This document shows, piece by piece, positions 1 through 64,000 of a stretch of DNA of 64,000 nucleotides. A program made the translations under genes and the position numbers. Under the pieces are notes generated by a model. It saw nothing but the letters and a program-made list of their open reading frames with translations. It had not been told where the DNA came from and ran no database searches. Each line of letters starts with the position of its first letter. Positions within the stretch are counted from its first letter, which is position 1. The DNA comes from Cyanobacteriota bacterium (GTDB taxonomy: Bacteria; Cyanobacteriota; Cyanobacteriia; Thermostichales; Thermostichaceae). The DNA lies in the NCBI GenBank assembly GCA_033764955.1, contig JANRIL010000048.1, positions 32,001 through 96,000 of the forward strand, in the 5' to 3' direction.

Positions 1-2050
1 GTAGAGGCGGACTGACCACAGCCGGCAAGCGTTTGAGAAGGGGACGAATTTTTTCAGCAGGTACTCGTGAGTGAAAAGCAATCGCCTCTACAATATCTTT
101 CTCAAAATAGGAATTGGTGTAATTGAGTAGCTTGACTCGATAGGATTCATCAGGAAATGGTTTGCGACGAGCCAGACGAGACAGGGATCCCAGTGCTCCC
201 AAAATATAAAGGCGATCCCCCTGTCCCAAAATTAAATCTTTGTGTTCACCTGCTATTTTGGGGAAAATAATGCTGGGTTGATCGAGGGGCTGCACCACCA
301 AAATGACCAAATCATACTGATGAGCCAATGAGGATAAAGACTGCCCCAAATAGGGAGAACGGGAGGTAATTTCTAGGAGGGTAACCAAGAGGGTTTGCCC
401 ATCCCAACTGACTGTGCCATAGACAGAACCAACCAAGGCTGCTGTCGCAAAAGCAGGGGCCGCTAAGGTGGCTTGGCTATAGCTAATCCCTAAATCTCGA
501 AAGTGTTGCTGCATCCGCTTAGCCACCTGTGGATCCGAGATACGGATGATCTTGCGTAGCATGGGGTTGAGGCTACGGGAGGTGAGGGCGGTTTCTAGGT
601 TAGATAAATCATTGGGGATGGCACAGATCAAGCAACGGGCGGCTGGCAGATTGGCTTGGGCAAGGGTACTCGGTAGGGCACTATCTCCGATCAGCACTTC
701 TACCCCCTCTTGATGAACCGCTTTGATGAGCGGACTATCAGGATTAGCTTCAATGGCCACCACTTCATAGCTCATCTGGCGCAGCAACTGCACAATCCGG
801 TAACCTAAGCGACCCAGCCCCGCAATCACCACATGATCCGATTGAGGGATCCCCGATTTTTTTAGGCCAAACCGACTGCTGACTAACTTATCGGTGACAA
901 ACCCATACACCAAGCCCACTAAAGCGGTGCCAATCAGGGTGAGCAGGATGGCTAGCAACTTAACCAAAACGGGGGTTTCTGGCTCCTGAAAATCCCCAAT
1001 ATCCCCATAGCCTCCGCTCAACACCGTCAAGGTCAGAAAAATTGCATCGGCAGGGGTTTTGCCAATACTGATAAAATTGAAGGTGCCCAGGGTTAGCATG
1101 ACGGCCAGAGCCAGGGTTAAAAACTGGTTGAGGGGCGAGAGGGTAGGCCGTTTTTGCCAGAGGGTTTGTATCGTTGTAAAGAGCTTGGTTGACCAAGAGC
1201 GTGGGCGAGACTGATCGAAACGGGATCCCTGTCCTGCTGCCCATTGCTGCACCCGCGACGATTGCTTGCGACCATTGCGCTCCAATAGCTGCAAATAGCG
1301 CTCAGCCTTGCAGATCACAACAATTTGATCCCCTTCCGCCAACTGAGCGCGGTAATCAAAATCCTCAAAGACACGGTAGGGGGAAAAGTCCGCCAGTTGA
1401 TCCACAGGATAATGAAACAACACCCGCACATCGAAACTGTCTTCTAATTCTTCCAGGGGCATCCGCAACAGGCGAGAAGTTCCACTAATTTTTAAGTCCA
1501 CAATATTCCAGAGGGTAGAATTTTCCGCTGGGGAAAGAATCGGATCCTCAACACGGGTGGCTTTTTCCTGCATTGGCAGAGCAGGGGGGAGGTCGGAGTT
1601 TCCCTCCGTTTTGAGATCGGGCAGGGCAAAATAGCCAATAAACTCGTCCGAAACCGCCCGCAGGGCAAAAGCCGGTGAGACTAAGGCGGAGGTAGACAAC
1701 GAAAAATGGTTGGGAATGGCTTGATCAAAATAGCGACCCAAGGTGCGGTTGAACAGGCGAGAGACAATGCGCGCCCGTGGGTTGAGTTCACGGATCAGGA
1801 GAGCAGTTTCAAAATTGTCTTGATCGCCATCGTGCAGCAGTAAAACCACCCGCACCTGCTCAATTCCAATCTGCTCTAAGACACTCCGACGGCGAAAGTC
1901 AGCCTGCAAAAACTGACAGCCCTCCGGCAATACCTCCGGTCGTTTCAGATCCACCACCAGAGCCGTCCGCCCAAACTCAATCAGCACCTCGATGGTTTGT
2001 GCCACTAGTTGGTCGTAGCCACAAATGACCAGAGAAGAAGGCTGCACCAT
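1..2050 (-). CDS. Potassium channel family protein with TrkA-N/RCK domains (3' end runs off window)
   Basis: Manually translated from ATG 2050 (MVQPSSLVICGYDQLV...) and open to the window edge; pore-like TLTVLSGGYGD near 1000-1035; second Rossmann HVVIAGLGRLGYRI. Absent from the ORF track because no stop lies in the window. Confidence 0.85.
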   Translation of the reverse strand, partial: MVQPSSLVICGYDQLVAQTIEVLIEFGRTALVVDLKRPEVLPEGCQFLQADFRRRSVLEQIGIEQVRVVLLLHDGDQDNFETALLIRELNPRARIVSRLFNRTLGRYFDQAIPNHFSLSTSALVSPAFALRAVSDEFIGYFALPDLKTEGNSDLPPALPMQEKATRVEDPILSPAENSTLWNIVDLKISGTSRLLRMPLEELEDSFDVRVLFHYPVDQLADFSPYRVFEDFDYRAQLAEGDQIVVICKAERYLQLLERNGRKQSSRVQQWAAGQGSRFDQSRPRSWSTKLFTTIQTLWQKRPTLSPLNQFLTLALAVMLTLGTFNFISIGKTPADAIFLTLTVLSGGYGDIGDFQEPETPVLVKLLAILLTLIGTALVGLVYGFVTDKLVSSRFGLKKSGIPQSDHVVIAGLGRLGYRIVQLLRQMSYEVVAIEANPDSPLIKAVHQEGVEVLIGDSALPSTLAQANLPAARCLICAIPNDLSNLETALTSRSLNPMLRKIIRISDPQVAKRMQQHFRDLGISYSQATLAAPAFATAALVGSVYGTVSWDGQTLLVTLLEITSRSPYLGQSLSSLAHQYDLVILVVQPLDQPSIIFPKIAGEHKDLILGQGDRLYILGALGSLSRLARRKPFPDESYRVKLLNYTNSYFEKDIVEAIAFHSRVPAEKIRPLLKRLPAVVSPPL

Positions 2051-2126
2051 GGCGTCGGATCCCGACAGGGTATTTGTTCCCAGTTGTACCTGAAACCCTC
2101 CGCCACCGCCAACCTATCCTGCTGCC

Positions 2127-3050
2127 TCAAGCCCCCAATAAGTTGACCAGCAACGCCTTCTGGGCATGTAGTCGATTTTCTGCTTGATCCCAAACACGGG
2201 ACTGGGATCCCTCCATCACCGCATCCGTAATTTCTTCATCGCGGTGGGCAGGCAAACAATGCAGCACAATAGCCTCTGGATCCGCCTGGGTGAGGAGCGT
2301 CTCATTGATCTGATAGGGCAAAAAGATCGGCTGCCGTTGTTCGGCCTCCTGCTCCTGTCCCATGCTGGCCCAGACATCGGTATAGAGAATTTGCGCTCCC
2401 GCCACCGCCTGCTGGGGATCCGTGAGAACCTCTACGCTGGATCCCGCCTGGGTTGCCAACCGTTTGGCCTGACTGACCACCTGTGGATCGGGTTGATAGC
2501 CAACGGGAGTAGCCACCCGAATCGACAAACCCGTCATGGCACATCCCAAAAGCAATGAATGCACAACATTGTTGCCATCCCCAAGATAGGCCAAAGTCAA
2601 CCCCTCTAACCGCCCAAAGTTTTCTTGAATGGTTAACAAGTCCGCCAAAATTTGACAGGGATGAAACTGATCGGTAAGCGCGTTGATCACCGGAATATCC
2701 GCAAACTCAGCAAACTTCACCAGCTCGGCTTGGGCAAAGGTGCGGATGGCAATGATATCTAAGTAGCGGGACAAAATGCGAGCCGTATCCGCCAACGGTT
2801 CCCCACGACTGACTTGCATCACACTGGGCATCAGGTCAATCACGCTGCCGCCGCACTGAGTCATGGCCGCCGTAAAACTGACCCGCGTGCGGGTGGAAGC
2901 CTTATGAAACAATAAGCCAAGTAGTCGCCCCTGCAAACGAGCGCTACGCTTCTCCTGCTTGAGCAAAGCGGCGTCCCGCAACAGATGCTCTAACTGCTCA
3001 GGGGTCAAATCGGCTAATGTCAACAAATCACGCCCTTGCAGTGCACCCAT
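2127..3050 (-). CDS. argF: Ornithine carbamoyltransferase
   Basis: STRTRVSF, HPCQILADL and LHCLPAHR motifs. Confidence 0.97.
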   Translation of the reverse strand: MGALQGRDLLTLADLTPEQLEHLLRDAALLKQEKRSARLQGRLLGLLFHKASTRTRVSFTAAMTQCGGSVIDLMPSVMQVSRGEPLADTARILSRYLDIIAIRTFAQAELVKFAEFADIPVINALTDQFHPCQILADLLTIQENFGRLEGLTLAYLGDGNNVVHSLLLGCAMTGLSIRVATPVGYQPDPQVVSQAKRLATQAGSSVEVLTDPQQAVAGAQILYTDVWASMGQEQEAEQRQPIFLPYQINETLLTQADPEAIVLHCLPAHRDEEITDAVMEGSQSRVWDQAENRLHAQKALLVNLLGA

Positions 3051-3089
3051 GCCCGACTCCCCCAGTTTGCCGATCCTGGCGTTTACCCT

Positions 3090-4391
3090 TTAGTTATCCA
3101 CATACAAAGATGTGGACTTGACCACCTCGTTGGCTTGACGGGCGGCAATAGCAGGCTGGAGGGCTTTGATCGCCGCCGCATATTGCGGATCCTCTAGTGT
3201 GGCCACTAGATCGCGGTTCTCACTCAATTTCTCCAGATCCGACTCGGTCAAATCCACCTTGATATCGGGGGTAATCCCCTTTTTGTTGATGTCCGTTCCC
3301 TTGGGAGTATGGTAGCGGGCAATCGTCACCGCCAACCCAGAACCATCTGAGAGAGAGTGAACCGATTGAACCAACCCCTTGCCAAAGGTTTGCGTTCCGA
3401 CAATGATCGCCCGTTGGTTGTCCTGCAAAGCCCCCGACAAGATTTCACTAGCACTGGCGGAGCCGCCATCCACCAAGACCGCCAGCGGTTTGTCGGTCAT
3501 CGCCCCACTATTGGCATTGAGACGATCCTGTTCTCCCTGGCGGTTGACTGTGGAAACAATCCCTCCTTTGTCCATCCACATGCGGGCGATCTCCGCACTG
3601 GAATAGAGCAAGCCGCCCGGATTGGCGCGCAAGTCCAGCACATAGGCGACAGCCCCTTCTTTTTCCAGCTTGCGGATGGATTCCTTCATTTTTTCGGCGG
3701 CATTGGCGGAAAATTGGGTGAGGCGAATATAACCAATGGGCTGGCCAGCCTCGCGGTGCATTTCGTATTTGACGGTGGCTAGCTCGATCCGCTCCCGCTT
3801 CAGGTCAAAATCCATCGAGTCTTTGTCGTCTCGCAAAATAGTCAGGGTGACGGAGGTGCCTGGCTCTCCCCGAATCAGGTTAACCGCCGCGTTAACATCC
3901 ATCCCCTCGGTGGATTTGCCATCAATGGCGGTGATCACATCTTTGGACTTGATGCCTGCTTTATCGGCTGGGGATCCCTCAATGGGGGAAACTACTACCA
4001 GATGCTCAGTTGCTTCGTCCATCCCTAAGGTGATGCCCACACCTGTCAGTTCCCCAGAGGTGTCGATCTGCATACTGGCAAACTGTTCGGGATCCAGGAA
4101 GCGGGTGTAGGGATCGTTCAATGCCTTGAGGGCTTCTCGAATCGCCTCATAAGCGTCCTCCGGTTTGGCATATTCCTTCGAGAGCAGATCGCGGCGGGAC
4201 TTTTCCCAGTCAATGTTATTGAAGCTGCCATCCACATATTCGCGGTTAACAATTTGCCAGACCTCATCCACGACTTCTTTGGGATCACTACGAAAGCCCG
4301 CCCAACCAGGGGTAGAGAGCTGTACCCCCACCAGGGTAACCGCTGTCAAAACCGCCGCTGTCGCACTGACCACAAATCCGCGCTTCTTCAT
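3090..4391 (-). CDS. ctpC: Carboxyl-terminal processing protease (S41, PDZ), CtpC-like
   Basis: DPYTRFL, DLRANPGG, SASASEILSGALQD, TFGKGLVQ; N-terminal signal/TM. Paralog assignment tentative; start ATG 4391 or TTG 4412. Confidence 0.85.
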   Translation of the reverse strand: MKKRGFVVSATAAVLTAVTLVGVQLSTPGWAGFRSDPKEVVDEVWQIVNREYVDGSFNNIDWEKSRRDLLSKEYAKPEDAYEAIREALKALNDPYTRFLDPEQFASMQIDTSGELTGVGITLGMDEATEHLVVVSPIEGSPADKAGIKSKDVITAIDGKSTEGMDVNAAVNLIRGEPGTSVTLTILRDDKDSMDFDLKRERIELATVKYEMHREAGQPIGYIRLTQFSANAAEKMKESIRKLEKEGAVAYVLDLRANPGGLLYSSAEIARMWMDKGGIVSTVNRQGEQDRLNANSGAMTDKPLAVLVDGGSASASEILSGALQDNQRAIIVGTQTFGKGLVQSVHSLSDGSGLAVTIARYHTPKGTDINKKGITPDIKVDLTESDLEKLSENRDLVATLEDPQYAAAIKALQPAIAARQANEVVKSTSLYVDN

Positions 4392-4645
4392 GTTCGTCTC
4401 CTGCAAAGACAAGTCCTAAACGTAGGGACAGATAGGCTTATATCTAATGATGACTGGTGATGACTGGGCAAGTCACTGGCTAGCTTAGGCTAAATCTTAG
4501 CTAAACTAGCTCAACCTAGCACAGGGCTTTCGGCTTAAGATGATGCAGCCATGACAAAATGCGCGGTTTTGGGTGGTTGTTCCACCGAAATTTATAATTT
4601 CTTTGTTTTGGCTGGGCTAGCCCCCCTTCCACCCGTTTCCTCCTT

Positions 4646-6112
4646 ATGTTTCGTGATGCCATGCTTCCTTCCCCACTTTCCCTAGACTCCAGCCAGGATT
4701 CCCTGAAAATGGGGATCCCTGCCCACCCCACCCCCGATCAACGGACAACGGATTTGGAAGAACGGGCGCGCTCAGCCCGTCAAGCCGCTCAGGTTTTGGC
4801 TCTGCTGCCTTGTCAGGAGCGCAATCGGGCGCTTCAGAATATGGCTCAAGCCTTGGGATCCCATATCTCAGAGATTTTGGCAGCCAATCAGCAGGATCTC
4901 AGTCAAGCTGCCGACATGGTGAAACAGCAGCAACTCTCCCCCGCTGCCTTTGCCCGCCTCAAACTGGATGCAGATAAGCTGGCTGGCATGATCGCCGGGA
5001 TAGAGACTGTTGCCCAGTTGGCGGATCCCGTCGGACAAGTGCATTTTGTCCGCGAATTGGATGAGGGGCTGATCCTGGAACGACGCACCTATCCGTTGGG
5101 GGTGTTGGGGGTGGTTTTTGAGTCCCGTCCCGATGCGGTCACTCAAATTGTTTCATTGGCGATCAAGACCGGAAACAGTGTTTTGCTAAAGGGAGGGCAG
5201 GAGGCTCTCCACACCTGCCAGATCCTGACTCAGATCCTCCAAGCGGCGTTGAGAGAACAGGTGGGTTTTCCAGAGGGGGCTGTGCAACTGTTGACCAGTC
5301 GGGCTGAGATTCAAGCCTTACTCTCTCTGGATCGCTGGGTCGATTTGATCGTGCCACGGGGATCCAATGCCTTTGTTCGCTACATTCAAAGCCACACGCG
5401 CATTCCCGTATTGGGTCACGCCGATGGCATCTGCCACCTCTATGTCGATCAAGCAGCCAATCGAGACCAAGCGGTTCGTCTGACCCTCGATAGCAAGATT
5501 CAATATCCGGCGGCCTGTAACGCGCTGGAAACGCTGCTGGTTCATCGGGGGATTGCCGCCGATTTTCTGCCGATGGTGGGCAAAGCCCTGACGGCGGCGG
5601 GGGTGGAGATGCGGGGATGTCCGATCAGTCAACAGTTTTGGCCGATGCAGGCCGCCAGCGAGGTGGATTGGCAAACGGAATATGGCGAAAAGATCTTAGC
5701 AATTCGGGTGGTGGATAGTCTGGCGGAGGCGCTTGACCACATCCAAACCTATGGATCCCGTCATACGGAGGCGATTGTTACCGAGGATCCCGTGGTGGCT
5801 CAGACCTTTTTGGATCGCGTGGATGCGGCAGGGGTGTTTCACAACGCCTCCACCCGCTTTGCCGATGGCTTCCGCTATGGATTTGGGGCAGAAGTGGGCA
5901 TCAGCACGCAAAAAATGCCTCCTCGCGGGCCTGTTGGATTAGAAGGACTGGTCACTTACAAATATCTTTTGCGAGGGCAGGGGCAACAGGTGGCGGACTA
6001 TAGTGGCAATGGAGGCCGCGCCTTTACCCATCGTGACTTGCCCATCTCACCTGACCGGACACTCTCCCGCTCCGACTTCAATCCGGTGGCAACCATCATT
6101 GATAGTGAATAA
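4646..6112 (+). CDS. proA: Glutamate-5-semialdehyde dehydrogenase
   Basis: [46 protein letters not shown]; exact start uncertain. Confidence 0.96.
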
Positions 6113-6599
6113 AAATTGTGCGAGAAAAATAACTTGTGCATAGACCAGAAAACACGCTAAGCTAGCAAAGCACTTCTGAGAAAAGATTTTTCGTAATGGT
6201 GATCAACCTGCCATGCGATACAAAATCCTCAATTCTTTAGTGGAGAGGCAATTGGATGCCATACCTAATCAACGTTTTAACTCAGCCATTGCATCGGATT
6301 GACTGCTGTTAGGGGGTTGCTCCAGGCAGATTGTTGTTTGGGTTGGATCCTCTCCATTTCCTAAGCCCTACGGGTGAAAAAAGTATCTTAACAAAAGCAT
6401 CCATGATTTTCAGATTTGTCAATGTTTTTTCCCGTTTGCGGAAAATGATCTTAAAGATTATTTTATGATTATGGAAAAGTCATCCTCAATATTTCTGTCC
6501 TAGTTTGCCGGCCAATGACCATGACCATCGCAAAATCTTGTGAATTTTCTCACTGTCGTTAGTCGCTTTACCATCCTGTTCTTTCTGTAGGGAGCCTTA

Positions 6600-7106
6600 G
6601 TGTCTATGTCCGTGCGTCTCTATATTGGAAATTTGCCTGAAGACGTGGAGCGTCAGTCCCTAGAGGATCTATTCACGGCAGCAGGAGAGGTAGTTTCGAC
6701 CAAAGTGATTCGGGATCGCAAAACAGGAAAATGCCGAGGTTTTGGGTTTTTAACCGTGGCCACCGATGAGCTGGCTGAGCAATACATTGCCAAATTTAAT
6801 GGCTATCAGTTTGGTGAGAACACGCTGAAAATAGAAGTGGCTCAACCCCGCGAAAAAGGGGAAGGCGGCGAGGAAGGAGCCGATTCCCCCAGCCCTACCC
6901 CCCGCTTGCGGGAGAAAGAGGCTAGCGAGGGCAGCGAAGACGCTTCCTCTAAGGTCGCCGCAGGGGGCAAGAAAAAGAATCGGGGGGGGCGTTCCCAGTC
7001 CAGTGCTGGTGTGGCAGTGGCGGCGACAACCGTGCAGCCGGATCCCCGCTGGGCTAGCCAATTGCAACGGATCAAAGAACAACTGCAAGCGGCTGGGCAA
7101 AGCTAA
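6600..7106 (+). CDS. RRM RNA-binding protein (long cyanobacterial Rbp3-like type)
   Basis: RNP2 LYIGNL, RNP1 RGFGFLT, C-terminal QPDPRWA; GGAG RBS upstream. Confidence 0.92.
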   Translation: MSMSVRLYIGNLPEDVERQSLEDLFTAAGEVVSTKVIRDRKTGKCRGFGFLTVATDELAEQYIAKFNGYQFGENTLKIEVAQPREKGEGGEEGADSPSPTPRLREKEASEGSEDASSKVAAGGKKKNRGGRSQSSAGVAVAATTVQPDPRWASQLQRIKEQLQAAGQS

Positions 7107-7195
7107 TCCCCTACCGATGGGGGATCCCAGCCAACAAGATTTCTTGGCTAGGGTCTGTTAAGCTGCTTACAACGTTCCAAACAACTGAGTCTCCT

Positions 7196-7990
7196 ATGAA
7201 CCTATTCACGAGCCTATTGGCCTCGCGCTGGCTACGAGCGGCTCTCACCTGGGTTGTGCTGGTGGGAATGATGGCTGGCTTATCCAGTTGCCGCCTCAGC
7301 CAGCAGACTGCTCCTGCTGACGGTGACCTAGAAGCACAGGTATTGCAGATCATTCGGGATAATCCTGAGGTGTTGATCGAGTCGGTGCAGACCTATCAGG
7401 AGGAGAAGCAGGAACGCCTCAAACAAGCCAGCCAAGATCTGACGACACAAATGCAGTCCAACCCCCAAGCGGTGATCGGCAGCTCTCCCGTGACGGGATC
7501 CCCGGATAAAAAGCTCGTGCTGATCGAGTTCTCCGATTTCCAGTGCCCCTACTGTGCCAGAGCCTATCAGACAGTTAAAGAGTTCATGAAAAAGCATGGG
7601 CAGGAAGTCACCCTTGTCTATAAGCATTTACCCCTAACCAATATCCATCCCCAGGCGATGTCTGCCGCTCAAGCCGCCTGGGCGGCCAACCAGCAGGGTC
7701 AGTTTTGGCCGTTTCACGATGCCCTGTTTGAGAACCAAAGCCGTCTGAGTGAGGAGTATTATCAAGAACTGGCGGGTCAGCTCGGTTTAGATCTCAACCG
7801 TTTCAATAAAGATCGCCAGAGCAAGCAGGCTCAAGCGGCTATTGAACAGGATATGCAGATGGCCGAAAATTTGGGCATTGGCGGAACCCCGTACTTCATC
7901 TTGAATGGACTTGCTTTCTCTGGAGCCCAGCCACTGCAAAACTTTGAGCAGGCTCTCGACAAAGCTAAGCAGGGATCCCCTACTCCCTAG
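7196..7990 (+). CDS. DsbA-family thioredoxin-like protein
   Basis: EFSDFQCPYC and GTP motifs; signal/lipoprotein-like N-terminus. Confidence 0.92.
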   Translation: MNLFTSLLASRWLRAALTWVVLVGMMAGLSSCRLSQQTAPADGDLEAQVLQIIRDNPEVLIESVQTYQEEKQERLKQASQDLTTQMQSNPQAVIGSSPVTGSPDKKLVLIEFSDFQCPYCARAYQTVKEFMKKHGQEVTLVYKHLPLTNIHPQAMSAAQAAWAANQQGQFWPFHDALFENQSRLSEEYYQELAGQLGLDLNRFNKDRQSKQAQAAIEQDMQMAENLGIGGTPYFILNGLAFSGAQPLQNFEQALDKAKQGSPTP

Positions 7991-8094
7991 GGCTAGGGAG
8001 GCTAAGAAACTTCAGCTATGAACTGAGCAGTCAGATAGGGGAGGTTTTCCCCTTCTGGCTGCTTTTTGGCAGTTGTCAAGGGAGAGGCTCAGAG

Positions 8095-8709
8095 GTGTAT
8101 ACCTGCTTACAGTGCTACGATAGCTTTCTTTTTCCGCCGGATCCCTGCCCCACCTGCGCGGCTCAGCAGCAGCGGCGACGCCGTAGTCAACGGGCAAAAG
8201 AACGACGTACCCGGTACGATCCGGATGGGCAGATCGCTACCCCTGAATTTTGGCAACTGCTCAAGTGGTATCCTGGCTGCCCCTGTTGTGGCCGTCCATG
8301 GCGGGAGATTCCAGAGGCAATTAGCCAAGACCACATCATTCCCATCAGCCGTGGGGGCAGTAATACCGTTGCGAACCTACAACCCCTCTGTCAGCCCTGC
8401 AATCTCTGGAAGTCGGATCGCGTGATCATGTTTGATGCGGCTTGTCCCGGTTATGCGGTGGCTTTACCTGAGCGCCTTCATCCGTTGTTTTGTCAACGGC
8501 TAACCCAACCCCTTGTGTTGTCTGAGCCTTCTGCTGAATCTGTTCAGCAACTGAGCTTTTTGCCTGCCCAGGATCCCTGTCAACTGGCCTATCCTTGGGC
8601 AACGGCTCCGCAACTGGAGGCGGAAACGATTCGACTAACTCAGGCACTTTTAGAAAGCCACCGCCAAGCGGTGGTGGAGAGTTATGGGGAAGCAGGATCC
8701 ACAATCTGA
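8095..8709 (+). CDS. HNH endonuclease domain protein
   Basis: CPCCG...DHIIPISRGGSNTVANLQPLCQPCNLWK; extra N-terminal CxxC..CxxC. Confidence 0.85.
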   Translation: MYTCLQCYDSFLFPPDPCPTCAAQQQRRRRSQRAKERRTRYDPDGQIATPEFWQLLKWYPGCPCCGRPWREIPEAISQDHIIPISRGGSNTVANLQPLCQPCNLWKSDRVIMFDAACPGYAVALPERLHPLFCQRLTQPLVLSEPSAESVQQLSFLPAQDPCQLAYPWATAPQLEAETIRLTQALLESHRQAVVESYGEAGSTI

Positions 8710-9893
8710 CCCGCTAATCCTGCGGCCATCAGGGTTTTGAGGGCTTGTTCCGCATTTTGTCGCAGGCGGTAGGTGCCCACCTGAATAACGGAACGATTTT
8801 GGTAGGGACGAATGAAGGCGTCAGGAGCGAGGACTTGCACTTGAGCCAGTTGGGAGATATCCGTCACGATCACCCACCATGCTCCTTCTGCAGAAGGGGG
8901 AGAAGTTGCCGGCGGAGATGGCGCTGTCGCCATAGTGGAAGGGGTAGGAGAGGATCCCTCCAGATCCGCCAAGATGGGTTGGGAGCGCCGCAGATCGGCT
9001 GGAAAAACCCCTGCTTCATAGCCCAATTGGGCGAGGGTTTGCAGTTGGGCTTGTGCCTCCGATTCACTGGCAAAGCCACCCGTTTTGACAACTTGTAAAT
9101 CATCGTAGAGGAGGGGAACCGCTTGCGGCAGTTGGGCTTGCAGAAGATCCAATTGCTCTCCGGTGGGATCCGCCACCAAAACCCAAAATTCTTCTCCAGT
9201 TTGCGGGGGGGAAGCTTGCGGGGAGACGGGAGAGGAACTAGCTGGGGGGGAAGCTGTCGCCACCGCCATTGCCGGGATCCCCTGAGCGGCTAACCAACTC
9301 ACTTGGTCTTGGGCTTGGGCAAGCTGAGAAAAACTGCCCGTTTGCAGAGCTGCCTCTCCTTGATAGGTGGTGGGCTGAGCCTGGGGGAAAAATCGCTTGA
9401 CCTGATTGGTGAGTTCTTCCCCTTGGCTGGTCGGCACAGCCACAATCACTCGATAGCGGCGCTCCGGCAGAGTCCCTGGCAAAGGTGTAGCCAGAGAAGT
9501 AGCCAAAGGAGAGGGAGGAACGGCAGGAGTGAGGGGGGGATCCCCCGGCGTAACCGCTACCACCCGGACAGACACGCCCAAAGCCGCTAATGCTTGCCGC
9601 CGTTTCTCCGCATGAATGCGGTTCAAAAAGGTTCCTGCCAAAATCACGGTTTGATCCGGGGTGATCACCAGATAGGCATCCGGTACTTGGGTTTGAATTT
9701 GGCTCAAAACGGTTGGATCTTCCGATAAAACCTGGACTTGGTAGCTTTCTATTGCCCAGGCTGGTTGTGTCTGGCTCAGCAGCATCAGCAAGCCGACCCC
9801 AGCTAGCCATGCCCGCACCCCCCTCGTGTGAAGCTGTTTGCCCCGCCCCCCCATAGGCCACCCCTCCTCAGACATGCCACGCCCTCCCTTCAA
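8682..9893 (-). CDS. Exported protein with repeated SPOR-like domains and Pro-rich linkers
   Basis: Signal peptide ending PAWA; four repeats of a (Q/K/L)xGxF/Y...A..helix unit (AGTFLNRIHAE, TGSFSQLAQAQ, TGGFASESEAQ, VGTYRLRQNAE); start uncertain. Confidence 0.65.
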   Translation of the reverse strand: MKGGRGMSEEGWPMGGRGKQLHTRGVRAWLAGVGLLMLLSQTQPAWAIESYQVQVLSEDPTVLSQIQTQVPDAYLVITPDQTVILAGTFLNRIHAEKRRQALAALGVSVRVVAVTPGDPPLTPAVPPSPLATSLATPLPGTLPERRYRVIVAVPTSQGEELTNQVKRFFPQAQPTTYQGEAALQTGSFSQLAQAQDQVSWLAAQGIPAMAVATASPPASSSPVSPQASPPQTGEEFWVLVADPTGEQLDLLQAQLPQAVPLLYDDLQVVKTGGFASESEAQAQLQTLAQLGYEAGVFPADLRRSQPILADLEGSSPTPSTMATAPSPPATSPPSAEGAWWVIVTDISQLAQVQVLAPDAFIRPYQNRSVIQVGTYRLRQNAEQALKTLMAAGLAGQIVDPASP

Positions 9894-9932
9894 TTAAAGC
9901 GGAATCTCTCGCCTGCTATGCCCGTCTGCCCA

Positions 9933-9952
9933 GTTGTAGCGACCAATACAAC
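9933..9952. promoter_or_regulatory. Putative NtcA/CRP-family binding site
   Basis: GTTGTA-GCGACCAA-TACAAC = GTA-N8-TAC with extended palindromic flanks, between divergent genes. Confidence 0.35.
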
Positions 9953-10003
9953 CTCAAGAAAAAACTTGCGGGACTCTGAGAGTCAACAGCAACCTTTTTG
10001 CTT

Positions 10004-10690
10004 ATGCGAATTTTGCTTATCGAGGATGACCAAGCCCTAGCGGGATCCCTGGCGGATGCCCTTGAGGACGAGTGTTATCAAGTGGATGTTGCCAAAGATG
10101 GAGAGGATGGCTGGGAACGCTTACGCGCCTGGCCCTATGAGTTATTGCTTTTGGATATTCACCTACCTCGCTTAGACGGGATCCGCCTCTGCCAACGACT
10201 GCGCGGACGGGGATTTCAGTTGCCCGTTTTGATGTTAACCGCCCGTGACACAAGCACCGACAAAATCACAGGTTTGGATGCCGGAGCAGACGACTATGTG
10301 GTAAAACCCTTTGATTTGCAAGAGTTATTGGCGCGAATTCGGGCTTTGTTACGGAGAGGAAGTTTGCCTCCTTCCCGTTTCTTGATCTGGGGGGATCTCA
10401 AGCTTAACCCCAGTACATGCGAGGCGAGTTATGCCGATGCTCCTCTGCGACTTACCCCCAAAGAATTAGCTCTGTTGGAGTTGTTTTTGACCCACGGACG
10501 ACGGGTGTTGAGTCGGCATTTCATGATTGAGCGCATTTGGACAACCGAAGAATCTCCCGAAGAAGAAACCGTCAAAGCTCATATCAAAACCCTCCGGCAA
10601 AAATTACGCCTAGCCGGATCCCCAGAGGATTTGATCGAAACAGTGCATGGCATGGGTTATCGCCTCAAACAATTACAGATGGCGAGCTAA
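10004..10690 (+). CDS. OmpR-family response regulator (no adjacent kinase)
   Basis: MRILLIEDD, LLLDIHLP, LTARD, GADDYVVKPF, IETVHGMGYRL. Confidence 0.95.
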   Translation: MRILLIEDDQALAGSLADALEDECYQVDVAKDGEDGWERLRAWPYELLLLDIHLPRLDGIRLCQRLRGRGFQLPVLMLTARDTSTDKITGLDAGADDYVVKPFDLQELLARIRALLRRGSLPPSRFLIWGDLKLNPSTCEASYADAPLRLTPKELALLELFLTHGRRVLSRHFMIERIWTTEESPEEETVKAHIKTLRQKLRLAGSPEDLIETVHGMGYRLKQLQMAS

Positions 10691-10900
10691 GTCGGGTGGT
10701 TATAGACAAGTCGTGACTGAAGTATTTTATTCTTTCCTCTCTAGTGCTTTAGAAGATGCCCTGGATAAGGTCTTGGCTGAGGGGTTGCACTACTACCACT
10801 GGATCCCAGTTGTTTGCTGTTCAGGCGGGAGAGGGCTGTACAATCAGCGACTAGACTGGTTGGATGTTCCTACCCTCTGTGAAGAGCGTGCCTACTTGCA

Positions 10901-12897
10901 ATGCCTGATCACAACTACTTTTCCAGCCTAATCTGGCAGATCGCTGATCTGTTGCGTGGGCCGTACCGTCCGCCTCAGTACGAGCGGGTGATACTGCCGA
11001 GGTGTTACGGCGGTTTGATTGTATCTTGGCTCCTAGTAAGAGCAAGGTTTTAGCAAAGTACGAGCAACATAAGGGAGGCAGGCTGGAAGGAGAGGCGCTG
11101 GATCGGATGCTCGACCAAACGGCTGGACAACGCTTTCATAATCACTCGTCACTAGATTTTGAGAGGCTGAAGGGGGATCCCGATAACATTGCTCAGCATT
11201 TGGTGAGTTACATTCAGGGGTTTTCCAGTAATGTGTGACATATTTTTGAGTATTTCGAGTTTGAGAATGAAATCGAGAAGATGCGAGAATCGAACATTCT
11301 CTATCTGGTGGTCTCGAAGTTTGGGGATGTAAATTTACATCCTGATCAGGTGCCGAATGAGCAGATGGGGTTGATTTTTGAGAATCTGATCCGACGTTTT
11401 AATGAACTGGCTAATGAGACGGCTGGGGATCACTTTACGCCGCGTGAGGTGATTCGGCTGATGGTGAATATTCTATTTATCAATGATGATCTGCTGGCAA
11501 CGCCAGGAACGGTGCGTAAGTTGCTGGATCCTGCCTGTGGGACGGGGGGGATGCTGGCAGAGGCACAGAATTATTTGCGGGAACATCATGGGGCAGCAAA
11601 GCTCTATGTGTTTAGGCAGGACTATAAGCGGGGGTTTGCAACGGCGGCTTCAGACATGCTGATGAAGCAGATCAATCAAAATGGCAGCAGCAAGAATATT
11701 CGGTATGGGGATAGCTTTACTGAGGATCAATTTGAGGATGAGACGTTTGATTATTTCCTGACGAATCCCCCATTTGGAGTGGATTGGAAAAAGCAGCAAA
11801 AAGAGATCATGCGGGAGCATGAGAGTCGGGGTTTTGATGGTCGCTTTGGGGCGGGTTTGCCCCGGATCAATGACGGATCCCTGTTGTTTTTGCAACACAT
11901 GATCGCTAAGTTTGAGCCAGTTGCACCAAATAAACAGAAGTATGGATCCCGTTTGGCGATTGTGTTTTCGGGATCCCCATTGTTTACGGGTGGGGCGGGA
12001 TCCGGTGAGAGTGAGATTCGGCGGTGGATTATCGAACACGATTGGTTGGAGGCGATCATCGCCCTACCGGAGCAGATGTTTTACAACACGGGGATTGGTA
12101 CTTACGTTTGGATCGTAACCAATCGCAAGGAAGAACGGCGGCGGGGCAAGATCCAGCTTGTGGATGCGCGGGGGTTTTGGGCGGCGGGGGGCAGTGAGGA
12201 GAGCAAGCGCAGCTTGGGAGATAAGCGTCGTCATATTACGGCTGATCAGATCGCTGAGATCGTCAAGCTTTATGGCAATTTCGAGGATGGTGAGCGCTCT
12301 AAGATTTTTGATAATGAGGATTTTGGCTATACGCGGGTGACGGTGGAGCGTCCATTGCGGCTGCGTTATCAGATGACGTTTGAGGAGAAGGCACGGTTTT
12401 TGGATGCTTGCCCTCACTTGTTGGATGATATTCAGGCGATTGATGCGGGGTTGGGGCGGGATCCCGTGCTGGATTGGAATGCTGTATGGAAACAGATCCA
12501 GAGTTTGTTACGCAAGCATGGCTCCAAGTGGAAAAAGACGGAGCAAAAGTTGTTTCGGGATGTGGTTACCCAGACGGATCCCGATGCAGAGCGGGTCTTT
12601 CTCCCCTCTCCCAGAGGTAGAGGGGCTGGGGGTGAGGGATATGAGGCGGATTCGAGCTTGAGGGATTTTGAGAATGTGCCGCTGACGGAGGATATTGAGG
12701 AGTATTTTGAGCGGGAAGTACGACCGCATGTGCCGGATACTTGGATGGATCGGAGCAAGGATAAGGTGGGTTATGAGATCAATTTCAACCGACATTTTTA
12801 TAAGTACACACCACCACGTCCGTTGACAGAAATTGATGCGGATCTTAAGCGGGCGGAAGAGGAGATTTTGAGACTCCTAAGAGAGGTGACAGAGTGA
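10901..12897 (+). pseudogene. hsdM: Type I restriction-modification methyltransferase, disrupted near the 5' end
   Basis: ATG 10901 reads MPDHNYFSSLIWQIADLLRGPYRPPQYERVILP, frameshifts near 11000 into VLRRFDC..., hits in-frame TGA 11236-11238, then continues HIFEYFEF into the 11281 ORF with FTPREV, DPACGTGG and NPPF. Confidence 0.9.
12601..12638 (+). repeat. Short palindromic element in frame within hsdM (LPSPRGRGAGGEG)
   Basis: CCCCTCT-CCCAGAGGT-AGAGGGG hairpin followed by CTGGGGGTGAGGG; resembles small dispersed repeats of cyanobacteria. Confidence 0.55.
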
Positions 12898-14153
12898 CAA
12901 GCATTCGGTCAAATAAACGTGTCCGGTTGAAATTCCTAGCTCACATTGAAATGGGGCAATCTCCACCGTCTTCAGAATACTCAAACCTGCCAGAGGACGG
13001 AGTACCTTTTCTTCAGGGTACAGCTGATTTTGGAGCAACAATTCCAAGTCCAAAGGTTTACTGTAGAACTTCTACTAAACTTGCTCAAGTTGAGGACATC
13101 CTATTCTCGGTACGCGCACCAGTTGGAGAAATCAATCTGGCAGATCAAGACTACGGAATCGGAAGAGGACTTTGTGCTATAAGACCTAGCAATAAATGGA
13201 ATAATCGCTTTGGTTGGTGGGCATTATATGAAGCGCGTTATCAACTAAGCTTTGTATCAACAGGAAGCACTTATGAGGCAGTTTCTACCGAAGATGTTTC
13301 GAATTTATTAGTAACGATCACTTCTGATAAAAGACAACGTGCAATTGCTGACTATTTAGATCGAGAGACAGCACGGATCGATGCGTTAATTGCTGCCAAA
13401 GAGCGACTGTTAGAACTACTTGCCGAAAAGCGGCGGGCACTGATCACCCAAGCCGTTACCCGTGGTCTGGATCCCAGTGTTCCTCTGCGAGACTCAGGGA
13501 TCCCGTGGTTGGGGGGGATCCCTGATCATTGGAAGATAGTCGCCCTCAGATTCTTAGTTGATTTTACAAGTGGTGCTACACCAAACACTGAGACAAGAGA
13601 ATATTGGGACGGAGAGATTCCTTGGGTTTCTCCAAAGGACATGAAACAAGATGAGATTAGTGATGCACAGGATCATGTTAGCGAACTCGCACTTTCCGAA
13701 AGCCCTCTTCACCTAATTAAGCCAGAAGCTGTGCTGATTGTAGTAAGGGGTATGATCCTAGCTCATAGTTTTCCTACAGCGGTGACAACTGCACCGATCA
13801 CAATCAATCAGGATATGAAAGCATTACGTTGTCGTAGCTCTTTGAATCCGTATTACCTTCGCGATTTTTTTCGAGGAAATGAGCAATATATCATCTCACT
13901 TATGGATATGGCGACTCACGGAACTCGAAGGCTTGACACTGAGGTAATTGGGCAGTTGACAGTTACTTTACCTTCACTTGGTGAGCAACAAATTATCATA
14001 GATTACATTCGCGATAGCACCTCACTCCTTGATCGAACTATTGTCGAAACAGAAAATACAATCACACTACTCAAAGAACGCCGTGCCGCCCTTATTGCCG
14101 CAGCAGTGACAGGTCAGATTGAGGTTGGTAGGGATCCGTTATACTATTCTTAG
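12894..14153 (+). CDS. hsdS: Type I restriction-modification specificity subunit
   Basis: Two TRDs; central QRAIADYLDRETARIDALI...LAEKRRALITQAVTRGLDP...DSGIPWLG; C-terminal LKERRAALIAAAVTGQI; overlaps hsdM stop. Confidence 0.95.
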   Translation: MTSIRSNKRVRLKFLAHIEMGQSPPSSEYSNLPEDGVPFLQGTADFGATIPSPKVYCRTSTKLAQVEDILFSVRAPVGEINLADQDYGIGRGLCAIRPSNKWNNRFGWWALYEARYQLSFVSTGSTYEAVSTEDVSNLLVTITSDKRQRAIADYLDRETARIDALIAAKERLLELLAEKRRALITQAVTRGLDPSVPLRDSGIPWLGGIPDHWKIVALRFLVDFTSGATPNTETREYWDGEIPWVSPKDMKQDEISDAQDHVSELALSESPLHLIKPEAVLIVVRGMILAHSFPTAVTTAPITINQDMKALRCRSSLNPYYLRDFFRGNEQYIISLMDMATHGTRRLDTEVIGQLTVTLPSLGEQQIIIDYIRDSTSLLDRTIVETENTITLLKERRAALIAAAVTGQIEVGRDPLYYS

Positions 14154-14264
14154 CAGTCTTACTCTTTGGGTGAGGCAAGGTTATTTATTCACAACAAACC
14201 GTCAGAATTCGGATTTAGATAGACGAGGGTTAGATATCTTAGTTCTCTGGAGAACCTTAAATCC

Positions 14265-14474
14265 ATGAACAACCGCGAACAATTAATTCAAGAACTCGAA
14301 CAAGCTCCCGATGATCTAGTGGAGATACTACTAGATTATTTGCATCGGATTAAGGCGACACGCAAACACCATCCCCTGGCAAAATTTGCGGGCATCTTAA
14401 GTGATTCAGAAGCAGAAGAACTTCAGCAAATAATTACACAAGAATTTCGGCAGGTAGATTTGAATGAGTGGTGA
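14265..14474 (+). CDS. Putative antitoxin (DUF2281-like) of VapC pair
   Basis: Small acidic ORF overlapping the PIN toxin; HPLAKFAGILS. Confidence 0.7.
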   Translation: MNNREQLIQELEQAPDDLVEILLDYLHRIKATRKHHPLAKFAGILSDSEAEELQQIITQEFRQVDLNEW

Positions 14475-14853
14475 AATTGCAATTGACACTTCTACTGCGA
14501 TTCGCTTTTTGAATGGACACCCAATAATTACACAAAAGATACTAGCTTTACCAGAATTAAATCTGCCAATAGTTGTCATCGGAGAATTGCTATTTGGGGC
14601 ACAAAACTCAACACGTCCGTTTCATAATCTACCTCGCTATCTAGAATTTATATCCGCTTGTAAAGTGATGCCATTAGGCAGAGAAACAGCAACACTATAT
14701 GCCCAAACACGGTTAGCATTGAAGCGCAAGGGGCGACCAATTCCAATGAATGATGTGTGGATTACTGCTCAGTGTCTTGAACATAGCTGGATCCTAGTGA
14801 CTGATGATACTGATTTTGAGCATATAGAGGGTTTAATACTGGAGCATTGGTAG
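14464..14853 (+). CDS. vapC: PIN-domain toxin
   Basis: IAIDTS, VIGELLFG, GRPIPMNDVWI, LVTDDTDF. Confidence 0.92.
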   Translation: MSGEIAIDTSTAIRFLNGHPIITQKILALPELNLPIVVIGELLFGAQNSTRPFHNLPRYLEFISACKVMPLGRETATLYAQTRLALKRKGRPIPMNDVWITAQCLEHSWILVTDDTDFEHIEGLILEHW

Positions 14854-14902
14854 CAAAGCTAGGGATAAGGCTATATCAACCAACTAACACAATGTAGGTT
14901 AA

Positions 14903-15196
14903 GTGATGCGAAAACAGGAAGCTCTTACATTATTAATAAAGCACCAAAATACCATGAAGGATTTTGGTGTCAAGTCTCTGATACTCTTTGGTTCAGTGGC
15001 AAGAGATGAAGCACGAACAGACAGCGATATCGATCTGCTAGTAGAGTTTGATCGTCCGGTTGGGTTGTTTACCTTTGTACGGTTAAAACGATATCTAGAA
15101 GAGATTTTAGAGAGTTCCGTTGATCTGGGTACACCTGACTCTCTCAAACCTTATCTACAAGAACCCGTTTTCCGGGAGGCGATTCGTGCCTTCTAG
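14903..15196 (+). CDS. Minimal nucleotidyltransferase (MNT) antitoxin
   Basis: LFGSVARDEARTDSDIDLLV (GSx10DxD). Confidence 0.92.
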   Translation: MMRKQEALTLLIKHQNTMKDFGVKSLILFGSVARDEARTDSDIDLLVEFDRPVGLFTFVRLKRYLEEILESSVDLGTPDSLKPYLQEPVFREAIRAF

Positions 15197-15524
15197 AGAT
15201 TGGCAAAATAGAATAAGAGATGTGCTAGCTGCCATTGCTGAGATCCGAGAATTCACTAACGATACTACATTCGATCAGTTTCAAAATGATCGCAAGACAA
15301 TCAAGGCAGTTTTGTATAACCTTGCCATTATTGGTGAAGCCGTTCGTGGTATTCCCCCTGACTTAGAGGCTTCACATCCTGAAATTCCCTGGGATGATGT
15401 GCGTGGAATGAGAAATATTGTGATCCACGAGTATTTTCAAGTCAATATGTCTATCATCTGGCAAACAATTCAAGAAGATCTTGTTTCACTAGAAGATTCT
15501 CTTAACCTGTTGATTAACCCTTGA
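15186..15524 (+). CDS. HEPN (DUF86) ribonuclease toxin
   Basis: GTG 15186 MPSRDWQNRIRD; IIGEA; RNIVIHEY (Rx4HxY). Confidence 0.92.
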   Translation: MPSRDWQNRIRDVLAAIAEIREFTNDTTFDQFQNDRKTIKAVLYNLAIIGEAVRGIPPDLEASHPEIPWDDVRGMRNIVIHEYFQVNMSIIWQTIQEDLVSLEDSLNLLINP

Positions 15525-15702
15525 ACAGGGTATATGTTTTTATTCGAGCCTCAGATCCGAAGCCACCTAGCGACTCTCTCTAACTAGGAAGACGCGATTA
15601 TATTTTAGATGCTGTGGGCTCTATACAAAGGAAAAACCCTTAGCAAATTCAGGCCATCGAAGCTGAGTTGGAGGAGCAGCAGGTGTTGATGCCGCTTAAC
15701 CC

Positions 15703-16020
15703 CTAGCGATAATGTCTCTGGCCAGAAGCGGTTCCCCGACCCAAAGCTCTAGCTGTACCTGTGGCCACACCGGATCCCAGTGCCACTCCCTGACCCGACA
15801 CGGTGCCAGTTCCCCGCTTAGTTTGGATGTTTCCCTCGGCATCGCGGTAGACCACCACCCCTTGGCCTGTCACCGTCCCCGAACCCCGTACTACACCCCA
15901 CCCATGAGCGGAACCCAATCCGGCCACATAGCCTCGACCATTAACCGATTCGGCTTGCACTCCAGTGTCTAAACTGAATAGAGTGCCTAAGCAGACAATC
16001 GCGGATAAATAACCTTTCAT
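15703..16020 (-). CDS. Small exported Gly-rich hexapeptide-repeat protein
   Basis: GGAG RBS before ATG 16020; signal peptide ending VQA; GxGx(V/A)x repeats. Confidence 0.7.
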   Translation of the reverse strand: MKGYLSAIVCLGTLFSLDTGVQAESVNGRGYVAGLGSAHGWGVVRGSGTVTGQGVVVYRDAEGNIQTKRGTGTVSGQGVALGSGVATGTARALGRGTASGQRHYR

Positions 16021-16126
16021 GTTTGTCTCTCCTATTTGGGGATGAGCACTCTCAAGGATGCCTACTACCCATAAGACTCTTTTCCTGCCTAAGACGTTCA
16101 AAATCTGAAGGTTAGATGGTAGGGCT

Positions 16127-16163
16127 AAAAAATGAGGAGGAGACTTGACATCCCCTCCCCCAT
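16127..16163 (-). terminator. Rho-independent terminator of rbcLXS
   Basis: Minus strand GGGGGAGGGGA-loop-TCTCCTCCTC followed by ATTTTTT. Confidence 0.65.
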
Positions 16164-16235
16164 AAGAAAAATACTCCTAACAGGACAATCCGTTGCTTAT
16201 GCAAAGACCCTGAACGACCTTGTGATCAACGGAGC

Positions 16236-16568
16236 TTAGCGAATGCCACTGGGCTTGTGAACAATAAAGCTCAAGACTTGGCACTGTTGAACGTTATCAA
16301 AACCCACCACGCGAATATAGCAGTGGGGATAAGCACTGCGGCATTGTTGCACTTCGCTCAACACTTCCTGGGTAGAACGTGCGCCAAACAAAGGCAATTT
16401 CCACATCGTCCAGTAGTAGGTGGTTGGTTCAGAGGTCTCGTTAAACTCAATCGCAGGAAAGTATCCTTTGTCCAAGATATATTGCACTTGCTTGGTGATC
16501 TGTACATCCGTCAAAGGAGGCAGATAGGACAGAGTTTCGTAACGCCGCTCTTTCGGTAAAGTCTGCAT
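16236..16568 (-). CDS. rbcS: RuBisCO small subunit
   Basis: [29 protein letters not shown]. Confidence 0.99.
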
Positions 16569-16622
16569 GGGATCCTCGAAATAAAGTAGTAGACAATTCA
16601 GTCGTAGAGAACAAGTCAGGGT

Positions 16623-17021
16623 TTAGGGATCCCCTTCTCCCTCCGGAGGGTAATCGGCAGCAGAAGGGGAGGTAAATTCAAGCTGGGTAACCCGCTCTAG
16701 GTGCTGGCGACGGTGTTGCATATTAAACTCTTGAATGCCCGTTCGAGCCATTTCTGGCAGAAAATCAGCAATCTCACTCGCAATATGTTCACGTACCGTC
16801 ATGATCCGAAAGGCTAAGGCAGGTCGCTCTCGCAAAAGCTCCTCTAGATAAATCTCACTCTCTTGAATGTGGCTATTTTCTCCGAAGGAAAACCGGCGTA
16901 ACCACATCGCTTGCGGGGGATCCGTTTCGCTTAACTGCTCTAGGACAGTTCGCATGGCTTGATAAGTAAAATAACTGATCAAGGTTTTGGCACTGTCTTT
17001 GGCAATTTGCTTGAGATTCAT
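16623..17021 (-). CDS. rbcX: RuBisCO assembly chaperone
   Basis: MNLKQIAKDSAKTLISYFTYQA, RIMTVREHIA; located between rbcL and rbcS. Confidence 0.97.
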   Translation of the reverse strand: MNLKQIAKDSAKTLISYFTYQAMRTVLEQLSETDPPQAMWLRRFSFGENSHIQESEIYLEELLRERPALAFRIMTVREHIASEIADFLPEMARTGIQEFNMQHRRQHLERVTQLEFTSPSAADYPPEGEGDP

Positions 17022-17103
17022 AGGGGCTTTCCACAACTTGTGGGAGGGGCTTGGATAGAAGAACGACCGTGCCTGTGCCAGTTGAGGAATCAAGCAAGCC
17101 CCA

Positions 17104-18534
17104 TTAGAGGGTATCCACCGCCTTAAATTCAAACTTGATTTCCTTCCAAAGTTCGCAAGCCACCGCCAGCTCAGGACACCAACGAGCGGCTTCCCGAATC
17201 ACATCATTGCCTTCGCGGGCTAGGCTGCGCCCCTCGTTACGGGCTTGAATACAGGCTTCCAGAGCCACGCGGTTGGCGGTTGCCCCAGGGGCGTTACCCC
17301 AGGGATGGCCGAGGGTGCCTCCGCCAAACTGTAGGCAAGAATCATCCCCAAAAATCTCCACCAAGGCAGGCATGTGCCAAATGTGGATCCCGCCGGAAGC
17401 TACAGGCATCACACCTGGCATCGAAGCCCAGTCTTGGGTGAAAAAGACGCCACGGCTGCGATCCGCTTCCACATAGTTTTCCCGCATCAAATCGACAAAA
17501 CCGAGGGTGATCGCGCGGTCACCTTCTAGTTTGCCCACCACCGTACCGGAGTGGAGGTGATCCCCTCCCGACATCCGCAAGCACTTAGCCAAAACGCGGA
17601 AGTGAATACCGTGGTTCTTTTGCCGATCAATCACAGCGTGCATGGCGCGGTGAATGTGTAGCAACAAACCATTGCGACGGCAGTATTTCGCCAAGGTAGT
17701 ATTGGCGGTAAAGCCACCCGTCAGATAGTCATGCATGATGATGGGAGTGCCCAGTTCTTTGGCAAACTCGGCTCGCTCCAGCATCTCTTCGCAGGTGGGA
17801 GCAGTCACATTCAGATAGTGGCCTTTGATTTCTCCGGTTTCCGCTTGCGCCTTTTGAATGGCATCTTGCACAAACAGGAAGCGATCCCGCCAGCGCATGA
17901 AGGGCTGAGAGTTGATATTTTCGTCATCTTTGGTGAAATCCAGACCACCCCGTAGGCACTCATAAACGGCCCGACCGTAGTTTTTGGCGGATAGACCCAG
18001 TTTCGGCTTGATGGTACAGCCCAAGAGGGGACGGCCATATTTGTTGAGTTTGTCCCGCTCCACCTGGATGCCGTGGGGGGGGCCTTGGAAGGTTTTCAGG
18101 TAGGCCACCGGGATCCGCAAATCTTCTAGACGAAGCGCTTTCAGAGCCTTAAAGCCGAAGACGTTACCCACAATCGAGGTGAGCATATTGGTGACGGAGC
18201 CTTCCTCAAACAGATCGAGGGGATAGGCCACAAAGCAGAGATACTGGTTATCCTCCCCTGGAACCGCCTCAATGTCATAGCAGCGACCTTTGTAGCGATC
18301 CAAATCGGTCAACAGATCCGTCCACACCGTTGTCCACGTTCCGGTGGAGGACTCCGCCGCTACCGCCGCTCCCGCTTCTTCGGGGGGCACACCCGGTTGC
18401 GGGGTAACCCGAAAACAAGCCAGCACATCGGTATCTTTGGGAGTGTAGTCAGGGGTGTAGTAGGTTAATTTATAATCCTTAACCCCGGCTTGGTACCCAG
18501 CCTTTGATTGACTTTTGGTTTGAGAATAAGACAC
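17104..18534 (-). CDS. rbcL: RuBisCO large subunit, form IB
   Basis: [20 protein letters not shown] start preceded by GAGG. Confidence 0.99.
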
Positions 18535-18989
18535 TTTCTGATCTACCTCTGATTGAATGTGAACACGGATGACAAGATGCCCCTAAACAAACCGACTGGC
18601 AATTATACTTACCAGCACAGATGATTTTTAGCTCCTGCAATGTCTCTTGAATTCTCGATGAGGATAAAACCTAAGTGAACGCAAAACTGCCGCCCCTCAA
18701 GGATTTTACCCATCCAGTGAATTTCGATTTTCTTGGGTTAGATCACCCCACATTTAGGGATCCCCAACTCAAGGAGCACAAACAACTTCTTTGATAAGCC
18801 AAGCGGTTTCAGTAAGAACTTGCTGGTTAATCATAAGTTATCACTGTTAATGGTTTGTTGATTATTACTTTGTTTATGAGATCGATTAGTTTAATTAAAT
18901 TGATCCTGATGATTGGCAGTAATCTCCTTAAGATTCTATAGAAAAGTTTATACTCGGCAGCCTGGGATCCCACTGCAGACTGGGATCCC

Positions 18990-19901
18990 TCAACTGGCAC
19001 TCAACTCCGCCACCAGTTGCTCCAGTTCCGCCTCCGACACCCGATAGACCTCGTTGCAAAAATGGCAGGTGGCCTCCGCCCCTTTGTCGGTTTGGATCAT
19101 GTCCATCAACTCATCTCTGCCCAACATGCGTAACGCGCCCATGACGCGGTTGCTGCTGCACCGACAGTGAAAGCGGATGGGCTTGACCTGCGGCCAAATT
19201 CGTAGATCGAGATCCCCCAGCAATCCCTCCAGAATTTCCGGTAGGGTTTTCCCCGCCGCGAGCAGAGGGCTCAAGGCTTCCACTCCCGCCAGCCGCCCTT
19301 CCATCTCAGGAATGAGGGACGGAGGCGCTCCCGGCATCACCTGTAACAATAACCCCCCGGCAGCCTTAACTCCTTCTCGATCCAGCCAAACTCCCAACAA
19401 CACCGCCGAGGGGGTCTGCTCAGAGGTGGCTAAATACTGGGTTAGATCCTCCCCAATCTCCCCAGATACTAACTCCACGGTGCTGGTGTAGGGATAGCCA
19501 TAGCCCAAATCCCGCAGCACATGCAGATAGCCATAGCGACCGACAGCTTGTCCCACATCCAGCTTGCTATCGGGGGTGAGGGGTAGCTCAATGGCAGGGT
19601 TTTGCACGTACCCCCGTACCGTACCATCCATACCGGCATCCACCCATACCTTGCCAAGGGGACCATCTCCTTGCACCTGTAGGCTGATGCGGGCATCCCG
19701 TTGTTTAAGGGTGGCGGCTAACAGCAATCCGGCACTCATGGCTCGTCCCAAGGCGACGGTTGCCACAAAAGAGAGGTGATGCCGCTGGCGAGCTTCGATC
19801 ACCGATTGGGTGGAAATCAGGCCAACCGCACGAATCTTGCCATGGGCGGCAGTGGCCCGAATCAGTTGATCCGGTTGGGGGATAAGGGTGAAGTTGGCCA
19901 T
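18990..19901 (-). CDS. hslO: Hsp33 redox-regulated chaperone
   Basis: [16 protein letters not shown]...CHFC zinc motif. Confidence 0.96.
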
Positions 19902-20153
19902 GTCTACCTCAACTACCAGCCGATGAACATCCGAGAGCGGCGCTTAACCTTGAACAATTGTAACTGTCCTGTGATGATCTGTTGGGTAGGTTCAGTCAGA
20001 GGACTTTTCTCTCCTGTCTTCCCCACCTTTTCTGGGAAAAGGTTTAAGAAGTATGAAGAACTGAGACGGGCGATAGCCTCCATGCCCGACAATAACTGGC
20101 GGGTATGCTTGCCGTACTCTTTAAGAAAGAATCGACTTCGAGGATGGATATCC

Positions 20154-20639
20154 ATGAGTGTTGTCACGAAATCAATTGTGAATGCGGACGCTGAAGCGCG
20201 TTATTTAAGCCCTGGTGAACTCGATCGGATCAAGTCTTTCGTTTCAACAGGCGAGAAGCGGTTGAGAATTGTACAAGTCTTAACCGAGTCCCGTGAGCGG
20301 ATCGTCAAGCAAGCGGCGGATGCTTTGTTCCAAAAGCGTCCTGATGTGGTTTCTCCTGGGGGTAATGCCTACGGGGAAGAAATGACTGCCACTTGCCTGC
20401 GGGATATGGACTACTACCTGCGTTTGGTGACCTACGGCGTGATCGCTGGCGATGTCACCCCCATCGAAGAAATTGGGTTGGTGGGTGTGCGGGAAATGTA
20501 CAACTCCTTGGGCACCCCGATCCCGGCTGTAGCGGAGAGCGTTCGCCAAATGAAGCAAGTGGCCACCGGACTGCTGTCTGGCGATGATGCCACCGAAGCT
20601 GGCTACTACTTTGACTTTGTGGTGGGAGCCATGAGCTAA
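20154..20639 (+). CDS. apcA: Allophycocyanin alpha subunit
   Basis: [34 protein letters not shown]; true start 20154 lies inside the longer track ORF. Confidence 0.99.
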
Positions 20640-20739
20640 GACTTCACCCATTTGGTGAAGCGGTGCGGATCCCAACCGGAGATCTATTGACCGGAGATCT
20701 ATCTGACTTGATTAACCACAGAGATTTAGGACATTTGAC

Positions 20740-21225
20740 ATGCAAGACGCAATTACTTCTGTCATTAACAGTTATGACGTGCAAGGGAAGTATCTAGATA
20801 CTTCCGCTATCGACAAACTGAAAGCCTTTTTTACCACGGGTGAACTGCGGGTGCGGGCGGCGGCCTCCATTGCGGCCAATGCTTCCACCATCGTTAAAGA
20901 TGCAGCAGCTAAGGCTTTGTTGTATTCCGACCTAACCCGTCCCGGTGGCAACATGTATACCACCCGTCGCTATGCCGCTTGTATTCGTGACATGGACTAC
21001 TATTTGCGCTACGCCACCTATGCCATGTTGGCGGGCGATGCCTCCATCCTGGATGAGCGGGTATTGAACGGTCTGAAGGAAACCTACAACTCCTTGGGCG
21101 TGCCCGTGGGAGCCACCATCCAAGCCATTCAAGCCATGAAAGAAGTGACCGCCGCTTTGGTGGGTGCTGACGCTGGCAAAGAAATGGGCGTTTACTTCGA
21201 CTACATTTGCTCTGGATTGAGCTAG
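20740..21225 (+). CDS. apcB: Allophycocyanin beta subunit
   Basis: [29 protein letters not shown]. Confidence 0.99.
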
Positions 21226-21487
21226 TTGTGTGACAGCGCAATGGGTTGGATTCACGCGAGTCTGACCTAACCAAGCGGGCAGTTTGCTACAGGGATCTGG
21301 TGTGCTCTGGTACGCGAGCTTTCTGGGGTGTACTGCCCGTTTTGGTACAGAAACTTTGCTACAGCAAGAAAGACGGAATTTTCCTGATGAGGACGGCTTG
21401 CTTTGTTGGCTTCTGATGCTCTCACCGGATCCGAACAAGCTAGCCCAACTACCTACCCCTTTAATTCCTTTACCCTGGAAGCCAGCT

Positions 21488-21691
21488 ATGCGGATGTTCA
21501 AAATTACGGCCTGTGTGCCCAGCCAAACTCGGATTCGGACACAACGGGAACTGCAAAATACCTTTTTTACTAAGCTTGTCCCCTACGAAAACTGGTTCAA
21601 AGAGCAGCAACGGATTCAAAAATCTGGCGGCAGAATTGTCAAAGTTGAACTAGCCACAGGTCGTCCTGGTATGGATGTAGGTCTGTTATAG
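21488..21691 (+). CDS. apcC: Phycobilisome small core linker
   Basis: MRMFKITACVPSQTRIRTQRELQNTFFTKLVPYENWF. Confidence 0.98.
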   Translation: MRMFKITACVPSQTRIRTQRELQNTFFTKLVPYENWFKEQQRIQKSGGRIVKVELATGRPGMDVGLL

Positions 21692-21867
21692 AACTTTGCT
21701 CTGAACTCCTGCTTACTCCGACAAACTCCTACCCGTTAATTTCAGAATCTGGTTAATCCTCTGGTTCCTTCTGAAGGACGAGATCGGTTCGAGTTATGGA
21801 AAGATAGGTGAGGCCAAGGGATCCCTACGCTATGTTGGGATCCTTGATTTTTGATCGGGGGGATAGG

Positions 21868-23085
21868 TCAGGAGAGATCGCTGGTGTGGGTGCTGCCGTC
21901 CGCCTGAACCCAAACAATTTCAGGGATCCCCCGCTGGCGGGCATAGGCTTCTAGAGCCTCTGGGGAGCGGTTGAGCAGTTCCAGTTCGATGATGGCGGAG
22001 GGTTGATGTTGTCGCCACATTTGCGCCAGATGAAGGGCGGGGGGAAAAGCGTCGGGGGTCAGGGCGACTAACAGGCGTTGACTGCTGGGCAGGGTTTGGG
22101 GAAGGGTAGCGCTTGGGATCAGTTGGCGTTGCAGTTTTTCTAGGAGCAAGGTAAAACCAATCCCTGGCTGATCGACTTGACTGGGGCTGTAGAGGGCAAA
22201 AAGCTGGTCATAGCGTCCTCCCATGCCAATAATCTCCTGCTGGCTACTCACCTGAAAAACAATGCCTGTGTAGTAGGCAAAACTTTGCAACAGGCTGAGA
22301 TCCAAGACTAGTTTGACCCCTTGTTGTTCCAAAACCTGACAAACCCGTTGTAGGTCTTGTACCCGCTCCTGTTGGGGTAGGGGCAGGGACAGTTGCCCTA
22401 GCTTGTGGAGTACGGCACTGGGCTGCCCCCGTAGATTCAAAATTTGTAACCCAATTTGCCGATCCCGTTCGGGGAGTGGGGCGGTTTCCAGATAAACATA
22501 GTCCAGTTGAGCAATCGCCTGCCGAATTGGGAGGTGAGCTGTCGGCGACAGTAGATTGAGCAACCGCTGGGTAACCCCGATATCTCCTAAAATCAGCGTC
22601 CAGTTGGGCAAGGGCAATGCCTGCAACGCTTCCGATAAAACCAGCAACACTTCCGCATCCGCCTGCCATCCCGCCGCCCCAATCAGTTCCACCCCCGACT
22701 GAAAAAATTCCTGTTCTTGAGGGGCATTACGAAAGACGCTGCCGTGGTAGAACAATCGCTGGGGTAAAGGGGATTGAGCCATGCGGGTGGCGGTAGCCCG
22801 CACAATCGAGGCGGTAAATTCAGGACGCAAGCCCAACGGGGATCCCTCCGCATCCCGCAGTTGCAGCAAGGCTTCGGACTGGATCAATCCACCCGCCGTC
22901 AGGGTGGACAAGCGTTCTAGGGTGGGCGTAATGATCTGCTGATAGCCCCACCGCCGAAAAATCTCGCTCAAACACTGCTCAACCCACTGGCGCTGCACCA
23001 CTTCTAGGGGCAACAAATCCCGTGATCCGGTGGGGGGACGGTGGCTGAGTGGGCGGGGGGATCCCTCGTTCATGGCGATTGGCAC
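21868..23085 (-). CDS. hisZ: ATP phosphoribosyltransferase regulatory subunit
   Basis: PPTGSRDLLP, LRPEFTASI, EFFQSGVELIG, YYTGIVF, GGRYD; start 23085 or 23073. Confidence 0.92.
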   Translation of the reverse strand: MPIAMNEGSPRPLSHRPPTGSRDLLPLEVVQRQWVEQCLSEIFRRWGYQQIITPTLERLSTLTAGGLIQSEALLQLRDAEGSPLGLRPEFTASIVRATATRMAQSPLPQRLFYHGSVFRNAPQEQEFFQSGVELIGAAGWQADAEVLLVLSEALQALPLPNWTLILGDIGVTQRLLNLLSPTAHLPIRQAIAQLDYVYLETAPLPERDRQIGLQILNLRGQPSAVLHKLGQLSLPLPQQERVQDLQRVCQVLEQQGVKLVLDLSLLQSFAYYTGIVFQVSSQQEIIGMGGRYDQLFALYSPSQVDQPGIGFTLLLEKLQRQLIPSATLPQTLPSSQRLLVALTPDAFPPALHLAQMWRQHQPSAIIELELLNRSPEALEAYARQRGIPEIVWVQADGSTHTSDLS

Positions 23086-23109
23086 AACTCCTCCGTCAGG
23101 ATACCGCGT

Positions 23110-23700
23110 TCATCTCCCCTCGGTGGAAAAACAATACTGGCGTAACTGCTTAACTTCCACCGGACTCAAGTGACGCCACTCCCCCAACGGCAGTTCTGCC
23201 AACTGGAGGGGGCCAATTTGCTGACGAATCAACCGCAGGGTGGGGATCCCTACGGCGGCAGTCATGCGGCGCACTTGCCGATTGCGTCCCTCCCGCAGGG
23301 TGATGGCTAACCAAGTGGTGGGAATGTGGCGGCGCACCCGAATGGGCGGATCCCTGGGGGGCAGATCGGGAGCTTCTGGCAACACCCAGGCAAGGGCGGG
23401 CAAGGTTTTTTTGCCTTGAATCATCACCCCCTTACTGAGCGCCCGCAACGCCTCAGGGGTCGGGATCCCTTCCACCTGTACCCAATAGGTGCGCTCATGA
23501 CCAAAGCGCGGATCGATCAAGCGGGCATTGAGCGGCCCATCATCGGTTAAAAACACCAACCCTTCGCTATCGTGATCCAAGCGACCCACCGGGTAGACAT
23601 CGGGGATCGGAATGTAGTGTTTTAGGGTAGGGCGGGGGATCCCTTCCTCGGTAAACTGGCAAAGCACCCCATAAGGTTTGTGAAAGATTAGATAAGGCAT
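23110..23700 (-). CDS. rRNA pseudouridine synthase, RluE-like
   Basis: FHKPYGVLCQF, GRLDHDSEG, EGRNRQVRRMTAAVG. Confidence 0.93.
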   Translation of the reverse strand: MPYLIFHKPYGVLCQFTEEGIPRPTLKHYIPIPDVYPVGRLDHDSEGLVFLTDDGPLNARLIDPRFGHERTYWVQVEGIPTPEALRALSKGVMIQGKKTLPALAWVLPEAPDLPPRDPPIRVRRHIPTTWLAITLREGRNRQVRRMTAAVGIPTLRLIRQQIGPLQLAELPLGEWRHLSPVEVKQLRQYCFSTEGR

Positions 23701-23815
23701 TGATTGAGAGGAGGAAGCAAAAGCAAGGAGGCAATCTGGCATAATGGGGGATGGTATTTGTAGGCTAGCCAAGCGCGCCTCTCGAACGATTGTCATGGAT
23801 CCCACAACTTGATAG

Positions 23816-25021
<1,206 letters not shown>

Positions 25022-25082
25022 AAAAAGCTCTGACTCAAAGCAGCCAAAGCTTGCGGGGGTTCCATTTTCACCAGCCAGCTAT

Positions 25083-25108
25083 CTAGGGATCCCCAAGGGG
25101 ATCCCTGG
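25083..25108. terminator. Hairpin built from two GGGATCCC octamers between convergent genes
   Basis: CTAGGGATCCCC-AA-GGGGATCCCTGG; no U-tract, so terminator role is inferred. Confidence 0.4.
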
Positions 25109-25112
25109 GGTC

Positions 25113-26291
25113 TTAGAGAGCAGGATGGGCGATGACGGGACAGTTGATGATGACCTTGGTGGATCGCAGTCCCGATAGCCAGGGGTTGCCAGGGCCTTGG
25201 GGGTTGATCAAGGCATCCGTGACCAATCCGGCTTTTACCAACTGATCAAGATCCGCAAAGGAGGTGATACGGCGCACTTGATTGGTGCGGATAGCTTCTT
25301 CTGTCCACATGCTGACATGGGCATCCCAAAGGGGGCTGTAATTGTTTTGAGCCGAGGCATCGGTGTTGTCAGGCGGGATCGGGAAGACGTTAATCGGATC
25401 AATTCCTCCATTCAGCAGGGAGGCGACAAACCCTTGAAATTGTCCGGTTGTGGTATCACTGATCCCATTCAAGACCGGGGAGAACCCCAACAGAGCCGAA
25501 GGCTGATCGGGGGTAGATTGACCGAAGGTGGGAATAGCCGCCAAGCGTGGGGCATAGACCCCTTTTTCCAACACGGCTGGCACATCCGCCGAAACATCGG
25601 TGACCAAATGATAGAAATATTGTTTTCCGTCCTGGAACCCATCTAGGAGGGACATTTTTACCGTCAGCTTCTGGGTATCGACCGCTAACAGGCGGTCGTG
25701 GCTGCCCGTTTTGTTATGGACAATCTGGGCATTGATCACCACCCCACTGGGCAGCACAACCATCGAAGACCAGGCTTCATCCGCAATCGCTCCCGGTTTG
25801 GCCACCTTGGGAGGGAAAGCCGCTGGGGATCCCGCTTCGACCTGATAAGTCGGGGAAAAATCGACATCTCCAACGAACTGAATCAGGCCATCTTGGAGGG
25901 TGACGGTCTGTGCCCCCTCGGTGCCGACCACATACTTCATCTTGGGGGCAAAGTTCACCCCTAGTTCCTGAGCAACCGCAAAGTCGGATGCCTCAGTGAT
26001 GATGTAATATACGGTGTCACCGTTGGGGGAAAAGCCTTTGAACAAAGGCAGGGTCACATTCGCCTTGTTGTAAGTAAAATCCACGGCCAAGGCACTTTTC
26101 AAAAATACATTGTCACTGGGTTTGAAGCTAACAGCGGTGTCTTCCGAATAGGCAGGACGTCCAGAGGCGGTAGCCGCCGCCGCCAGCAATGCCTCCGCTT
26201 CCGCTATTTTATCGGGGGCGGCGTTAGCCAGGAAAGGAACCGACAATGCCCCTAGGCAGAGGCTAAGCAAAATCGAAATCTTCTTTCTCAC
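25113..26291 (-). CDS. Exported hypothetical protein
   Basis: Signal peptide ending ANA; 392 aa; motifs YYIITEASD, NYSPLWD, INCPV. Confidence 0.8.
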   Translation of the reverse strand: MRKKISILLSLCLGALSVPFLANAAPDKIAEAEALLAAAATASGRPAYSEDTAVSFKPSDNVFLKSALAVDFTYNKANVTLPLFKGFSPNGDTVYYIITEASDFAVAQELGVNFAPKMKYVVGTEGAQTVTLQDGLIQFVGDVDFSPTYQVEAGSPAAFPPKVAKPGAIADEAWSSMVVLPSGVVINAQIVHNKTGSHDRLLAVDTQKLTVKMSLLDGFQDGKQYFYHLVTDVSADVPAVLEKGVYAPRLAAIPTFGQSTPDQPSALLGFSPVLNGISDTTTGQFQGFVASLLNGGIDPINVFPIPPDNTDASAQNNYSPLWDAHVSMWTEEAIRTNQVRRITSFADLDQLVKAGLVTDALINPQGPGNPWLSGLRSTKVIINCPVIAHPAL

Positions 26292-26533
26292 AGGAAATCC
26301 TTAGCGATGAATGGAAACTACTTACCCCATTCATTCAGCCAGGGCAGCCTGAGATCCCTCTGAGCAGGAGCTTAGCCAGCTTGTCGAGATCTCTGAGAGT
26401 TTTGCGAAGAACCCCCTGATCTTTGCTGTGAATCTATCGAGTTGTCGATCGATGGGGATAACTTCAGGTTAGCCCGCAAGTTAGGGAGTATAGCGATAGT
26501 TTGAAGCTTATCTAGTGGTCTTTCCCATTCCGC

Positions 26534-26941
26534 TTAACCCTCATGAGATGGCGAAATGGAGGAGACTCCCGACTCCTTTGATGCTTCCATAATTCGATGA
26601 CACTTGCCACTCAGGTAAAGCTTAATTTCCTCAAGTTTCTACATTTTTTCATCGATCTCGTCAAGCTTACGATCGATAACTTTTAACTTTTTAGAGATCG
26701 GCACGGAACCGTTTCCCCAGGTATCAACCAGATGCTTAATCTCATTCAGGGTGAATCCTAAAGATTTTCCTTGTGTAATCATGACAACTCGTTCCAGCAT
26801 ATCTGGGCTGAAGTCTAGATATATTCTTGTCTCTGCTTGTCGGACTTTTGCTTCAATTAACCCCATCTTGTAGTAAAAACGAATCGTATCCTTTGACAAG
26901 CCTGTTTTTCGTGATAGCTCGCCGATTAACATTGCTGCCAC
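26534..26941 (-). pseudogene. MerR-family regulator with premature stop
   Basis: IGELSRKTGLSKDTIRFY HTH and LGFTLNEIK; TAG at 26639-26641 interrupts the coiled coil, and the frame continues KLEEIKLYL... to TAA 26534. Confidence 0.75.
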
Positions 26942-26961
26942 CTAAATTTAGAAATTGATGC

Positions 26962-26993
26962 TTGACTGTGGAGTATACTCCATAGCTTAGGCT
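26962..26993 (+). promoter_or_regulatory. MerR-type promoter/operator
   Basis: -35 TTGACT, 20-bp spacer, -10 TAGGCT; dyad CTGTGGAGTA/TACTCCATAG at 26966-26985. Confidence 0.85.
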
Positions 26994-27028
26994 GGAGCCG
27001 AAACCAACGGAATGCTCTGGAAATTTAT

Positions 27029-28000
27029 ATGAAAATCTTTGTTACAGGTGGCTCTGGGTTTGTCAGTCGCACCATGATTCAGATGTTGCGCGATCGAGGG
27101 GATGAGGTGATTGCTTTAGCCAGATCCGAACAAGCTGTGAAGCAAGTGACTCAATTGGGTGCTAGAGCAGTTCGCGGCGATCTACGGGATGAACAAGCGA
27201 TGATTGAGGGAATGCAAGGGTGTGAAGTTGTGTTCCACATTGCAGGGTTTTTAAGTATTTGGGGTGAATACAAAGTTTTCTATGAAACCAATGTGCTTGG
27301 GACTGAATATACGCTGACCGCCGCACAAACAGCGAATGTTCCTTCCTTTGTGCAGGTAGGTGCAGCAGCTTCCGTTTTTGATCGCCAACCTCTATTTCAG
27401 GTTGATGAGTCCTATCCACTCAAGCAACCTAAATTTTCTCCTTATATTGCTACCAAAAGTCTCGCAGAACAAAGAGTTATCGCAGCAAACGGAGCCAAAT
27501 TTAAAACCGCTGTGGTGCGTCCATCTTGGATTTGGGGTAATGGGGATCACGTACTGCCTCAACTGATAAGGGCAGTAAAAACCGGACAATTCATTTGGAT
27601 CGATCAGGGTCAGTATTCATACATGACGACTCATGTGGTGAATGTCTGCCATGGGGCAATATTCGCGGCGGAACGGAGTTCTGGGGGACAAGCTTACTTC
27701 CCGAGTGATGGCAATGTTGTACAGTTTCACAGGTGGGTGACGACATTACTACAGATGGCCGGAGTCAAGCCGGGGCGCTTGAGTATTCCGAGATGGGCTG
27801 CCTGGAATATCGCCGGATTCATAGCAGCAATTTGGAGAATAACGAGGCGTAAAGGCATTCCGCCGATTACTCGTACAATGGTTCGGCTGATTGGGCAGGA
27901 ACTGACCTTCACTGATCGTAAAGCGCGAGAAGAACTTGGCTACACTCCAATTGTGACTCGTGATTTTGGATTGGCAGAACTTAGGAAGCTCTATCGCTGA
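27029..28000 (+). CDS. NAD-dependent epimerase/dehydratase (3-beta-HSD-like extended SDR)
   Basis: VTGGSGFV, VFHIAG, NVLGT, YIATK (YxxxK), VRPSWIWG. Confidence 0.9.
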   Translation: MKIFVTGGSGFVSRTMIQMLRDRGDEVIALARSEQAVKQVTQLGARAVRGDLRDEQAMIEGMQGCEVVFHIAGFLSIWGEYKVFYETNVLGTEYTLTAAQTANVPSFVQVGAAASVFDRQPLFQVDESYPLKQPKFSPYIATKSLAEQRVIAANGAKFKTAVVRPSWIWGNGDHVLPQLIRAVKTGQFIWIDQGQYSYMTTHVVNVCHGAIFAAERSSGGQAYFPSDGNVVQFHRWVTTLLQMAGVKPGRLSIPRWAAWNIAGFIAAIWRITRRKGIPPITRTMVRLIGQELTFTDRKAREELGYTPIVTRDFGLAELRKLYR

Positions 28001-28004
28001 AAGG

Positions 28005-28053
28005 GGCTAACAATCCCGTTGCACATGGTGGCGGATGCAGCAGGAGGTTAGCC
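28005..28053 (+). mobile_element. attC-like recombination site (degenerate or short)
   Basis: GGCTAAC 4 nt after the stop, AATCCC spacer, GTTGCAC...TGCAGC-AGGAG-GTTAGCC; an alternative longer pairing extends to about 28110. Confidence 0.45.
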
Positions 28054-28128
28054 TTCTACTCCTCGATTGTGACATGCGGAAATATTTTCTTCAGGTGAAG
28101 ACTGTTGATCTATTCCTTAAAAAGCACT

Positions 28129-28779
28129 TTAAATCAAGTCATACAAAGTTTTAAACCAAGTCACAAATCTCTGAGCATTAGGGTGATTAGGATGCAAAAT
28201 GCGTTCCATAATCGCTTGATGTAGCTGCCGCCCTGGAGGATTCTGCCAAGCCAGCCAGGTATAAATGTTAGCTTTATCAAGATGAGGGTCTGTAAATACT
28301 GCGCCTTTACCTTTAGCCTCGTTAGTTACTGTTTGAGCAAACTGCCAGAGTGTTGCACTGTTTGTTGGAATCATGTAAGTCAGGAAGGTTTCCAACATGC
28401 CAGACATCTTGTTATCAGGCATTATCCAAATTCCAAATCGGATTCCGGTAGGCGTAGCATGTATTAAGCCATCATCGGGTAAAACCTCTGGAAGATCAGG
28501 AATGCTTTTCAAGCTTGCACTTCTAATGCTTTGCCAACGTCCTGTAGGATTATCATCAGCATCAATCATTATTCCAAGCGCAGAAAGCCCAGAAGCTTGT
28601 AGTTCGGTTGAGATTACATCTGGATCGACTAACTTTTGATAACCATCAAAATCACGAATAAAAACAACTGGGTTTTTCCGAGTTCCCCAATTCACACCAT
28701 TAGCTTCAATTAGTTCTGGTATTACGAAACGATCCTGTTTTCCCTCTACGAGAAGGACTCTTGAGTAAATATCAACCAT
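28129..28779 (-). CDS. DUF3226-like TOPRIM-fold protein
   Basis: LLVEGKQD, IDADD, WIMPDN..GMLETFL, WLAWQNPPG; downstream of an ATPase. Confidence 0.75.
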   Translation of the reverse strand: MVDIYSRVLLVEGKQDRFVIPELIEANGVNWGTRKNPVVFIRDFDGYQKLVDPDVISTELQASGLSALGIMIDADDNPTGRWQSIRSASLKSIPDLPEVLPDDGLIHATPTGIRFGIWIMPDNKMSGMLETFLTYMIPTNSATLWQFAQTVTNEAKGKGAVFTDPHLDKANIYTWLAWQNPPGRQLHQAIMERILHPNHPNAQRFVTWFKTLYDLI

Positions 28780-28782
28780 ACT

Positions 28783-29853
28783 CTACCGCACCTCAATTCC
28801 TCTTTCAGCGGCAATTACAACTTGTCGTTCCGTAAAAACAATACTGTGTTGCTTACCTTTCTCAATTCTCTGAATTGTAATGCCCTCTTCACTTGGGCTT
28901 TCGTTGCTTGCAATTGCAGCAAGGCTTGTCCAACAATCACTGTTATGAGTTGTAGCAAAAACCTGAACATTAAGCCGTTTAGCTGTTTCCCATATTAATT
29001 TCCACATATCAGACATTGCACTGAAGTGAAGCCCAGTATCAATTTCATCCACTAATAAAACACCACTCCTTGCATTAACAATGACTAACGAAAGTCCTAG
29101 CATTCGCCATATTCCATCCCCCAAATTTCCGATAGGTATATCCTTATCACTATTCTTAGATAAACGCACATCGAAACCACAACGTGAACTGGGTTCATTG
29201 GGTTTAATAGTGCCTGGAGCAATTCGTTCTATTTTTGGCTCAATTGTTTGAAGTGCTTTTATAACGAAATCCTCCTCAGCATTCAAGACGGCATTATTAA
29301 ATAAATTCACCATGCCTTTGGGTGTCAAAGAAGATGATGTTACAAATTGAGTTCTTAATCCTGAAAGACTAAAATCTTTACGAACTCGCTTAATATAAGC
29401 TACAGGAAGTCCCTCTCCAGAAGACAAAGGCAGTTTTATATTTTCACCTGCGTACCTTGACCACTCAATAACTAATGCAAATTCTCGCAAATCCTTAAAC
29501 GTGCTAAGTTGTCCTGTATGTTCTACAGATACAGTTATCCCTTCTCTATTGTCATGATTTTCACCAAATATTGAGAATTTACTTCCCACATCAATTTCAT
29601 GACCGTAAAACAGGTGACGAACATCTAGCTCGCGACCACCACCCCGTTCATCACTAAAAATATATTCACCACGTCCGATCATTACTTTTTGCAACGATTC
29701 AAGATTAGACTGAGAAGTAAGAAGCTGAACAGCTTCTAAGATTGAAGTTTTACCACTATTGTTAGTACCAACAAGCAAATTCAACTTGCCAAGCTTCTGA
29801 AGCTCGAACGTTTGGAAACAACGAAAGTTTTCAATTTTTAGCGACCTCAGCAT
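28783..29853 (-). CDS. AAA_15/AAA_21-type ABC-like ATPase
   Basis: LKIENFRCF, Walker A GTNNSGKT, LGDG, Walker B LLVDEIDTGLH, FATTH. Confidence 0.92.
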   Translation of the reverse strand: MLRSLKIENFRCFQTFELQKLGKLNLLVGTNNSGKTSILEAVQLLTSQSNLESLQKVMIGRGEYIFSDERGGGRELDVRHLFYGHEIDVGSKFSIFGENHDNREGITVSVEHTGQLSTFKDLREFALVIEWSRYAGENIKLPLSSGEGLPVAYIKRVRKDFSLSGLRTQFVTSSSLTPKGMVNLFNNAVLNAEEDFVIKALQTIEPKIERIAPGTIKPNEPSSRCGFDVRLSKNSDKDIPIGNLGDGIWRMLGLSLVIVNARSGVLLVDEIDTGLHFSAMSDMWKLIWETAKRLNVQVFATTHNSDCWTSLAAIASNESPSEEGITIQRIEKGKQHSIVFTERQVVIAAERGIEVR

Positions 29854-29931
29854 ATTTACGTTTTGTGCAAAGGGATCTTGTGCTTCTTAATGTTTTATCT
29901 TAACCATATGGTGACACTACCGCATCAAGAG

Positions 29932-30012
29932 GGCTAACACTGCGTTGGTGAGGTTATCGATGAGAGATCGAGGTTATCTGCCGCCGCACAACTTATTAAC
30001 TTATTGTTATCT
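29932..30012 (+). mobile_element. attC-like recombination site
   Basis: R'' GGCTAAC, 5-nt spacer, L'' GTTG(G)TGAGG with extra G, L' CCGCACAAC, TTATT (with AACTTATT duplicated), R' GTTATCT. Confidence 0.62.
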
Positions 30013-30043
30013 ACCCAACGCCAGCAGGGTAGGTAGATCGAGT

Positions 30044-31840
30044 TCACCAAACCACTTGATCCTTGAGTTGTTCCAGCTTGGCGGGGCCAATACCACTGAC
30101 GGCATCCAGATCCTCCAGCGATTTGAAGGGACGGGCGGCCACAATTTTTTCGGCTAGGGCAGGGCCAATACCAGGAAGCTGAGTCAGTTCTTCCAAGCTA
30201 GCGGTGTTGAGGTTAATTCGGGATCCCGATGCCGCTTGACCGGATGCTAGAGTACGTGCCTGAATAGGCTGGGCTACGGAGGCTTGCCCGTTGCTAGCGG
30301 CGGGTTGTGAGGATGCGGGAGGGCTACTGGGTTTTGGCTTGGGTTCTTTCGCCTCCGCCAGGGTGGGATTGGGGCAGGCAGTTTTTTGTTCGGCAATTTT
30401 TTGCTGCAAAGAGCGAGAAGGGCCTAAAAAGGCATCGGTCATCAGCCGATCAAACTCACGGGCAAAGTGGGCTGCTACCACTGGATTGGGAATGATGAGG
30501 AGGTTTTCGTCGTTGAGGTTATTGGCGGCGGCTGACCAGTTGTGGGATCCCGTTATCACGGTGGCCTGTGGGGTAGCGGCATCCACCAAGCCAAATTTGT
30601 GGTGCAGTTTGTCGGTGGGGGCAATTTTAGGGATCCCGACGGATTGAGCGGGAGTTTTCCAGGCTTGTCGCTCCGCATCAAGGGTGCAGTCCTTCAGCCA
30701 GGTGAGCCCCCACATATCCAGGGTACGGCTGTAATCACGGTAGGCAAAACCAGGATCAAACATGCCACGAATCTCTATTTTTTTGTTATCCCGCAAATTT
30801 TTGAGTTGATCAACAATCCCCTGATCCGTAAAGACAAATAAGGCCATATCGACCGTGCGATTGGCTTTGCCTAAAGTTTGAGCAATTGCTCCATTGGTAG
30901 TATCGGCATAGCTAGTTTTAGCCCCTGCTGGAGAAAAATGGATCCCTACATTGACATCTCCGATCCTGACGGTTTGAATCGGACGTTCCGGTTTATTCAC
31001 CCCAAATCGACTATCCGGTTTTTGTGCGGGGCCATCCCCCCACATCAGGTTAAATTCATCCGTAAAAACGGTAGCCAGTTCTGGGCTTTGTAGGCGGATC
31101 ATGTGGTTAGCATTCCCCACACTTTCTGCTTCATGAAAGTCACCATGCATATCGGAAAGGGTGAAGTTAGCGGATCCCATCACCACTTTTTGGCCATCGA
31201 TCACCACAAACTTGTGATGCATCAATCCTGACCCTTTCGATCCATCGGCGGTATCGTCGATCCAGGGTAGTTTACTTTGATCAAACATGGCCAAAACATC
31301 CCGCTCGGCTACTTCTTGTTCGGAGAGCTTGCCATCTCGATTGATGTCAATCAGATCTTGATATTCGCTGAGTTTGACAGCTTCCCGTTCATCCAAACCC
31401 TCCAGATCTGCGTCCGTTTCGCCGGCGATCTCATTCCAGCGTCGGGTATAGGTATTTTCGGTAATAAATCTTACTTTCACTCCCGCTTGATGCTTTTTGA
31501 CCAAAGCTTGCCCAATCAAAGGCAAATTCATTTCTTGCACGGCAATATCAACCGTTTTTTGAGCGGAATTGATCGCTTGAATAACAAAATTTTCTAAATC
31601 AACCCCATAGCGCTTGACCTGTCGATAGGGATCCGTATAGACGGATTCGCGGGTTTGATTGAAGGCGACGGTGATCTGAGGATGTTGCGGCAAGGGAGGG
31701 ATAGTGGCCAGATTGGGGGAGGAACTATCCTGGGGTTTTGGGCCAACAAAATAACCAATCACCACCAGCACGAGCAGCAAAATAGCCAGAGGCAGATAAC
31801 GGCGCATCTGACGAAACCAGTTGGCTGAGGTGAAGCTCAT
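30044..31840 (-). CDS. comA: Competence protein: two PLD-nuclease domains plus ComEA helix-hairpin-helix
   Basis: HHKFVVID and HHKFGLVD HKD motifs; INLNTASLEEL..LPGIGP; N-terminal TM. Confidence 0.88.
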   Translation of the reverse strand: MSFTSANWFRQMRRYLPLAILLLVLVVIGYFVGPKPQDSSSPNLATIPPLPQHPQITVAFNQTRESVYTDPYRQVKRYGVDLENFVIQAINSAQKTVDIAVQEMNLPLIGQALVKKHQAGVKVRFITENTYTRRWNEIAGETDADLEGLDEREAVKLSEYQDLIDINRDGKLSEQEVAERDVLAMFDQSKLPWIDDTADGSKGSGLMHHKFVVIDGQKVVMGSANFTLSDMHGDFHEAESVGNANHMIRLQSPELATVFTDEFNLMWGDGPAQKPDSRFGVNKPERPIQTVRIGDVNVGIHFSPAGAKTSYADTTNGAIAQTLGKANRTVDMALFVFTDQGIVDQLKNLRDNKKIEIRGMFDPGFAYRDYSRTLDMWGLTWLKDCTLDAERQAWKTPAQSVGIPKIAPTDKLHHKFGLVDAATPQATVITGSHNWSAAANNLNDENLLIIPNPVVAAHFAREFDRLMTDAFLGPSRSLQQKIAEQKTACPNPTLAEAKEPKPKPSSPPASSQPAASNGQASVAQPIQARTLASGQAASGSRINLNTASLEELTQLPGIGPALAEKIVAARPFKSLEDLDAVSGIGPAKLEQLKDQVVW

Positions 31841-32063
31841 AGGAGGGATCCCTTGAATACTGCCTAAACTCCCAAACTTCCTAAACTATAGATCCGATAA
31901 ACCGCCTGCCACTTGAAGGCGACGTTAACACCCGTTTATCATCCCGCAGCCACCCCAACTTCTTAAAACACCGAGGTGAGAACCGAACGGTCAGAAGGTG
32001 CTATTCTGAAGAGCAAATCAACAAAAATTCACACTTGCATCGCACAGCCGAAAGGATCAGCTT

Positions 32064-32462
32064 ATGGTGGGTATTCTCAGACGCTTATTTAACCGACCGC
32101 AGAAGGAGCAAAAAGCCGAGCCAATGGCCGATCCTCAACCCAAGACCAAGGATCCCAAAGCAGCTTTTTTCTTAGCACCCGATGAGGCCAAAAGTTTAGG
32201 CAATATTGACTACATGCGAACTCCCCGCCTGATCAAGCGGACATTTGTGTCGTTGGGAACTAAAGAAGAGTTTGAAGTGGTGCAGCAGGTGTCGGCCTTA
32301 GAAGCCATTGTCTTAAGTGAGGAGTCCGCTCCCGCCACCCCAGAGGGATCCCCAGTCGTCTCGCAGACCAATTCCCCGTCGGTCTCACCTCAGCGCCGCT
32401 CCACCAGCTCTGATCTGGATAAGTTCCGCACGATGGCACGGGATCTCAAGAAAAAAACCTAG
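32064..32462 (+). CDS. Hypothetical protein
   Basis: AAGGA RBS; FFL..DEAKSLGNIDYMR and terminal FRTMARDL look like a conserved cyanobacterial family. Confidence 0.75.
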   Translation: MVGILRRLFNRPQKEQKAEPMADPQPKTKDPKAAFFLAPDEAKSLGNIDYMRTPRLIKRTFVSLGTKEEFEVVQQVSALEAIVLSEESAPATPEGSPVVSQTNSPSVSPQRRSTSSDLDKFRTMARDLKKKT

Positions 32463-33163
32463 ACCCTTGCTTGAGCAGAAATACCCAGAATTGGCAACAG
32501 TTCCCCCAGCTCATCAATCAAATGGGTATGGGGGTGGGGTTGTAGCGCCTGACGGTCATGGGATCCATTGGTGATGCCAATCACATAGGCACACCCTGCT
32601 GCGGATCCCTGCTCCAGATCAGAAGGGGTATCCCCCACTTTGGCCACCTGCATGACCGATTCCACCCCTGTGCGGCGCATCGCTTCCCAAATCATGTCTG
32701 GGTAAGGACGACCTCTAGGCACTTCATCACTGGTCACACTGGCATCTATCACCCCACCTGCCAACCAACCCAGCCGCTTGAGGAGGGTATCGGCGGTCAA
32801 TCGATCAAACCCAGTATCGAGAGCAACGCGGATCCCTTGCTGACGGAGAGATTCAAACACCTGTGAGGCGTGATCTTTTTCCGCTACGCTGGGCGAGGTT
32901 TCATAAAAGTGCAGAATTGCCTGCCGATAAAGCTCATGCACCTGCCTCACCTGCTCTTGGCTGATGGGATGGTCAGGGGATCCATATTTTTCCAAGAGCA
33001 TCTGAACCGCCAATGGCTTGGGATAACCCATCACGGGATTGGTATCTTGCAGACCAATGACTAGACCAATTTGGGCAAAGGCGCGGATCAGGGCTTGACT
33101 GACATCGTGATTATCATGAACCGTTGTCCCTGCCATATCAAAAACAACCAGTTGAATTGTCAT
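32459..33163 (-). CDS. HAD hydrolase, phosphonatase-like
   Basis: VVFDMAGTT, DTGF, GRPYPDMI, KVGDTPSD. Confidence 0.88.
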   Translation of the reverse strand: MTIQLVVFDMAGTTVHDNHDVSQALIRAFAQIGLVIGLQDTNPVMGYPKPLAVQMLLEKYGSPDHPISQEQVRQVHELYRQAILHFYETSPSVAEKDHASQVFESLRQQGIRVALDTGFDRLTADTLLKRLGWLAGGVIDASVTSDEVPRGRPYPDMIWEAMRRTGVESVMQVAKVGDTPSDLEQGSAAGCAYVIGITNGSHDRQALQPHPHTHLIDELGELLPILGISAQARV

Positions 33164-33224
33164 ACCAACTCCCCAAACAAACTGAACCATTAAGCATCCA
33201 CAGATTCAAGAGTAATGGATCCCT

Positions 33225-33254
33225 GAATTAAATTTTCATGAAAGTGGCCTTAAA
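33225..33254 (-). promoter_or_regulatory. Possible Pho box (SphR site)
   Basis: Minus strand TTTAAGGC/TTTCATGA/TTTAATTC at 11-bp period upstream of the phosphonatase-like gene. Confidence 0.3.
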
Positions 33255-33353
33255 AAGTCATTGAGTCTAGAGATAAGCTCAATAGATTTTGTAGACAAAT
33301 CAATCCTTGCCACATGATAATTTGTTTTTGTTCCTGGCAAGCCAACTTGATTC

Positions 33354-33570
33354 TCAATACAACCCTTCCCTCAACCATTCAATACAATAGAAACACTTGG
33401 TAAACCAGCTTTTGAGTTGAGCCTGATCAATCAAGTTAATGGCTATCTCAATAAACTTTTGCAGACCTCTTGCTATCCTAGTCTTACGCTTACAAATCAG
33501 GATCTTAAGTTGTGACCACATCATTTCTATCAGATCAAACAATATCCTTAGACAACGGATTGGAAGGTTA
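33354..33570 (-). mobile_element. IS630-family transposase 3' remnant
   Basis: IEMMWSQLK...IEIAINLIDQAQLKSWFTKCFYC resembles IS630 C-termini; the rest is missing or degraded. Confidence 0.65.
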
Positions 33571-33717
33571 GTCAGAAAAACTCTATCCTTTTCCAAAAAG
33601 TTGGAGAATTTTATTGGGAGAATCTTCAACTTCTTGTATCACTACGATTTAGCATTACTTGAATGCAACATTACTTGGGGCTAGTGCAGATTTATCCTTT
33701 TAGATCTCTGCTATTTA

Positions 33718-35214
33718 CTAATACTCACTTAAAAGAGCCTCCACAAACTCATAGCTAGAAAATGGCCTGAGATCTTCCAACCCTTCTCCTGCTCCAATAA
33801 AGCGGATAGGCAACCCCATTTGTTGAGTGATAGCGAAGGCAATTCCCCCCTTGGCGGTACTATCCAGTTTAGTTAAAACAACCCCACTTAATTGAGCAGC
33901 TTGAGCAAATACTTCGGCCTGCCGCAGCCCATTTTGTCCGAGGGTGGCATCCAGAACTAATAGAGATTCTACAGTAGTATCGGGAGCTTTTTTGTCAATA
34001 ATCCGGCGGATTTTGGTCAATTCCTCCATCAGATTTTTCTTGTTTTGCAGACGACCAGCAGTATCAATCAGCAATAATTCCGTTTGTCGGGCTTGAGCCG
34101 CGCTGATGGCGTCATAGACAACAGCAGCGGGATCCGTATTTTGTCCAGGGTTGGCAATCACCTCTACACCGGAGCGATCCCCCCAAATTTTGAGTTGTTC
34201 TACGGCGGCGGCTCGAAAGGTATCAGCGGCGGCAATCAGAGATCGGTAGCCAGATTTTTGGGCGACATGAGCAATTTTGCCAATAGTGGTGGTTTTGCCT
34301 GCTCCATTCACGCCCACAATCAGCCAAATGTTGAGGCTATCACGGGTGGGAGCAAAGGTGGGATCCCCAATCTCAAGCATCTGGCGCATCTGTTCCTTCA
34401 GATACTTGACGGCTGCTTCGGGGGGGAGGGTTTCCCGCCGCATCCGCTCTTGCAGGGCAGCGATGACGCGATCCGTGGCGTTGACCCCCACATCGGACTG
34501 CAAGAGAAGGGTTTCGATCTCCTCGACGGCATCCGCATCAATCGGCCCACGTCCAACGAGAGCTTTCAGTTGATTGATCAGGTTGAGGCGGGTTTTGCCC
34601 AATCCTTGCCGCAGTTTTTGTAGCCAGGTAATTTCTTCTACCGAGATTTCTTCGGCTTTTCGCCCTTGAGCCGCCAAGATCTCGGCTGACCAACGGAATC
34701 CGGCATCAAAGGCAAGCTGGGTGGTGGGATCCTCTGGGGTTGGCGGAGGTGGAGGGGGGGGGTCGGGGATAGCGGTGGCTTCCAGTTTCTCTAGCCGCTC
34801 GGTTGCCTTAGCCGCCAAATCAAAAAAGGTTGGCGCGTTGGGGGATCCCTCAGAGAGAGAGACGGCTGAGGGGAGCGGCTCTAGGGGATCCAATGCTTGC
34901 TGGTTGTCTACTAGCGCCTCAATCGGCTGAGACTCAATTTCAGTTTCGGGGATGACAGCAGGCGGATCGGCAGGCGGGATCCCGATGTCTTGTGGGGGGG
35001 TATCGGGGGGGGCAGAAGTGGGAAGAGCGGTTTCTGCCGCCATCTGCTGAGCTTTTACATTGGCAAAGGCAGCCTTGGCGTAGGCTAGTAAATCAGCCGG
35101 TTCAGCGGGGGCAGCCTCAGCCGTAGAAGCGGTTGGTTCCGGTTCGGCAGGCGGTGGCTGAGAAGGTGGAGGAGTTTCTTTAGCAAAGCGACGGCGAAAC
35201 CAATCAAATGTCAT
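33718..35214 (-). CDS. ftsY: Signal recognition particle receptor
   Basis: GVNGAGKTTT, DTFRAAA, DTAGR, TKLD, acidic Pro-rich N-terminus. Confidence 0.98.
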   Translation of the reverse strand: MTFDWFRRRFAKETPPPSQPPPAEPEPTASTAEAAPAEPADLLAYAKAAFANVKAQQMAAETALPTSAPPDTPPQDIGIPPADPPAVIPETEIESQPIEALVDNQQALDPLEPLPSAVSLSEGSPNAPTFFDLAAKATERLEKLEATAIPDPPPPPPPTPEDPTTQLAFDAGFRWSAEILAAQGRKAEEISVEEITWLQKLRQGLGKTRLNLINQLKALVGRGPIDADAVEEIETLLLQSDVGVNATDRVIAALQERMRRETLPPEAAVKYLKEQMRQMLEIGDPTFAPTRDSLNIWLIVGVNGAGKTTTIGKIAHVAQKSGYRSLIAAADTFRAAAVEQLKIWGDRSGVEVIANPGQNTDPAAVVYDAISAAQARQTELLLIDTAGRLQNKKNLMEELTKIRRIIDKKAPDTTVESLLVLDATLGQNGLRQAEVFAQAAQLSGVVLTKLDSTAKGGIAFAITQQMGLPIRFIGAGEGLEDLRPFSSYEFVEALLSEY

Positions 35215-35379
35215 GCTGCTTTCTCCCCATCCGCACACATTACTGCCCATCATCCGCCCCTAGAGCGGACTCTCGCAACTACGATAACGTTATTTTGACC
35301 CTGACTTGGTGTTATCGCTGCTATCACCACATGATCAGCTACCCCTATCCGTCACAGAGATCCCAGGGATAGGGCGGGC

Positions 35380-35772
35380 TTAACGTTTGGTCGAGGGAGA
35401 GAGCAATTTTTGGGAGAGCAAGGTTTGTAGGGTTTGGCGCAACACGCCCAGGCCATCCGCTTTTTCCAGGCAGGCATCGGCTTGAGTGACAGAGCGTTTT
35501 AGATCGTCATCGGCAAAAGCAGACACTAAAACCAACAGAGGAGGATTGGCTAGGGCTTGCCGCAGGTGGCAAATCACTTGATATCCATCATGAAACCGAT
35601 GGAAGCGAGAGGCAAAAAGGGCATAGTCAACCATCGCCAGATCAAACGATTCCACTTGGTTGATAAATTCGCAGGTATCTTCAAAAGTTTTAACCGAAAA
35701 TATATCGCTCAGGGCTAACTCAACCGCACTACACCAAGCACGAGAATCGTCAAGTACAGCAACTTTATGCAT
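35380..35772 (-). CDS. Single-domain response regulator
   Basis: VAVLDDS, LAMVD, DGYQV, LVSA, LEK. Confidence 0.8.
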   Translation of the reverse strand: MHKVAVLDDSRAWCSAVELALSDIFSVKTFEDTCEFINQVESFDLAMVDYALFASRFHRFHDGYQVICHLRQALANPPLLVLVSAFADDDLKRSVTQADACLEKADGLGVLRQTLQTLLSQKLLSPSTKR

Positions 35773-36318
35773 GATTCACCCTTGTTCTCTCTAAATTGGC
35801 AGATTCTTGAGCTTCTCTTGGTTTCGATCATTGATATCTTAGAGGGAGCCGAAACCCCAGGTCTCATCAAACCTTTCACAAATACTGCTGAAAAAAGTAT
35901 TTTTCTCAGACAATATGGTCAAAGTGCAAAGCTTTGCCCTTAAATTTTGATCTTTAAAAGTTTGATCATTACGATCTGATTCAAAAATAAACACAGCTAA
36001 GCTAGCATGACTAACTTGCGAAGGGACTAGTAAAATTATCGATCTTTCGGTTCTCTAGCCATCCTCCAGACGAGGCAGGCTAGCGCCCCTAGCAATGGTG
36101 AGAATGTCAGCTACATCGCCACGGTTTGATGGATCCCTTTCCATGCGGATTTTCTGCTCCTCCCCATTCGGGTTAGGTGACTATTCAATATGTGAGGTCT
36201 TCAGTATCTAACGAGTATCAAATTTTATGTCTGATCTCAGTCACACGGAAGATGGCCTATCCGTCACGCTCTTGATGTCCTGTCCTTGGCAGGTGACAAT
36301 AGAAAAATCCTTAAATTC

Positions 36319-37038
36319 ATGATCCTCCCTCCTGTGAATCCTGTTCGTACCGTTTCTGCCACCAAAGCCGCTTTTTTTGGGGCTTATGCTCGTCCCATCA
36401 ACTCTGTGTATCGTCGCGTGATTGAGGAGTTGCTCGTTGAACTCCATCTGGTGACGGTGAATGCTCAGTTTGTTTACGATCCGTTTTTTGCCCTAGGCTT
36501 GGTAACGGTCTACGACGCACTTATGGAGGGCTACCAGCCTTCTGATCAGCGGGATCCCATTTATCAGGCGCTCTGCAAATCCCTGCAACTAAAACCAGAG
36601 GTTTTGCGGCAGGACGCCCAAACCCTACTCGATCTCCTGCGCTCCGCCGATCCGCAGCAACGGTTATCCCTGCTTACCCTTCGCAACGACGCGATGGATG
36701 TGGGAGGGATCCGCAGCATTTTGGAACGGATGCGTTCTGGCTCCTATGCCTACAGCCGCATTTTGGGGATTGGCTTGTTTACCTGCTATGACCTGCTTCA
36801 GCAGGCTCTGAACCGCGAAAGTGAATCGCGCCTTGAGCCGTTTGTGACCGAGATGGCTATCCCCCTTGGTTTTAGTGGGGAACGGGTGAAGCGAGATCTG
36901 GAACTCTATCGCAATAGCCTAGAGCGCATGAAGCAAGCCCGTGCTGTCGTAGAGGAAATGGTGAAAGCAGCCCGTCGACAGCAAGAACGCCGCCAAACCG
37001 TTTTGGCTCAGCCGGAGGGCGGCAAAGCCCAAGCTTAA
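36319..37038 (+). CDS. psb29: Photosystem II biogenesis protein Psb29/Thf1
   Basis: RTVSATK...RPINSVYRRVIEELLVELHL, YSR..GIGLF, DLELYRNSL; start 36319 or 36334. Confidence 0.95.
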   Translation: MILPPVNPVRTVSATKAAFFGAYARPINSVYRRVIEELLVELHLVTVNAQFVYDPFFALGLVTVYDALMEGYQPSDQRDPIYQALCKSLQLKPEVLRQDAQTLLDLLRSADPQQRLSLLTLRNDAMDVGGIRSILERMRSGSYAYSRILGIGLFTCYDLLQQALNRESESRLEPFVTEMAIPLGFSGERVKRDLELYRNSLERMKQARAVVEEMVKAARRQQERRQTVLAQPEGGKAQA

Positions 37039-37064
37039 GCATAAATAAGCCCAATATAAATGCG

Positions 37065-37418
37065 ATGGCGGTTGCATCTTCTCTCTGGATCCTCATGACC
37101 ACAGTAGCCACCTCAGATCAGGCGGAGCGCTTAGCCACTGCCCTCGTGGAGGAAGAATGGGTGGCCTGTGCCCAGATTTTGCCGTCGATGCAGTCAATTT
37201 ATCGCTGGCAGGGATCCCTAGAGCGTTCTTCCGAACAGTTGATCCTTTTGAAAACGACCGCCGCCGCTTATGTGGGTGTTGAGCAGCGATTGCGGCAACT
37301 GCATCCCTATCAAGAGCCAGAAATTCTGGCGATTCCTGCCAGTGCCGTTAGTTCTAGCTATTTGGCCTGGGTTCTGGAACAAACCGCTTCTCGACAGGGA
37401 TCCCCCCCCTCTGGGTAG
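37065..37418 (+). CDS. cutA: Divalent-cation tolerance protein
   Basis: ACAQI, SIYRWQG, HPYQEPEI, YLAW. Confidence 0.93.
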   Translation: MAVASSLWILMTTVATSDQAERLATALVEEEWVACAQILPSMQSIYRWQGSLERSSEQLILLKTTAAAYVGVEQRLRQLHPYQEPEILAIPASAVSSSYLAWVLEQTASRQGSPPSG

Positions 37419-37433
37419 CGTGAGGTGGAATGG

Positions 37434-38603
37434 TCACCGAAAGGGTTGCCAGGAGGGATCCCAACGCTCAGCCACCTGTTGTGTGATCAGTCGAACATAG
37501 GCTGACCAATCTTGTGCTGCCAGATCCGGTGGTGCAAGGAGCGTAATATGACCTAGTTTACGCCCTGGCCGCGAGATTGATTTGCCATACCAATGGAGAT
37601 GAGCCTGGGGTAGAGCAGCCAGAGCCTGCCGTTGCTGAGGATAATCCGACTCGGCGTTTTCAAAACCAAGCAGATTGACCATTACCGCCCCCAAACAGGT
37701 GAGGTGGGGATCCCCTAGAGGTAGGTCGCCGATGGCACGCAGATGTTGGGCAAATTGGGAGGTGGCGCAGGCATCCAGGGTATAGTGCCCGGAGTTGTGG
37801 GTGCGCGGAGATATTTCATTGACCAGTAATTTGTCCTGTTCGGTGAGAAATAGCTCCAGTCCAAACAGCCCCACCACATCCAGGTGTTCCAGGATGGTTT
37901 GTAGTATGGCCTTAGCCACGCTTTCCACCGAGGGCGGGATAGCCGCCGGAGCTACCACCCAACGGCAGACTTGATTTTGCTGGATCGTCTCCACCACCGG
38001 ATAGAGAGCGATCTCCCCCCTAGCGGAACGCGCCCCCACGATAGCCAGTTCTCGCTGAAAGGGAATGTAGGCTTCCAGCAGGAGGGGTTGGGATCCCATC
38101 TGATGGAGGATTTTCTGTAATGACTCAGGATCCCCAGCCATTTGAGTGCCCAAGCCGTCATAACCATGTCGTCGCGCCTTGACCACCAAGGGAAATCCGC
38201 CCAAGTCGGCAATTTGTTGGGGGGTGGGGGGATGGGAAATGGCGAGGCAGGGGGGAGTGGGCAACCCCAGGTGTTGCAAAAACAACCGTTGTTGATATTT
38301 GTCCAACACAGGACTCAGCGCCGCCAGGGAAGGACGAAAGCAAACCCCCTGGGTGGCTAATTTTTGCAAAGCACTCACATCCACAAATTCATTTTCAAAG
38401 GTAATCACCTCCACCTGTTCGGCTAGGCGCATGGTGGCCTCCGCATCCTGAAGGGATCCCCAAACCACTCCGCTGGCAACCCCGACCGCCGGGTCATGGG
38501 GATGGGGGGTCTGGATCCAGATCTGGATCCCCAGTTCTTGACCAGCGAGCGCCAACAGTTGAGCCAGTTGACCGCCGCCTATCACCCCGACTCGCCTTAG
38601 CAT
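37434..38603 (-). CDS. purK: N5-carboxyaminoimidazole ribonucleotide synthase
   Basis: GVIGGGQLA, TFENEF, GYDG, NEISPRTHNSGH, RPGRKLGH. Confidence 0.96.
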   Translation of the reverse strand: MLRRVGVIGGGQLAQLLALAGQELGIQIWIQTPHPHDPAVGVASGVVWGSLQDAEATMRLAEQVEVITFENEFVDVSALQKLATQGVCFRPSLAALSPVLDKYQQRLFLQHLGLPTPPCLAISHPPTPQQIADLGGFPLVVKARRHGYDGLGTQMAGDPESLQKILHQMGSQPLLLEAYIPFQRELAIVGARSARGEIALYPVVETIQQNQVCRWVVAPAAIPPSVESVAKAILQTILEHLDVVGLFGLELFLTEQDKLLVNEISPRTHNSGHYTLDACATSQFAQHLRAIGDLPLGDPHLTCLGAVMVNLLGFENAESDYPQQRQALAALPQAHLHWYGKSISRPGRKLGHITLLAPPDLAAQDWSAYVRLITQQVAERWDPSWQPFR

Positions 38604-38780
38604 GATATCGCCCAAACCCATGACGTGAAACGAGCATAGAGCAGGCAGAGACAACTGACCAGAGGGAAGCCTCCCCCTTTCACTCCGCCTGTTGGAAGAT
38701 CGGGCAGGGATATCCTATCCTTATTGGAGACAACCGCTCCGATCCATAGAAAATTTGTACCCAATTAGGCTACTTTTCAG

Positions 38781-39497
38781 ATGGCAGAAAAAAATAATCC
38801 CATTCAAAAAATTAGTTATTTTGACGAGGGGTATCGCGCCCAAAAATTTGCTCAACTGCATCAAAAAAAGGATGTTTTCTTTGTGCAGGTTGGTGGCATG
38901 GATGGCAAGCAGTTTGATCCCATTTATCCTGCTGTCCAAAGGTATGGCTGGTCCGGCTTAATTGTGGAGCCATTGCCTGATTTATACGCCCTCCTTTGTC
39001 AAACCTATCAACCCTATCCTCAAATTATTTTGGAAGCCTGCGCTATCACGGAAAGCTCAGGTTGGGTGACTATGCATCGCATTCCCTTAGCCATTGTAGA
39101 AGATGGATCCCTACCGGATTGGACAACGGGAATTGCATCGGTGCGAGAGGATGAGAATCGCTTAGGAGGTATCCGCAAAGATAGTCTTCTGTATGAGAAA
39201 ATCCAACCCTATTTGGTTCAGGAACAGGTGGTAGGGCTAACGCTTGCTGAGCTGTTGGTCAAGCATCATGTTAAACAAATGGATGTCTTACAGATTGATG
39301 CTGAGGGCATGGACTACCATATTTTGAAGCAGCTTGACTTTTCAACCTATCAACCCTATCTAATCAACCTAGAATTTGCGAATTTACCCGAGTCAGAACA
39401 ACTGGCTACCCTTGATTTATTGGAGCAGCATGGCTATCGTTATCGCTGTGAAGCAGGACATGGGTTAGATTTATTGGCCGAGCGCTTGCTAGAATAG
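38781..39497 (+). CDS. FkbM-family methyltransferase
   Basis: FVQVGGMDG, VEP, LQIDAEGMD. Confidence 0.88.
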   Translation: MAEKNNPIQKISYFDEGYRAQKFAQLHQKKDVFFVQVGGMDGKQFDPIYPAVQRYGWSGLIVEPLPDLYALLCQTYQPYPQIILEACAITESSGWVTMHRIPLAIVEDGSLPDWTTGIASVREDENRLGGIRKDSLLYEKIQPYLVQEQVVGLTLAELLVKHHVKQMDVLQIDAEGMDYHILKQLDFSTYQPYLINLEFANLPESEQLATLDLLEQHGYRYRCEAGHGLDLLAERLLE

Positions 39498-39630
39498 CTA
39501 ACTAGGATCATCGTTGTCGCCGGAGCTATTTGCTGGCAGACTACAAAAAGAGGGCTTCACACCTGTCTTGGTATGAGTTCTTACTGTTTTTTATCCTAAT
39601 CTTTACCCGTTAATTACAGGGAGTTAAATT

Positions 39631-39816
39631 GTGGAATTTCCTGAACTTAAAGCTCTTGTAGAACGCGCTCTAGAAGATAAACAGCTAACCCGATATGAAC
39701 AACGACAAATTATGATGGCAGTGGTGGATGACAAAACAATTTCACCGGAAGAGCATGAATTGCTCGAATCGATTGTGGAAAAGATTTCTAGCGGCGAGAT
39801 CAAGGCTGTTGATTAG
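39631..39816 (+). CDS. Small hypothetical protein with two EF-hand-like loops
   Basis: GGAG RBS; EDKQLTRYE and DDKTISPEE. Confidence 0.7.
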   Translation: MEFPELKALVERALEDKQLTRYEQRQIMMAVVDDKTISPEEHELLESIVEKISSGEIKAVD

Positions 39817-39865
39817 CAACATCATTCCATAGACATATTCTTGGCTGGCAAGGATTCTTAGGTCT

Positions 39866-41080
39866 CTACTTTGTCCTAAGTTCTCTCCTAACGTCGGTAA
39901 CTCGCCAACTAAGGTGCAGATTGAGATAAAAGTTCCAAAACATGACTGTGGCAATAGCCAACAGGTTTGCCAACAAATAGTGAATACCCAACCCATCCGT
40001 TAACATAATCAGGAGTAGCGAGTTAATTCCTAAACCCAGCAAGCAGATTACGTTAAATTTCACCAACCGTTTCAGCCGATTATGGGATCCCGGTTGTTTA
40101 CGGGTAATATCTCGGAATGTCCAGAGATCATTCCACAAGAAGTTGTTGAGGATAGCACACTCTGCTGCCACCAATTTACTGGCTACTAGGCCAAATCCCC
40201 AGCCCGTCGCATCATGCAATAGGTAGAGCAAGCTCATGTCCACCAAAACCCCTGAGCAGCCCACTAATCCGAAGCGCAGAAATCGCAGGATAGGCCAAAG
40301 AGAGAGCCGTAAATAGAGAAGATGCTGGAGATAGTGCCCATAAACCTGTAAAGAAATTTTGCTTTCCCCTTCCTGTCGTTCTTGAAAGACGTAACCCACT
40401 TCGCTAATCTGGCTGATGCTGCCCCGCCCCAACACTTCAATCAATATTTTGTAGCCAAAGGGATAGAGATCTCTCCCCGCAATCGCTGTCCGCCGCACTA
40501 AAAAAAATCCACTTAAGGGATCCGTCACCCGCCCTAGGATCCCTGGCAAAAGAATCAAACCAATTAACTGTGCCCCCCGCGAAATGATCCGCCGCTCAAC
40601 ACTCCATTGACTGACCCCACCCCCTTCCACATGGCGACTGGCAACCGCCAGATCGGATCCTGCCTGCATAGCTGCCACTAGATCTAGCAAGACATGGGGA
40701 GGATGCTGCAAATCTCCATCGATGACTCCCAAAACCTGCCCCCGCGCCAGTTGCCACCCTTGTAAGACAGCAGTCGCCAGTCCCCGGTCTCCCTGACGAC
40801 GCAGTACACGCAAGGCCGGATACTCTGCTCGTAAAAATTCGGCAACTTGCCATGTTTGATCCGGGCTGTCATCATCCACCACCACCAACTCATATTGATT
40901 GGCAAGAATAGGATCTAACAACTGACTAAGCTGGGCAATCAGGGGTTTCAGATTATGCGCTTCGTTATAAGTAGGAATGACCAACGACAAGAACAAGGGA
41001 TCCCCCGTCGCCAAAGACAAAGCTGGCACCCGATAGGCGCGCATTCCCCAATTTTGCGACATCATACTCCTCACACCCAC
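39866..41080 (-). CDS. GT2 polyprenol-phosphate glycosyltransferase fused to GtrA-like domain
   Basis: VIPTYNE, VVDDDSPD, IDGDLQHPP, DPLSGFF; C-terminal RFGLVG and four TM segments; start uncertain. Confidence 0.92.
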   Translation of the reverse strand: MGVRSMMSQNWGMRAYRVPALSLATGDPLFLSLVIPTYNEAHNLKPLIAQLSQLLDPILANQYELVVVDDDSPDQTWQVAEFLRAEYPALRVLRRQGDRGLATAVLQGWQLARGQVLGVIDGDLQHPPHVLLDLVAAMQAGSDLAVASRHVEGGGVSQWSVERRIISRGAQLIGLILLPGILGRVTDPLSGFFLVRRTAIAGRDLYPFGYKILIEVLGRGSISQISEVGYVFQERQEGESKISLQVYGHYLQHLLYLRLSLWPILRFLRFGLVGCSGVLVDMSLLYLLHDATGWGFGLVASKLVAAECAILNNFLWNDLWTFRDITRKQPGSHNRLKRLVKFNVICLLGLGINSLLLIMLTDGLGIHYLLANLLAIATVMFWNFYLNLHLSWRVTDVRRELRTK

Positions 41081-41137
41081 AACACATCAATCTGCACAAC
41101 CCTACCAGAGAATAGGAGTAAACGCAGAAAAACAGGA

Positions 41138-42304
41138 TTATTTTATCGAGAATTGTCGCCATGCTGAACTGAACAAATAGGCGATAACTTGAGAACGATA
41201 CGGCAAATTCCAAATCACTCGTAAGAACTCTATCCAATCCGGTTTAGCAAAATCAGCTTGGCAAGGGTAATTGGCACAGTAGTAGTGATAAGCCACTTGA
41301 TAGTTTTTTATATTTAGGCTAAGAACCCGAATGGGTTTAGAGGGATGCATCATACCCCATAGTAAAGCCGTCTGTTGCCAGGATATTTTTATCTTTGAAA
41401 TAGAATGAACAACTAAATCATATTCTGGCTGTTGAGCAAGATATTCGGGTAAAAGGTTATGCAGAAACTTTAAGCCAACTTGCAACGATAGCAAAGTATG
41501 GGAGCAGGTTGCTATTTGGATTAACTCGTGCCAGTTAATAGATTCAGAATGAGCAAAAATCATGCAAGCATCTGCAATCCATCGTAGAGGTGGAACATCA
41601 TTCCATGCCAATCCATGTGAGATAACATGTAATAGCAAATCTATTTTATTGAGAGTTTGAATTTCCCTCCCTTGGAAGTAAGCTGTTTTTGCTCTTTGCC
41701 AAGGATCATAACCGGGAAACAGAAACCAATGTAGATCAATCTCATAACCATATTGATTATGAAATGCTATAGAACCAAACCGATATTGAATCATATCCTT
41801 AGGAGTTTCGTTTATTCGATTCATGATTTCCGGATATTTAATATGCCAGCCAGCATTTAACAAAATATTGATAGCCAGAGTAATAGAATTAGATGGAATC
41901 AAGATATCAATATCCTGCATCGGACGAAAGCAAGGGCTAGAGTAAAAACCATCTGCCACTAGGGAAAATCCCTTAAGAAACAGTATGGGTATACCTTGAT
42001 GTTCCATTACGTCAATAACTTGTTGAGCAAAATAAAATAGGAGTTGATTACTAAAAGAAGCTTTACGGCGGATGCCTCTTAATTTCTGAGTTAAATCATC
42101 CCGAATGGAACAACTTTCAAGGTTATATGATAAAAGTGGAATTAATTTCAAACTACCTGCATCAAGGTTGTCAATGCTTTCATATTGACGCCATGTTGTC
42201 CAGGCTGACCCTACTTGTTTGGGATCCCTTGATAGTGCTGCCGTCAAGAGAAGCTTCTGGCTAGAATTGGGCAGGCTGTTACCTTGATAATTTCTAGTTT
42301 TCAT
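41138..42304 (-). CDS. Nucleotidyltransferase (NTP_transf_5-like)
   Basis: FLKG...RPMQDIDILI...EIDLHW, LRWIADA. Confidence 0.88.
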   Translation of the reverse strand: MKTRNYQGNSLPNSSQKLLLTAALSRDPKQVGSAWTTWRQYESIDNLDAGSLKLIPLLSYNLESCSIRDDLTQKLRGIRRKASFSNQLLFYFAQQVIDVMEHQGIPILFLKGFSLVADGFYSSPCFRPMQDIDILIPSNSITLAINILLNAGWHIKYPEIMNRINETPKDMIQYRFGSIAFHNQYGYEIDLHWFLFPGYDPWQRAKTAYFQGREIQTLNKIDLLLHVISHGLAWNDVPPLRWIADACMIFAHSESINWHELIQIATCSHTLLSLQVGLKFLHNLLPEYLAQQPEYDLVVHSISKIKISWQQTALLWGMMHPSKPIRVLSLNIKNYQVAYHYYCANYPCQADFAKPDWIEFLRVIWNLPYRSQVIAYLFSSAWRQFSIK

Positions 42305-42992
42305 GCCAACCTCGCCGCCGATCTAAGATCTTTTTGAGGATTCCTGGAAAATATTTTGGGGCAGGATCTCGTCGGCACAAGTTATTCTGATGCACCCGCC
42401 GCAACAGAACAGTTTGAGGCAACATCATTTCAACAAGTTTTTGGTCTTGAGCACGGGCATACCAATCCATAAAAAATCCACTATCAAAATCACCTATCTT
42501 CTCAAAAGAACAACGGTTGATCAGCATTGCCCCTCGTAGATAGCCACAGACAGGTTGCTCGTTAACTTTTAGTTTAGAACGCTCCTGTTCACTTAGATCT
42601 GGGCTAATAAATTGCTGTACATGACCAAAAACCATATCAACGTCTGGATTCTTCTGCATGGCATCTATTTGTGCAGATAGCTTTCGAGGCAGCCAAATAT
42701 CATCAGCATCGATAAAAGCTAAATAATTTCCCTGAGCCAGACGGATCCCTTGTTTAAGAGCTTCGGAGGCGCTATCTTTTGACTCCCAACATCCCTGCTT
42801 AACATAGTGAACAGGTTCTCCAAATGATTGAACAATAGAAGCAGATTGATCTGTAGAAAAATCATCAACAACAATAACCTCTAAAACAGGATAATCCTGA
42901 TCAAGAATAGATTGTATAGCATCACGAATATAAAGCTCACCATTATACATGGGTATAACAACACTAACTTGGAATAGGTTGGATAAGTGCAT
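42294..42992 (-). CDS. Glycosyltransferase family 2
   Basis: VSVVIPMYN, VVDDFSTD, FIDADDIW, RRVHQNN. Confidence 0.92.
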   Translation of the reverse strand: MHLSNLFQVSVVIPMYNGELYIRDAIQSILDQDYPVLEVIVVDDFSTDQSASIVQSFGEPVHYVKQGCWESKDSASEALKQGIRLAQGNYLAFIDADDIWLPRKLSAQIDAMQKNPDVDMVFGHVQQFISPDLSEQERSKLKVNEQPVCGYLRGAMLINRCSFEKIGDFDSGFFMDWYARAQDQKLVEMMLPQTVLLRRVHQNNLCRRDPAPKYFPGILKKILDRRRGWHEN

Positions 42993-43030
42993 ATCTAAAG
43001 TTCACAACTAAGATGTGGTGAGAGGTTCAG

Positions 43031-43924
43031 TTAATTCAACCAGCTTGATAGATCAGTTTGTATCAAATCCTGAAGATGAAGAATGTCATCACGAAAATAT
43101 TCAGTAAGTTCTCCTCTCATATCCAAATCTAGGGGAGGAATGGTTTGTTTGGGTAAATAATGAGATAGGCGGAGAGGCCATTGTACATAAGGTTCAAGTT
43201 CAGGGTTAAACATTGTTCTTCCATGAATGAATACAAAAGCTTTTCTGTATAAGAGGTTACCAAAAAGAATTTGACCTAAGAGAGGAAACTTGGGGATCCA
43301 GCCCGGATTTGAGTGAGGAAACTTTATGTCAAAAGATGAGATTGATAGAAAGGAAAAGATTTTTTCAAGAATTGCAACTTGTTTTTCTTGAACGTGTGTG
43401 GTTAAATCCTCAAATAAAATGGGCAAAACTTGGTCTTTATCAAAAAGATTGTAATATCGTTTGAGGCAACTGAAGTACATGCCTCGTGCTCTATAATTAA
43501 AAGGACCCGCCTCTGAGCTATTCTTCATCGCCAAATAGAAATCTAAACCAGACTCTCTACCTAAACGAACTTCATGGTTAAAGTGAGCATAAGCCCGATC
43601 AACAGGATGACGAAGAGTAGCTAGAAGTTTCACCTGAGGGATGAGTTTATTAATGCGCTGGGGAGCGTTAGGGCAAGAAAGATATGCAGTTGTTGCTTCT
43701 CCACATAGCTGACCCTCTTTAGCCTCCTCAAAAAACTGACTATACTTTCTCACTTCTGGGGTAGACATTAGATTATGATTTTGCCAGCATGGTAAGTCTT
43801 TATTAAAAAATCGAAGCTCCTTAATTTGACTCATATAAATATCGGGATGTTGGGCAAGAAAGTGGTATAGGGATGAACTGCCTGCTTTATGTGCACCAAT
43901 AACTAACAGATTCGGCAGTTTCAT
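43031..43924 (-). CDS. PAPS-dependent sulfotransferase
   Basis: IGAHKAGSSSL..L.QHP, KELRFF, GEATTAY, LRHPVDRAY. Confidence 0.9.
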   Translation of the reverse strand: MKLPNLLVIGAHKAGSSSLYHFLAQHPDIYMSQIKELRFFNKDLPCWQNHNLMSTPEVRKYSQFFEEAKEGQLCGEATTAYLSCPNAPQRINKLIPQVKLLATLRHPVDRAYAHFNHEVRLGRESGLDFYLAMKNSSEAGPFNYRARGMYFSCLKRYYNLFDKDQVLPILFEDLTTHVQEKQVAILEKIFSFLSISSFDIKFPHSNPGWIPKFPLLGQILFGNLLYRKAFVFIHGRTMFNPELEPYVQWPLRLSHYLPKQTIPPLDLDMRGELTEYFRDDILHLQDLIQTDLSSWLN

Positions 43925-45066
43925 GGAAATCCTTCTCCGTCCAATTGCTGATAAATGCGGCTAAAAGTGCTAGCACAACGATCTAAACTGAATATTTCTA
44001 TGGAGCGGCGACGGGCTGCTAGACCCATATTTTCTGCAATTTGTGGATGCTCAAGCAGATGAATAACTGAGGATACTAACCCTTGCTGATCATCTCGCTC
44101 AATCAGTAAGCCCGTTTCATTGTCCACAACAATTTCTGGGATCCCACCATCTCGCGTGGCAACAATTGGTCTTGCCATCTGAGCTGCTTGCAGAGCCACA
44201 AGACCAAAAGGTTCATTCCAACGAGAGGGCATTAAAATTATGCTAACAGAGTTTAGCAATGCGGCTACCTTATCTTTTTCAACCCATCCTAAAAATTTAA
44301 CTTGGTTGCTAATCTCTAAAGCCTCAACAAGATCAACTAAAGCAGGCATTTCTGGTCCACCGCCTGCAATGATCAGTTGACAATCTGGAATTTTTTTTAA
44401 AATTGAGGGCATAGCTTTTATTGCTAAATCAAATCCTTTATGTGGAACAATACGACCCAAACATAATAGCTTAGGGGGACTAAAAGTAATTGTTTCGGGG
44501 ATAGCATCAGGAATATAAAGACCATTATAGACAAGTTCAGCCTTATGAGAGATTTCGGGGAAAACCGCTAAAAAATCCTTCATGAGTGATTCTGATACGG
44601 CAGTTATTCGCTGAGCTTTACTTAAAACCTTTGTAATTATGGACTCCGAGTTGATTGTAATTTCAGGGTGAAAAATTGGATTAAGTGGTGAATGAAGAGA
44701 ATAAAGAATAGGTATATCCTTGATTTTTGACATCCTTATTATTCTTTCAAAAAAGAATATACTTGGAGATTGAGTATTAACATGTAAGATATTAGGATTA
44801 AACTTAACGATGATCTCACAAATTATTGTAATTAGATCTTTCATTCTCTTGAGATCATGATCATCGAGGATTTTACGAAATGGGAAACGATGTACGGAAA
44901 GATTAGTATTGGTGCTGTCTGGAAGATCTGATTTACGAACTTTGTTGGAGGTAATAACGCAAAACTGATGCCCCTGTTGACAGAGGTAAGTGATCAGATC
45001 AGATGATAGGATCTCAACTCCTCCAATGTCTGGGAAAAATTGCTCGGACCAGTAAAGCACTTTCAT
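43921..45066 (-). CDS. Glycosyltransferase family 4
   Basis: GGVE, YNG, GRIVPHKGFD, EPFGLVALQA, GGIPEIV. Confidence 0.93.
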   Translation of the reverse strand: MKVLYWSEQFFPDIGGVEILSSDLITYLCQQGHQFCVITSNKVRKSDLPDSTNTNLSVHRFPFRKILDDHDLKRMKDLITIICEIIVKFNPNILHVNTQSPSIFFFERIIRMSKIKDIPILYSLHSPLNPIFHPEITINSESIITKVLSKAQRITAVSESLMKDFLAVFPEISHKAELVYNGLYIPDAIPETITFSPPKLLCLGRIVPHKGFDLAIKAMPSILKKIPDCQLIIAGGGPEMPALVDLVEALEISNQVKFLGWVEKDKVAALLNSVSIILMPSRWNEPFGLVALQAAQMARPIVATRDGGIPEIVVDNETGLLIERDDQQGLVSSVIHLLEHPQIAENMGLAARRRSIEIFSLDRCASTFSRIYQQLDGEGFP

Positions 45067-45068
45067 AG

Positions 45069-46154
45069 CTAACTTAATAATAAATCAAAAACACACTGGT
45101 AAACTGCTTTTAGATCCTGCCCAACCTTAAACTGATAAACAGGCAACTGCTTAACTAGCTTACCTATACTTGTGAAAGTCCAATCCCTTGATCCGGCTAA
45201 GGATGTTAGAATTCTTAAGGTGCTAGGGGCTAGGGTACGGATCCCTTGAGTCGGGCTAGCAAGTATTAGCTGACTAGAATGACTATCCACGATTTGTGGC
45301 ATCAGTATAGCTTTAATTGGTAATGAAGGCATAACTCTCTCAGGGGTATGTTGTGCAGTGAATAACACTGCTTTCTCGTGATCCCAAAAAGAGAAAGAAG
45401 GTAGCGGTTGATCCAATCTTTCAAAGAGTTTTTGACTGTTAAGAGAAAGTTTTCCTGTGTTGTATAAGCTAAAAACTCTTGGATCAGGTTCTAATGAAAC
45501 CATACAAAAATCATCACTGATATAGTTCATACCCTGATGCCAGCAAGCTAAGGCAGTGGTTGACTTACCAGCTCCACCATCTCCTACAATTAAAATACAG
45601 CTCTGTGAAGTGCCAACTGCCGCAGCGTGCAAAAAAAACAACTGTTTCCTTTCTAGCCACCAGAGCAGTATCCTAACAAGCGGTGCAGCTCTTTCATAAC
45701 TAATATCATAATTCTCAAAATCATGGATGCTTTCCATCCAAAATATGCCCTGCTGAGAGCGGAAATCTAAGATATTGATGACTTTAGGTTGAGTGCCAAT
45801 TGTTACTTTAATGTGATCTTTACAATTGTTCGCAACTTGTCCCGCACTCCAATAGTCAGCATGAGAAATTCCCAGGCTAGGTATAGCCATATTTGTTGAG
45901 TGGGCATCCCAGATAAAAATGGTCAAGGCAGGCTGACTTGACTGGGATGAGCTTTCTTGATCCGATGGTTTCCATGATAGATGGGCAAAAGCAGGTGTGA
46001 GGCAGTCAACCAATGATGAACCAATAAAGTTTAACTGAATATGGTAGCCAGCTATTAAGTAGTTTTTTACCGTTATGTCAGAAATGTCCCTGATTTTTTG
46101 AAATTGCTCAGTGACTGCCCAATATACTTTATGACTAGGGTCATATTCTGACAT
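45069..46154 (-). CDS. HPr kinase-like P-loop kinase
   Basis: FLHAAAVG, GDGGAGKSTT, YISDD; ATG 46154 lies just after the upstream stop. Confidence 0.88.
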   Translation of the reverse strand: MSEYDPSHKVYWAVTEQFQKIRDISDITVKNYLIAGYHIQLNFIGSSLVDCLTPAFAHLSWKPSDQESSSQSSQPALTIFIWDAHSTNMAIPSLGISHADYWSAGQVANNCKDHIKVTIGTQPKVINILDFRSQQGIFWMESIHDFENYDISYERAAPLVRILLWWLERKQLFFLHAAAVGTSQSCILIVGDGGAGKSTTALACWHQGMNYISDDFCMVSLEPDPRVFSLYNTGKLSLNSQKLFERLDQPLPSFSFWDHEKAVLFTAQHTPERVMPSLPIKAILMPQIVDSHSSQLILASPTQGIRTLAPSTLRILTSLAGSRDWTFTSIGKLVKQLPVYQFKVGQDLKAVYQCVFDLLLS

Positions 46155-46156
46155 AA

Positions 46157-46594
46157 TCAATTTTTGGTTACGATCGGCCACCCATCCTCGCCAACCTCAT
46201 GAATGGGATCAAGGACAAGTAGATGCTGCATGTCAGCATAGCATTCTAACTTTGGAGCCTCGTAGACGATTTTTGTAGTTTCAGTAGTGGTAAGATTAGT
46301 AGCTAGTTCATCTGAAAGGCTATCTTTCATGATAATAAGTTGATACTCGTGTAGATGATCCAAAAATGTTTTTACATCAGAAGCAAACCCAAGTGGAGGA
46401 TCCCTGAAAACCTGGGGTATTTTACTAATGAGTTCATCCAGTGATATTCCCTCTTCCAGAAATCTCCAAATTTGTGTTCCTGACTGATTCAGACTAAAAT
46501 AAAGACCTGTTTCTAGATAAACAACAATAACTTCATCTCCGAAGTCTTCATAGCTGATTGCGGTGGAATTAATGAGCACAGTTTTGACATCCAT
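46157..46594 (-). CDS. PqqD/RRE-family protein with C-terminal leader/core-like extension
   Basis: DEVIVVYLETGLYFSLNQSGTQIW...DVKTFLDHL...LI (RRE pattern), Thr-rich linker, then YEAPKL...DMQHLLVLDPIHEVGEDGWP. Confidence 0.88.
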   Translation of the reverse strand: MDVKTVLINSTAISYEDFGDEVIVVYLETGLYFSLNQSGTQIWRFLEEGISLDELISKIPQVFRDPPLGFASDVKTFLDHLHEYQLIIMKDSLSDELATNLTTTETTKIVYEAPKLECYADMQHLLVLDPIHEVGEDGWPIVTKN

Positions 46595-47137
46595 ATTTCT
46601 TGAGCTTAGTAAAAACGGAGCATCATTAATCCTTTATTAGCTTCTTGCAGGCGCTAGCGTGGTGAGCAATTTCTGAATGACTTCGCTTGCTTATGGCAAT
46701 GTATATTCAGTAAAACTCGGAAGAAGTCAATATCCTACAAACACTAATACCTCAGATGATCAATAGATGCAACCGTCTTGAACCAATAAAATTTGAACAA
46801 GGTGAATATGCAGAAGCACATCGTGCCAATAGGTGAGTTTCTTTTAATCTCGATGACACCTCTGTTCAGAATCTTGAGAGGTTCCAATAGTTCTGAAGCT
46901 CCTGGTAGACTTACGTTTAAGCTTCTTGAACAGGTAGTTGAGGATGATCAAGGGTTAGTTGGTTGGCTAGGAGAAGAATGTCGAGGGCAACCTACCCTAG
47001 TAGCTCCCCCTATAATCCCCTTCCCTGGCTAGTTTTCTGGCATTCGGTCATCAAACTAGCTGACATTCTTACCAATCTGCTCTAATCTAGCGGACAGCCC
47101 ACGTTTCACAAAACGCTAGGAACAAAGGATCGGGATT

Positions 47138-48289
47138 ATGGCAGAAGGGGAGTACAAGCCGGGGTTAGAGGGGGTGCCTGCTACTAGCTCGAACATCAGT
47201 TTTGTGGATGGGCAAGTCGGATTGTTGGAATATCGCGGGATCCCGATTACCGAACTCACCACCCATAGTACCTTTTTAGAAACGGCGCATCTGCTGATCT
47301 ATGATCACCTACCCACTCAGACCGATCTGGAAGAATTTGAACAGGCTATTGTTGGGCATCGTCGCGTCAAGTACCGAATCATCGACATGATCAAATCCTT
47401 TCCTGAATCTGGTCACCCGATGGACGCCTTGCAAACCTGTGTGGCTGCCTTGGGTTTATTTTATCCGATTCAAGAATATTCCCATGATTATGTATTTGGC
47501 ACCGTAACTCGCCTGCTAGCCAAAGTTCCCACTTTAGTGGCTGCCTTTCATCAAATGCGGCAAGGCAACGATCCGATTCCTCCCCGCGATGATCTGGATC
47601 ATTCCGCTAATTTTCTCTATATGCTTTCGGGGCAAGTTCCGGATCCGGCACTGTCTAAAATTTTTGATACCTGCTTGATCATGCACGCCGAACATACGGT
47701 GAATGCCTCCACCTTTGCTTTATTGGTGACGGCTTCCACATTAGCCAATCCTTATAGCGCGATTGCTTCTGCCATTGGCACCCTCTCTGGACAATTGCAT
47801 GGGGGTGCCAATGAACAGGTGATGGTGATGCTGCGACAAATTGGTTCGGTAGAAAATGTTCGCCCCTTTATTGAGGAGAAACTAGCTAAAAAACAAAAGA
47901 TTATGGGGATTGGCCATCGGGTCTACAAAGTTAAAGATCCGCGAGCGATCATTCTACAAAAGTTTGCGGAAGCGATGTTCACCGGCAAGGAACATAGCAA
48001 ATTTTATGACATTGCTTTAGAGGTGGAAAAGGTCTGTGAGGAATTGGTGGGAGCCAAAGGCATTTATCCCAACGTCGATTTTTATTCCGGTTTGGTCTAT
48101 GCCAAGTTAGGGATCCCGGAGGATTTGTTTACCCCTGTATTTGCTATTTCGCGGGTGGCTGGATGGTTAGCCCATTGGCGGGAGCAGCTCTCCGATAACC
48201 GTCTTTTCCGCCCTACCCAGGTTTATACCGGATTGCGGGATCAATCTTATGTTCCCTTGGCAGAGCGGGTTTATCCGACTTCGGCATGA
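47138..48289 (+). CDS. gltA: Citrate synthase
   Basis: HAEHTVNAST, LHGGANE, GIGHRVYK..DPR, YPNVDFYSG. Confidence 0.98.
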   Translation: MAEGEYKPGLEGVPATSSNISFVDGQVGLLEYRGIPITELTTHSTFLETAHLLIYDHLPTQTDLEEFEQAIVGHRRVKYRIIDMIKSFPESGHPMDALQTCVAALGLFYPIQEYSHDYVFGTVTRLLAKVPTLVAAFHQMRQGNDPIPPRDDLDHSANFLYMLSGQVPDPALSKIFDTCLIMHAEHTVNASTFALLVTASTLANPYSAIASAIGTLSGQLHGGANEQVMVMLRQIGSVENVRPFIEEKLAKKQKIMGIGHRVYKVKDPRAIILQKFAEAMFTGKEHSKFYDIALEVEKVCEELVGAKGIYPNVDFYSGLVYAKLGIPEDLFTPVFAISRVAGWLAHWREQLSDNRLFRPTQVYTGLRDQSYVPLAERVYPTSA

Positions 48290-49038
48290 TCTGGCTGATT
48301 GGGGGAACCCAAGAAAGTAGGGCAATTGCTCATCTGCTGGATGGGGCAGCTTATCCCTGGGTTGTCACCGTCACAACCCCCACGGCTACTCGACTTTATC
48401 AAGGGTGTAAGGGATCCCTTTGGGTGGGATGTTTGGATACCCAATCGCTGGATAAGTTTTTGCTCCAATACTCTATCCAATGGATTGTAGATGCCTCCCA
48501 CCCCTTTGCTACCCAAATTTCCCAGTTGGCTATCCAAGCGGCTCAGCACCATCAGTTGCCCTATTTGCGGTTTGAACGACCCTACTTACCCGTTAACTCG
48601 CAGGTGGAGGTTGTTCCCGATTGGCCAGCCCTTTTGCAGGATGATTATTTATGTCACCGACGTATTTTATTAACCGTTGGCGTGAAGGCTTTGCCCTATT
48701 TTTTGCCCTGGTTAATCGCTAGTCAATTTTGGGCGAGAATCCTGCCTTCCTCTCTAGGGCAAGCCATGGCGATGGGGTTCTCAAGGGAACAGTTGATTCC
48801 TTTGCGGCTACCCCTTACACTGACTCAAGAAATCGACCTCTGGCGGGACTTAGCAGTTGATACCGTTATCACAAAATCATCGGGAGAAAGTGGAGGACTT
48901 GCCATTAAACAGGCGGCAGCCACTCAACTGGGGGTGAGATTATTAGTAGTTGAACGCCCTCCCTTGCTATACCCTCAACAAACTTCCAAATTCGATACTG
49001 TTTTAGCTTTTTGTCGGGATCCCTTTTCATTCACTTAG
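48286..49038 (+). CDS. cobK: Cobalt-precorrin-6A reductase (CbiJ/CobK)
   Basis: IGGTQES, VDASHPFA, RFERP, ITKSSG. Confidence 0.93.
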   Translation: MIWLIGGTQESRAIAHLLDGAAYPWVVTVTTPTATRLYQGCKGSLWVGCLDTQSLDKFLLQYSIQWIVDASHPFATQISQLAIQAAQHHQLPYLRFERPYLPVNSQVEVVPDWPALLQDDYLCHRRILLTVGVKALPYFLPWLIASQFWARILPSSLGQAMAMGFSREQLIPLRLPLTLTQEIDLWRDLAVDTVITKSSGESGGLAIKQAAATQLGVRLLVVERPPLLYPQQTSKFDTVLAFCRDPFSFT

Positions 49039-49120
49039 CAATTTCCCTCCACCTCGATGGATCAAGCGATACCCTGGAGGGGTAAACTTTTGTAGCTGCT
49101 GGGTGTCGAGTTTAACTGCC

Positions 49121-50515
49121 ATGAGAGAAAAACCCTTGCGAGTTGTGATCGTTCGCCACGGTGAAAGCACCTTCAATATCGAAAAACGCATCCAGGGGCG
49201 CTCCGATCAGGCGGTGCTGACGAATCACGGCCAAACCCAAGCCCAAGCGGTCGCCCAAGCTCTCGCTCCGCTGCCTATTCATCTGGCCTTCAGTAGCCCC
49301 CTGCAACGGGCGCAGCGAACCGCCCAGATCATCCTGGCGGAACGTGACGGCATCCCTTTCGTCAGCACCGATCTCTTGCGGGAGATTGATCTGACGGCCT
49401 GGGAGGGATTGACTTTTGCCGAGGTCAAGCAAAAATTTCCAGAGGATCATCAACGCTGGCGCTACCATCCCCATTTGCTGTCTCTCCACCAACGCTATCC
49501 GGTGGTCGATCTCTGGCAACAGGCTCAAGACTTTTGGACTTATCTTGGGCAGGAAATGGAGAAGATCTCGCCTAATGGGGATGAAGAGTCGGATCCGTCC
49601 CCCATGACCATTTTGGTTGTCGGACACAGTGGCATCAACCGCGCCTTGATCGGGGCAAGCACGGGCATTCATTGCCAGCACTACCACCGCTTCGGGCAGG
49701 ATAACTGTGCCCTATCAATTCTGAACTTTCCCCACGGTTTAAACCATCCCGCCCAGTTAGAGTCCCTCAACCTCACCCATCATTTAGGGGATCCCTTGCC
49801 CCAATCAAAAGGGGGATTGCGTTTGCTGTTAGTGCGCCACGGGGAGACTCAGTGGAACCGTGAACAACGCTTTCAGGGACAAAAAGATATCCCCCTCAAT
49901 GCCACCGGAGAGGAGCAGGCGCAGCAAGTCGGCGCTTTTTTGGCATCCCAGTCCATTGATCTGGCTTTTTCTAGCCCTTTGTTGCGCCCTTGGGCAACCG
50001 CTATGGCCATTTGCCAGCAACATGCTAGCCAGTTGGGATCCCCCTTAGATCTGGTGCCTTTGCCCGATTTACAAGAAATCTGTCATGGAGAGTGGGAGGG
50101 CAAACTGCAAAGGGAGATTGAAGCGGAATATCCTGGGCTACTGGAACAATGGCAGCAGGCTCCCGCGACGGTGGATATGCCCTGCGGAGAAAATCTGCAA
50201 CAGGTTTGGCAACGCGCTCAACAAGCCTGGAATACCATCTTGGAAAAGTCGGCTCAAACCCTAGCCAACCCATCAGCGGAGAGTCCCCATCTGACTACGC
50301 TGGTGGTCGCCCACGATGCCATCAACAAAGCAATTCTCTGTCAGCTTTTTGATCGTTCCCCAGAAGCGTTTTGGCTATTTAAGCAAGGGAATGGGGCCGT
50401 CACAGTGATTGACTATCCTGAAGGGGCAGAAGGGTTTCCTGTCCTGCGTTGCCTGAATATCACCAGTCATCTAACGGGGGGAGTCTTAGACAGCACCGCT
50501 GCCGGAGCCTTATAA
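49121..50515 (+). CDS. Double-domain histidine phosphatase (phosphoglycerate mutase-like; possible phosphoserine phosphatase)
   Basis: Two RHG motifs (VRHGES, VRHGET); C-terminal GGVLDSTAAGAL. Confidence 0.9.
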   Translation: MREKPLRVVIVRHGESTFNIEKRIQGRSDQAVLTNHGQTQAQAVAQALAPLPIHLAFSSPLQRAQRTAQIILAERDGIPFVSTDLLREIDLTAWEGLTFAEVKQKFPEDHQRWRYHPHLLSLHQRYPVVDLWQQAQDFWTYLGQEMEKISPNGDEESDPSPMTILVVGHSGINRALIGASTGIHCQHYHRFGQDNCALSILNFPHGLNHPAQLESLNLTHHLGDPLPQSKGGLRLLLVRHGETQWNREQRFQGQKDIPLNATGEEQAQQVGAFLASQSIDLAFSSPLLRPWATAMAICQQHASQLGSPLDLVPLPDLQEICHGEWEGKLQREIEAEYPGLLEQWQQAPATVDMPCGENLQQVWQRAQQAWNTILEKSAQTLANPSAESPHLTTLVVAHDAINKAILCQLFDRSPEAFWLFKQGNGAVTVIDYPEGAEGFPVLRCLNITSHLTGGVLDSTAAGAL

Positions 50516-50548
50516 GATTTTTTCGAGGAGCGAGCAGCCAACCATCTC

Positions 50549-51210
50549 TCAATCGGATCCCAAATGACCCAGCGCGGCGATGACTTGCTTGGGCAAATCC
50601 AATGGGGATCCCGAATTATCAATCACCCGATCCGCTTGGGGAATTTTTTGGCTGAGGGGCCACTGACTGAGCAGACGGTTCTGAAGATCGGCTGGCGAGA
50701 GATCAGGATCCCGTTTTTGCAAGCGCTCTCGCTGTTGGGCTGCCGTACAGATAACCAACCAAATTTCGTTGACCAAATCAGTCATATTGGCTTCAAAAAG
50801 TAGTGGGATCATCAAGCAAACGGTTGGGGCGCTAGCATAATGGTTCAAAAAAAAAACAACTCCTGTCGGACAACGGGATGAATTTGCTCCTCCAACCAAC
50901 GGCGCTGTTCAGGATTAGCAAAAATGGTTTGCCCCAAAGCGCGGCGATTTAGGGATCCCTGCTCATCAAGAATCTCAGTGCCAAAATGCTGGATCACCCG
51001 TTGCTCAATCAGGGATCCGCGGGTGAGTGCCTGTCGCGCCAATTGATCCGCATCCGCCAAGGGGATCCCTTGCTGCCGAAGCAACTGGGCGACGGTTGAT
51101 TTGCCCGTAGCAATGCCTCCGGTTAACCCAATGATCCGTTGGGGAGCGGGTTGTTTCGACAACCATTCAGAGGATTTCAAGGGGGCAGTTAAGGAGGTGC
51201 TATCCACCAT
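50549..51210 (-). pseudogene. coaE: Dephospho-CoA kinase split by a frameshift in a T10 tract (possibly a sequencing error)
   Basis: 5' part IGLTGGIATGKST...IHPVVRQELFFF*; 3' part in another frame IPLLFEA...SQWPL...IDNSG; break at A10 50847-50856. Confidence 0.88.
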
Positions 51211-51230
51211 CCCTTGCCAATCGACGGATT

Positions 51231-51866
51231 TCATTTGCTTTCTGAACCCGATAAAGCTGTCGTTATTCCCAGACCAATATACACACCACCTGCAAAATAG
51301 CGCTGACCCTTCAAAAAACGCTGATTTTTCTGGAACCAATGGCCAACCGATCCAGCCAATAGGGCATAGATTCCATCGCTGATCGTTGCCAACAATACAA
51401 ACAAGCCCCCCAAAAATAACATCTGCAAGGTAACATTCCCTTTGGAAATATCGATAAATTGTGGGAGAAAAGCAAAAAAGAAGAAAGCGGTTTTTGGATT
51501 CAATAGATTGACAATGACACCCTGCCAGAAGATTTGCAGCAAGCTGGCTCGCCCAGCCATTTTCTCCCGCTGTGCGTCTTCACGGGACAACAGTTTATGA
51601 ATGCCCAGGAAAATCAGATAAGCTGCGCCCAGGTACTTGACAATATTGAAGGCTAATGCCGATGACAATAGCAGGGCTGAAACACCGCAGGCTGCCGCCG
51701 CCACATGAAACAGAGTACCCAACTCCAAACCCAGAACCGAAGCAAAGCCAGCCATTCTTCCTTGATTGACGCTACGGGCAATAATATAGAGAACAGCCGG
51801 CCCAGGAGTTAAAAGAAGGACTAAAGAAGCGGCGATAAACAAGTATATTTGGGGGAGTTCCGGCAT
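51231..51866 (-). CDS. LysE/RhtB-family exporter
   Basis: TPGPAVLY, KYLGAAYL, NLLNPKT..FF. Confidence 0.93.
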   Translation of the reverse strand: MPELPQIYLFIAASLVLLLTPGPAVLYIIARSVNQGRMAGFASVLGLELGTLFHVAAAACGVSALLLSSALAFNIVKYLGAAYLIFLGIHKLLSREDAQREKMAGRASLLQIFWQGVIVNLLNPKTAFFFFAFLPQFIDISKGNVTLQMLFLGGLFVLLATISDGIYALLAGSVGHWFQKNQRFLKGQRYFAGGVYIGLGITTALSGSESK

Positions 51867-51982
51867 TGAGTCTCTCCGTTCCAGCATGAATAGTTATTCA
51901 CTTTATCTCAAAAGACAACCATGACGAGAATCCCTCATGAATGGTATAGAAGTATGACCATTTCCATCCTCCTCAACCCCTG

Positions 51983-52930
51983 ATGAATGCCTCCTCCTCC
52001 AGCCTGCCCGTCGGACTCTTCATCAGCCAATTTTTGCGAGAACGGGAACGGGATTTAGCCAAAGCCAGCCGACGCACCTACCAGATGGCCTTGACTCAGT
52101 TTGCCGCCACCTGTGAACTGCCACTGGATCAAATTCAACCTCTGCATATTCAGGCTTTTTTGAATAGTTTGAAAGGACGACCCTTCAAAAACAAAGCGGG
52201 ATCCCTGATTTATCCTCCGGCTTCCCCTGCCACCTACAACCTGAAGCGGCTGGCTCTCCAGCAATTTTTTGAGTGGGCGCAGGCTCGCGGATATTGCCAG
52301 CCTCCCTTGCCCACCCAGGTTATTCGCGCCGCCCGCCTCCCCCCCCGCTTGCCCAAAGATCTGGATCGGCTCTTGCTGCAACGAGTGCTAACCCGCGCCC
52401 AAAGCCATTCACTGCGTTATACCGCCTTGTTGCGGGTCATGTTGGAATGCGGTCTTCGCGCTCAGGAATTATTGGATTTAACAGTGCAGGACTTTCAGCA
52501 ATCTCCCGAAGGATCAACTTTAGATATCCGTTCGGGTAAGGGCAGCAAACCTCGCTCGGTGGCCGTGGGGGATCCCTTAGCCGATCTGCTCCGCGACTAT
52601 CTTCAGCAGGAACGCGGACTCTCTGCCCCTACGGATCCTTTGTTTGTCTCCCAATCTCGCTGCGCCGACTATCAGGGCAAACCCCTCACCTATGACGGGC
52701 TGCGTCACATTGTTTTGAAGCTCACCGAAGCAGAACCTGGGCAGCAAACCCCCCACCAATTCCGCCATAGTTTTGCCACCCTGCTCTTGGATCATGGGGT
52801 TGCCCCTGAGCATATTCAACATCTGCTGGGTCATACCACCGCTGCTATGACCATGCGCTATACGCAACGCGCCAACCTGCGGGCGGCGATTGCCCGTTCC
52901 CGTGAAGTCTTGGATCAAGGACTGATCTAG
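51983..52930 (+). CDS. Tyrosine recombinase (XerC/XerD-like)
   Basis: CGLRAQEL, GKGSKPR, PHQFRHSFAT, LLGH, TMRY. Confidence 0.93.
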   Translation: MNASSSSLPVGLFISQFLRERERDLAKASRRTYQMALTQFAATCELPLDQIQPLHIQAFLNSLKGRPFKNKAGSLIYPPASPATYNLKRLALQQFFEWAQARGYCQPPLPTQVIRAARLPPRLPKDLDRLLLQRVLTRAQSHSLRYTALLRVMLECGLRAQELLDLTVQDFQQSPEGSTLDIRSGKGSKPRSVAVGDPLADLLRDYLQQERGLSAPTDPLFVSQSRCADYQGKPLTYDGLRHIVLKLTEAEPGQQTPHQFRHSFATLLLDHGVAPEHIQHLLGHTTAAMTMRYTQRANLRAAIARSREVLDQGLI

Positions 52931-52949
52931 GCAAAAAAGGGATCCCTCC

Positions 52950-53768
52950 TCAAAAAATATCTTGGTTGAGCAGTTTGGAGAGCCGCTCCAAGCCCTTCTT
53001 GACCTGGCGAGAGACGGTGACAGCACTGATGCCCATCCGCTCGGCGGTTTCTTTTTGGGTCAGATCATACAAAAAGACAAACTCCAGGATGGTGCGGGTG
53101 CGCTGTTCCATCTTTTCGAGAGCCTGCCGCAGCCGCAACACATCCTCCTGGGCTAGCTGAAAACTGCGATACTGACTGTCGGGTACGAGATCTCCCAGAG
53201 AAACACTATCTTCATCCACCTGAATGGGGGCATCCAGGCTGAGCAGCAGGCTATTTTGTTGAGCCAGTTGCATTTCCCTCCATTCTGCTTCACTCAGATC
53301 GAGAGCCTGACGAACTTCCGCTTCCGAGGGGGGACGACCCAATTCTTGCCGAAGCTGGACAATGGTTTTTTTGACTTGACGGTGCAGAGCCGCCCAACGG
53401 CGCGGGATCCGCATGGTCGGACTCTTATCCCGCAGATAGTGTTGAATCTCCCCACGGATGTAGGGCATGGCGAAGGAGCTAAAGGCCAGCCCGCGGGAAA
53501 TATCGAATCGTTCAATCGCTTGAATCAACCCCAGGCAGCCTATTTGCAGCAAGTCATCATACCCCTCGTTGCATTGATTGCGCCAGTGATGCGCCTCTTT
53601 CCGCACTAACCCCAAATTTAACTCCACCAGGCGGTTGCGTAGGGTCGGAGAGGGCTGCTTCTGGTAAAGCCGCAGTAACTCAGCCGTTTTGGTTTTGATG
53701 TCGGCAGGGGGATCCATCACCTTTCCTGAAAGTGAGTGAGGGTCAAGTTCTCGGTCAGAAGCAAGCAT
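52950..53768 (-). CDS. sigF: Group 3 sigma factor SigF
   Basis: RNRLVELNLGLVRKEAHHW, FSSFAMPYIRGEIQHYLRDK, SFQLAQED, DLTQKE. Confidence 0.95.
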   Translation of the reverse strand: MLASDRELDPHSLSGKVMDPPADIKTKTAELLRLYQKQPSPTLRNRLVELNLGLVRKEAHHWRNQCNEGYDDLLQIGCLGLIQAIERFDISRGLAFSSFAMPYIRGEIQHYLRDKSPTMRIPRRWAALHRQVKKTIVQLRQELGRPPSEAEVRQALDLSEAEWREMQLAQQNSLLLSLDAPIQVDEDSVSLGDLVPDSQYRSFQLAQEDVLRLRQALEKMEQRTRTILEFVFLYDLTQKETAERMGISAVTVSRQVKKGLERLSKLLNQDIF

Positions 53769-54022
53769 AGTCTCTCAACATCAAACCTCGACAGAAGCAA
53801 GGGGCTATTGCTGGTGACCCCACCATCTTGCTTCATCATAAAGTTAGCCCTAGGGGTTTAGGAAGTTAACAAGATCACACCCGATGGGGGCAAGGCTGCC
53901 CCTGCCATCGCTGCCTTTAGTCTGGCGACTCTTTTTCCTGGTGGACAAGCGCATCCCTACGGAAAAATTTCATCTCAACCGCGCCGATTGGGCAAAGAGG
54001 CATCCGTAAAGCTTGGGATCCC

Positions 54023-54658
54023 TTGCCAGAAGTGGCTAATCTAGAGCAAAGTCTGTCGTCTGGGTTGGCTATGTCCCTGCTGGATCGCTCCTTGTTGATG
54101 GAATCGGAGTTGTTTTATGAAGATGCCCTCTGCTGGTTGGGTCGTCCCCAGGAAGTCTATCGCCTGCTGAGTGAGGCCGTTTTCCCCAGTGTTTCCACCT
54201 GGGTGCGGGGGGATGTGGATAGCCACTCCTTTAATCATTGGCAGCCGGAGGACTTACGGACATTTCTCTATCCGGTGGTGATGCTGGGGGACAACGAAAC
54301 GGCAGTTTTAAGCTGCGAAGCAATGTTGCTCTGTGGCATTGGTAATTATTACAACCCTTGCGATGTGGCGATTGTTGTGTTTGTGCAACAACCAGAGGAG
54401 TTATTCAGTCAACTGATGCAGCGAATTCGGCGAGCCGAATCGACGATTTGCCGTGGACCAGATGTACGGATGTTGTCAGAACAGGTGAATTTAGCCAAGA
54501 AAGGGCAGGACTATATCAATACTAAATATGTGGTCTGGCCCTATGCCCTTTCCAGTGCCGCCCAAGACACCTTGATCAAACAGGGATTATCCATTATCCA
54601 GCTTTCCCCCGCTGATACTTCCCGTCCGTTTGCCTTGACTAGCCCATTTTCCCGCTAA
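54023..54658 (+). CDS. Hypothetical protein
   Basis: About 200-aa globular-looking ORF filling the gap between sigF and the methyltransferase; start uncertain. Confidence 0.65.
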   Translation: MPEVANLEQSLSSGLAMSLLDRSLLMESELFYEDALCWLGRPQEVYRLLSEAVFPSVSTWVRGDVDSHSFNHWQPEDLRTFLYPVVMLGDNETAVLSCEAMLLCGIGNYYNPCDVAIVVFVQQPEELFSQLMQRIRRAESTICRGPDVRMLSEQVNLAKKGQDYINTKYVVWPYALSSAAQDTLIKQGLSIIQLSPADTSRPFALTSPFSR

Positions 54659-54681
54659 AGCAAGCGGAGGGCTGTTTATGC

Positions 54682-55239
54682 TTAAAGCTGCCAGAGATAA
54701 ATGGGATACGTGTTGATGACATCAGCCACCCCAGTCGTCCGCGTGGGGAGCCAATCTCCCAAATCAAAGGAGTGGGTGACGATTCGACTGCCAGGGCGTA
54801 ATTGGGAGCGCAGTCTCTCCCGTAGGGCAAGTTGAGTTCGGGGTAACAAATAGAGGGTAACCACCGTTGCTACGCTCAGGTCAACCGTCCGCAAATCAGC
54901 CTGCCAAAAACTCACCTGCTCCGCTACCCCTGCCTGCACTGCCTCTGCCTGAGCGATCTCGATCAGCTTGGGATCCCGCTCGATCCCCACGGCCTTGGCT
55001 CCACGGCGGGCGGCGGCGATGACAATCCGACCATCTCCACAACCCAAATCATACAGGCAATCAGCGGCGGAAACCTCCGCCAGATCAAGCATGGCCTCAA
55101 TCACCATTGGCAGGCTACGCACATAGGGAGCAAGGGTTTCTCCCACTAATTCCTGGTTGCTGGGGGCGGCAGCAACGGGATCCCTTCGTCGCTGGGGGGA
55201 CTGCCGTTGCGGGAGATTTTTGCCAAATCCGCGACCCAT
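54682..55239 (-). CDS. Class I SAM-dependent methyltransferase
   Basis: APYV, YDLGCGDGRIV, ATVVTLYL, GSRIVTHSF. Confidence 0.92.
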   Translation of the reverse strand: MGRGFGKNLPQRQSPQRRRDPVAAAPSNQELVGETLAPYVRSLPMVIEAMLDLAEVSAADCLYDLGCGDGRIVIAAARRGAKAVGIERDPKLIEIAQAEAVQAGVAEQVSFWQADLRTVDLSVATVVTLYLLPRTQLALRERLRSQLRPGSRIVTHSFDLGDWLPTRTTGVADVINTYPIYLWQL

Positions 55240-55394
55240 GAGAAGGGATCCTTGCTACAAAATGCTGGCCATTCAATCCAATTTTAAGATCCAATAGTAG
55301 GGGATCGGTTGCTCTCTCTTATTCCTGATGATTAGGCGTAGCCGTAGGCAATGGCTTCCTCTACACTGAAGGGGAGTTATCCCTTGCGTAGCCC

Positions 55395-56039
55395 ATGGTT
55401 CAGGTTTTTCAGCAGGCCTATAGCTATGCGGCTAGCCATTCCGATAGTTTATGGTTAGCCCTCCTTCAGCATCTACAACTGGTGGCTGTGCCTTTAGGGA
55501 TTGGCTTAGGACTTGGCCTGCCTTTGGGGTTATTGAGTGCCCGCTCGCAAGTCGCCTCTGCCCTTTTGATGAATGGGTTTAATACCCTACGGGTGATTCC
55601 CAGCTTAGCGATTTTATTTTTGGCGATCCCTTACTTTGGCCTCACTTTTACCTCCTCCATCCTAGCCTTGACCCTGCTGGTCATACCCCCTATTTTAATT
55701 AGCACCGATGTTGCCTTTCGCACAATTGAACCCGCGATTCGGGAGGCCGCTTTTGGCTTAGGAATGACTTCTCAACAGGTGCTTAGGCAAGTTGAGATTC
55801 CTTTAGCGCTACCCATTGTGATTGCAGGGATTAAAACCGCCACGATTGAAGTGATTGCTAGTGCTACGCTGGCTGCTTTTATTGGGGGAGGAGGACTGGG
55901 AACTTTTATTACCTTGGGGTTTGCCCTTTATGACAATGCCATTCTATTGGTGGGGGCAATTCCTGTAGCAATCTTAGCCATGACTGCGGAAATAGGATTA
56001 TCTGCTCTGCAAAAAGCGGTGCAACCTCCGACAGCTTGA
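55395..56039 (+). CDS. Osmoprotectant-type ABC transporter permease
   Basis: IPSLA, EAA loop EAAFGLGMT, ATLAAFIGGGGLG. Confidence 0.9.
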   Translation: MVQVFQQAYSYAASHSDSLWLALLQHLQLVAVPLGIGLGLGLPLGLLSARSQVASALLMNGFNTLRVIPSLAILFLAIPYFGLTFTSSILALTLLVIPPILISTDVAFRTIEPAIREAAFGLGMTSQQVLRQVEIPLALPIVIAGIKTATIEVIASATLAAFIGGGGLGTFITLGFALYDNAILLVGAIPVAILAMTAEIGLSALQKAVQPPTA

Positions 56040-56317
56040 TATATCCCTATCTTGGCTTGAATTGGGGTTGGAACCCGTGGCTGCTCCCTCGGTTGTTACC
56101 AAGGCAGTTGGTTCTCCCATCACAAACAAGATCAAATGATGGTAGTGTCGTAGGGCTAGGGGTTCTCAAGAGGATCCCTATACTTAGCGTTTGAGTGGCT
56201 TGCTAAACTGTCTTGCTAGCCGTGTGGATCCCATTGGGGAGAATACTACTCTCACAAGGGATTTTTGCAAGATGTTGATGGCCAAACCCCCCTGAATATG
56301 AGAGGTTTCAGCAGATC

Positions 56318-57361
56318 ATGAGCACGAAAACCCCCACCCAAAACCCATCCGCTCAGTTGTTGAGCATTGACTTGGGACGTACCTCCACCAAGGCTTGCAT
56401 TAGCCGTCAGCCCGAAGATGTTGTATTGATTCCTGCCAATGTTGCCCACCTCTCTGTGGAAGAAGTTCGGCGGGGGGGATTTGCTTTTCGTCCCTCGGAT
56501 CCGCTACTCGATATTTGGTTGGAATATCAAGGCAAAGGATATGCCATTGGTCAATTAGCCGCCGATTTTGGTGCCAATTTGGGGGTAGGACAATCCAAAG
56601 TTGCCGATGCTCTGATCAAAGTTTTTGCCTGTATTGGCAATTTTGATCTCAAGCAAGATCTGCTGGTGGTGTTAGGGATCCCCTATCTTTCACAAGAACA
56701 GTTTGACAAAGAAAAAGAAGAAATTACTAGCCTATTACAAGGCCCCCATGTGATGGCTTTTCGTGGTCAAGATCGAGCCGTAGCTATCCAACAGGTGTGG
56801 GTGATGCCAGAGGGGTATGGCAGCCTGATTTGGTGTGAAGGACAGAAGAAAGACTATTTCAGCAATTTATCGGTGGCCGTGATTGATATTGGACATCAAA
56901 CCACAGATTTCTTAATGGTGGATCGCTTTCGTTTTGCCAGGGGAATTTCGATGAGTGAATCCTTTGGTATGAATGAATTTTATGTGCAGGTGGCCGAGAA
57001 AATTCCGGGGGCGGATAGTCAGTCCCTTTCCTTAATTGAAGGGGTGAATCGTCCTCAAGGCAAGCGCTTTTATCGTCCACGGGGAGCAACCAAACCGACT
57101 CCTTTGGATGATATCCTGCCGGAGCTGCGCAAAAAATTTGCCCGCGAACTGTCTCAACGACTGTTGGCTTGGCTGCCGGAACGAGCCACCGATGTGATTG
57201 TGACGGGGGGAGGAGGTGAATTCTTTTGGGACGATCTGCGGCCTTTGTTGGAGGAAGCTGCCCTCACCCCGCACTTAGCGGAACACTCCCGCACCGCTAA
57301 CGCCCTGGGGCAATATATCTATGGAGAAGTGCAATTATCATCGGTGGGAAATACCCCCTAA
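56318..57361 (+). CDS. ParM/StbA-family actin-like ATPase
   Basis: IDLGRTSTK, VMPEGYG, IDIGHQTTD, VTGGGG. Confidence 0.9.
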   Translation: MSTKTPTQNPSAQLLSIDLGRTSTKACISRQPEDVVLIPANVAHLSVEEVRRGGFAFRPSDPLLDIWLEYQGKGYAIGQLAADFGANLGVGQSKVADALIKVFACIGNFDLKQDLLVVLGIPYLSQEQFDKEKEEITSLLQGPHVMAFRGQDRAVAIQQVWVMPEGYGSLIWCEGQKKDYFSNLSVAVIDIGHQTTDFLMVDRFRFARGISMSESFGMNEFYVQVAEKIPGADSQSLSLIEGVNRPQGKRFYRPRGATKPTPLDDILPELRKKFARELSQRLLAWLPERATDVIVTGGGGEFFWDDLRPLLEEAALTPHLAEHSRTANALGQYIYGEVQLSSVGNTP

Positions 57362-57415
57362 TGGAGGGAGCATGGAGCTATTCGAGCGCAGCCTATTGAG
57401 CCAGGGATAGAAGTT

Positions 57416-57883
57416 ATGGCTACCACCAAAAAAATTACGGTGTCGTTTAGCTCTGCTGATGATCTGGAGTTATTAGAACGGATTGAGTTGCAGGTGGGAT
57501 CCCTATCCTCTGGCAATTTCAGTGAGTTATGCAAACAGGCTTTACGGGCTTTTTTGGCCTCTACTCCTCCAGCCACCTTGCCTGGGGAGGACTCCGCCGT
57601 TGGGAGAGCTGAGAGTGACGCGGTTGTGAATGAAGTTGTTTTGGCGGATCCGGCCATCGCCATCATGCAACAGCAACTCATAGCTCTCGACGAACGCCTG
57701 AGAAGCTTGGAGTCTGGGCAACAACGCCTACCCAAATTAGAAAAAGAACTGAGTAAGCTTGCCCAGGCTGTGCAAGCCCTGCGAGAACCCTCGGTAGAGG
57801 CTCCCCAGCCCACTCCAGCTAAGCCTGACTACAGTCGGGATCCATTGTTATCCCGGTTAGGCCCCCTTTTGGAAAGTTTTTAG
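57416..57883 (+). CDS. ParR-like adaptor (ribbon-helix-helix-like N-terminus, coiled coil)
   Basis: KKITVSF strand, helices, FSELCKQAL; directly downstream of the ParM-like gene. Confidence 0.65.
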   Translation: MATTKKITVSFSSADDLELLERIELQVGSLSSGNFSELCKQALRAFLASTPPATLPGEDSAVGRAESDAVVNEVVLADPAIAIMQQQLIALDERLRSLESGQQRLPKLEKELSKLAQAVQALREPSVEAPQPTPAKPDYSRDPLLSRLGPLLESF

Positions 57884-57996
57884 CCTGGGGAATGAAGCTG
57901 ATAGCCACGGGATCCCCCCATCGTGGGGGACACTCTCCCTGAGGTTTCCGGGTATGTTGACAATATAGAAAAAGCATTCTCAGGAACCCATTTTTT

Positions 57997-58299
57997 ATGA
58001 ATTCCAAGCCTCGCTTGTCGGTTCAGCCTGATCAATTTTTGACTGCTCCTGCTTTAGCAAAATCTCATGCTCATCGCTTGGCTTTGGTCTCTGGAAAAGC
58101 TTCGGGATCCCCTATTGGTTCCTTCTCCCTCTCGGTTCAAGCATGGCGGATCGGCTGGCAACAAACTCAGCAATTCTTCCTCAAGCTTTGGCAAAAGCCT
58201 GCCCACCGCTCTCAACGGGAAAAAAATATGATCAAAGGACTGTTGGCACTCGCTGGAGCCGTCCTGATGGTGGATGTTGTTCTAGCCAGTGTCCTATAG
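57997..58299 (+). CDS. Hypothetical protein with C-terminal TM helix
   Basis: Basic stretch followed by hydrophobic C-terminus. Confidence 0.45.
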   Translation: MNSKPRLSVQPDQFLTAPALAKSHAHRLALVSGKASGSPIGSFSLSVQAWRIGWQQTQQFFLKLWQKPAHRSQREKNMIKGLLALAGAVLMVDVVLASVL

Positions 58300-58351
58300 A
58301 GCTTTCTAGATGGGTTGATAGCGGTCTGGGTTCGTCCTACAAAACGACTGG

Positions 58352-59611
58352 CTAGCGACCTTTCACCATGTTGGCTCGGCGCACCACCGCATCCAGCGTC
58401 ACCGCCATCAACAAAACCAACCCTTGTACCAGGTTTTTGACCCCTTGATCTTGGTTAAGTAGGGTAAGGCCATTCTCCAGGCTGCCGATCACGAGGGATC
58501 CCAAAATCACCGCCCAAACCGAGCCGCGCCCCCCAAACAGGCTGACCCCGCCGATCACCGCAGCGGCAATGGCATTGAGTAACAGGGTGGGATCAATCTG
58601 GGACGCAACGGCGGTAGCACGGGAGGCGGCTAAAATGCCTCCCACCGCGGCGAGGGTGGAGGCAATGGCAAAGATGGCCAAACGGATCCCCACCACATTG
58701 ATGCCGACTCGACGAGCCGCTTCAGCATTTCCTCCCACAGCATAGATGTGCCGACCAAAACTTGTGCGGGTGGTAATCAGCCAAAACAGGATGATAATGG
58801 CCATCATGATGGCAAAGGAGAGGGGAACTCCCTGATACTGAGCCAGCAGATACAGCAGGGATCCCACCACCACTATTAAGCTTGCCAGTTGAAGAGTCAG
58901 CTCTAGGCGGCTGCGGGTTTTCAGCCCCAAGCTGTCACGACTGAGATGATTGCCAATTAAAGCTGCCGCATACAACCCCACCGCCACCACGGGAAGGCCA
59001 ATGCCATAAATGGGATCCAAAAAGATGCCGGATCCCCCTAGGACACGGATAGTTTCGGCTCGAATAATCAGAGTGGTTTGGGGAGCAAGCACCAATAGCA
59101 CCAATCCGGCATAGGCAATGCTGCCCGCCAAGGTCACAATAAAAGAGGGAACTCGTAGAATCGCAATAAAAAAGCCATTCAACAGACCCATCAGCGTGCC
59201 CGACAAAATGCCCACCCCAATCGCCAAGACAGGTGGCCACGCCAACCGTTCTGATAAAACTGCCATAATCGCGGCACAAGCGCTGGAGACAGCCGCCAGC
59301 GATAAATCAATTTCTCCCAGTAACAAGACCATGACGGCAGCCACGGCCAAAACACCAATCCGCACAATTTGCAGGAGCAGATTCGAGAGATTGCGTGGAT
59401 CCAAAAACACCCCATCCGTAGCAATTTGAAAGTAAATCACAATGGCAATCAGGGTGAGAATAACAGGAATAAACCCTAAATCTAAGCGAATCAAATCTTT
59501 GAAGGTTAGGGGTTTAGCTTCGATAGGAACGGTACCTGCCAACCCCTGGAGAGGAGGAGTAGCAGGGGTAGGAGGAGAAGAGTCGGAAGGGGAAGGAAGC
59601 GTTTCACTCAT
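58352..59611 (-). CDS. Sugar ABC transporter permease (XylH/GguB-like)
   Basis: GEIDLS, VPSFIVTL, FGRHIYAVGGNAEAA, IAAAVIGGVSLFGGRG. Confidence 0.93.
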   Translation of the reverse strand: MSETLPSPSDSSPPTPATPPLQGLAGTVPIEAKPLTFKDLIRLDLGFIPVILTLIAIVIYFQIATDGVFLDPRNLSNLLLQIVRIGVLAVAAVMVLLLGEIDLSLAAVSSACAAIMAVLSERLAWPPVLAIGVGILSGTLMGLLNGFFIAILRVPSFIVTLAGSIAYAGLVLLVLAPQTTLIIRAETIRVLGGSGIFLDPIYGIGLPVVAVGLYAAALIGNHLSRDSLGLKTRSRLELTLQLASLIVVVGSLLYLLAQYQGVPLSFAIMMAIIILFWLITTRTSFGRHIYAVGGNAEAARRVGINVVGIRLAIFAIASTLAAVGGILAASRATAVASQIDPTLLLNAIAAAVIGGVSLFGGRGSVWAVILGSLVIGSLENGLTLLNQDQGVKNLVQGLVLLMAVTLDAVVRRANMVKGR

Positions 59612-59713
59612 GGCTAAATAAAGTTCTGAAACCCTCAATCACGATAAGAACTAATGCTAAAGATTTGGCAACAACGATCCGTCAATGCCTTGCCTTGGCA
59701 TCGACAAGGGATC

Positions 59714-60523
59714 CTAGGCCGCTACATCCCCCACTTCCGGTTCGGGATCCCCGCCGGAGGCTCCGGTGATGGCCGCCACAATTTGTTCGGAGGTTGTGGT
59801 TTGGATATCAAAAGTGGCAACCCGCCGCCCCAAACGCATCACGGTTACTCGATCCACCACCTCAAACACATCGTGTAAGTTGTGGGAGATCACCACCACT
59901 GCCAATCCCTGCTCTCGCAAGCGTTTGATTAGGTTCAAGACTTGGCGAGTTTGCGCGACCCCAAGGGCGGCTGTCGGTTCATCCAAGAGCACCACCTTAG
60001 GATCCCGTAGGATAGTTTTGGCAACGGCAATCGACTGTCGTTGTCCACCACTGAGAGCAGCCACCGGTAAGCGCACCGAGCGAATTTTTACGTCGAGTTT
60101 TTGCAGCACTTCTAGTGTGCGTCGCTCCATCTCGTTCTCATTGAGTGGTTCTAGCAACCACGGGATCCAGGATCGCTTAGCTTCTCGTCCCAAATAAAGG
60201 TTGGCCACCACATCGAGGTTGTCGCAGAGAGCCAAATCTTGATAGACAGTCTCAATGCCGTGGCGAGTGGCCTCTTGGGGGGTATGAAACGTAACGGGTT
60301 TGCCCTCAATCAGGATTTGACCTTCATCCGGTTGATAGGCTCCCGACATGACCTTAATTAGAGTGGATTTTCCAGCACCATTATCCCCCACCAGACCCAC
60401 CACTTCTCCGCCAGAAACCTCAAAATCGACATTGTTGAGGGCTTGAATGGCTCCAAAGCTTTTGGAGATGCCCCGCAAAGCCAAACGGGGGGGAGGGGAT
60501 CCTTGCGTGATATGACTGACCAT
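59714..60523 (-). CDS. Sugar ABC transporter ATP-binding protein
   Basis: GDNGAGKST, LSGGQRQ, LLDEPTAALG; start ATG 60523 chosen. Confidence 0.93.
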   Translation of the reverse strand: MVSHITQGSPPPRLALRGISKSFGAIQALNNVDFEVSGGEVVGLVGDNGAGKSTLIKVMSGAYQPDEGQILIEGKPVTFHTPQEATRHGIETVYQDLALCDNLDVVANLYLGREAKRSWIPWLLEPLNENEMERRTLEVLQKLDVKIRSVRLPVAALSGGQRQSIAVAKTILRDPKVVLLDEPTAALGVAQTRQVLNLIKRLREQGLAVVVISHNLHDVFEVVDRVTVMRLGRRVATFDIQTTTSEQIVAAITGASGGDPEPEVGDVAA

Positions 60524-60669
60524 AGCCGTGTGATGACCTACCTTGTGTTGCGCTTTTTTGGGAGCTTTGGCTAAGAGATCCCCAGCCCAGGGCTGACGAG
60601 ACTGAACCAGTCGATCCCAGCCCAGTTTGCGTGAGTCGGGATCCCTCAAGCCAGTTCTGGGCAGCACCC

Positions 60670-61776
60670 TTATGGGCACAACCCCGCCGTACCGGAGGGC
60701 AAGCCTTTGCAGACCTCCTCCAGACTGACAAATCCGTCCTTAATCACCGTATCGGCCACATTATCCTTGGTGACGGTAACAGGAGAGAGGAGTAGCGAGG
60801 GGATTTCGACTCCATTGCGGTTTTTCACCCTGGTGGTGGCAATTTTACTGGTATCTTCTCCCTTGACCAGAGCGACCACCAGATCAACCGTAGCCTGGGC
60901 TTCGGCTGGGATCGGCTTGTAAACCGTCATGCCTTGATCGCCGGTCAAAATATTTTGGATGCCAGCCACCGTAGCGTCTTGCCCTGTCACCAAGACCTTG
61001 CCATTCAATTGCTGGGCACGCAATGCCGCAATCACACTATTGGCCATTCCATCATTAGCCACATAGGCAATCTGCACGTCATTTTTCTCTTTGGTGAGGG
61101 CACCCTCCATATTGGCTTGGGCTGTGGCATTGTTCCAGTCGGGGGTGTATTGGTCATAGACAATATCGATTTCCCCCTGATCGGCAAGGGGTTGTAGCTT
61201 GCTGATGGCTCCTTCGCGGAAAAGAATGGCGTTGTTATCGGTTTGGGATCCGTTGATCATCACCAGCTTGTCACCTTTTTGATAGTTGCTGGCAATCCAC
61301 TCCCCTTGCAACTCACCCACCTTGAAATTGTCAAACGAGACATAAAAAGCCAGATCATCTGACTGAATCAGACGGTCATAGGAGATCACGGGTACACCAC
61401 TGGCTTTGGCCTGGGAGACGATGGCTCCCGCCGCATCGGAATCTTTTGGATCCAAGATCATGATGCAGGCTCCCTTCGCCAGAGCCGCTTCTGCTTGATT
61501 TTGTTGGGTGGCGGCATTGTTGTTGGCATTGGCATAGGAAATGGTGACCTCAGGTAAAGCCGCCTTTAGTCCTGCTTCTAGCAAGGGACGGTCATAGGCT
61601 TCATAACGCGCTGAGGAATCACTTTCTGGCAACAAAATGGCAATGTTATTACAGCCTTTTGCTTTTTCAAATCCATCCAGGGTTTGACTGTAAGCCTGTG
61701 TCATCCAGCCCATCCCTATTGACATACAGGCTAGCCCGCTCATCGAAAGCAATTGCCCTACTTTTTTCACGAACAT
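60670..61776 (-). CDS. Sugar ABC transporter substrate-binding protein (XylF/ChvE-like)
   Basis: SARYE..D, ISYDRLI, VSFDNFKVG, ANDGMA, TGQDA, TVYKP. Confidence 0.93.
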   Translation of the reverse strand: MFVKKVGQLLSMSGLACMSIGMGWMTQAYSQTLDGFEKAKGCNNIAILLPESDSSARYEAYDRPLLEAGLKAALPEVTISYANANNNAATQQNQAEAALAKGACIMILDPKDSDAAGAIVSQAKASGVPVISYDRLIQSDDLAFYVSFDNFKVGELQGEWIASNYQKGDKLVMINGSQTDNNAILFREGAISKLQPLADQGEIDIVYDQYTPDWNNATAQANMEGALTKEKNDVQIAYVANDGMANSVIAALRAQQLNGKVLVTGQDATVAGIQNILTGDQGMTVYKPIPAEAQATVDLVVALVKGEDTSKIATTRVKNRNGVEIPSLLLSPVTVTKDNVADTVIKDGFVSLEEVCKGLPSGTAGLCP

Positions 61777-62118
61777 TTCTGTTCTTCCTTAAAACAAAGA
61801 ATCCAACTCAACAAAAATAACAAATTGGGATCCCTTTACCCAATAAGCATTCTCAGAGTTATGTGGAAAAATTTATAGCAAAAAACAAAACTATAAGCCA
61901 ACCAGATAAAAACCCAGATCAAGCAAACAAAAGTTAAACGCCCAAGGAGGGACATCTAAATATCTTCATAAAGAATTCTAAACATTTTTGGTTACCACTT
62001 ATTTTTTATTCTAAGAGAATTTGATGTCCAAAATTACCAAATATTTACGTAAGTGTAGATAACCGACTACAGCTATCCCCCTACATCCCTGATATGACCA
62101 ATCCCCAGCCACCAACGC

Positions 62119-62150
62119 AAAAGGCGTAGGGATCCCTGTCCTTACGCCTT
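62119..62150 (-). terminator. Rho-independent terminator after tal
   Basis: AAGGCGTAGGGA-loop-TCCTTACGCCTT stem; short T run on the minus strand; contains GGGATCCC. Confidence 0.65.
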
Positions 62151-62225
62151 ACTTAACGATTCTGGTGATGCTCAGACCCTCCTGAGCAGGAGCAACGGGG
62201 TCAGGGTTCTAGCCTGTTAGTGGGC

Positions 62226-63398
62226 TTAGCGTAGATAAACCGCCGCCCCCAACCCCACCAACATTTCTTCGGGCGTGATTTTGCCATCTTTGTTGACATC
62301 AAGGGCATCAAACACCAGATCCACCCCCATCCATTCCTCGCGGGTGATAAAGCCGTCGCCATCCAGGTCATAGACCCGAAAGACATCTTGAGCGGCATGG
62401 GTGATCAGATCGGATCCCTCCAGTTTGGCAAGGCGAGCCTCCAGCAAACTCTCTAAAGCCACCAATGCTTTAGAAAAGCCGTTGATCCCCTCCTCTAGCT
62501 TGTCGCTGGCCATCCGATCCTCAGCGTGCATCCGATCAAAGGTGGCCTTGTCCATGAGCAGTTTCTCCATCTCCATCGCTTGGGCTTTGCTGGGATCCAA
62601 TCGGCGAGGCAGATCTCCAGTGGCTTGTTGTAGCTCATTCAGTAGCGCAGGTGAGATGGTCAGCAGATCACAGCCCGCCAACTCGGTAATTTCGCCCATA
62701 TTGCGGAAGCTTGCCCCCATCACCTCGGTTTTGAAGCCAAATTTGCGGAAGTAGTTATAAATGCGCGTCACCGACAGTACCCCCGGATCTTCATGAGGAG
62801 GATAGCTATCCCGACCCGTCTCTTTTTTATACCAATCCAAAATTCTGCCCACAAAGGGGGAAATCAGCGTCACCCCTGCTTCGGCGCAGGCAATCGCTTG
62901 GTGCAGTCCAAACAGGAGGGTGAGATTGCAGTGGATCCCCTCTTTCTCTAGGATCTCAGCGGCACGGATCCCTTCCCAGGTAGAGGCGATTTTGATCAAG
63001 ACGCGGTTGGGATCCGCTCCAGCCGCCTTGTATTGCTCAATCAGATAGTGGGCTTTGGCAACAGTAGCCTCAGTGTCGTAGGAAAGTCGGGCATCCACTT
63101 CGGTGGAAACACGCCCCGGCACAATATCCAAAATGCGTAGTCCAAAAGCAACCGCCAGTTGATCAATTGCCCGTGAAACCACCTCCTTGCGCTCCGCCAA
63201 GGATCCCACTTCCTGTCTGGATTGCCGTAGGGTTTGATCGACAATCTCTTGGTATTGCTCCATTTGGGCGGCTGCCGTAATCAAGGAGGGATTGGTGGTG
63301 GCATCCCGTGGCTTGAAGGTTTCGATAGCCTTGATGTCTCCCGTATCAGCCACCACGACGGTCATCTCACGCAGTTGGTCGAGCAGGCTTTTGGTCAT
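62226..63398 (-). CDS. tal: Transaldolase with C-terminal EF-hand pair
   Basis: [45 protein letters not shown] and [12 protein letters not shown]. Confidence 0.98.
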
Positions 63399-64000
63399 AT
63401 CCGGCGCTCCTTCAGAAATCCGCTTCCTCCCTACTTTGCCGTAACTCAGCTTGGGAAGGGCAAGATCAGTTATTTGTCTTAAGGTCTAGGTTTTTAAGTC
63501 AGCGCAAGGCAAGCAGCCTCTCTCGAACCCAGGAGATTTTTTACAAATCCCTCAGAAAATACTGGCAACTTCCTCAGAAAATATCCAGAAAATAGTGGCA
63601 GGGTCAGTCCCCCGCCCATTGGGGATCCCTACCCCCTGACCCTGAAGACAACCCAAAAGAGAGATCCATTTCTCGATAAAAGTGCTATTGTGTGATTCTA
63701 GACACAAATCTCGATACAAATCTTTATAGGGTCGAGCCGGATCCGACCACTCCCCTTCTGCCTGTTGGCAACTGAATTTTGCACTTTCTTCTAGCATTTT
63801 GTCCTCTATCGGTTTCATGGTAACTATGACTCTGATTGCTCTTTTTGTGTTTTTGCTGATTTTGGTCGTTGGCAATCTCCACGCCCAAATGGACTAGCCC
63901 CTTCTTTCTCTGGATCCCTGCTGAGGCTTTTGCTCCAATCTTGCTCTGAGATTGTTGCTGTTGATTAGGTTACTAATTCTCAACCAAGCATTCCTTCCAG

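Follow-up and report, generated by a model that had tools for sequence, protein, structure and literature searches.

The locus at positions 41138..46594 raised the question of what the tailoring enzymes of phosphorylated lasso peptides act on where no lasso cyclase is encoded. It lies in a 64,000-nt stretch of DNA (the window) from Cyanobacteriota bacterium (Thermostichaceae; GCA_033764955.1, contig JANRIL010000048.1, positions 32,001-96,000, forward strand), and all coordinates were counted within this window. The ORF listing showed six intact, tightly packed and co-oriented ORFs on the minus strand, which were assigned with Pfam, in order, as PqqD/RRE, HprK-like kinase, GT4, sulfotransferase, GT2 and NTP_transf_5. 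The six genes are located between a GT2-GtrA gene and gltA (flank citrate synthase, 450 bits, Pfam). The first, third and fifth junctions are overlaps of 25, 4 and 11 nt, and the second and fourth are gaps of 2 and 38 nt; a 57-nt gap separated the NTP_transf_5 gene from the GT2-GtrA gene. The GC content was 0.34-0.43 over 41-47 kb compared with 0.48-0.58 in the flanks; the AT-rich island looks like acquired DNA. The preliminary description of six packed, co-oriented, AT-rich genes in this position therefore agreed with the exact coordinates, the Pfam assignments and the GC content. The GT2-GtrA fusion (404 aa, 39866..41080, minus strand; Glycos_transf_2 107.5 bits, GtrA_DPMS_TM 96 bits) is encoded on the same strand and has TM-like segments at residues 267-382. 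Its gene had a GC content of 0.48-0.53, above that of the six genes, and in other cassettes it found generic GT2 matches only and no close homologue. It may be the operon's final gene, although its membership is uncertain.

The HprK-like P-loop kinase (370 aa, 45069..46181, minus strand) matched Pfam Hpr_kinase_C (20.7 bits, E 3.3e-4) in the P-loop region only and NCBIfam HprK_rel_A at 37.8 bits against a cut-off of 200, both scores being below cut-off. Its Walker A motif occupies residues 200-207 (45561-45584, minus strand). Residues H185, G203, G205, K206, S207 and K270 were invariant among 63 family members, and the family profile matched solved HPr kinases around the P-loop only. The NTP_transf_5 nucleotidyltransferase (388 aa, 41138..42304, minus strand; PF14907, 124.8 bits) contains a D-I-D pair and DLHW in its translation, and its AF2 model (pLDDT 90.0, pTM 0.89) had the Pol-beta-type NTases MenT1, LnuA and ANT(2'')-Ia as best Foldseek matches. 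The PAPS-type sulfotransferase (297 aa, 43031..43924, minus strand) scored above the cut-offs of Sulfotransfer_3 (36.2 bits) and Sulfotransfer_1 (28.9 bits), and homologues in two other cassettes (L071 and L054) were 32-34% identical. Its translation shows an N-terminal GAHKAGSSS loop and a RHPVDRAY stretch, which we take to be the PAPS-binding motifs. By sequence, catalytic motifs are present in the kinase, the NTP_transf_5 protein and the sulfotransferase. The two glycosyltransferases are a GT4 enzyme (381 aa, 43921..45066, minus strand; Glycos_transf_1 135.1 bits, Glyco_transf_4 59.9 bits), with a best homologue in other cassettes of 40% identity, and a small soluble GT2 (232 aa, 42294..42992, minus strand; Glycos_transf_2 104.5 bits), which has no TM-like segment and belongs to a protein cluster of 149 members in 68 of 85 sources. 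The latter reached 43.3 bits with the NCBIfam MftF model, a weak match given the model's cut-off of 280. By hydropathy, none of the six proteins has a membrane-spanning segment; the one 19-residue span above threshold, residues 181-199 of the kinase, lies just ahead of Walker A. The window's operon contains no exporter gene.

The preliminary description had found neither a cyclase nor a B2 peptidase in the window, and Pfam detected no Asn_synthase or Transglut_core3 gene in the locus. This absence extended to the organism's own genome (89.19% complete), which gave 0 matches to lasso B2 (PF13471). Two 22-bit PF00733 matches in this genome were inspected as cyclase candidates and rejected, being an MnmA-type tRNA enzyme and an NAD-synthase-like PP-loop protein. 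An SpI-type peptidase was found neither in the locus nor, above the TIGR02228 cut-off, in the genome. Among one-genome-per-species contigs, 408 of 445 tail-pattern matches encoded a full relative of the RRE protein with its tail; a profile search retrieved 1,451 cluster representatives at E<=1e-30, and 13 phylum labels occurred among 59 labelled rows. In the 36 full-context loci (at least 8 kb on both sides), we observed the kinase in 32, the small GT2 in 35 and NTP_transf_5 in 28, together with GT4/GT1 in 15, an MsbA/HepA/PglK-like ABC exporter in 14 and a sulfotransferase in 5, whereas a cyclase, B2, SpI peptidase or conserved separate precursor occurred in none (0/36). In 51 of 69 operons, the gene directly after the RRE gene was that of the kinase. 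We screened 39 cluster representatives and 89 operon singletons (≥100 aa) for a priming phosphoglycosyl transferase, Wzy, cyclase, B2 or S24/S26 peptidase and detected none. These results indicated that the small GT2 and NTP_transf_5 are core components, and that GT4 and the sulfotransferase are accessory. The supposed linkage between the RRE gene and the transferases thus held across phyla for the kinase, GT2 and NTP_transf_5 but did not hold for GT4 and the sulfotransferase. On the sequence evidence, the window's locus appears to belong to a widespread, unstudied type of cyclase-less cassette, of which it is a reduced copy with a sulfotransferase.

The RRE (PqqD-like) protein (145 aa, 46157..46594, minus strand) scored 52.2 bits against Pfam PqqD, and its nearest NCBIfam model was the lasso B1 chaperone, with a score below the model cut-off. 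In the AF2 model (mean pLDDT 82.8), the RRE domain proper (residues 1-91, 46322..46594, minus strand) had a pLDDT >90 over residues 11-90 and the RRE-typical order of strands and helices. The best Foldseek match was TbiB1 with bound leader (5v1v_A, E 2.2e-5, TMt 0.85, 28-31% identity). Behind the domain we found a leader-like motif, YEAPKL (residues 111-116, 46247..46264, minus strand), of the [YF]xxPxL recognition type; its columns in 74 family members were F58/Y13 at position 111, P69 at 114 and L64 at 116. According to published accounts, the RREs of lasso and LPP systems recognise their leaders by a YxxPxL motif (PMC6784204; PMC13381572). Residues 111-120 had a pLDDT of 94 with a strand at 116-119, and the stretch is predicted to dock as a strand on the RRE domain. 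The preliminary description had not included this motif at the protein's own C-terminus. The conserved tail (residues 119-140, 46175..46240, minus strand) reads Y-x-D-M-x-x-L-L-x-L-D-P-I-H-E-V-x-E-x-G-W-P. Its conservation was first seen in a 10-sequence alignment and then in 74 family members, in which D129, P130 and W139 were each found in 74/74 and I131, H132, V134, E136, G138 and P140 each in 73/74; the pattern with which the loci were fetched did not cover D129 and P130. Residues 121-145 had a pLDDT of 56-59, and the tail is predicted to stay free and not to fold back on the domain.

Because the RRE protein bears its own YxxPxL motif and conserved tail, we favoured the alternative of the preliminary description in which it serves as the carrier. 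We estimated a probability of about 0.5 that this protein is itself the acceptor for the cassette enzymes. It would act as a self-leadered scaffold that undergoes phosphorylation, phospho-glycosylation and, in the window's copy, sulfation. By analogy with its lasso and LPP homologues, the HprK-like kinase would place a phosphate on a residue within or near the tail, and NTP_transf_5 would turn this phosphate into a phosphodiester-linked sugar. As reported for these systems, an HprK-like kinase polyphosphorylates one Ser of LppA while LppB presents the leader (PMC13381572), and one or two hexoses on the phosphate require PsmN (PMC6993621). The soluble GT2 and GT4 may then lengthen the glycan on the RRE protein and the PAPS-type sulfotransferase may sulfate it, and all steps would take place in the cytoplasm on the soluble protein. 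Natural fusions of the RRE and tail with a kinase (P0012), and of HprK with GT2 at 5 loci, fit this view. Several observations speak against the RRE protein as acceptor. None of the hydroxyl residues in the tail was invariant among the 74 sequences: position 120 was T49/S11 and is Ala in the window's protein, and position 137 was T21/S14 and is Asp in the window's protein. Known kinases of this type act on Ser alone; in the LPP study, the S3T and S3Y variants of LppA were unphosphorylated, and LppN was inactive (PMC13381572). In addition, a 'core' so conserved across phyla is unlike most RiPP cores, and an enzyme-docking element fits equally well. The tail is internal, not C-terminal, in fusions such as P0012, and MsbA/HepA/PglK-like exporters also serve lipid-linked glycans.

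A possible but less probable explanation is that the RRE protein, permanently loaded in cis with its own leader, is an adaptor or activator whose tail binds and activates the kinase and/or NTP_transf_5 for another acceptor. This acceptor would be a glycan carried by a lipid or nucleotide, or else other proteins, and the cassette would serve to decorate glycans, having dispensed with a peptide substrate. The conservation of the tail resembles that of a protein-protein interface and includes no invariant Ser, Thr or Tyr, and RRE-kinase fusions exist: P0012 (~780 aa) combines the RRE and tail, further RREs and a kinase part that shares 31% identity with the window's kinase (E 8e-39). It is consistent with such an adaptor that the cassette always occurs with glycosyltransferases, often with MsbA/HepA-like exporters or adjoining Wzm/Wzt genes, and that a GT2-GtrA gene, of the type making polyprenyl-phosphate sugars, lies directly downstream in the window. 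Engineered leader-enzyme fusions also act on leaderless substrates. However, neither a priming phosphoglycosyl transferase nor another carrier-forming gene recurs in the operons, RiPP logic makes the segment after the leader the substrate, and the AF2 model leaves the tail free.

It is unlikely that a separate precursor or protein substrate is encoded elsewhere or went unrecognised, with the fused motif merely regulating the RRE, for example, by an auto-inhibition that the true leader displaces. LPP precursors, as published, were identified manually, are 35-200 aa long and vary at the C-terminus (PMC13381572), and our small-ORF screen relied on blastp-short similarity over the operon and 1.5 kb to either side of it, which leaves some room for such a substrate. 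Nevertheless, among 9,579 ORFs of 15-90 aa in 69 operons, no sense-strand small ORF was recurrent, and the clusters obtained were antisense shadows of conserved genes. No 30-78 aa protein sharing the tail's words was found, and the genome contained one RRE-tail gene and no other match to the profile. Upstream of the RRE gene (46595-47137), where the preliminary description had seen no free precursor, there were just unconserved ORFs of 21-79 aa. Finally, the idea that the locus is a decayed remnant or fragment of a lasso or LPP cluster, deprived of cyclase, peptidases and precursor and non-functional as a unit, is very improbable and was largely refuted by the neighbourhood survey (10-kb flanks): the RRE, kinase and NTP_transf_5 do form the tailoring set of paeninodin/pseudomycoidin-type lasso clusters, the island has an acquired look and the window's copy lacks the exporter of other loci, but the ORFs are intact with overlapping junctions and catalytic motifs, and the linkage of RRE, kinase, GT2 and NTP_transf_5 across phyla without cyclase or B2, recurring in hundreds of species in 13 phyla, indicates conservation and not decay.

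The closest published system to the cassette, in the literature consulted, is the LPP clusters of Bacillota (Popov et al., Nat Commun 2026, PMC13381572). As described there, LPP clusters share with the window's cassette the lack of a cyclase, a setting amid glycosyltransferase or polysaccharide genes and a [Y/W]xxPx[L/V] recognition motif. They encode their precursor separately as LppA (motif YxxPxVLxHQxIxFETxxS), alongside a discrete RRE and an SpI leader peptidase of archaeal type. In the window's cassette, by contrast, the RRE protein itself bears both the motif and a tail, which is different and much better conserved; a small GT2 belongs to the core and the locus has no SpI-type peptidase. 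LPP is restricted to Bacillota according to the same report, and the cassette family spans 13 phyla. The proposal of a candidate new system stood as regards a cyclase-less, non-decayed cassette; since a cyclase-less RiPP family with RRE, HprK-like kinase and NTP-transferase is in print, the category is a variant and not wholly new. The phosphorylated-lasso tailoring set (PadeK/ThcoK/PsmK and PsmN of paeninodin and pseudomycoidin) shares a B1-type RRE, an HprK-like kinase and NTP_transf_5, and sulfotransferase genes are reported beside some Firmicutes lasso clusters (PMC8498205, PMC6993621). Those clusters are described as having a precursor, an Asn-synthetase-like cyclase, a B2 peptidase and a modified C-terminal Ser, all four of which are lacking in the window's cassette. 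In TbiB1-TbiA (PDB 5v1v/5v1u; 6jx3), the best structural match of the window's RRE domain, the leader is a separate peptide that binds as an added strand via YxxPxL. The window's motif lies on the same chain, ~20 residues after the domain. In PQQ (PqqA/PqqD) and mycofactocin (MftA/MftB, GT2 MftF), a PqqD-like RRE presents a short, highly conserved stretch of peptide, to which sugars are added by a GT2 in the case of mycofactocin. The window's cassette differs in having no core radical-SAM enzyme or peptidase and in its core of kinase and nucleotidyltransferase; the likeness is one of logic only and not of pathway homology.

The six genes of the operon lie on the minus strand at window positions 41138 to 46594. 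According to Pfam, they encode, in order of transcription, a PqqD-like RRE protein of 145 aa (52.2 bits), a 370-aa protein resembling Hpr_kinase_C (20.7 bits, a weak match under the cut-off), a GT4 of 381 aa, a Sulfotransfer_3/_1 protein of 297 aa, a GT2 of 232 aa, and an NTP_transf_5 protein of 388 aa (124.8 bits). From the first gene to the last, neighbours overlap by 25 nt, are 2 nt apart, overlap by 4 nt, are 38 nt apart and overlap by 11 nt, and the GC content was 0.34-0.43 across 41-47 kb compared with 0.48-0.58 in the surroundings. The ORF calls, Pfam matches and GC values agreed with the preliminary description of six packed, co-oriented and AT-rich genes. The citrate synthase gene (gltA) lies upstream on the opposite strand. 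Located 57 nt downstream of the operon, a minus-strand gene of higher GC content (39866-41080; GC 0.48-0.53) encodes a GT2-GtrA/DPMS TM-domain fusion with several TM-like segments by hydropathy; it may connect the cassette with a polyprenyl-phosphate sugar pathway or be an unrelated neighbour. In five same-family genomes, gltA alone was matched, and the insertion point was not definable by comparison because synteny upstream of gltA was not kept there. A sequence scan returned 14 promoter-like sites, below the shuffle mean of 21.2, and 9 terminator-like sites, at the chance level (shuffle mean of 7.5). Searching for sequencing runs that cover the operon brought up none. The source genome (3.8 Mb, 48 contigs, 89.19% complete) contained 11 matches to phycobilisome proteins and is therefore that of a cyanobacterium. 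An FkbM-family methyltransferase gene (38781-39497, plus strand; Methyltransf_21, 54 bits) also falls within the low-GC stretch and may be part of the low-GC island. Its sole homologue in the 85 sources described below (L080:8675-9400, 36% identity) lies directly upstream of the RRE gene of that related locus.

The RRE domain of the 145-aa protein (residues 1-91) is followed by a variable linker, a leader-like motif, [YF]111-x-x-P114-x-L116 in window numbering, and a conserved tail, Y-x-D-M-x-x-L-L-x-L-D129-P130-I-H-E-V-x-E-x-G-W139-P140, before a short variable end. In the available text of previous studies, lasso and LPP RREs are reported to bind their leaders at a YxxPxL motif (PMC6784204; PMC13381572). 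A word-based search with the RRE protein returned only seven other proteins, with at most 39% identity and similar C-termini. The window protein aligned to the family profile over positions 5-145. Among the 74 aligned family members, D129, P130 and W139 were invariant, and I131, H132, V134, E136, G138 and P140 were each found in 73, although conservation within the stretch IH[ED]V[GDT]ExGW is partly by construction because the same pattern was used to fetch the loci. The YxxPxL and DMxxLLxL parts, D129 and P130 lie outside that pattern.

The AlphaFold2 model built from the 74-row alignment had a mean pLDDT of 82.8, with values above 90 in the RRE domain, up to 94 in residues 111-120, where a strand was formed at 116-119, and 56-59 in residues 121-145. 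The leader-like motif is predicted to dock on the RRE domain as leaders do, leaving the tail free. By Foldseek, the RRE domain was most similar to a crystal structure of the leader-bound lasso B1 protein TbiB1 (5v1v_A, E 2.2e-5, TMt 0.85), and the nearest NCBIfam model to the protein was lasso_PqqD_Bac (36.2 bits, cut-off of 80 not reached). None of the RRE-tail, kinase or NTP_transf_5 proteins from the window and three canonical loci reached an NCBIfam cut-off. In a quick RRE tree, in which 46 of the 71 inner branches were unresolved, the window protein formed a long branch (1.69) outside the 13 cyanobacterial rows, a position suggestive of acquisition of the gene by transfer. A degenerate tail was observed in locus L016 (G046:C24; RRE at 7506-7934), a second, divergent cassette in one genome with the order GT4-kinase-GT4-RRE-GT4. 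That tail has retained D-P and W but nothing else of the motif, and it ends in W-K.

To describe the spread of the family, we scanned one-genome-per-species contigs for the tail pattern. The scan yielded 445 stretches. A relative is encoded in 408 of them, of which the best 80 all spanned RRE and tail. Searching 1.84 billion representatives with the family profile gave 26,418 matches at E<=1e-3, a figure that takes in ordinary PqqD proteins, 6,444 at 1e-10 and 1,451 at 1e-30; the 150 matches listed spanned the entire profile. Of the 74 aligned rows, 59 carried a phylum label, and these came from 13 phyla, foremost Cyanobacteriota (13 rows), Chloroflexota (12) and Acidobacteriota (9).

ORFs were called in 85 sources (the best 80 of the 408 loci, four loci from relatives of the window genome, and the window), and their 1,460 products were clustered. 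The RRE cluster was represented in 69 of the 85 sources, the small GT2 cluster in 68 (149 members), the kinase in 65 and NTP_transf_5 in 50, followed by an ABC exporter (23), GT4 (21) and SDR (13). The 16 sources lacking an RRE ORF in the cluster, owing to ORF-picking or truncation, were left out of the operon analysis. The kinase gene directly followed the RRE gene in 51 of the 69 operons. Among the 36 full-context loci, with at least 8 kb on either side, the kinase was present in 32, GT2 in 35, NTP_transf_5 in 28, GT4/GT1 in 15, an MsbA/HepA-like ABC exporter in 14 and a sulfotransferase in 5. The window showed the same arrangement: its RRE protein is within the ~140-160 aa range and ends in [YF]xxPxL...LDPIH[ED]VxExGWP, its kinase gene directly follows the RRE gene, and a small soluble GT2 and NTP_transf_5 are encoded in the same operon. 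All six window proteins had homologues of 30-45% identity in other cassettes, those of the sulfotransferase being in loci L071 and L054. The homologues and occurrence counts therefore define a core of RRE-tail protein, kinase, small GT2 and NTP_transf_5. The accessory genes are those for GT4, sulfotransferase, exporter, SDR and methyltransferases, and the window copy is a reduced form without exporter.

Natural fusions were found among the proteins returned by the profile search. P0009, P0011 and P0014 carry two or three tandem RRE modules with one full tail. In P0012, P0013, P0015, P0018 and P0026 (~780-850 aa), RRE modules, one with a full tail, are fused to an HprK-like kinase, and the ~780-aa proteins join RRE-tail, two further RREs and kinase in one chain. 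The kinase part of P0012 shared 31% identity with the window kinase (E 8e-39), and HprK-GT2 fusions occurred at five loci. The fusions tie the RRE-tail protein, kinase and GT2 together functionally and show that a free C-terminus is not required of the tail.

In the kinase family (n=63), H185, the Walker A residues G203, G205, K206 and S207, and K270 were all invariant, and the match of the family profile to solved HPr kinases was limited to the P-loop surroundings. Membership of the HprK_rel_A/B systems of Haft was rejected, as the scores of 37.8 and 30.1 bits were below the cut-offs of 200. The AlphaFold2 model of the NTP_transf_5 protein (pLDDT 90.0, pTM 0.89) was nearest by Foldseek to Pol-beta-type nucleotidyltransferases acting on hydroxyl groups, namely MenT1, LnuA and ANT(2'')-Ia, and a D-I-D pair was present in its translation. 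The sulfotransferase translation contained a GAHKAGSSS loop and an RHPVDRAY stretch, which we take to be PAPS-binding motifs. No membrane-spanning segment was detected by hydropathy in the six operon proteins, the sole window over the threshold being kinase residues 181-199, just before the Walker A loop. The likeness of NTP_transf_5 to Pol-beta-type enzymes agrees with what the accessible part of the pseudomycoidin report says of PsmN (PMC6993621).

According to the available text of earlier work, lasso peptides of the paeninodin and pseudomycoidin types are tailored by this set of kinase, NTP transferase and RRE, in which the kinase phosphorylates the C-terminal Ser and the addition of one or two hexoses to that phosphate needs PsmN (PMC8498205, PMC6993621). 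The window operon shares with lasso clusters a B1-type PqqD-fold RRE for a YxxPxL leader, its binding being predicted here, but has no cyclase, B2 or separate leader-core precursor. An HprK-like kinase, a PF14907 NTP transferase and an RRE, likened by protein family, are also common to the operon and the linear polyphosphorylated peptide (LPP) clusters of Popov et al. 2026 (PMC13381572). As far as the accessible text of that article goes, LPP clusters lack a cyclase and contain an SpI-like peptidase, an MsbA-like exporter and a separate precursor with an N-terminal YxxPxVLxHQxIxFETxxS; Ser3 of the core is polyphosphorylated, and LppK accepts Ser alone. The same text reports no activity for LppN, calls the family restricted to Bacillota, and states that the final product and function are unknown to its authors (PMC13381572). 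The phosphorylated Ser thus described is on a separate LppA, whereas the window motif is fused to the RRE, with only [YF]xxPx[LV] in common. The LPP phospho-Ser lies 18 residues after the motif Tyr, the position of the invariant D129 in the self-leadered family, whose members carry motif and tail on the RRE chain itself; we regard the same spacing as a coincidence worth testing and not as evidence. A term search of the article text found no natural fusions or cyanobacterial examples; Supplementary Data 1-2, outside that search, could hold related loci. No printed description of the self-leadered form was found in the available literature, including the RRE surveys PMC7470986 and PMC12710340 (subscription journals and bioRxiv supplements being outside the scope). 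The claim of a new modification class was partly supported, as there is overlap with the published LPP family (PMC13381572).

We consider it about an even chance (probability near 0.5) that the RRE-tail protein is an acceptor built on by the kinase, NTP_transf_5, the GTs and the sulfotransferase; of the readings in the preliminary description, the RRE protein as carrier is favoured. The RRE and its bound motif would form a composite surface recognised by the kinase, as in lasso and LPP systems, with the tail thereby delivered. Phosphorylation by the kinase would then occur within the tail or close to it. From the phosphate so added, NTP_transf_5 would generate a sugar in phosphodiester linkage, which GT2 and GT4 would lengthen into a chain, and the sulfotransferase would sulfate the glycan. 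The main weakness of the acceptor reading, judged from the alignment, is that the tail has no invariant hydroxyl residue: position 120 is Thr/Ser in 60 of 74 members and Ala in the window protein.

The main rival, a possible but more doubtful one, casts the cis-loaded RRE-tail as adaptor or activator of enzymes whose acceptor is a different molecule, for instance a glycan on a carrier. The lack of an invariant hydroxyl residue is compatible with such a role. In the test for a conventional polysaccharide locus, no priming phosphoglycosyl transferase, polymerase or exporter was detected in the six genes and scanned neighbours, and no recurrent priming phosphoglycosyl transferase was present among 39 recurrent-cluster representatives and 89 operon singletons of 100 aa or more. 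Wzm/Wzt genes occurred upstream in only two related loci, both from Chloroflexota (L048:6693-8966 and L050; clusters c86/c87), where these ABC-2 polysaccharide exporter genes immediately precede the RRE gene and are co-oriented with it.

A separate precursor hidden elsewhere is unlikely, and less likely than the adaptor model. Lasso and LPP clusters each have such a precursor. In the 540 nt that precede the RRE gene, the only ORFs were unconserved ones of 21-79 aa, in keeping with the earlier statement that no free precursor lies there. When the 9,579 ORFs of 15-90 aa from the 69 operons and their 1.5-kb flanks were clustered, nothing but antisense shadows of the conserved genes emerged and no small ORF was conserved, and a word-limited search of 30-78 aa proteins by shared words found no stand-alone tail peptide. 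Similarly improbable, in our estimate, is that the tail is a PqqA/MftA-like scaffold whose phospho-glycosylated, here sulfated, product, a small and almost universal molecule or a glycan conjugate, is released or coupled at the invariant Asp129-Pro130 bond by self-cleavage. Such cleavage would explain why the cassette travels without a peptidase: no archaeal-type signal peptidase I (LppS) was detected in the locus or related operons, and the best TIGR02228 match in the source genome, on other contigs, reached 21.2 bits against a cut-off of 51.85. An MsbA-like exporter (LppD) was likewise absent among the genes scanned at window 37.4-50.5 kb. If true, the scaffold reading would mean that at least 13 phyla have a new class of ribosomally templated glycoconjugate, which is self-primed and needs no peptidase.

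A decayed cluster, less likely than the adaptor model, is very improbable. Lasso parts are indeed missing, and the linkage of the RRE to the transferases is kept across the full-context loci with cyclase and B2 consistently absent, a point that the proposed survey of gene neighbourhoods was meant to test. Pfam found no Asn_synthase (PF00733 cyclase) or Transglut_core3 in the locus, and neither these nor an S24/S26 peptidase in related loci (the same 39 representatives and 89 singletons). The absence of lasso cyclase and B2 extended to the source genome, where, at 89.19% completeness, PF13471 (B2) had 0 matches. Its two 22-bit PF00733 matches were rejected as lasso cyclases, since by Pfam one is a tRNA enzyme of the MnmA type and the other a PP-loop protein resembling NAD synthase.

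In RiPP logic, the recognition protein and the leader-bearing substrate are two molecules. The window family combines recognition protein and leader in one, and it is common, with 1,451 cluster representatives and 408 species genomes. Should the RRE protein prove to be the acceptor, the cassette would make a phosphate-linked glycan, sulfated in some cases, by a self-primed route, would take LPP chemistry beyond Bacillota into cyanobacteria, Chloroflexota and Acidobacteriota, among others, and would offer a handle on NTP_transf_5 function and on the final products of LPP-type pathways. If it is an adaptor, the family would show that tailoring enzymes can be activated in nature by a cis-fused leader, to our knowledge so far only an engineering trick. 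Genome-mining tools that require a precursor or class-defining enzyme will miss such loci or mislabel them as broken lasso clusters.

Two further genes were observed. In a cassette from a Synechococcales MAG (L038:11595-11897), a MazE-type antitoxin gene lies between the kinase and GT2 genes and is followed by a 143-aa ORF without family match. At window 49103-50515 (plus strand), a gene adjoining cobalt-precorrin-6A reductase encodes a 470-aa protein with two tandem His_Phos_1 domains, which scored 232 bits against the PspA-like phosphoserine phosphatase model (under the cut-off of 350) and 212 bits against the alpha-ribazole phosphatase model (over the cut-off of 163).

Follow-up and report, generated by a model that had tools for sequence, protein, structure and literature searches.

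A lasso-type RRE with a fused leader-like tail in a broadly distributed family of PqqD proteins encoded among kinase and glycosyltransferase genes

Closest described systems

The closest published system to the locus described here is that of the linear polyphosphorylated peptides (LPPs) of Bacillota, whose clusters encode LppA/K/B/S/D/N (Popov et al., Nat Commun 2026, PMC13381572). There, LppB is a discrete RRE, LppA is a separate precursor with the pattern YxxPxVLxHQxIxFETxxS, and the HprK-like kinase LppK polyphosphorylates the Ser at +3 behind the YxxPxVL leader, refusing Thr or Tyr in place of Ser (PMC13381572). Cleavage after Thr-1 is carried out by LppS, a peptidase of SpI type, export falls to LppD, and for the PF14907-type enzyme LppN the LPP study saw no activity; the paper leaves both the function of the PF14907 enzyme and the final product of tailoring unresolved, and its authors term LPPs and paeninodins restricted to Bacillota (PMC13381572). 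Related tailoring is found in paeninodin (PadeK) and pseudomycoidin (PsmK/PsmN), where a Ser-O-phosphate is formed and a hexose is then placed on the phosphate, the addition of hexoses in pseudomycoidin being the work of a PF14907-type enzyme (PMC8498205).

The locus studied here lies in a window of 64,000 nucleotides, by which we mean the whole stretch of DNA analysed (Cyanobacteriota bacterium, contig JANRIL010000048.1). As in the LPP system, the family to which its PqqD protein belongs brings together a lasso-type RRE, which in LPP and probably here reads [Y/W]xxPx[L/V], an HprK-like kinase and an NTP transferase of the PF14907 type; a macrolactam cyclase is absent from both, both sit among glycosyltransferase genes, and an MsbA-like ABC exporter accompanies many of the relatives, although the window cluster has no LppD-like exporter. 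There are also differences. LPP has a separate LppA with a variable core, whereas in the window family the RRE carries the leader itself and the tail is invariant; LPP needs the SpI-type leader peptidase LppS, whereas the window cluster is without a peptidase; LPP has a conserved Ser acceptor, whereas the motif of the window family contains no conserved Ser; and LPP was described as restricted to Bacillota, whereas the present family is found in other phyla. Of the components that define an LPP cluster, a kinase and a PF14907 gene next to a lasso-type RRE were found, and a separate precursor, LppS and LppD were not. In lasso B1 systems, the leader is likewise a separate molecule and the partners of the RRE are a B2 protease and a C cyclase, whereas in the window's genome and the annotated loci of relatives neither enzyme was found beyond two marginal Asn_synthase fragments.

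In the HPr-rel-A / HprK-related kinase A and B systems (TIGR04352, TIGR04355), a PqqD-family protein adjoins an HprK-related kinase. The window likewise has a PqqD protein beside a kinase, but that kinase stays below the cut-offs of both models (37.8 and 30.1 bits, respectively, against 200). The paeninodin and pseudomycoidin modules share with the window an HprK-like kinase, a PF14907 nucleotidyltransferase and a sulfotransferase, but their enzymes modify a C-terminal Ser of the lasso precursor, whereas the tails of the window family end variably and often without Ser (PMC8498205). Judged from its genes, the cassette appears related to those of decorated lasso peptides but lacks the ring-forming enzymes. 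What is known here is RRE-guided tailoring of the LPP/lasso type; what is new is the fusion of the leader to the RRE, in a large uncharacterised family. Leaving aside the supplements of the LPP paper, which possibly hold non-Bacillota relatives, the published literature yielded no paper with the motif strings and none describing an RRE fused to its own leader.

Domain layout of the tail-bearing protein

The 145-residue protein is encoded on the reverse strand at 46157..46594 (stop codon at 46157-46159) by an open reading frame supported by a Pfam PqqD match and by full-length relatives, and its translation agrees exactly with the one quoted in the earlier note, which had read it as an RRE followed by a linker and a tail. 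Residues 1-91 (46322..46594, reverse strand) form the RRE domain of PqqD fold: PF05402 matches residues 21-87 with an E-value of 7.8e-14 and 52.2 bits (cut-off 23.4), and this assignment to the PqqD/RRE fold is backed by an AF2 model and by Foldseek. Within the domain, a GxYYSL strand (residues 30-35) is conserved, with G30 in 184/185, Y32 in 185/185 and S34 in 176/185 aligned sequences. More specific models stayed below their cut-offs. TIGR03859 (PQQ biosynthesis PqqD) gave 21.9 bits against 46, the lasso B1 models NF033536 and NF033530 gave 36.2 against 80 and 25.3 against 70, the GeoRSP and ScmD models of NCBIfam scored far under theirs, and the HPr-rel-A PqqD and amphi-Trp models did not match the tail protein at E<=0.01.

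The domain is followed on the same strand by a variable, Ser/Thr-rich linker, SLSDELATNLTTTETTKIV (residues 92-110, 46265..46321; pLDDT 57-67), of which residues 92-108 read SLSDELATNLTTTETTK and which is conserved neither in length nor in sequence across an alignment of 27 relatives. The remainder, residues 111-145 or YEAPKLECYADMQHLLVLDPIHEVGEDGWPIVTKN, corresponds to nucleotides 46157-46264 including the stop codon and has three parts, all on the reverse strand. A leader-like segment, YEAPKLECYADMQHLLVL (residues 111-128, 46211..46264), is marked out by an AF2 strand, by conservation and by an association between Y111 and D73. Next comes the near-invariant and exposed motif DPIHEVGEDGWP (residues 129-140, 46175..46210), the codons of which were checked by hand and which takes the form DP[IV]H[ED]Vxx-x-GWP in the family. 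Last is a variable C-terminal end, IVTKN, with the stop codon (46157..46174); no residue after GWP is conserved in the relatives.

Docking of the leader-like segment on its own RRE

Modelled with AF2 from a 27-row alignment, the protein had a mean pLDDT of 81.7, with the RRE confident at 83-95. Residues 111-120 reached a pLDDT of 93 and include a strand (115-119), which is followed by a short helix (122-126), and motif residues 129-140 came out disordered (pLDDT 53-60) in this model of the 145-residue protein alone. The equivalent strand was confident again (pLDDT 87) in the AF2 model of a natural fusion protein, P0009. The best PDB match found by Foldseek was TbiB1 (5v1v_A, E 1.2e-4), a lasso B1 protein whose structure includes the bound leader, and other RRE-leader complexes rank behind it in the list; identities of 28-31% and TM-scores of 0.82-0.86 on the target were obtained for TbiB1 (5V1V/5V1U) and 6JX3. 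These best structural matches, the TbiB1-TbiA structures and 6JX3, have the same kind of leader motif as the window RRE. Of the proposal that YEAPKL adds a strand to the RRE and docks there, the strand itself is modelled with confidence at residues 115-119; its partner strand, presumably residues 32-36 of the RRE, is one that we infer rather than see.

In an alignment of 185 sequences, the highest mutual information of tail position 111 was with RRE positions 73 and 71, which scored equally. Where residue 111 is Tyr, position 73 is Asp in 10/17 sequences and Gln or Glu in four more, whereas in sequences with Phe111 it is Ala, Ser, Gly or Val, with Asp in only 2/152. Among representatives less than 60% identical, Asp73 was found in 9/16 with Tyr111 versus 2/127 with Phe111 (Fisher p 1e-8, a value that ignores relatedness). 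A tree-aware independent-pairs test of Y111 against D73 was underpowered, with only four supported pairs and a median p of 0.5; about 1.6 of these pairs ran in the same direction and none in the opposite one. On the best tree, which is poorly supported, Y/F changes 16 times and D/other 11 times. An association of W111 with Gly73 was set aside, as it came from near-identical Prosthecomicrobium sequences amounting to one representative. The Tyr111-Asp73 covariation mirrors the hydrogen bond described between LppB D70 and leader Tyr(-16) (PMC13381572), the residue pair that fixes the leader tyrosine in published RRE complexes. The strand at pLDDT 93, the TbiB1 match and this covariation all speak for the earlier idea that the RRE binds its own leader in cis; on these modelled and statistical grounds, it probably does carry and bind such a leader.

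Conservation and distribution of the tail

The tail is the most conserved part of the family, as its near-unvarying positions occur in proteins that are only 25-36% identical overall. In the 27 aligned relatives, D129, P130, I131, H132, E133, V134, G135, E136, G138, W139 and P140 are invariant. The expectation that homologues would keep the tail was borne out in these relatives, in 52 distinct tails and in a pattern-free search, the tail being conserved more strongly than the RRE itself and far beyond what chance would give.

Further loci were collected with a peptide scan for DPIHEVGE, so that the invariance of these eight residues in loci L002-L051 is partly circular through ascertainment; GWP and the leader-like positions lay outside the scan pattern. 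Among 185,579 species genomes, the scan gave 53 matches, of which 20 were confirmed by tblastn and one was then dropped. The rejected locus (L021), a chance match, is a 469-residue open frame in which PqqD and GWP are both missing and only residues 111-136 are matched. In metagenomes, the pattern matched 70 times and 30 loci were confirmed, and the RRE and the tail share one reading frame at all 49 true loci (49/49; 19 from genomes and 30 from metagenomes). With Asp129 counted as position 0, the 52 distinct tails have an aromatic residue at -18 in 48/52, Pro at -15 in 48/52, a hydrophobic residue at -13 in 52/52, Tyr or Phe at -10 in 51/52, Asp or Glu at -8 in 52/52, and GWP at +9 to +11 in 51-52/52. 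In relatives with a single RRE unit, 3 to 18 residues (median 9) follow GWP; they are variable and sometimes include no hydroxyl residue at all.

When 1.84 billion representatives were searched with HMMER, free of any pattern, 21,443 matches reached E<=1e-3, most of them generic PqqD proteins. At E<=1e-30, the family comprises 1,238 representative clusters (50% identity), and the best 150 are almost all full-length proteins with RRE and tail. The expression D[PA].H, followed by five further residues and [GA]W[PA], fits 138/148 new top matches, and most of the remaining ten depart from it through one inserted residue or one substitution. Their consensus reads F-x-x-P-x-L-x-K-Y-T-D-M-Q-D-L-L-L-L-D-P-[IV]-H-[ED]-V-[DG]-E-x-G-W-P. 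In the 138, D(-8), D0, P1, H3, G9, W10 and P11 do not vary, although D0, H3 and W10 are set by the expression itself.

A word-index search found eight clusters, including the window's own, with the tail in all eight; this index is insensitive for the family, because longer fusions surfaced only with HMMER. In that same insensitive index, no protein of 30-78 residues shares words with the tail, so that no stand-alone tail peptide was found, and none of the open reading frames in the upstream intergenic region carries a [YWF]xxPxL motif. Together with the joining of RRE and tail at every true locus, these searches agree with the earlier statement that no separate precursor is visible.

Members of the family are broadly distributed. 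Record titles place carriers in Chloroflexota, Actinomycetota, Alphaproteobacteria, Verrucomicrobia, Planctomycetota, Acidobacteria and Deltaproteobacteria. The family thus spans at least seven phylum-level groups, and one of its carriers, Prosthecomicrobium hirschii (locus L018), is in culture. In the window's own phylum, 22/301 sampled genomes (the window's genome counted) match at E<=1e-15, representing 19/134 genera; the distribution is patchy, the sole sampled genome of the same taxonomic family as the window giving no match. Databases name these proteins only "PqqD family protein" or "hypothetical".

The gene cassette and the loci of relatives

The window gene is followed on the reverse strand by a gene for an HprK-like P-loop kinase (45069..46154; PF07475, E 3.3e-4), which likely starts at the ATG at 46154, 2 nt past the PqqD stop codon; an alternative GTG at 46181 would make the two genes overlap. 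Walker A residues G196, K197 and S198 of the kinase, as well as D214 and D215, do not vary among 27 orthologues. The kinase gene is succeeded, on the same strand and gap-free, by five others. These encode a GT4 glycosyltransferase (43921..45066; PF00534, E 2.3e-39), also present in loci L011 and L018; a sulfotransferase (43031..43924; PF13469 and PF00685), also present in L007, L014, L015 and L032; a short GT2 glycosyltransferase (42294..42992; PF00535, E 7.3e-30); a PF14907 (NTP_transf_5) nucleotidyltransferase (41138..42304; E 5.7e-36); and a membrane glycosyltransferase of GT2 plus GtrA/DPMS type (39866..41080; PF00535 and PF04138). The short GT2 has orthologues in 27 loci, which are 27-45% identical, with a mean column identity of 47% and an invariant DxD, and it is the best conserved enzyme partner. 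The GT2-GtrA gene is a possible member of the cluster; it is not conserved in relatives, only its GT2 part being matched elsewhere.

A single PqqD gene and a single PF14907 gene occur in the genome, which is 89% complete, and they lie within this cluster. Pfam searches of the window cluster revealed neither a peptidase nor a cyclase, and neither an exporter nor a radical SAM gene; an LppS-like peptidase of SpI type (archaeal-type signal peptidase I) is absent from the cluster, and weak PF10502 matches lie on other contigs of the genome. A promoter and terminator scan of 39500-47300 gave nothing above shuffled expectation, Rfam had no matches in the whole window and PADLOC none for four cluster proteins.

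The enzymes of the window were then compared with all loci by tblastn, counts being restricted to the 25 loci for which 5 kb or more of downstream sequence was available. An HprK-like kinase was found in 19/25, a GT2 in 21/25, a PF14907 nucleotidyltransferase in 20/25, an ABC protein (exporter) in 9/25 and a radical SAM gene directly upstream in 7/25, the MsbA-like ABC exporter occurring in relatives such as L003, L004, L008 and L011. Neither a peptidase nor an Asn-synthase-like cyclase nor a separate precursor was found among 81 annotated neighbouring ORFs of relatives (15 + 20 + 46, Pfam). Five loci have no kinase nearby; in four of these cases a strong orthologue lies elsewhere in the genome (E 8e-58 to 4e-89), while PF14907 is present in all five genomes. 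The remaining genome, that of L007, has no clear kinase orthologue, the best match (E 3e-10) covering the P-loop only, and nevertheless keeps the motif.

The connection to the kinase, part of the earlier inference, is upheld both by the order of the genes and by natural proteins that fuse RRE and kinase. In five distinct clusters of 781-849 residues, three tandem RRE units are joined to the same kinase family, and other family proteins carry two or three RRE units. Each unit of these multi-RRE proteins has a leader-like strand of LPFxxPx type, and DPxH..GWP is found in one unit only; from this pattern, the cis strand looks integral to each RRE unit and the motif looks like a separate module present once per protein. 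Such an arrangement fits a docking handle as well as a substrate. In the AF2 model of P0009, an (RRE)x3-kinase fusion modelled from a shallow 10-row alignment, motif residues 126-152 fell below pLDDT 50, so that the model gives no sign of the motif docking on the kinase. A complex prediction of tail residues 106-145 with kinase and GT2 alignments scored 0.00; it was run without controls and weighs neither way.

Possible roles of the conserved tail

The architecture, conservation, gene linkage and natural kinase fusions described above are matters of observation, on which the following proposal builds. The protein would be a lasso-B1-type RRE with its own leader-like peptide fused behind a flexible linker, whose [FYW]xxPx[L/F/V] segment would fill the peptide-binding groove of the RRE in cis, in the fashion of a leader, leaving a short amphipathic stretch and the exposed DP[IV]H[ED]V..xGWP motif to project from the complex. 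It may serve as the peptide partner dedicated to an LPP-like cassette that lacks the lasso enzymes (kinase, PF14907 and GT2 enzymes, here with a GT4 and a sulfotransferase), the enzymes of which would recognise the invariant motif and decorate the protein with sugars linked through phosphate, as the analogy with LPP, paeninodin and pseudomycoidin would suggest. Since no peptidase is encoded, the pathway would end with the decorated protein. As a whole, the best explanation is that the protein acts on behalf of the neighbouring enzymes as their substrate or scaffold, and we give it about an even chance; that the tail is modified, on which residue and by which chemistry, is inferred.

RREs are known as binders of a separate leader, and a large natural family with a leader of its own would be a further rewiring of RiPP machinery, one that turns a peptide pathway into an apparent protein-decorating or scaffold system. 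With a substrate candidate that is fixed and invariant, the function of PF14907 and the final product of LPP- and paeninodin-type tailoring become directly testable.

Several observations count against a substrate. The invariant motif has no conserved Ser, Thr or Tyr, and LppK accepted neither Thr nor Tyr in place of Ser (PMC13381572). The nearest frequent hydroxyl residue is Thr or Ser at -9, found in 114/138 top matches and in 146/185 aligned sequences. The window protein has Ala120 at this place, and position -9, considered as a universal phospho-acceptor, was rejected for this protein for that reason. The motif is also disordered in both AF2 models, including that of the kinase-containing fusion, and the L007 genome keeps it without a clear kinase orthologue.

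The main rival to a substrate or scaffold is a docking role, which we regard as possible but doubtful. The RRE and its cis leader would then be a permanently loaded adaptor, and the motif would dock on or activate the kinase, the nucleotidyltransferase or the GT2, which would act on something else, for example a glycan, a lipid, or a peptide or protein that has no leader, leaving the PqqD protein unmodified. Leader peptides supplied in trans or fused to the enzyme can activate RiPP enzymes, and a motif rich in Pro, Trp, His and acidic residues, devoid of hydroxyl residues and present once per polypeptide even where there are three RRE units, would suit such a function. The GT2, GT4, sulfotransferase and ABC transporter content is likewise reminiscent of glycan synthesis. 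However, no alternative substrate gene is conserved in the annotated loci, no model put the motif on the kinase, and the homologous LPP and paeninodin enzymes act on a leader-bearing peptide.

An unlikely alternative is that the tail is a true precursor, its conserved C-terminal part being cut by an unlinked protease into a small conserved molecule comparable to a cofactor or signal (PQQ, mycofactocin). A short C-terminal stretch conserved across phyla does resemble the cores of cofactor-type RiPPs, and the exporters and upstream radical SAM genes counted in the longer loci (9/25 and 7/25) would fit a released product. Against this, neither the window cluster nor the annotated loci encode a peptidase, the window cluster has neither the radical SAM gene nor the exporter, and the residues beyond GWP are variable.

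A more speculative version of the decorated protein, which we consider improbable, would make it a self-priming carrier. When the aromatic residue of the leader is taken as index 0, the phosphorylated Ser of LPP (+3) falls on index 18, which is the invariant Asp129 in the window protein, a correspondence that could be coincidence. The cis-docked leader would present the motif to the kinase at this register, the non-hydroxyl residue Asp129 or His132 would be activated, and a phosphate-linked and, here, sulfated glycan would be built there by the nucleotidyltransferase, GT2, GT4 and sulfotransferase. If true, this would be a protein-primed glycoconjugate from RiPP-derived machinery, with a linkage chemistry undescribed for this enzyme set. 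Asp129 precedes an invariant Pro, which cannot form a succinimide.

Last, the tail had been read as a lasso precursor fused to its own B1 protein, with the core DPIHEVGEDGWP... cyclised through Glu136 or Asp137, a reading that is now close to refuted and that we regard as highly improbable. The YxxPxL motif does stand at a lasso-like spacing, the RRE is closest to the lasso B1 protein TbiB1, and the count behind the proposed ring was correct, in that E136 and D137 are positions 8 and 9 when D129 is position 1. However, the lasso B2 protease PF13471 has no match in the window's own genome (89% complete), where Asn_synthase PF00733 gave only two marginal, partial matches of 22 bits on contigs other than the window's (C42 and C48); the annotated loci of relatives have neither a B2 protease nor an Asn-synthase-like macrolactam cyclase, the lasso B1 models stay far from their cut-offs (36 and 25 bits against 80 and 70), and the two acidic residues of the supposed ring, at positions +7 and +8, vary across the wider family.

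Distribution and architecture of the PqqD-tail family

The exhaustive HMMER search with the window protein yielded over 1,200 clusters, against only 8 relatives in the word-index protein search. With short proteins of high divergence, word-index searching makes a family look far smaller than it is. Among the HMMER clusters are natural fusions occurring outside the window (P0009, P0013, P0014, P0016 and P0017; 781-849 aa), in which three tandem RRE units are joined to an HprK-like kinase and the DPVHDV..GWP motif is confined to the first RRE unit. Three RRE units also occur without the kinase in P0010 (398 aa) and P0012 (392 aa).

Tail variation and origin of the window copy

At tail position -9, counted from Asp129 of the motif, Thr or Ser is found in 146 of the 185 relatives and Asp or Glu in 15, and the window protein carries Ala120 (codon at window 46235-46237). 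Five relatives from the window's phylum (loci L053, L054 and L056-L058) all have Ser or Thr at this position and display DPIHEVDE instead of DPIHEVGE. The copy in the window lies on a different sub-branch from theirs, and its gene was possibly acquired by transfer.

Genomic neighbourhoods

In acidobacterial, delta-type and planctomycete relatives, a radical SAM gene lies directly upstream of the PqqD-tail gene (L016:8600-9949, L019:8624-9946 and L020:7527-8429), including one fused to a GlcNAc 2-epimerase domain (L015:6808-8982). Since the window cluster has no radical SAM gene, some branches of the family may add a radical modification. In two Solirubrobacterales genomes (L009:10828-12744 and L010:10887-12803), the PqqD-tail gene neighbours a CHASE2-TIR protein and stands apart from the enzymes; another contig carries the genes for the kinase and the PF14907 nucleotidyltransferase.

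At the distal end of the window cluster, the opposite (+) strand carries two possible further members of the cluster, an FkbM-type methyltransferase (window 38781-39497) and an acidic 61-aa ORF without family match (39631-39816). Elsewhere in the window, a 470-aa ORF (49103-50515, + strand) is predicted to comprise two tandem histidine-phosphatase-like halves of the RHGE(S/T) type, its translation displaying LRVVIVRHGES and a second such motif, LLLVRHGETQWN.
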